Origin: Pseudomonadota bacterium
GTDB lineage: Archaea; Thermoplasmatota; SW-10-69-26; JACQPN01; JAJPHT01
Length of the DNA stretch: 23,085 nt
Direction: 5' to 3'
Assembly (NCBI GenBank): GCA_021325135.1
Contig: JAJPHT010000049.1
Span: forward strand, 1-23,085
Shown: positions 1-23,085 of the stretch, piece by piece
How positions within the stretch are numbered: the first letter of the stretch is position 1
Layout of the letters: each line of letters starts with the position of its first letter
Program-made: the position numbers and the translations under genes
The notes under the pieces: model-generated
Told to the model about the DNA's origin: nothing
The model's database searches: none
Seen by the model: the letters and a program-made list of their open reading frames with translations, nothing else

Positions 1-1
1 G

Positions 2-901
2 AACTCCGGAGTGACGATCTCCTACACCGGCGGCGGCTCGGGCAAGGGCCGCGGCGACATCACCAAGAACCTCGTGGACTTCGCGGGCAGCGACGCGCCC
101 ATGAGCGCGGCCGAGCAGGCCAACGCCACCGATGTGCTCCACGTCCCCGTGGCGGCCGGCGGCGTGGCCATCGCGTACAACGTCCCCGAGGTCGGGACGA
201 CGCCCCTGAAGTTCGACGGCGACACGATCGCGAAGATGTTCATGGGCACCATCACCAAGTGGAACGATCCCGCGCTCCAGGCGCTCAACCCCGGCGTCAG
301 CCTGCCCGCGCAGGACATCGCCGTCGTGCACCGCAGCGACGGCAGCGGCACCACCGCGACGTTCACCGACTACCTCGTGAAGGTCAGCCCTGACTGGGCT
401 TCGAAGGTCGGCAAGGGCAGCACGGTCAACTGGCCCGTGGGCACCGGCGCCAACGGCAACCCGGGCGTCGGCAGCCAGGTGCAGCAGATCCCCTACACGG
501 TGGGCTACGTCGGCGCGGAGTGGGGCAACGTCAGCCAGCTCCAGACGGGCGTCGTCAAGAACAAGGCGGGCAGCTTCGTCGCGCCCACGCCCGACAAGGT
601 GAGCGCCGCCCTGGACGCCGCCGTCGGCGCGGGCGCCTTCGACGAGAACCTCAAGGGGAGCGCCACCGACCAGGCCGGCGCCAACAGCTACCCCATCACG
701 GCCGTGACGTGGATGCTCGTCCACCAGCACCAGGCCGACGCCGCCAAGGGCAAGGCGCTGGCCGCGTTCGCGTGGTACGTGCTCCACGACGGGCAGGCGT
801 TGAACAACGGGCTCAACTACGCGCCCGTCCCCGCCAGCATCGTCGCCAAGGCCGAGGGGCTCGTCAACAAGATGGACTCCAACGGGCAGCCCCTCCGCTG
901 A
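2..901 (+). CDS. pstS: Phosphate ABC transporter substrate-binding protein PstS (5'-truncated by window edge)
   Basis: Motifs YTGGGSGKG, VDFAGSDAPM, HRSDGSGTT and YPIT; the frame is open to the window start; first gene of a pstCAB-phoU run. Confidence 0.96.
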   Translation, partial: NSGVTISYTGGGSGKGRGDITKNLVDFAGSDAPMSAAEQANATDVLHVPVAAGGVAIAYNVPEVGTTPLKFDGDTIAKMFMGTITKWNDPALQALNPGVSLPAQDIAVVHRSDGSGTTATFTDYLVKVSPDWASKVGKGSTVNWPVGTGANGNPGVGSQVQQIPYTVGYVGAEWGNVSQLQTGVVKNKAGSFVAPTPDKVSAALDAAVGAGAFDENLKGSATDQAGANSYPITAVTWMLVHQHQADAAKGKALAAFAWYVLHDGQALNNGLNYAPVPASIVAKAEGLVNKMDSNGQPLR

Positions 902-902
902 G

Positions 903-1853
903 GTGAGCGCCCTGGGACGCCGGGAGCACGCCGTGGACAGGACGACCCGCTACGCGCTGGGCGCCCTCGCCGCGGCCATCGCGCTCGTCTTCGCCGCGAT
1001 CCTCGGCGTCCTCCTCTCCCACTCCGTGGAGGCCCTGCGCTACAGCGGCTTCCGCCTGGTGACGGGCACCACGTGGGACCCCGTGAACGGGTCGTACGGC
1101 GCGTGGGGCTTCGTCTTCGGCACGCTGGTCACGAGCCTGCTGGCCCTGCTCCTCGCGGTGCCCGTGGGCATCGCGGTCGCGCTCTTCCTCACCGAGCTTG
1201 CCCCGCGCTGGCTGCGCGCGCCCATGGGCATCCTCGTCGAGCTTCTCGCGGGCGTGCCCAGCCTCGTGTACGGCATGTGGGGCGTCTTCGTCATGGCGCC
1301 CCTCCTGCGCAAGCCCGTGGAGCCGTGGCTCGACTCCCACGTCGCCCACATGTGGGGCCACCCGATCCCCGTGCTATCGTTCCTCTTCAGCGGCCCCAAG
1401 ATCGGCCTGGGCTTCCTGCTGGCGGGCATCGTGCTCGCGATCATGATCCTCCCCACCATCGTCGCCATCTCGCGCGACGCCCTCCTCGCGGTGCCGCGCC
1501 TGGAGCGCGAGGCCGCCTATGCTCTCGGCGCCACGCGCTGGGAGGTGGCGCGCAACGCGCTGCGCAGCGCGAAGGCCGGCGTCTTCGCCGCGAGCACGCT
1601 GGGCCTGGGCCGCGCGCTGGGCGAGACCATCGCCGTGACGCTGGTCATCGGCAACGTCGCCACCGTCGCGCTGCGCCTCTTCGCGCCGGGCCAGACCATC
1701 GCGTCGACCCTCGCGACGCAGCTCAACGAGGCGACCGAGCCCCTCTTCGTGAGCAGCCTCATCGCGCTGGCGCTCATCCTCTTCGTGCTGACGCTCCTCG
1801 TGAACCTGGGCGCGCGCCTCGCCATCGAGCGCCCCTGGAGGCGGTCCGCGTGA
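903..1853 (+). CDS. pstC: Phosphate ABC transporter permease PstC
   Basis: Hydrophobic protein with [30 protein letters not shown] (EAA loop) and [10 protein letters not shown]. Confidence 0.96.
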
Positions 1854-2689
1854 CGTCCTTCTGGCGCAAGGCGCGCAACCACTCGTTCACCCTCCTCGCG
1901 GGCCTCGCGTGCGCGCTGGCCCTCGTCCCCCTGGTGAGCATCACCTGGTACGTCGCGGCGCGCGGCATCCCGGCCCTCTCGTGGAGCTTCCTCACCCACG
2001 CGCCCACCGCGCCCGACGACCCGGCCTCGGGCATCGGCCCCGCCCTCGCGGGAACGGGGCTCCTGGTGCTCCTGGCGGGCGTCCTGGGCATCCCCCTGGG
2101 CATCGCGGGGGGCATGTGGCTCGCGGAGCACGGGCGCAACGCGCGGGGCAGCGCGTTCCGCATGGTGCTCGACGCCATGGCCGCGACGCCCAGCATCGTG
2201 ACGGGCATCTTCGTCTTCACCATCGTCGTCATCCCGCAGGGGCACTTCAGCGCCTTCGCGGGCGGCATCGCCCTCGCGCTCATGATCGTGCCCGTGGTCG
2301 CGCGCACCACGGAGATCGCGCTGCGCGGCGTCCCCGACTCCTTGCGCGAGGCCGGCGTCGCGCTGGGCGCCACCCACACGCGCACGCTCTTCCGCGTGGC
2401 GCTCCCCGCCGCGCGCACGGGCATCCTCACGGGCTCCATCCTCGCCACCGCGCGCGTCGCGGGCGAGACGGCGCCCCTCCTCTTCACCGCGCTCTACGCG
2501 CAGCAGTGGGTCCACAGCCTGGGCAAGCCCATCGCGGCCCTCCCCACGCTCATCTTCAACTACATCCAGCAGCCCTACCCGTCCCTGCAGCAGCAGGCGT
2601 GGGGCGCGGCGTTCCTCCTCTTCGTCCTCGTCTTCGGCGCCAACATCGTCGTGCGCGTGTCGTCCCACCTCCGGAGCCGCCAACCATGA
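1850..2689 (+). CDS. pstA: Phosphate ABC transporter permease PstA
   Basis: GTG at 1850 overlaps the pstC stop (GTGA). Motifs [39 protein letters not shown] and AWGAA. The longer ORF-track start at 1073 lies inside pstC. Confidence 0.95.
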
Positions 2690-3441
2690 AGACCATCATC
2701 GAATCCAAGGGGCTCCGCGTGGCCTTCGGCCAGAAGGAGGTGCTCCACGGCGTCGACCTCGCCATCCCTGAGGCCGAGATCACCGCCATCATCGGGCCCT
2801 CCGGCTGCGGAAAGAGCACGTTCCTGCGCGCGCTCAACCTCATGCACGACCTCACGCCCAGCGCGCGGATCACGGGCGAGGTCGTCTTCGACGGGCGCAA
2901 CATCTACGACCCGGGCGTCGACCCCGTGGACCTGCGGCGCCGCATCGGCATGGTCTTCCAGAAGCCCAACCCCTTCCCCACCATGAGCGTGTTCGACAAC
3001 GTGGCCTTCGGGCCGCGCCTGCTGGGCCTCACGCGCGACGAGGTCCACAAGCGCGTCGAGGAGAGCCTCAAGAAGGCCGCCATCTGGGAGGAGACGAAGG
3101 ACCGCCTCCGCGCGCCGGCCACCGACCTCTCGGGCGGCCAGCAGCAGCGCCTCTGCATCGCGCGCGCCCTGGCGGTCAAGCCCGAGATCCTCCTCCTCGA
3201 CGAGCCCACCAGCGCGCTCGACCCCATCGCCACGGCAAAGATCGAGGACCTCCTGGGCGAGCTGAAGAAGGAGGTCACCGTGGTCATCGTCACGCACAAC
3301 ATGCAGCAGGCCGCGCGCGCCAGCGACAACACGGCGTACTTCCTCAACGGCGACCTCGTCGAGCACGGGCCCACCGAGCGGCTCTTCGAGAACCCCAAGG
3401 ACGAGCGCACCGAGGCGTACATCACCGGGAGGTTTGGATGA
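2686..3441 (+). CDS. pstB: Phosphate ABC transporter ATP-binding protein PstB
   Basis: ATG at 2686 overlaps the pstA stop (ATGA). Walker [46 protein letters not shown] and C-terminal YITGRFG. Confidence 0.97.
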
Positions 3442-4100
3442 TGGAGAGGACGTTCCACAAGGACATCGAGGACCTGGGCGCCAGGGTGGTCCGCATGGCG
3501 GAGCTGTCGCGCAAGAGCGTGTTCGACGGCGTCGAGGCCTTCGCCGCGCTGGACGCGGAGGCCGCGCGGCGCGTCATCGCGTTCAACCAGGAGATCAACA
3601 AGGCCGACGTGGGCATCGAGGCGCGCGCCCTGGACCTCATCGCGCTCCACCAGCCCATGGCCAAGGACCTGCGCGCGCTGGGCGCGTCGCTGAAGATCAT
3701 CACGTACCTCGACCGCATCGGGCGCTACGGGTACGACATCGCCAAGGCCACGCTCGCGCTGGAGGGCAAGAGCCACGTCCGCAGGCTCGTGGGCATCCCC
3801 ATCATGCGCGACAAGGCGCTCGCTCTCCTGGACAAGAGCGTGGACGCGTTCCGCGGGCGCGACGCCGCGAAGGCGCGCGAGGTGCAGCCCGCCGACGACG
3901 AGGTGGACGCGCTCTACGAGCAGATCTTCCGCGAGTGCCTCACCTACATGATCGAGGAGCCGCGCACCATCACGCAGTGCACGCAGTACATCCTCGTCGC
4001 GCGCCACCTGGAGCGCGTGGGCGACAACGCGGGCAAGATCGCCGAGAAGACGATCTACATGGTGACGGGCGAGCGCCGCCTCGACCCCTCCGTAGCGTGA
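3438..4100 (+). CDS. phoU: Phosphate signalling complex protein PhoU
   Basis: [21 protein letters not shown] and LERVGD..KIAE repeat motifs; ATGA overlap with pstB. Confidence 0.95.
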
Positions 4101-4180
4101 GCGGCGCCCTCTGATCCCACCTGAGGCCACCGGAACCTCGGGAGGGGGCCTTGAAGGGGCCCGTGGCCCCACCGGGGGGC

Positions 4181-4402
4181 ATGCCCCGCGGCCCCCTCCG
4201 CATCGACCTGCGCGAGCCCTACCGCGCGCGCCTCTCCCCTGTCCCGGAGAGCGTGAACATCCCCCTGGGCGTGCTGCTGGCCGAGCCCGAGCGGCTGCGC
4301 CCCGGCGAGCGCGTCGTCATGCTCTCCGACCGGCCCGAGCAGGCGGACTTCGCCGCGCGCCACTTCCGCGAGCGCGGCGTCGACGCCATCGCCCAGCCGT
4401 AG
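4181..4402 (+). CDS. Small rhodanese-like domain protein lacking the catalytic Cys
   Basis: IDLREP...PESVNIPL...VVMLS..ADFAARHFRERG follows the rhodanese pattern (iDvRep..ipgavnIPl..vvvyC..a..L...G) with Ser at the Cys position. TTGAAG box at 4151-4156. Confidence 0.65.
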   Translation: MPRGPLRIDLREPYRARLSPVPESVNIPLGVLLAEPERLRPGERVVMLSDRPEQADFAARHFRERGVDAIAQP

Positions 4403-4456
4403 CGTCTCGCACGGGTTCGGCCCCACGTCGATGATCCCCGGCGCCAAAGAGGGGCC

Positions 4457-5149
4457 ATGACGATCCCGGCAGCCGCCCTCGGGGAAGCCGCGACGCTCCC
4501 CTTCGCCCGCATCGTGGTCGCGACCGACGGCGGCCTCGCCAGCGCGCACGCCCTGGCCTGGACGCGGGCGCTGGCCTCCGCCGCGGGCGGGCGCGTGTGG
4601 CTCCTCCACGTGCGCCAGCGGCCCGGCCCCGCGGACCGGCCCGCGGCGGAGCGCGTGCTCCTCGACGCCGAGTCGACGCTGGGCATGCCCGCCGTCCACG
4701 GCCTCTTCGGCTACGGCGCGCCGGCCCCGGAGATCCTGGGTCTCGCGGGCTCCGTGAAGGCGCGCCTCCTCGTCCTGGGCGTCCAGGGGGCCCTGGACCC
4801 GGTGGCGGAGGCCGTCGCGGCCGCGTCCGGGTGCAGCGTCCTCCTGGCGCGCGGCGCGCCTCCCCCGCGCCGCGTCGCGGTGCTCCCCCTCGCCTCGCCC
4901 CAGGGGCGCCGCGCCGCCGGCATGGGCCTCGCCCTCGCGCGGACCCTGGGGGTCCCCGGCACCCTGCTGGCCGGGGCGCCCTCGACGGGGGCCGGCATCG
5001 TGGAGGCCACGCGCCTCGCCGGGGCCGACCTCCTGGTCCTCAGCGCGCGGGGCGCCGGCCGCGGCCGGGGCACGGTGCTGGACGCCGCCGCCCGCGACGT
5101 CGCCTCCCAGGCGAGCAGCAGCGTGCTCGTGCTCAAGGACCGCTTGTAG
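4457..5149 (+). CDS. Universal stress protein (two USP domains)
   Basis: N-terminal FARIVVATDG..AHALAW, LLHV and G.PAPEIL; second domain ADLLVLSARG...GTV..DVASQASSSVLV. Confidence 0.85.
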   Translation: MTIPAAALGEAATLPFARIVVATDGGLASAHALAWTRALASAAGGRVWLLHVRQRPGPADRPAAERVLLDAESTLGMPAVHGLFGYGAPAPEILGLAGSVKARLLVLGVQGALDPVAEAVAAASGCSVLLARGAPPPRRVAVLPLASPQGRRAAGMGLALARTLGVPGTLLAGAPSTGAGIVEATRLAGADLLVLSARGAGRGRGTVLDAAARDVASQASSSVLVLKDRL

Positions 5150-5303
5150 GGCCCGGCAAACGGCGTCAAGACATCTTGCATAGGGGGAGGGCCCATCTCC
5201 CCGCGGCGGCGGGCCCGTTGTGCCCCAAGTCCGGGACGCCGCCTCTCCGTCTCCCCGGCGCGACCTCCCGCGCAGTTCAAGTGGCCGGGCGCCAAGCCCC
5301 AGG

Positions 5304-6377
5304 ATGGTCATGGCCACGCACCAGCCCCTCCCTGCAGGGGCCAGCGCCGGCGCCCCGCCGGCCCCCCTCCAGCCCGGCCCAGCGCCCCCAGGCGCGGCCC
5401 TGGCCCGCTGGCACTACGTGGACGACCGCCAGACCCACGAGGTCCACGCCGGCTTCCGCCAGTCCCCCCGCCAGGAGTTCGTCGTCCGCGAGATGGCCTA
5501 CGGCAACGCCGACCCGGACCAGGTCGTGGAGTCCGCCTACCCCATCGCGGCCGCGTGGGAGGCGCGGCTCCACCACATGGAGCTGGAGGCGCGCCTCGCG
5601 ATGCTGGGAAGCTACTGGCGCCACGACGCCCAGGCGGGCCCCGGCTGGACGAAGGTCAAGTCGCTGGGCGCCGCGGCCGACCTGCGCCCCGTGCAGGAGG
5701 CCTTGGTGCATGGCGAGGCGCGCGTCTATCATTTCCACCACCGCGCGACGGGCGACGACGCCGTCATCCTGGAGATCCCGCCCCGCGGCGGCGAGCCCCG
5801 CGGCTTCCTGGCCCGCATGGACTTCCGCTGGCCCGACGCGGAGACGGGCGCCATCCGCATCCTCGCCAAGGGCGTCCCCGCCGTGCTCCTGCGAAGCGTG
5901 CTGGCGCGCGAGCACATGGACCTCCAGGCGCGCGGCCACGAGAAGCTCGTCTTCACGCAGGACTTCCTGCGCGCCCACAAGCAGGGGTGGAAGCGCGACA
6001 CGCTGGAGGCCTACCAGACCATGCTACGCCGCATCTCTGAAGGGCGGCTGGAGAAGCCCAAGCCGGGCGAGCCCGCGCCGCTTCCGGCCGACTCCACGTA
6101 CACCGACTTCCTCGCCTCCCTCACCGACCCCCGCGTCCTCGCGCTCCACGCGCGCTTCCTGGAGCCGGGCGAGGAGGCCGAGCTGATCCGCGCGGGCGAG
6201 GTCGCCATCAAGCGCGCCATCCAGCAGAAGCGGCAGGGCAAGCCCCCGGCCGACCAGATCTTCCTCAACGTCCTGGAGGCCAGCCTCCTCGCCCGCGCGG
6301 GCATGCGTCCGGGCCAGCGCGCGCACGTCGACCCCGAGGTCGCCGCCATGGTGCGGCGCTTCGCGTACTACCTCTGA
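5304..6377 (+). CDS. Hypothetical soluble protein (~357 aa), no family recognised
   Basis: Long ORF with typical GC3 codon usage and globular composition. TTCAAG at 5276-5281 favours the ATG at 5304 (or 5310) over the track start at 5220. Confidence 0.8.
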   Translation: MVMATHQPLPAGASAGAPPAPLQPGPAPPGAALARWHYVDDRQTHEVHAGFRQSPRQEFVVREMAYGNADPDQVVESAYPIAAAWEARLHHMELEARLAMLGSYWRHDAQAGPGWTKVKSLGAAADLRPVQEALVHGEARVYHFHHRATGDDAVILEIPPRGGEPRGFLARMDFRWPDAETGAIRILAKGVPAVLLRSVLAREHMDLQARGHEKLVFTQDFLRAHKQGWKRDTLEAYQTMLRRISEGRLEKPKPGEPAPLPADSTYTDFLASLTDPRVLALHARFLEPGEEAELIRAGEVAIKRAIQQKRQGKPPADQIFLNVLEASLLARAGMRPGQRAHVDPEVAAMVRRFAYYL

Positions 6378-6772
6378 GCCTGCGCCGCGCCGCGCGCCTG
6401 GCCGTCCGCCTCGACGTTCGCGCTGCGGTCGACGCGCAGGACCTTCGCGCGCACTCCGCGCTGCGCCAGGCGCGCCAACACCTGCCGGCACGCCGCGCGC
6501 GCCTCCGCCGCCTCGCCCGACATGGAGGGGCGCCGCGACGCGAGCCCCTTCGCCACCAGCGCGCTGTCGGTGCGGATCTCCAGCGAGTCCCCCGGCTGGA
6601 GCGCCTCCTCGGCCCACGCAAGGGCCTCCCGCATCGCGCGCCACTCCGCGACGTGGCTCGGGCACGCGGGCAACGCGCCGCGCCGCACGACGTCGCCCGG
6701 GCGCGCGACGAACGCCCAGCCCGCCCCGTCCTCCCCCACGTAGCCGTCGGTCGAGAGGACGACGAGGGTCAC
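6368..6772 (-). CDS. rnhA: Ribonuclease HI family protein
   Basis: STDG, HVAEWRAM..AL, IRTDSALV and V.RSANVEADGQA give the D-E-D-D catalytic tetrad of type 1 RNase H. Confidence 0.85.
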   Translation of the reverse strand: MTLVVLSTDGYVGEDGAGWAFVARPGDVVRRGALPACPSHVAEWRAMREALAWAEEALQPGDSLEIRTDSALVAKGLASRRPSMSGEAAEARAACRQVLARLAQRGVRAKVLRVDRSANVEADGQARGAAQAQR

Positions 6773-6894
6773 GCCCTGCGGGTGGGGCGTGCAACCGCTT
6801 GGCCCTTCGCACGCGCCCGCCTCTTCGAGCCGCGTATCAGAAAGGCCATCCCGCGCGGGGGCAACCCTCCCTCAACCGGCGTCTCACGCCGGGA

Positions 6895-6978
6895 TCGCCC
6901 GCGCCCCCGCATGGCAACAGCCTCCCAGCCTCCAAGCAACAGCCTCCCCAAACAGCAATTCTGAGGGGGCGCGGGCGA
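6895..6978. repeat. Perfect 14-bp inverted repeat enclosing a 56-nt C/A-rich repetitive loop
   Basis: TCGCCCGCGCCCCC (6895-6908) / GGGGGCGCGGGCGA (6965-6978). The loop has CAGCCTCC three times and GCAACAGCCTCCC twice. Confidence 0.9.
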
Positions 6979-7135
6979 CAACTTTCCTCCCCTGGGACGA
7001 CTCCGACGAGCTTCCTCTTGCCCGAGGGGCTTGGGGGGTGGTTCTGGGGCGCTTGCTTTGCGCTTGCGCCGCTTCTGGTGCGGACTGGCCGTCGCAGGCC
7101 CAGGTGCGGCCCCACCGGAGGCCGGCCTCAGGTTG

Positions 7136-7157
7136 CGCAGGTGTGGCCACACCTGCG
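7136..7157. repeat. Perfect 22-bp palindrome
   Basis: CGCAGGTGTGGCCACACCTGCG equals its own reverse complement. Confidence 0.9.
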
Positions 7158-7353
7158 GCAGCGCCGCGCCGCCGCCAGCGCTTCCGCTGGTCCAGAGGCC
7201 GCTCCGTTCGCCCATCACTCGTCACGTCTGGGTGTCGGAGAACAAATTCTTCGTCATCGCGGCGGGGCCGGATGGCCCCGGCGTCGCAGGGCGCGCCTTC
7301 CACTTGAAGGCGCCCCCCGCACGTTCTTGGGAGGCGGGCGCCTTCGGGCCGGC

Positions 7354-7968
7354 GTGACCTTCGAGACCGTGCCCGTCGTCCACGTCGTGGCCGGGCGCTT
7401 CCCCGAGTACCCGGGCGCGGACCCGGAGCGCGCGCTGACGACGCTGGCGCGGAGGTTCGGCCGCGTCGCGCTGGTGGACGCCTCGGGCATCCAGGTCAAC
7501 GAGCCCCAGGTGGAGTTCATCCAGGACGCGTCGCGCCACCGCTCGCTCTGGGTGGACGCGGGCCCGCGCTATGCGACCGACGCCATGGACGTGCTGGTGG
7601 CGGGCGCGGAGACGGCGACGCTGCGCTGGAACACGCTCCGGGACGCGAAGGAGCTGGAGGAGGCGGCGGAGCTTGCGCAGGCGGGCTCCCTCTTCGTGGG
7701 GCTGGAGTACCCCAAGGGGCGCTTCCTGGCGAACCCGCGCGACGCGCGCTCCGCCGACGAGGTCGCGCAGCTGGCCGAGCGCCTGGGCGTCGGGCTCGTC
7801 TTCATCCTGGACGACCCCGAGGAGCCGGGGCTGCGCGCGCTGCCCCCCGCGCAGACGGCGCGCTGGGTGCAGGGCATCCCGCGCCGCCTCGCGGCGGAGG
7901 CGCAGGAGATGGGCTTCCAGGGCGCGCTCCTCGCGCCCGCGGAGCTTCCCCCGGAGGAGTCCGCCTGA
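7354..7968 (+). CDS. HisA/HisF-related TIM-barrel protein (probably not true HisA)
   Basis: VPVVHV, VALVD..GI, LWVDAGPR...DAMDVLVAGAE and LFVGLE match the HisA/HisF-like barrel layout. GTG at 7354; the upstream extension in the track looks non-coding. Confidence 0.75.
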   Translation: MTFETVPVVHVVAGRFPEYPGADPERALTTLARRFGRVALVDASGIQVNEPQVEFIQDASRHRSLWVDAGPRYATDAMDVLVAGAETATLRWNTLRDAKELEEAAELAQAGSLFVGLEYPKGRFLANPRDARSADEVAQLAERLGVGLVFILDDPEEPGLRALPPAQTARWVQGIPRRLAAEAQEMGFQGALLAPAELPPEESA

Positions 7969-8417
7969 GCGACCTGCTGCGGGCCGTCGCGTTCGCGTAC
8001 CAGCGCAAGGGCGCGCGCTCCATGCCTCGCATGGACCTGCACATGATCCTCTCCATGGACCTGCGCTGGTTCGCGCCCGAGGAGTCGAAGAAGGTCGTCG
8101 CCCGCGCGCTGGAGGGGGGCCTCGTCGTCGCGGAGGGGGACGCGCTCCGCGTCGCCTTCGACCCCGCGGCCGTGGAGGTGCCCCTGAGCTTCCGCCCGCA
8201 GGCCCGCGCGCTCCTGGAGGAGCCGCTCCCCGAGGTCCCCGCCCCGCGCGCGGCGCCACGCCCCGCGCCCGCCCGCGACGAGGAGGCCCACGCCGAGCGG
8301 GCGCGCCGCGGCGGCCTCCTCTCGCTGGAGGTCGCGAGGCTCGTGGTCGCGCGCCGCGCGGGCGAGGACGTGGCGCCCCGCCTGGCCGAGGCCGAGGCGT
8401 CGCTCCTGAAGCCCTAG
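7965..8417 (+). CDS. DUF2240 family protein (archaeal), probable CTG start
   Basis: xSDLLRAVAFAYQRKG...LSMDLRWFAPEESKKVV..A...GL...FDPAAVEVPLSFRP resembles DUF2240. The recognisable similarity begins 19 codons before the ATG at 8022, at a CTG overlapping the upstream stop. Confidence 0.8.
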   Translation: MSDLLRAVAFAYQRKGARSMPRMDLHMILSMDLRWFAPEESKKVVARALEGGLVVAEGDALRVAFDPAAVEVPLSFRPQARALLEEPLPEVPAPRAAPRPAPARDEEAHAERARRGGLLSLEVARLVVARRAGEDVAPRLAEAEASLLKP

Positions 8418-8719
8418 TCGGGCCGCTCCACGCGGAGGCTCAGCTCGGTCATCGTCGCGCGGAAGTAGCGCAACCCCTTCTCGCGCCTCTCCTCCAGCAG
8501 GGGCATCATCTTCTGGATGGCGACGCTCACGGTGCCGGGCGCCTCGCCGATGCGCTCCGCGATCTCCGAGAGGTACATCCACCCTTCCCCCTTGCGGCGG
8601 GCCCGCGCCAGCTCGCGCAGGATGGCGACGTTCACGCTGGCGCCCAGCATGCGGACGAGGCGGGCCACCTCGTCGGCCTCGCGGGTGAGGAGCCACTCGT
8701 CCTTCGCCATGCTTCCCAT
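8414..8719 (-). CDS. Small winged-helix (ArsR-like) transcriptional regulator
   Basis: NVAILREL...MYLSEIAERIGEAPGTVSVAIQKM..LLEERREKGLRYF is an HTH plus wing. Minus-strand TTCAAG (8746-8741) lies 21 nt before the ATG at 8719 (alternative start 8710). Confidence 0.85.
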   Translation of the reverse strand: MGSMAKDEWLLTREADEVARLVRMLGASVNVAILRELARARRKGEGWMYLSEIAERIGEAPGTVSVAIQKMMPLLEERREKGLRYFRATMTELSLRVERPD

Positions 8720-8740
8720 GGAGCCGATGGAGTCGCGCCA

Positions 8741-8798
8741 CTTGAAGGTATTGCGAGTACGTGAACATTGGATTTTGAAAAATCGCAAAATACTAAAT
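8741..8798. promoter_or_regulatory. AT-rich divergent promoter region with nested inverted repeats
   Basis: Minus-strand TTCAAG; plus-strand CGCAAAA-TACTAAAT (BRE/TATA-like); palindrome GATTTT-GA-AAAATC at 8771-8784; GTATTGCGA..TCGCAAAATAC. Confidence 0.6.
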
Positions 8799-8810
8799 GC
8801 GCGGCGCCAT

Positions 8811-8923
8811 TGCGCCCCTTGCGGGAACCCGATCCGGGGCTTGCCCCGGAGAGGCCGGGAGGCAGGAGCGCAAGCTCCACCCTGGGCCGCCTCCCACCCA
8901 CGCCCCTTCGGTCCGCGGGCGCA
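8811..8923 (+). ncRNA. Candidate structured small RNA of unknown family
   Basis: Closing stem TGCGCCC/GGGCGCA, inner GCGG/CCGC and CCGA/TCGG pairs, hairpin TCCGGGG-CTTG-CCCCGGA, and stem GGGAGGC/GCCTCCC carrying GGAGC-GCAA-GCTCC. TATA-like box just upstream; no credible ORF. Confidence 0.5.
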
Positions 8924-9098
8924 CACCACGCGGAGCCATTCTTGTCAGGGGGTCCCCCGCGCGGTCCGCGCCTCGCTCGCGCGGGCCACCTTCCTTCCAC
9001 GCGGAGCGCCGCGGGCCGTTGATCCTTTCTCCGCCATCCTTCAGCCGGCGGTCCAACAACGCTTTATCTCCCTTCCCGGGTCGAGCGGCCGAGAAGCC

Positions 9099-10040
9099 AT
9101 GCTTCCCCGTCTCGTCGCCCTCGCGCTCGTGGCCGCGGCCCTCGCGGCCGGCTGCATCCAGCCCTCGGACCCCTCCGTCCAGGACTCGCCGCCCCCCAAC
9201 ACGCACAACTCGGGGGGCAACATGACGGCGAGCGAGCAGCGCACGGACTCCACCTGCGCGGGGAACGGCGGGGACAACGCCTTCTGCGCCTCGCGCACCG
9301 TCTCCGTCTCGGGCTCCCTCAGCGGCGTCGCCAAGATGGACGTCGACCTCAAGACGGTCAACGGCCACGTCAACGTCAAGCAGGGCGGCACGGGCTCGTG
9401 GAGCCTCGTCGCGGTGCTGAAGGCCTACGGCGCCACGCAGGAGGAGGCCAACGCGAACCTGGAGCGCGTCGTCTACACCTGGCGCCACACCGATGGCACG
9501 TCGCACTTCGTCCAGGCCGAGGCGCGCCAGCCCGACGACTGCCGCTGCAACGCGCAGGCCAGCATCGACGCGACGCTCCCCTCGGACGTCGTCATGGTGG
9601 TGACCACGGAGACGACCAACGGCGCCATCAACGTCCAGGGCAAGACCGACGGCCTCTCGGCGCAGTCCACCAACGGCGCCGTCTCCATCAACGCCGACGT
9701 GACGCAGGTCTCGCTGGAGACGACCAACGGGCAGATCGACGCGACGCTGCGCCCCACGGCCAGCGGCCGCATCGGCGCGGAGACCACCAACGGCCAGGTC
9801 CAGCTTCGCCTCCCCGAGGACGCGACGCACGGCTACGACGTCACGGGCCGCACGACCAACGGCGTCGTGGAGATCGGCCTCAAGGACGGCGACCTCGGCC
9901 CCTGCCCGCAGGGCTCGCAGTACTACACGCCCCCCTGCAACGAGCGCACGTTCAAGACGCACGGCTTCGACCAGCGCGCGATCCAGGAGATCGTGAGCGC
10001 GACGGGGACCAACGGCCGCATCGTCGTCGACGCCATGTGA
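9099..10040 (+). CDS. DUF4097 (adhesin-like beta-strand repeat) lipoprotein, paralog 1
   Basis: Signal peptide with lipobox LAAGC; seven x-T-x-NG repeats (e.g. ETTNG); L.LPED motif; TTTAT box at 9063-9067. Confidence 0.85.
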   Translation: MLPRLVALALVAAALAAGCIQPSDPSVQDSPPPNTHNSGGNMTASEQRTDSTCAGNGGDNAFCASRTVSVSGSLSGVAKMDVDLKTVNGHVNVKQGGTGSWSLVAVLKAYGATQEEANANLERVVYTWRHTDGTSHFVQAEARQPDDCRCNAQASIDATLPSDVVMVVTTETTNGAINVQGKTDGLSAQSTNGAVSINADVTQVSLETTNGQIDATLRPTASGRIGAETTNGQVQLRLPEDATHGYDVTGRTTNGVVEIGLKDGDLGPCPQGSQYYTPPCNERTFKTHGFDQRAIQEIVSATGTNGRIVVDAM

Positions 10041-10049
10041 GGTGGGATC

Positions 10050-11000
10050 GTGCGCGCCCTCCTTCCCCTCGTGGCCCTCGCCCTCCTCGCGGCCGGCTGC
10101 ATCCAGCCCGACGCGCCCTCCGCGACGGAGAAGGCCACCGGCTCGCCCCCCTCCAGCGCCACGGCCGCCATGACCGGCGAGGAGTCCAGCAAGGACTCCA
10201 CCATGCCCTGCCTGGAAGGCGTGGGCGTCAGCGGGACCGCCGTGCCCGGCGCCTTCTGCGCGGTCCGCACCGTCACCGTGAGCGGCACGATCTCGGGCAT
10301 CGCGGAGCTTCCCGTGGACCTCTCCACCTTCAACGGCCCCATCGCGGTGAAGGAGTCCAGCGAGGGCGCCTGGAGCCTCGTCGCGACCCTCACCGCCCGC
10401 GGCACGACGCCCGACGAGGCGACGGCGAATCTCGCCAACGTCTGGCTGGAGTGGGACCACGCGGACGGGGGCGCCCACCGCGTCCACGCTCGAGCCAAGG
10501 TCAACGGCTCCAACGACGGCGGCTACGCGGCCTCGCTCACGCTGGCGCTCCCGCCCTCCGTCGCGACGCGCCTCGCGGCCTCCGACGGCTCGGGCGGCAT
10601 CAGCGTGGAGGGGGGCAACGCCGAGGCGCTCTCCCTCTCCACCGGCTCGGGCGCCATCTCGGCGAAGACGCGCGTCGTCGACGCGACGCTCCACACCGGA
10701 AGCGGCTCCGTCGACGCGACGCTGACGCCCACCGCCGAGGGGAAGATCGCCGTCTCCACCGGCAGCGGCAGGGTGTCGCTCCGGCTCCCCGAGGACGCGG
10801 AGCGCGGCTACGCGCTCACGGCCTCCACGGGCAGCGGCTCCATCGACGTGGGCCTCAAGGACGGCGACCTCACGGCCTGCCCCCAGTACGGGCCGTGCAA
10901 CCACCGCGAGTTCCACACCAGCGGCTTCTCCTCGCGCGCGATCCGGTCCACCGTCTCCCTCTCCACGGGCAGCGGCGGCGTGTCCGTCCAGCCCGCGTAG
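10050..11000 (+). CDS. DUF4097 (adhesin-like beta-strand repeat) lipoprotein, paralog 2
   Basis: LAAGCIQP lipobox; STGSG repeats; colinear with paralog 1 (AFCA.RTV.VSG, WSLVA.L, LRLPEDA..GY, GLKDGDL..CPQ, PCN.R.F.T.GF); SD GAGGTG upstream. Confidence 0.85.
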   Translation: MRALLPLVALALLAAGCIQPDAPSATEKATGSPPSSATAAMTGEESSKDSTMPCLEGVGVSGTAVPGAFCAVRTVTVSGTISGIAELPVDLSTFNGPIAVKESSEGAWSLVATLTARGTTPDEATANLANVWLEWDHADGGAHRVHARAKVNGSNDGGYAASLTLALPPSVATRLAASDGSGGISVEGGNAEALSLSTGSGAISAKTRVVDATLHTGSGSVDATLTPTAEGKIAVSTGSGRVSLRLPEDAERGYALTASTGSGSIDVGLKDGDLTACPQYGPCNHREFHTSGFSSRAIRSTVSLSTGSGGVSVQPA

Positions 11001-11034
11001 ACGGCTATTTCCGTCCCCGCCGGGCTCCAGGCGC

Positions 11035-11118
11035 GTGACCCGCGTCTGCATCCGCACCGGCAGGGAGGATGGCAGACGGGCGGCGCCGCGGGGCCATCAG
11101 GAGGTGGCCCTCCGGTGA
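11035..11118 (+). other. Possible 27-codon upstream ORF beginning with a duplicate of the coaD start
   Basis: GTGACCCGCGTCTGCAT (11035-11051) versus GTGACGCGCGTCTGCAT (11115-11131), 16/17 identical. The ORF MTRVCIRTGREDGRRAAPRGHQEVALR ends in a TGA overlapping the coaD GTG. Confidence 0.45.
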
Positions 11119-12098
11119 CGCGCGTCTGCATGGGCGGGACGTTCGACGTGCTCCACCGCGGGCACCGCGCGCTCCTGGACGCCGCCTTCGCGGCCGGCGA
11201 CGAGGGCGTGAGCATCGGCGTCACCACCGACGCGTTCGCCAACGAGCGGCGCGCGCGCAAGGTCCACCCCTACGCGCAGCGCGTCGCGGCGCTGCGGAGC
11301 TTCCTCGCCGAGCGCGGCCATCTCCCCCGCGCGGAGATCCTCCCCATCGACCACCCGTTCGGCTTCGCCATGGAGCCGCGCTTCGACGCCATCGCCGCCA
11401 CCGAGGAGACGGTGGGCACGGCCGAGGCCATCAACCAGGAGCGCCGCGCCCGCGGCATGAAGGAGCTTCGCATCGTGCTGGCGCCCTACGTGCTGGCGGA
11501 CGACGCGCGCCCCATCAAGAGCACGCGCATCCGCAACGGCGAGCTGGACGCGCAGGGCCGCCTCACGCGCCCGGTGCGCGTCGCGGTGGGCTCCGACAAC
11601 CCCGTGAAGGTCGAGGCGACGAAGCTCGCCGCGCAGCGCCTCTACGGCGAGTGCGACGTGCGCGGCTTCCCCGTGCGCACGGGCGTCCCCGAGCAGCCCC
11701 GCGAGCGCGAGACGTGGGAGGGCGCGCTGGCCCGCGCGCGCGAAGCGCTGGTCGCGTGGCCCGAGGCGGACTTCGGCGTGGGCATCGAGGCCGGCGTGTT
11801 CGCGCTGGAGGAGGGGCTCATGGACGTGCAGGCGTGCGCGGTGGCCGACCGCATGGGGCGCGTCACCTACGGCCACGGCCCCGGCTTCGCGCACCCTCCC
11901 CCCGTGGCCTCCGCGCTGAAGGCGGGCCGCAGCGTGGGCGACGCGCTGGGCGAGATGAGCGGCGACCCGGACATCGGCCGCAAGGAGGGCGCGGTGGGCT
12001 GGCTCTCCCGGGGGCACGTCACGCGGACCGTGCTCACCGAGCCCGCCGTGATCATGGCGTTCCTGCCGCGGCTGCGGCCTGAGCTGTACGGGCTGTGA
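11115..12098 (+). CDS. coaD: Bifunctional phosphopantetheine adenylyltransferase / inosine-xanthosine triphosphatase (YjjX/DUF84) fusion
   Basis: N-terminal GGTFDVLHRGH, IGVTTD, EET...IN..R and IKSTRIRNGE (archaeal PPAT). C-terminal VAVGSDNPVK, GVPEQP, GVGIEAG and EGAVGWLS.G..TR (YjjX). SD GGAGGTG at 11100-11106. Confidence 0.92.
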   Translation: MTRVCMGGTFDVLHRGHRALLDAAFAAGDEGVSIGVTTDAFANERRARKVHPYAQRVAALRSFLAERGHLPRAEILPIDHPFGFAMEPRFDAIAATEETVGTAEAINQERRARGMKELRIVLAPYVLADDARPIKSTRIRNGELDAQGRLTRPVRVAVGSDNPVKVEATKLAAQRLYGECDVRGFPVRTGVPEQPRERETWEGALARAREALVAWPEADFGVGIEAGVFALEEGLMDVQACAVADRMGRVTYGHGPGFAHPPPVASALKAGRSVGDALGEMSGDPDIGRKEGAVGWLSRGHVTRTVLTEPAVIMAFLPRLRPELYGL

Positions 12099-12197
12099 GA
12101 TGTGTCCGGGGCCTCGCGGCTTTCACACGAATCCCCGACCGTCGGCCGTTACTCTTATCGCCGCTGCGGGCGTCTCGGGGCGCGGAGGATACTCCGT

Positions 12198-12404
12198 ATG
12201 TTGCGCACCACCCTGCTCTTGGTCACGCTGGCCTCGTTCGCCCTGCTCCTGGTCCCCGCCTCGCAGGCCCAGCCCCTTCCCAACTGCACCGTCCACTCGG
12301 CGAACGTCGTGCCCATCATCACCTACTATCCGGACACCGGCGACATCGGCATCGCCTGGAAGGGCCCCATCGTCGAGTGCGACAACGGCCTCACGCTGCC
12401 GTAG
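12198..12404 (+). CDS. Small secreted protein (68 aa, 2 Cys)
   Basis: Signal peptide MLRTTLLLVTLASFALLLVPASQA; GGAGG at 12184-12188; typical codon usage. Confidence 0.7.
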   Translation: MLRTTLLLVTLASFALLLVPASQAQPLPNCTVHSANVVPIITYYPDTGDIGIAWKGPIVECDNGLTLP

Positions 12405-12414
12405 CCCAGCGTCC

Positions 12415-12849
12415 TCAGCGGCGCCGCGCGAGCGCGAGGAGCACCGCGCCCGCGGCGCCCGCCCCGGCGAGGCCCATGGCGGCCGCGCTGGGGAAGAAGG
12501 GCACCTGCGTCGCCTGCACGTCCACGCTGCGCTCGCACGAGGACGCGACCACCGTGCCGCTGTGGTAGGCCACGACGTGGAATTGATAGCTTCCCGCGGC
12601 GAGCCCCGTAGCGGTGAAGTCGCGCGCGTCGCCGCTGAGCACGGGCGAGACGGCCGAGTCGTTGGCCGACCCCTGGTGTCCGACCACCTGATAGCCGTCC
12701 GCGCCGCCGAAGCCCGTCCAGTGGAACCGCACCTCGCCGGGGCCGTCCGCCGTCGCCATGAAGTCCAGCGGGCAGAAGTCGCCCTGCGCCTGGACGGCGG
12801 GCGCAAGGATCGTCGCGAGCAGGGCCAGCCCAAGGGGGGTCGCGCGCAT
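12415..12849 (-). CDS. Secreted single fibronectin type III domain protein with C-terminal VPFFP-TM-RRR tail
   Basis: Signal peptide; FN3 pattern V.F.W.....ADGYQV...FTATGLAAGSYQFHVVAY; C-terminus QVPFFPSAAAMGLAGAGAAGAVLLALARRR. Confidence 0.8.
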   Translation of the reverse strand: MRATPLGLALLATILAPAVQAQGDFCPLDFMATADGPGEVRFHWTGFGGADGYQVVGHQGSANDSAVSPVLSGDARDFTATGLAAGSYQFHVVAYHSGTVVASSCERSVDVQATQVPFFPSAAAMGLAGAGAAGAVLLALARRR

Positions 12850-13064
12850 GCCGCCCGGGCTGGGGGCCCCCTTCATTCCGTTCCTGGTACATGGGGCGGT
12901 GTGACGCTGGAGCCGCGAAAAAGGCCGTTTTGATGTCGTGAATCGCATCTAAGTCGTACCCATACGATATGACGTGGGCCCCGGTCACGAATCCCAAAGG
13001 TATTTCCTCTGCGTGGCGTAAGGACGACCCTCCACCTGGGCCCCGCGCCCGGGGGGTGTCCCTT

Positions 13065-14399
13065 GTGAAGCCCGAGATCCGCGTCCCCATCCCCGGCCCC
13101 AACGCGACCAAGGTCGTCGAGCGCGACCACCGCGCGCTGTTCACCACCACCAAGACGGCCCCCATCGTGGCCGCCAGCGCCAAGGGCGTCTGGGTCACCG
13201 ACGTGGACGGCAACCGCATCCTGGACTTCACCTCCGGCGTGGGCGTCGTGAACTGCGGCTACTCGCACCCCAAGATCGTGAAGGCCATCCAGGACCAGGC
13301 GGCGAAGCTCATCCACTTCGCGGGCACCGACTATTATTACGACTCGCAGGTGGACCTCGCCGAGCGCCTGACGCAGATCGTCCCCGGCCCGTGGGCCAAG
13401 AAGGTCTTCTACACCAACAGCGGCACCGAGTCCAACGAGGCCGCCATCAAGATCGTGAAGGCGCACCACCCGGACCGCCAGCAGTTCCTCGCCTTCCAGG
13501 GCGCCTTCCACGGACGCACCATGGGCAGCCTCGCGTTCACCGCCAGCAAGCCCGTGCAGAAGCGGGGCTTCTTCCCGTGGATGCCCGGCGTCACGCACGT
13601 CCCCTTCCCCAACCCGTACCGCAACGCGTGGGGCATCGACGGCTACGAGCACCCCGCGGAGCTGGCCAATCGCGCGCTGGACTGGATCGAGACGCTCTTC
13701 AGCACGAGCCTGCCCCCCGAGGACGTGGCGGGCCTCTGGTTCGAGCCCGTACAGGGCGAGGGCGGCTACGTCGTGCCCCCCAAGGAGTTCTACCCCAAGC
13801 TCGCGAAGCTCGCGCGCGACCACGGCATCCTCCTCGTCGCCGACGAGGTGCAGTCCGGCTTCGGGCGCACGGGCAGGATGTTCGCGCAGGAGCACTTCGG
13901 CGTCGCGGGTGATGTCACCTGCCTCGCCAAGGGCATCGCCAACGGCATGCCCATGGGCGCCGCCGTCGCCCGCGCGGACCTGGACTTCGACAAGAACGGC
14001 CGCCACAGCAACACCTACGGCGGCAACGTCCTGGCCACCACCGCAGGCCTCGCCACGCTGGACGTGCTCCAGGGCGAGGGGCTCGTGGAGAACAGCGCCC
14101 GCGTGGGCGAGCATCTCCACAAGCGCCTGCGCGAGCTTCAGCAGAAGCGCGAGGTCATCGGCGACGTGCGCGGCCTGGGCCTCATGCAGGCCATGGAGTT
14201 CGTCAAGGACCGCCGCACCAAGGCCGTCGACCCCGCGTTCAAGGACCGCGTCGTGGACGAGGCCATGAAGCGCGGGCTCGCGCTCCTCCAGTGCGGCAAG
14301 GCCGGCGTGCGGTGCATCCCGCCGCTGTGCATCACCGAGGCCGAGGTGGACGCGGGCGTCGAGGTGCTCGACCAGGCCATCCGCGCGGCCCTCGCGTGA
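13065..14399 (+). CDS. Class III PLP-dependent aminotransferase (4-aminobutyrate/acetylornithine aminotransferase family)
   Basis: DVDGNRILDF, NSGTESNEAAIK, AFHGRTMG, EPVQGEGG, ADEVQSGFGRTG, LAKG (PLP Lys), NTYGGN and DVRGLGLM. GTG at 13065 after GGGGTG. Substrate cannot be determined. Confidence 0.93.
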   Translation: MKPEIRVPIPGPNATKVVERDHRALFTTTKTAPIVAASAKGVWVTDVDGNRILDFTSGVGVVNCGYSHPKIVKAIQDQAAKLIHFAGTDYYYDSQVDLAERLTQIVPGPWAKKVFYTNSGTESNEAAIKIVKAHHPDRQQFLAFQGAFHGRTMGSLAFTASKPVQKRGFFPWMPGVTHVPFPNPYRNAWGIDGYEHPAELANRALDWIETLFSTSLPPEDVAGLWFEPVQGEGGYVVPPKEFYPKLAKLARDHGILLVADEVQSGFGRTGRMFAQEHFGVAGDVTCLAKGIANGMPMGAAVARADLDFDKNGRHSNTYGGNVLATTAGLATLDVLQGEGLVENSARVGEHLHKRLRELQQKREVIGDVRGLGLMQAMEFVKDRRTKAVDPAFKDRVVDEAMKRGLALLQCGKAGVRCIPPLCITEAEVDAGVEVLDQAIRAALA

Positions 14400-14402
14400 G
14401 GC

Positions 14403-15143
14403 TCAGAGCGTCACGCGGCACGCCGCCGTCGCGCCGCAGAGCGCCGTGACCTCGACGTAGCCGGTGACGTTGCTGGGCAGCGGGGTGCTGGTGCTGCCCA
14501 CCGTGGCCCACGGAAGCGTCTCCGGCGTGCCCGAGGGGTCGATGCCCCCCGGCGGCGTCGCGCAGAAGGGGCCCAGGACGCACACGGGCGCGGGCGCCGG
14601 CTCCACGGAGGGGAGGTCGACCTCCTTCCAGCCCGGCGTCACGGTGGGCGTCGGGACGCTGAAGGGTCCGTCGCGCACGTCCAGGCAGGCGTTGGTGAGC
14701 GCCGAGGGCTCGTGCTCGAAGCAGAGCGGGCCGTGGCACTCCACGGTGGCGTCGAACGAGACGGCCTTGACGCCCTGCACGTAGGCCTCCAGGTGCGCGG
14801 TGCCCGCGTCGCAGTCGATCCGGTCCACCACGATGGGCATGGTGTTGGGCGCGCAGGCGCCCACGCCGCCCGTCTCGTTGAACCGCACCTGGCCGTCGGA
14901 GCCCTGGACCTCCACGCCGTTGGCGCGGACCTCGAAGGAGGCCATGCGGGTGCCGGAGGAGTCGAGGGTGGCCTTCAGCGCCGCGGGCTCGTGGCCCACG
15001 CAGGTCGTCCCCCAGATGGAGACCCAGAGGTCCGCCGTGCCGGTGGCGTAGACGGGGTCGAAGGGGGTCGTCGCGTCGGCCCCGTGGAGCGCCAGGGGCG
15101 CGGCGAGGGCACTCAGGGCAAGCAGGATCGTGCGGTTCTTCAT
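14403..15143 (-). CDS. Secreted Cys-rich hypothetical protein (246 aa)
   Basis: MKNRTILLALSALAAPLA signal peptide; 10 Cys; beta-rich N-terminal half and Pro/Thr-rich C-terminal half. Confidence 0.75.
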   Translation of the reverse strand: MKNRTILLALSALAAPLALHGADATTPFDPVYATGTADLWVSIWGTTCVGHEPAALKATLDSSGTRMASFEVRANGVEVQGSDGQVRFNETGGVGACAPNTMPIVVDRIDCDAGTAHLEAYVQGVKAVSFDATVECHGPLCFEHEPSALTNACLDVRDGPFSVPTPTVTPGWKEVDLPSVEPAPAPVCVLGPFCATPPGGIDPSGTPETLPWATVGSTSTPLPSNVTGYVEVTALCGATAACRVTL

Positions 15144-15269
15144 GGGAATCTCTTCGGGCGGGGGGCCGCCGACGTCTCCATCCCCCGGGGGGACTTGGGC
15201 TTGGGCAAGCGTTCGCCTGCCTCGATCCGTCCGGCTTTATGCGAGCAGCGCCCGATGGCGCGGACCGCG

Positions 15270-15974
15270 ATGCCCGACGACTCCGAGGAGACGCACGAGG
15301 AGCTGGCCACCACGCTGGCCGCCCTGGCGAACGCCACGCGCCTCGCCATCCTCAAGGCCGTCGTCGTGCCGCGGCCGCTGCACCTCATCCGCGTGCGGAC
15401 GCTCTCGGAGCGCGGCGTGGAGGGCCCGCGCCTCGCCAGCCGCCAGGCGGTGAAGGAGCACCTGGACCGGCTCGTGCAGCACGGCATCGTCCACACGCGT
15501 GAGGGGGGGCAAGAGGGCGTGGAGTACGTGGTCAACCACCGCCGGCTCTTCCAGATCTCCGAGGAGGTGCGCGACCTCGCCTCGGTCCGCATGAGCGCGG
15601 ACGTGGTGGAGGAGCCCACCATCCCCGCGGCGCAGCCCGGCGGCGCGCGCCCCGAGCCCGGGCCGCGGCTCCTCCTGGTCAAGGGGCTGCGCGAAGGGCG
15701 GACCTTCGAGCTTGGCCACGTCGCGCCGGGGGAGCCCCTCGTCCTGGGGCGGCGCGACCGCTCCGAGGTGCCCCTCTCCTACGACCCCTACGTGTCGAGC
15801 CGCCACGCGCTGCTGGCGCGCCAGGGCGAGGGGTTCACGCTGGAGGTGGCGCCCGAGGCGACGAACCCGGCCTACGTCAACCTCGTGGCGCTCCAGCCCG
15901 GCGAGCCGCGGCCGCTGCGCCACGGCGACGTCATCCACCTGGGGCGGAGCGTCCTCGTGTTCTGGGAGCGATGA
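15270..15974 (+). CDS. ArsR-like winged-HTH plus C-terminal FHA domain transcriptional regulator
   Basis: LAALANATRLAIL...SRQAVKEHLDRLVQHGIV (wHTH); LVLGRR..DPYVSSRHA..ATNPAYVN..LRHGDVIHLG (FHA with G-R, S-x-x-H and N). TTTAT at 15236-15240 favours the ATG at 15270 (alternative 15255). Confidence 0.88.
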   Translation: MPDDSEETHEELATTLAALANATRLAILKAVVVPRPLHLIRVRTLSERGVEGPRLASRQAVKEHLDRLVQHGIVHTREGGQEGVEYVVNHRRLFQISEEVRDLASVRMSADVVEEPTIPAAQPGGARPEPGPRLLLVKGLREGRTFELGHVAPGEPLVLGRRDRSEVPLSYDPYVSSRHALLARQGEGFTLEVAPEATNPAYVNLVALQPGEPRPLRHGDVIHLGRSVLVFWER

Positions 15975-18159
15975 CTTCGAAGGCCTCCAGGCACGCTCCG
16001 GCCTCGGGGCGCGCCGCGGGGTCGCGGTCGAGCATGCGGCGCAGAAGACCGGCAAGCCCGGCGTGGGGCCCCCCTTGGGCCAGCGCGTCCAGCCGCTCGG
16101 GGAACGCGCCGGGCGCCGCGCCGTCCAGAAGGTCCAGCGCGACGACGCCCGCGGAGTAGACGTCGGAGCGTGGCGAGGGCGCGGCCCCCGCCAGCACCTC
16201 GGGCGCCGCATAGCGCGGCGTGAAGCGCGGCTCGACGCCCGCCTCCGGCGCGCCCGGGAGCGTGACGGAGCGGAGGATGCGCGCGCTGCCGAAGTCCGCG
16301 AGCTTGGCGCCTCCCGAGGAGAGGAGGACGTTGCTGGGCTTCACGTCGCCGTGGACGATGCCCACCTCGTGGACCGCGGCGAGGCCGGCCAGGACATCGC
16401 GCGCGATGCCGCGGGCCCTCTCGGGCTCCACCTCGCGGCGCGCGCGCAGCAGGTCCGCCACGGTGCCGCCCTGCGCCAGCTCCATGACGAGGTAGTGCCG
16501 CCGGCCGTAGTCCACCACGTCGTGGACGGTCACGACGTTGGGGTGCGAGAGCGCCCCCGCCGCGCGGGCCTCCGCCAACGCCTGGGAGACGTCGCCCGCG
16601 GCGGGCTCCTCGTCGTACTCCTTCACCGCCACGTCGCGCTGGAGCCTTTCGTCGCGGGCGAGGAACGTGCGCCCCGTGGCGCCCTTGCCCAGCGTCGCGC
16701 GGATGCGATAGCGCGATGCCAGCAGGAGCCCTTCGCGCAGCGGCACGGCCCGCTCCGCGAGCCCGCGCGCGAGGCGGACCTCCTCGTCCGAGAGCCCCAG
16801 GTCCCGGCGCAGCCGCGGCAGGTCGCCCCCGGAGGAGCCCTCCAGCGAGCGCTCCAGCGCGGCCTGGTACACCTCCAGCCGGCGCGGGCGCGTGGCGTCC
16901 TCGGCGAGCGCCAAGGGGAGGGCGCGCTCCACCGCCGAGAGGGCGAGGAAGCCCAGGAGCGCCAGGAGGAACGCCAGGAGCACGCCGCCCAGCGGGCCTC
17001 CAGAGAAGAGGGACGGGTCGGCGCTCACGAGGAGGAGCGCCAGGATGCCGCCGCCCACGAGGACGCCTGCCGTCGCCAGCGCCCGCAGCCCGGCGCGCTG
17101 CGCGCGCGGGGGGAGGCCGAAGAGCTGGAAGCGCAGGATGGAGTAGCCCACGAGGCCCGCGAAGACGAGCCAGCGCGAGGAATAGCGCGCCCGCTCCAGC
17201 GTGAGGAGGACGTACCCGCCTGGCGTCGCGGCGTCGAGGGAGACCCCGCGGTGGGCCAGCGCCGAGAGCGTCGCCCACACGGGCGTAGGGGCCCAGACCA
17301 CCAGCGCGAGGAGCCCGAAGCCCTGGAGGATCCGCCGCAGCGCGCGCCGCCCGCGGGGCCGGGCCTCCAGCGGCGTCCGACGCAGGAGGAGCGAGCCCGC
17401 GGCGAGCGTCGCGGCCACCGTCAGCAGGACCTCCAGGACGCGCACGAAGAGAAGCTGGTACGCAGGGCCCACGGGCGGCGAGATGGCGCGCACCAGCTCC
17501 GCGGAGGTCTCCAGCGAGAGGCCGAAGCGCGAGAACACGGCGATGCCCAGCCCCACGAGGACGAGGTGCCCCTGGCGCTGGCGGATGGCGCTCGTCGCGG
17601 AGGCGTGGTCCTTCCAGAGGAGCACGAACGCCGCGGCGTAGGCTCCCAAACCATACGCGAGGAGCAGGAGCGAGGGGCCGGTGCTCCCGAAGGGCCCCAC
17701 CTCGACGCCCAGCTCCCCGATGATGGGCAGGCGGATGGGCAGCAGGAGATCGGCCGCGAGGAACGTCGCGGCGCCGCCCGCGCAGAGGGCCAGGGCGCGC
17801 CGCGCCCGCGACGAGGGCGCGCAGAACGCGACGGCGAACGCCAGGAGCGCCAGCGGGTTGAGGACCTGCCCCGCGATGCGGAGCGCCTCCAGACGCGGCA
17901 GCCACGTCTCCTGGAGGGGCGTCGGCGTCGCGGGCACGCCCGCGCGGTTCCAGCCGGTGCCCAGCGTGACGAGGTAGGCGGAGTCGAGGACGTACCCCAC
18001 CGCGAGGAGGCCCAGGAACGCCGCGAAGAGGAGGTTCCGGCTGTCGCTGCGGCGGGCCGCGACGACGAGGGCCGCCACCACCAGCAGCACGACCCCAAGG
18101 AAGACGTCGGGCGCGTTCGACAGGTACGAGGAGAAGGAGGCCAAGGCGCAGCGTGCCAT
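15931..18159 (-). CDS. Multi-pass membrane (about 11 TM) receptor-like Hanks-type Ser/Thr protein kinase
   Basis: About 11 hydrophobic segments including YSILRFQLF; kinase motifs LGKGATG, VAVK, HPNVVTVHD, HGDVKPSN, ADFG, TPRYAAPE and SDVYSAG. The start may be TTG at 18144, given GGAGG spacing. Confidence 0.92.
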   Translation of the reverse strand: MARCALASFSSYLSNAPDVFLGVVLLVVAALVVAARRSDSRNLLFAAFLGLLAVGYVLDSAYLVTLGTGWNRAGVPATPTPLQETWLPRLEALRIAGQVLNPLALLAFAVAFCAPSSRARRALALCAGGAATFLAADLLLPIRLPIIGELGVEVGPFGSTGPSLLLLAYGLGAYAAAFVLLWKDHASATSAIRQRQGHLVLVGLGIAVFSRFGLSLETSAELVRAISPPVGPAYQLLFVRVLEVLLTVAATLAAGSLLLRRTPLEARPRGRRALRRILQGFGLLALVVWAPTPVWATLSALAHRGVSLDAATPGGYVLLTLERARYSSRWLVFAGLVGYSILRFQLFGLPPRAQRAGLRALATAGVLVGGGILALLLVSADPSLFSGGPLGGVLLAFLLALLGFLALSAVERALPLALAEDATRPRRLEVYQAALERSLEGSSGGDLPRLRRDLGLSDEEVRLARGLAERAVPLREGLLLASRYRIRATLGKGATGRTFLARDERLQRDVAVKEYDEEPAAGDVSQALAEARAAGALSHPNVVTVHDVVDYGRRHYLVMELAQGGTVADLLRARREVEPERARGIARDVLAGLAAVHEVGIVHGDVKPSNVLLSSGGAKLADFGSARILRSVTLPGAPEAGVEPRFTPRYAAPEVLAGAAPSPRSDVYSAGVVALDLLDGAAPGAFPERLDALAQGGPHAGLAGLLRRMLDRDPAARPEAGACLEAFEVIAPRTRGRSAPGG

Positions 18160-18173
18160 TCCTCCCAGGGGGT

Positions 18174-18240
18174 CAAAGGTCCTTTGGAGCCGCGTCGGCT
18201 CCGGAGGCTCCGCGCGGGGGCACCGCCAATGGCTTTAAGA
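18174..18240. promoter_or_regulatory. Divergent promoter between the kinase and the kelch protein, with palindromes
   Basis: CAAAGG-T-CCTTTG (18174-18186); GGAGCCG-CGT-CGGCTCC (18186-18202); CTTTAAGA (18233-18240) reads TATA-like on both strands. Confidence 0.5.
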
Positions 18241-18272
18241 GCGAGGCCCCCCACTCCGCGCCGGTTGTTGCC

Positions 18273-21062
18273 ATGGCCCGAGGTCCCCCCCTCGTCCTCG
18301 CCGCCCTCCTTCTCCTGAGCGCGCTCCCCCTGGCGGCGCCTCCCGCGTCGGCCGCGGAGGCCAAGGCGCTGGACCACGGCCTGCCGCAGCCCATGGTGGG
18401 CGTGGGCGCGGTGCAGGTGGGCGGAAGCGTGTACCTCCTGGGCGGCCGCTCGGCCGACGGCACGTACAGCAACCAGATCGTCAAGTACGACCCCGCCACC
18501 GGCGCGAACTCCACCGTGGCGACGTTCCCCGACGTGAGCATCGCGCCGGGCTCCTCGGAGCGCTACGCGGGCTCGGTGGCCGCGCACGGCACCAAGGTCT
18601 ACTACTTCGGCGGCGCCACCAGCGTCCAGGGCAACGTGGGTGGCCAGCCCGCGAAGCTCCCCAAGCCCATCCCCGACATCGTGGTCTACGACACGGCGAC
18701 GCCCGACAAGGCGCCCTACGTGCTCTCCTCGCAAGTGCGCGCCTGCCCGCCGTCCAACCCCTCGTGCGCGTCGCTTCCGGGCGAAGGCGCGTGGGGCATG
18801 TCCCTCGCGGTCGTGGGCGACGTGGCCTACCTCTTCGGCGGCTTCACGCTGGACATCTCCACCTACAACTTCGAGCGCCACGACTGGATCCTCGCCTTCG
18901 ACATGGGCACGGAGACGCTCACTCAGCTCTCCGCCACGCTGCCCTACCCCGTGCAGGACGCGGGCGCGGCGTTCGTGAGCGCGCCCTCGCAGCAGGTCTA
19001 CCTCTTCGGCGGCCTCGCCAACAACGGCACCGCGAACCTCTGCCCGGGACGCTACGTCACCAACGACACCACCGGCGAGCAGGAGTACCAGCGCCCCTCG
19101 CTCTGCCTCACGGACCAGATCATCCGCTGGGACCCGCAGCTCCAGCTCAACGCCGAGGTCGCGGACGCGAAGCTCCCCTACCGCGTGCAGTTCGCCTCCG
19201 CGGGCTCCGTGCGCGGCACCAAGGCCTACGTGCTGGGCGGCCTCCTCGTGGACGGCACCGCCTCGCAGGCCATCCTGGAGTTCAACCCCTCCTCCACGAC
19301 GCCGCTGCGCACCCTCACGCCGCGCCTGGACCCCGGCCTCTTCGGGAGCGGGCTCACCGCGGGCGACACCGCGCTCACCCTCTGGGGCGGCCGCGTCGGC
19401 GACCCCAACCAGCTCACCGGCGACGTCGTGCGCTTCGACCCCAACCCCACGGCGCCCTTCCCGCCCGCGGGCGCCACCGCCGCGCGCACCGGCTCGGGCA
19501 TCCACCTCACGTGGCAGCCGCCCACCTACGACGGCGACTCGCCCGTCACGGGCTACCGCGTCTTCCGCGCGGGGGCAGACGGCAACCAGACGCTCCTCAC
19601 GCCGCAGCCCGTCACGGGCCTCTCCTACGACGACGCGTCGGTGAAGCCGGGTGCCAACTACACGTACCGCATCACGGCGCGCAACTCCATCGGCGAGAGC
19701 GATCCCGCCACCGTCAGCACCGCGACGGGCACGACGCCCCCGGGCCCCGTCTCCTCCTTCTCTGTCTACCCCGGCAACGGGCAGGCCGTCCTCAAGTGGG
19801 CGGCGCCCCTGGAGACCGGCGGCGCTGATATCACCGGCTATCACGTCTACTGCAACTGCAGCGACCGGCCCGTGAGCGTCGACGCCTCCACGCGGACCTA
19901 CGCGTGGACCGGCCTCTCCGACGGCGTCGACTACGGCTTCACCCTCCGCGCCGTGAACGCCAAGGGCGAGGGCGCCGCGTCGCCCACGCTCCACGCCATG
20001 CCCGCGCCCGTGCCCGACGCGCCCGTGAGCGTCACCGCGCAGCCCGCGGGCGGCAGCGGCAGCGACGCGACGGGCATCGCCGTCTCGTGGGTCGGGCCCT
20101 CAAGCTCCGTGGACCGCTTCCTGGTTCTGCGCGGCGCGGCCCCCGACGCCATCACGCAGACCGTGGCGAACCTCACCGCGGACCAGTCCTCCTTCACCGA
20201 CCAGGCCGTGGCGCAGGGCGGCACGTACTACTACGCGGTCGTCAGCGTGAACGCGGCCGGCGCCAGCCCGCCCACCGTCTCCGACGCGGTCGCGCTGGTG
20301 GACCCGCCCGGAGCGCCCACCGCGGTCCAGGCCACCGGGCTCGAAGGGCTCGTGCAGCTGACGTGGAGCGCGCCGCAGGACCTCGGCCACGCGACGCCCT
20401 CGGCCATCACCTACGTCGTCACGCGCACCTCGCCGGGCTCCACGCTGGGGAAGATCATCTCGCCCCCGGGCCTCAAGGACACCGCGTTCGCGGACCGCAC
20501 CGCGACGCCCGGCCTCACCTACTCGTACACCGTCACGGCGCAGAACCCCGTGCGCGGCACGCCCAGCGCGGCCGTCACCGCCGTGGCCAAGGTCGTCACC
20601 AACAAGCCGCCCGTCGCGGCGCTCACCATCCTCCCCGCCATCGCGACGGCGGGCGACCCCGTGACGCTGGACGCCACGCAGTCCCACGACCCGGACGGCT
20701 CCATCGAGCAGTACGCCTTCGACTTCGGCGACCACAGCGACCCGGTCCGCTCGGCCAACGCCACCGTGACGCACCACTACGCGCAGAACGGCACCTACGA
20801 GGCGACGGTCGTCGTCACCGACAACCGCGGCAACGTCAGCGCGCCCGTCTCGGCCCGCGTCATCGTGGGCACGCTGGTGGGCAGCGGCGACGGCAGCGGC
20901 GAGGTGGGCGGCGCGGGCAGCACGCCCGGCTCCTCCAGCACGGGGGCGACGCCGGCGCGGCCCGGCTCCAGCTCGCCCAAGATCCCCGCCCCTGGCGTGG
21001 GCCTCGTGGCGTTGGCCGCCGTGGCGCTGGCCCTGGCGACGCGCCGTCACCTCCGCCGGTGA
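18273..21062 (+). CDS. Cell-surface protein: signal peptide, kelch beta-propeller, four FN3 domains, PKD domain, Gly/Ser linker, C-terminal IPAPG-TM-basic anchor
   Basis: Six VYLLGG/YYFGG/AYLFGG/VYLFGG/AYVLGG/TLWGG kelch blades; four W.PP...Y.Y...A.N FN3 repeats; NKPPVA..LDATQSHDPDGSI.QYAFDFGD (PKD); ATG at 18273. Confidence 0.92.
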   Translation: MARGPPLVLAALLLLSALPLAAPPASAAEAKALDHGLPQPMVGVGAVQVGGSVYLLGGRSADGTYSNQIVKYDPATGANSTVATFPDVSIAPGSSERYAGSVAAHGTKVYYFGGATSVQGNVGGQPAKLPKPIPDIVVYDTATPDKAPYVLSSQVRACPPSNPSCASLPGEGAWGMSLAVVGDVAYLFGGFTLDISTYNFERHDWILAFDMGTETLTQLSATLPYPVQDAGAAFVSAPSQQVYLFGGLANNGTANLCPGRYVTNDTTGEQEYQRPSLCLTDQIIRWDPQLQLNAEVADAKLPYRVQFASAGSVRGTKAYVLGGLLVDGTASQAILEFNPSSTTPLRTLTPRLDPGLFGSGLTAGDTALTLWGGRVGDPNQLTGDVVRFDPNPTAPFPPAGATAARTGSGIHLTWQPPTYDGDSPVTGYRVFRAGADGNQTLLTPQPVTGLSYDDASVKPGANYTYRITARNSIGESDPATVSTATGTTPPGPVSSFSVYPGNGQAVLKWAAPLETGGADITGYHVYCNCSDRPVSVDASTRTYAWTGLSDGVDYGFTLRAVNAKGEGAASPTLHAMPAPVPDAPVSVTAQPAGGSGSDATGIAVSWVGPSSSVDRFLVLRGAAPDAITQTVANLTADQSSFTDQAVAQGGTYYYAVVSVNAAGASPPTVSDAVALVDPPGAPTAVQATGLEGLVQLTWSAPQDLGHATPSAITYVVTRTSPGSTLGKIISPPGLKDTAFADRTATPGLTYSYTVTAQNPVRGTPSAAVTAVAKVVTNKPPVAALTILPAIATAGDPVTLDATQSHDPDGSIEQYAFDFGDHSDPVRSANATVTHHYAQNGTYEATVVVTDNRGNVSAPVSARVIVGTLVGSGDGSGEVGGAGSTPGSSSTGATPARPGSSSPKIPAPGVGLVALAAVALALATRRHLRR

Positions 21063-21134
21063 AAGGCGCAGCATCAAGAGCCGGGCAGGCCACGGTCGGC
21101 CCGGAGGCTTGTTGCCGCAAGCCCAGGTGTTGCC

Positions 21135-21395
21135 ATGAAAGCCATCGTCCTCGCCGCCATCGCCTCGGGCGCCGTGGCCGCCAAGCAGGGCCCTCCCGAC
21201 GACAGCACGGCCCGCGTCGACCTCACGAAGTTCGGCGGCCCCATCGTCTACGTCATGTGCGCAGAAGCTACTTCGCTCTCCAACTGCGAGAGCCCCACCT
21301 TCTGGCAGGAGAACAACGCGCTGGACAACCTCCAGACGCACCCCTTCGTGACCCACGAGAAGACGTGGGCCCCCGACAGCCGGCTGCTCCTCTAG
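21135..21395 (+). CDS. Small secreted protein (86 aa, 2 Cys)
   Basis: MKAIVLAAIASGAVAA signal-like N-terminus; AGGTG SD; typical codon usage; WQENNALDNLQ...APDSRLLL C-terminal part. Confidence 0.7.
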   Translation: MKAIVLAAIASGAVAAKQGPPDDSTARVDLTKFGGPIVYVMCAEATSLSNCESPTFWQENNALDNLQTHPFVTHEKTWAPDSRLLL

Positions 21396-21637
21396 ATTCT
21401 CATCTTCATCTCTTTGAGCAGGGCGCGGTACGCTCCGCGCTCCTGCCCCGCGGCCCGCGCCCACGCCACCGTGAGCGCGCCGCCCGCGACCACGCTGGCC
21501 GCCGCGGCCCACGCGCCGAAGGCCAGGGCGGCGGGAGCGCCCAGCAGGGCGACCCCCACGGCCGCGAGGCCCATCCTCTGCGTGACGCGGCTGCGGCGCG
21601 CGAGCGCGCGGACCTCCGGAAGCGTGGCGGGGCGCAT
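21392..21637 (-). CDS. Small two-TM membrane protein (81 aa)
   Basis: Two hydrophobic helices flanked by basic segments; AGGAG just before the ATG at 21637. Confidence 0.55.
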   Translation of the reverse strand: MRPATLPEVRALARRSRVTQRMGLAAVGVALLGAPAALAFGAWAAAASVVAGGALTVAWARAAGQERGAYRALLKEMKMRI

Positions 21638-21720
21638 GTCTCCTGGGGAGCGTCGCGGGGGGATTCTCCCTTCTGCTGGCCGCGGGTGCGGCGCTGTGTC
21701 GCTGTGCTGAGCACGTCTCA

Positions 21721-21802
21721 ACGCCACGGCGCGACGGACGAGGGGATACGGGGTTCCCGAATCGTCGCGTCGTGGCGCCGTGGCGTCGTCGCGTCAAGAC
21801 GT
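21721..21802. repeat. Degenerate 8-mer tandem repeat with an inverted copy
   Basis: CGTCGCGT CGTGGCGC CGTGGCGT CGTCGCGT (21763-21794); ACGCCACGGCGC (21721-21732) is the reverse complement of GCGCCGTGGCGT (21775-21786). Confidence 0.75.
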
Positions 21803-21825
21803 GACGAAGAGGACTCCCCGCGCGC

Positions 21826-23085
21826 TCACACGTTCGGCGCGTCGACCTGCTCGAAGGCGATATCGCCGCGGACGAGCGCCGTCAGGGCGGGCACGAGCTT
21901 CGCGCGGGCGAGGCGCTTCTGCGCGCCCGTGTCGCGCTCGCGCAGCGTGACGGTGCCGTCGTCCTTGGACTGGTAGTCGATGGTCACGCAGAAGGGCGTG
22001 CCGATCTCGTCCTGGCGCGCGTAGCGCCGGCCGATGGCGCCGCCATCGTCGTACTGCGCGGCGAGCCCCGCGAGGCGAAGCTCGCGGTCGATCTCCGAGG
22101 CGAGCGCGTCGAGGCCGTCCTTCGCCATGAGCGGGAAGACGCCCACCTTCACCGGCGCGACCTGGGGCGCGAGGCGCAGGGAGGTCCACTCCTTCTTGCC
22201 CGCGGGGCCCTCCCACGAGCTTTCCAGCACGGCGTAGAAGATGCGGTCGATGCCGTAGGAGGGCTCCACGACGTGGGGGACGTACCACTCGCCTTCGACG
22301 CGCTCCAGGCGCTTCTCCACGCGGTACATCTCGGAGGTGAGCGTCACGGCCTCGCCGTCCACGCTGAGGGTGAGCGATGGGGGCGCGACCTCGGGCGCCT
22401 CCATCTCGCGGAGCGCCTGGCTGATGGCGCCTGCCTTCCCCTTGAACGTGGGGCCGATCTTCGTCGGGTTGGGCACGTAGCGGTTGACCTCCATCTCGCG
22501 CGGCTCCGGATACCTGCGCATCGCGCGCAGCTTCTGGCCGCTCACGCGCTCGTGGGCCTTGAGGTCGTAGTCCGTGCGGTCCGCGATGCCGACGATCTCC
22601 ACCCAGCCGAAGCGGGGGCTATCAAACTCGGCGTCCCAGGTGTCGGTGGAGTAGTGCGCCTTCTCCTCGCGGCCGTGCTGGCGGAAGCGCAGGGTCTTCG
22701 GGTCGCGCCCGACGCCCGCGGCCTCCAGGAACTCGGCGGTGAGGGCGATGAAGTAGCCCAAGGCGCCATTCGCGATGATGCCCTTGTCCACCGCCTCCTG
22801 CATGCGCATGCGGCGCGGCTCGCTCTCGTCGCGCGCGAGGAGGTTCAACTCCTTCTGCGCGAGGCGCTGGAACGCGGGCCAGCTCTTGGCCTCGGGGTCG
22901 AAGAAGACCTCGGCCTCCATCTGGTGGAACTCGCGCAGGCGCAGCAGGCTCTGGCGCGGGCTGATCTCGTTCCGGTAGGCCTTCCCCACCTGCACCGCGC
23001 CGAAGGGGAGCTTCTCGCGGAAGAAGCGGTAGAGCCAGTTGAAGTCCATGAACATGCCCTGCGCGGTCTCGGGGCGCAGGTACGC
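21826..23085 (-). CDS. glyS: Glycine--tRNA ligase, homodimeric archaeal/eukaryotic type (5'-truncated by window edge)
   Basis: YLRPETAQG, GKAYRNEISPRQ, RLREFHQME.E.F, EKAHYS.D.WDAE, GIADRTDYDL, PHVVEPSYGIDR and IGRRYARQDEIGTPFCVTID. Confidence 0.97.
   Translation of the reverse strand, partial: AYLRPETAQGMFMDFNWLYRFFREKLPFGAVQVGKAYRNEISPRQSLLRLREFHQMEAEVFFDPEAKSWPAFQRLAQKELNLLARDESEPRRMRMQEAVDKGIIANGALGYFIALTAEFLEAAGVGRDPKTLRFRQHGREEKAHYSTDTWDAEFDSPRFGWVEIVGIADRTDYDLKAHERVSGQKLRAMRRYPEPREMEVNRYVPNPTKIGPTFKGKAGAISQALREMEAPEVAPPSLTLSVDGEAVTLTSEMYRVEKRLERVEGEWYVPHVVEPSYGIDRIFYAVLESSWEGPAGKKEWTSLRLAPQVAPVKVGVFPLMAKDGLDALASEIDRELRLAGLAAQYDDGGAIGRRYARQDEIGTPFCVTIDYQSKDDGTVTLRERDTGAQKRLARAKLVPALTALVRGDIAFEQVDAPNV

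Follow-up and report, generated by a model that had tools for sequence, protein, structure and literature searches.

The window (the whole stretch of DNA analysed, 23,085 nt) holds four genes between positions 14403 and 21062, and all of them were confirmed at the coordinates given in the original prediction. These are a secreted Cys-rich protein gene (14403-15143, minus strand), a wHTH-FHA regulator gene (15270-15974, plus strand; 234 aa), a kinase gene (15931-18159, minus strand; 742 aa, with 11 TM segments and a C-terminal Hanks kinase) and a kelch-FN3-PKD surface protein gene (18273-21062, plus strand). The regulator and kinase genes are arranged tail to tail, and their convergent 3' coding ends overlap by exactly 44 nt (15931-15974), as had been predicted; among the convergent kinase/regulator pairs of six genomes, 15 of 21 overlap, by 4-96 nt or more. 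The pair is indeed flanked by two exported proteins, one of 246 aa with a signal peptide and 10 Cys in its translation, the other with a signal peptide, Kelch, fn3 and PKD domains and a C-terminal TM anchor (Pfam and translation), and the intergenic regions at 15144-15269 and 18160-18272 match their earlier description. The public gene call for the regulator starts at an alternative ATG at 15255 (239 aa). We favour the start at 15270 because a TATA-like GGCTTTATG at 15233-15241, in the divergent region between the secreted-protein and regulator genes, fits a near-leaderless start. The host, an uncultured member of Thermoplasmatota, is archaeal: a TBP was found, the TBP family matches only the four archaeal control genomes, and named NCBI relatives of the host are listed as 'Candidatus Thermoplasmatota archaeon'.

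The proposed fusion of a sensor of about 11 TM segments to a cytoplasmic Hanks kinase was borne out by hydropathy, K/R bias, structure modelling and Pfam. Residues 1-410 (16930-18159, minus strand) form the putative sensor, with short loops; a hydropathy scan finds 11 TM segments, the K/R-rich side in a positive-inside count puts the kinase domain in the cytoplasm, and the AlphaFold2 model (pLDDT 85.8) has 11 long helices before residue 440. A juxtamembrane linker follows (residues 411-479; 16723-16929, minus strand), which is conserved in the family alignment (R-x-x-E-V-Y-R-A-A ... L-x-x-L-R-x-x-L-G-L) and modelled as helices at 389-439, 447-454 and 458-471. The catalytic domain (residues 480-735; 15955-16722, minus strand) matches Pfam Pkinase (PF00069) over residues 484-683 with 144.5 bits against a cut-off of 31.7 (E 5.3e-42), and in structure comparisons it resembles PknB (1mru; Z 25.6, rmsd 2.9 over 240 residues) and PknA (TM 0.79). 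It keeps K513, E530, H603-G-D605, N610, D622-F-G, T647 and P653-E654, of which K513, E530, D605, N610, D622-F-G, T647 and P653-E654 are invariant across 29 aligned family kinases. The HGD motif, without Arg before the catalytic Asp, makes this a non-RD kinase that is still within the Hanks superfamily, and the family includes HRD as well as HGD members. Judging from these residues it is a catalytically complete Hanks Ser/Thr kinase and is predicted to be active.

The membrane region has its own conserved motif in the kinase family alignment (S-x-R-W-L-x-F ... L-R-Y-Q-x-F-D-L), and a search of 1.84 billion representatives yielded just 37 relatives at E<=1e-3. In some family members a relationship of this region to the 7TM sensors of histidine kinases can be recognised. 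Pfam HisKA_7TM (PF16927) is matched by 4 of the 29 aligned kinases (best E 5.1e-11) and 7TMR-DISM_7TM by one; a kinase paralog on C23 matches PF16927 and PF07695 at ~3e-4, below their cut-offs. The membrane region of the window kinase itself gives no HisKA_7TM or 7TMR-DISM match at E<=1, and an atlas lead from it to such a sensor scored 0.84, below the trust level.

The regulator comprises a predicted ArsR-like winged helix (residues 1-105), a linker (106-132) and an FHA domain (133-232; Pfam PF00498, 44.4 bits against a cut-off of 20.7, E 2.3e-11). In the model the winged helix consists of helices at 4-19, 22-30, 58-70 and 90-104, with the wing at 74-88 ahead of the last of them. A classical Cys-based metal or metalloid sensor was rejected, as the translation has no Cys in residues 1-110. 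The FHA domain retains the pThr-binding residues that the original prediction had pointed out (G160-R161, S176-x-x-H179 and N199); across the family G160 and S176 are present in 84 of 84 sequences and R161 and N199 in 83 of 84, and the position of His179 is Asn in 56 of 84. Foldseek aligns the domain with those of DgcB, OdhI, GarA and FhaA at TM 0.85-0.90. The family profile (A3) matches both ArsR-family chains, NmtR among them, and those of GarA/OdhI/EmbR. The AlphaFold2 model of the regulator (pLDDT 92.4) has a pTM of 0.78 and its linker residues are modelled at pLDDT 83-85, which suggests a fixed domain arrangement. Within this linker, Thr117 (codon checked at 15618-15620, plus strand) lies in the motif E-E-P-T-I-P and is invariant in 84 of 84 family sequences, while the flanking linker columns vary. 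We regard it as the predicted phospho-acceptor.

Pairing of the two genes recurs well beyond the window. In this genome 7 of 8 wHTH-FHA genes adjoin kinase matches, and in five related genomes 31 of 39 adjoin Pkinase matches, giving 38 of 47 over six genomes, whereas ~13 kinase loci in 3.77 Mb would place only ~2% of genes within 1.5 kb of one. Every one of the 20 genomes sampled from the class has the module (1 to at least 12 copies each), as do 3 of ~180 sampled from the rest of the phylum. Both genes are present at all 37 fetched loci, and the pair persists through four different gene arrangements. Kinase and regulator trees have 11 of 34 bipartitions in common, and in 20 of 37 pairs both partners have the same nearest neighbour; shuffling partners within genomes gave means of 0.45 bipartitions and 1.6 neighbours, and none of 5000 such shuffles reached the observed values. 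The correlation of patristic distances is modest (Spearman 0.17, P ~0.04), and both trees place the window copy on a long branch, with its regulator and kinase in clades that do not match (weak support either way). Such congruence indicates long-kept pairing rather than interaction, since physical linkage alone would produce it. Kinase and wHTH-FHA protein have been conserved and inherited together, in agreement with the linkage across related archaeal genomes on which the original prediction depended.

Comparison with congeners redraws the borders of the locus. In three of them (G007, G098 and G082) the kelch gene directly follows an aminotransferase gene, with no kinase module between, and therefore the secreted-protein, regulator and kinase genes (14400 to ~18220) are an inserted cassette; relative to these congeners the three genes were inserted together. 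The right end of the block is the region upstream of the kinase (18160-18220), which includes a palindrome (CAAAGG-T-CCTTTG, ~18174-18186), and similarity to G007 starts only at ~18221. Beyond it, outside the module, lie the ancestral promoter and the kelch gene (18221-21062, plus strand), with a TATA-like TTTAAGAG at 18233-18240 that is conserved with G007. The 'shared divergent promoter' of kelch and kinase genes is a by-product of the insertion, because the kelch gene follows the aminotransferase in the congeners and its own promoter is conserved. The kelch gene is an old bystander, and the suggestion that it is part or target of the pathway is not supported. A cassette of secreted protein, regulator and kinase that excludes the kelch gene is a new delimitation of the system.

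On top of these observations, from domains and conserved residues to conserved linkage, co-inheritance and the insertion of the cassette, we propose a mechanism whose phosphorylation, binding and regulatory steps we infer. The kinase and regulator probably form a cognate signalling pair that acts through a phospho-switch at Thr117; the genome would have about eight such pairs. The 11-helix membrane region, which lacks a large outside domain, would sense a membrane-level or small-ligand signal and pass it through the conserved helical linker to the cytoplasmic, catalytically complete non-RD kinase. The partner's FHA domain would dock on a phospho-threonine of the autophosphorylated kinase, which would then phosphorylate Thr117. 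The pThr117 may be bound by the FHA domain of the same protein, as in GarA and OdhI, or of another subunit, as in DgcB and Chk2. In the ArsR family, dimerisation is mediated by the helix that ends the fold; because Thr117 sits 13 residues past this helix, binding of pThr117 would be expected to alter dimer geometry, DNA binding and transcription. The likeliest target would be the divergent promoter common to the regulator and the cassette's secreted Cys-rich gene, making 15144-15269 a candidate site of autoregulation or target control. We lean towards reading the regulator as a phospho-switch of the GarA/OdhI kind joined to an ArsR-type DNA-binding domain. A search for a phosphatase that could reset this switch found no PP2C, PP2C_2 or SpoIIE. 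This counts against the proposal, as do the sub-threshold HTH and the mismatched clades of the window copy, the modest distance correlation, the frequent Asn in place of His179 and the fruitless search for an operator.

Part of this evidence would also fit sequestration at the membrane, in which the FHA domain, as an adaptor, only docks on the autophosphorylated kinase and so holds the regulator off DNA, with Thr117 structural and unphosphorylated. The conserved pThr-binding residues, the activation-loop Thr residues common in family kinases and the membrane-bound kinase all agree with such docking, and in a confidently modelled linker Thr117 could be a packing residue. We nevertheless consider it unlikely: a single Thr that never changes while the residues around it vary freely usually marks a site of modification, not of packing, and in GarA, OdhI and DgcB, whose FHA domains are the closest relatives, the phospho-Thr comes from the protein itself.

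Somewhat less plausible still is that the wHTH-FHA protein acts on the kinase, as a scaffold or regulator of its activity or localisation, and uses its winged helix for protein contacts. FhaA and FipA have such a scaffolding or regulating role for mycobacterial kinases, and the best NCBIfam FHA match of the regulator is FhaB/FipA, at 36 bits against a cut-off of 125. The HTH of the window copy is weak (HTH_20, 17.6 bits against a Pfam cut-off of 27; NCBIfam metalloregulator model, 22 against 55), and the model has an insertion at 31-57, at the expected first HTH helix and before the recognition helix. However, HTH_20 reaches 37-42 bits, above the cut-off, in the paralogous regulators, the family profile matches the DNA-binding ArsR, NolR and HlyU chains, and the recognition helix shows little or no variation at R58, Q59 and H64, all of which speaks for a DNA-binding output.

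A conflict or defence system, such as an abortive-infection kinase like PD-T4-6 or a MADS kinase, would account for PADLOC mad6 and PD-T4-6 models matching the kinase (1e-54 to 1e-16), for the window copy being an indel between congeners and for a fast-diverging family with many paralogs. It is very improbable all the same. Every one of these model matches is confined to the generic catalytic domain (residues 475-735), on which ground we rejected assignment to either type, and the 141 bits of mad6 fall short of the NCBIfam cut-off of 460. PD-T4-6 and MADS both lack a polytopic sensor and a wHTH-FHA partner; the module occurs in every sampled genome of the class in copy numbers like those of a signalling family, and its neighbours are housekeeping genes. 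Finally, that two functionally unrelated genes adjoin by chance is scarcely credible: gene order alone proves nothing and chance has no other support, yet the pairing exceeds expectation many times over, is kept through rearrangement and has congruent partner trees.

Among known systems, PknH/EmbR of Mycobacterium tuberculosis has a membrane Hanks kinase gene adjoining a regulator with a C-terminal FHA domain. The EmbR FHA reads a PknH phospho-threonine and EmbR is phosphorylated; its FHA (2fez) matches our family profile at E 4.3e-7. EmbR differs in having a SARP/OmpR-type winged helix plus BTAD in place of the ArsR-type fold (Pfam finds no SARP (Trans_reg_C) or BTAD match in the window regulator or in the six other Pfam-scanned paralogs of the genome) and has no counterpart of the invariant T117 in a linker. 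PknH crosses the membrane with a single TM helix rather than 11 and carries a folded sensor outside, and this bacterial system is not expanded into many cognate paralog pairs. Among solved FHA domains, those of GarA (M. tuberculosis; PknB/PknG) and OdhI (Corynebacterium glutamicum) are nearest in sequence (E 3e-13 to 1e-11) and also rank among the closest folds. Both proteins have a conserved Thr in a flexible segment before the FHA that is phosphorylated by a kinase and then bound by the FHA, as we predict here. In contrast to our protein with its N-terminal winged helix, they have no DNA-binding domain and inhibit metabolic enzymes, and their acceptor is an N-terminal ETTS motif, not a single Thr between two folded domains. 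The top Foldseek FHA match, DgcB of Bdellovibrio bacteriovorus (TM 0.88-0.89, rmsd 1.3-1.6), binds its own phosphorylated tail, by the titles of its entries, but is a bacterial protein with a GGDEF cyclase output, not DNA binding, and no linked polytopic kinase.

In Sulfolobales, Hanks kinases phosphorylate FHA proteins with effects on promoter binding and gene expression (ST1565/ST0829 and ArnA-ArnB; PMC5007285, PMC6509490, PMC10470591). ST0829/ArnA are the only characterised archaeal FHA regulators in the literature found, which upholds the earlier view that the present type is uncharacterised in archaea; no description of this kinase/wHTH-FHA architecture was found in the literature searched. 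ArnA has a zinc finger, unlike the Cys-free N-terminal domain of the window regulator, and a vWA protein, ArnB, as its partner, whereas no neighbour of the present pair is a vWA protein; the Sulfolobales kinases are neither adjacent cognate partners nor polytopic sensors. The ArnA FHA (5a8i) matches the family profile weakly (E 0.0023).

Control of the secretome, as originally proposed, lost its kelch half with the bystander gene and is half supported for the secreted Cys-rich gene, which lies inside the block missing from the three congeners. Its protein belongs to no Pfam, NCBIfam or PADLOC family, and its C-terminal Cys motif recurs in nine paralogs in the genome, including two that adjoin the module on C21. 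In this genome, secreted Cys-rich genes flank modules more often than expected (5 of 14 flanks vs 6% background, P ~1e-3); 7 of the 10 members of the secreted family are located away from any module, and the linkage is almost confined to this genus (9 of 16 loci there vs 1 of 21 in four other genomes). No operator was identified in 15144-15269, where only weak palindromes occur and the palindrome of the C21 locus is absent. A more speculative, and unlikely, extension is a self-contained ligand-receptor-regulator circuit, in which the secreted protein would serve the 11-TM kinase as an extracellular signal or co-receptor, and the regulator, switched by the kinase, would act back on the secreted gene through its divergent promoter. 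Such a circuit would be an archaeal analogue of plant Cys-rich-peptide/receptor-kinase signalling or of peptide quorum sensing, and its cassettes, by duplicating and diverging, would give private channels.

The proposed kinase/regulator pairs look like an undescribed phospho-threonine counterpart of the two-component system. This part of the original prediction stands as far as the conserved, co-inherited pair and the retained kinase catalytic and FHA pThr-binding residues are concerned, and is not supported for the kelch gene as part or target. Two-component systems with 7TM sensor kinases (HisKA_7TM, 7TMR-DISM) likewise combine a polytopic sensor-kinase with an adjoining cognate DNA-binding partner in many paralogous pairs. 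They rely on His-Asp phosphotransfer to a receiver, in contrast to the Ser/Thr phosphorylation that an FHA domain would read here, and Pfam finds no HisKA, HATPase or REC in the kinase or the regulator, so that the resemblance is in logic only. The module is not a replacement for His-Asp signalling, because the genome has 36 receiver-domain matches.

The pairing of a polytopic Hanks kinase gene with an adjoining gene for a winged-helix–FHA (wHTH-FHA) regulator extends well beyond the window. In the source genome, Pfam models identify seven FHA loci and 13 Pkinase loci, and a profile built from the paralogs adds an eighth wHTH-FHA gene with a more diverged FHA domain; seven of these eight wHTH-FHA genes adjoin a polytopic Hanks kinase. 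Five related genomes gave a similar picture, with 31 of 39 wHTH-FHA matches adjoining a Pkinase match. A search of 201 genomes from the phylum with the wHTH-FHA profile matched all 20 sampled genomes of the window’s class and three of about 180 outside it, at one to at least 12 copies per matching genome. Co-occurrence and synteny of the two genes, proposed as a check in the original prediction, are borne out in the source genome and in the five related genomes. A related-loci search with a single wHTH-FHA protein returned only an unrelated bacterial FHA match.

In the window, the regulator gene (15270–15974, plus strand, 234 aa) and the kinase gene (15931–18159, minus strand, 742 aa) are convergent and overlap by exactly 44 nt (15931–15974), as had been predicted. 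Of the 37 pairs fetched from six genomes, 21 are convergent and one is divergent; in the tandem pairs the regulator leads in nine cases and the kinase in six, so the pairing survives rearrangement. Among these loci (37 drawn from L001–L009 and L052–L081), 15 of the 21 convergent pairs overlap at their 3′ coding ends by 4 to at least 96 nt. The mRNA ends of such overlapping pairs would be complementary, and the overlaps could reflect mutual antisense control or simple compaction. At the six loci where the kinase gene comes first (L054, on contig C54 of the congeneric genome G007, and L061, L066, L070, L074 and L076), the regulator starts at, or a few nucleotides from, the kinase stop. No one-frame kinase–regulator fusions were seen in passing.

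Shared inheritance of the partners was assessed with maximum-likelihood trees built separately for the regulators and the kinase domains of the 37 pairs. The two trees have 11 of 34 bipartitions in common, and for 20 of the 37 rows the nearest neighbor is the same locus in both. Shuffling partners within each genome gave means of 0.45 bipartitions and 1.6 neighbors, and none of 5000 shuffles reached the observed values. Because the tree-distance correlation was weak (Mantel-type, 0.17, P = 0.043), we relied on the agreement of clades and nearest neighbors. This agreement shows that partners stay together through duplication and inheritance, with no exchange between pairs; congruence alone does not prove interaction. 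Both trees place the window copy on a long branch, and the best relative found for it in 5.8 billion proteins has 44% identity.

In the AlphaFold2 model of the regulator (pLDDT 92.4, pTM 0.78), the helices and wing of the N-terminal part follow one another as in ArsR, with an insertion at residues 31–57 before the recognition helix; this part contains no Cys, so the regulator is not a metal sensor of the classical type. At its N-terminus the family profile matches chains of ArsR, NolR, HlyU and NmtR, and at its C-terminus those of OdhI, GarA, FhaA, EmbR and, weakly, ArnA; the modeled FHA fold is nearest to those of DgcB, OdhI, GarA and FhaA. No solved chain spanned both the winged helix and the FHA domain. 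When all seven Pfam-FHA proteins of the source genome were scanned, six matched HTH_20 or other winged-helix models and one, from a paralogous module on contig C21, matched FHA only; the family profile covers all eight wHTH-FHA proteins over their full length.

An alignment of 84 non-identical family members points to how this regulator may be controlled. The FHA phosphate-binding residues, which the original prediction had described as retained, are nearly invariant (G160 in 84 of 84, R161 in 83, S176 in 84 and N199 in 83). Thr117 (window numbering) is Thr in all 84 members, and around it, in the linker spanning residues 109–127, the commonest residue occurs in fewer than 36 of 84 sequences at every column. 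GarA, OdhI and DgcB likewise have a single fixed Thr in a free linker adjoining the FHA domain; in these proteins a kinase phosphorylates the linker Thr, and the FHA domain then binds the phosphothreonine. Since the regulator shares this fixed Thr in a free linker beside its FHA domain, we propose by analogy that the kinase would phosphorylate Thr117 and that the FHA domain would then bind pThr117.

In the kinase protein, a long membrane region precedes the Hanks kinase domain at the C-terminus. A hydropathy scan gave 11 transmembrane segments joined by loops of at most 36 aa, and Lys and Arg are concentrated on the predicted inner loops (19 in 62 residues vs. 10 in 124 outer residues), which places the kinase domain in the cytoplasm. 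The AlphaFold2 model (pLDDT 85.8) has the same 11 helices, the last extending as a long helix to residue 439, followed by two further linker helices and then the kinase domain; this agrees with the predicted fusion of a sensor of about 11 transmembrane segments to a cytoplasmic Hanks kinase. Ten residues (K513, E530, H603, D605, N610, D622, G624, T647, P653 and E654) are the same in all 29 family kinases that were aligned. The catalytic motif of the window kinase is HGD, making it non-RD, and the family contains both HRD and HGD. By structure searches, the catalytic domain is nearest to mycobacterial PknA and PknB. Defence-system models from PADLOC match this catalytic domain only, and the matches were judged generic to kinases.

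Whole-model kinase searches (Foldseek against the PDB, and pdb_via_wide) were filled by kinase domains and were uninformative on the membrane fold. The membrane region is rare: only 37 of 1.84 billion representatives match at E ≤ 1e-3, and almost all of these are 650–760 aa long. In the window copy, this region had no match to a Pfam membrane family; among the 29 aligned family kinases, four matched HisKA_7TM (best 5.1e-11), and one paralog also matched 7TMR-DISM_7TM. Through this transitive link, the region is probably related, though diverged, to the 7TM sensor regions found in bacterial signaling proteins.

The genes flanking the pair differ in how closely they belong to it. Four congeners have an ortholog of the class-III aminotransferase gene at 12969–14399. 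Where the contig reaches far enough, in G007, G098 and G082, the next gene, after a gap of 74–748 bp, encodes the kelch-FN3-PKD protein (18273–21062 in the window, plus strand; 929 aa with a signal peptide and C-terminal anchor), followed by a small ORF and a synthetase in the window order. No homologs of the secreted protein, regulator or kinase lie between the aminotransferase and kelch genes at these loci (L082, L083 and L085, respectively), and in the alignment with G007 similarity runs from ~18221 onward and takes in the kelch gene’s TTTAAGAG box. The stretch from 14400 to ~18220 is thus a three-gene indel, most simply an insertion in the window’s lineage. Its ends showed no flanking repeats (the best was a 9-nt match), tRNA or integrase, and searching the family at the DNA level turned up no orthologous cassette, only 65–70% matches to kinase domains. 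The kelch gene, which the original prediction had linked to the pathway, is on this comparison an old neighbor with a promoter of its own, and we drop it from the pathway. In G007, the cassette position is occupied by a gene for another secreted protein, of 190 aa and with few Cys (L082, 2511–3083).

The secreted Cys-rich gene (14403–15143, minus strand; 246 aa, 10 Cys) lies inside the cassette and travelled with the kinase/regulator pair. The C21 module likewise has a mirror-image arrangement with a homologous secreted protein. By a crude rule (signal peptide and at least six Cys), ~210 of 3572 called genes in the source genome, or 6%, encode secreted Cys-rich proteins, as compared to five of 14 module flanks (binomial P ~ 1e-3). 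Across the 37 loci the association holds at nine of 16 in the window’s genus vs. one of 21 in four other genomes, and seven of the 10 members of the window protein’s family in the source genome lie away from any module. The predicted tie between secreted gene and module is real but loose and lineage-specific. The family shares a conserved C-terminal end (G-Y-x-E-x-T-x-L-C ... C-x-V-x-L), 77–83% identical as DNA over ~60 nt, with copies at 14403–14465 in the window and at C6:53382, C21:19015, C36:151939, C49:35967 and C49:112719 in the source genome. Many Cys-rich genes of this genome occur in tandem arrays of 60–100-aa genes (e.g., C7:53405–54376, C15:218835–220593 and C39:81165–82618).

No operator was identified. 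The palindrome GCAGGG-N4-CCCTGC, present at the C21 paralog, is absent from both intergenic regions of the window pair and is not enriched in the window (eight matches vs. a shuffle mean of 5.3). The region at 15144–15269 contains only weak or G/C-run palindromes, and a scan for sigma-70 promoters and terminators, using models irrelevant for an archaeon, found nothing.

Overall, the observation of a kinase–regulator module is confirmed, and its interpretation as a phosphothreonine analogue of a two-component system controlling the secretome is partly supported: the conserved pair and its co-inheritance favor it, the kelch gene is excluded, and the loose Cys-rich tie gives secretome control partial support. 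The proposed mechanism is clear and, with a single invariant Thr, directly testable. Archaeal response regulators mostly lack DNA-binding outputs, so the route from membrane to promoter in most archaea is unclear, and archaeal Ser/Thr phosphorylation is known chiefly from a few Sulfolobales proteins. Here, one Thermoplasmatota class carries an entire family of gene pairs, as many as a dozen or more in a single genome, that couples a receptor-like membrane kinase to a DNA-binding phosphothreonine reader. If it works as proposed, it would add a third general way for prokaryotes to control genes across the membrane, next to two-component and one-component systems, and provide a compact set of kinase, FHA and DNA-binding parts for synthetic signaling. 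Our literature search, outside which most subscription journals lay, found on archaeal FHA proteins only the Sulfolobales work on ST1565/ST0829 and ArnA–ArnB, in which ArnA is a DNA-damage repressor (PMC5007285; PMC6509490; PMC10470591), plus bacterial reviews; it found nothing on an “HTH-FHA” architecture.

The source genome also has 36 receiver-domain matches, so the modules supplement His-Asp signaling rather than replace it. PPM-type phosphatases (PP2C, PP2C_2 and SpoIIE) were not found in this 94%-complete genome, despite its 13 Pkinase loci. One paralogous module (L003, C12:24761–27496) and a 911-aa multi-PAS histidine kinase are arranged tail to tail, which could be a contact point of two signaling chemistries or a coincidence.

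Because the assembly contains no archaeal SSU rRNA, the host was identified as an archaeon from TBP, which was found and whose family matches only archaeal control genomes. Where relatives of the FHA protein are named, they come from “Candidatus Thermoplasmatota archaeon.” The window has a G+C content of 70–78%, and coding frames were recognized by third-position G+C of at least 0.9. Its other genes include a complete, ordinary pst-phoU phosphate-uptake operon (PstS, PstC, PstA, PstB and PhoU; 1–4100) with overlapping stop and start codons, a Usp protein, a class-II aminoacyl-tRNA synthetase and, at 8517–11000, a neighboring pair of DUF4097 (“toastrack”) proteins (507 and 316 aa), the second with a weak additional match to DUF7330.
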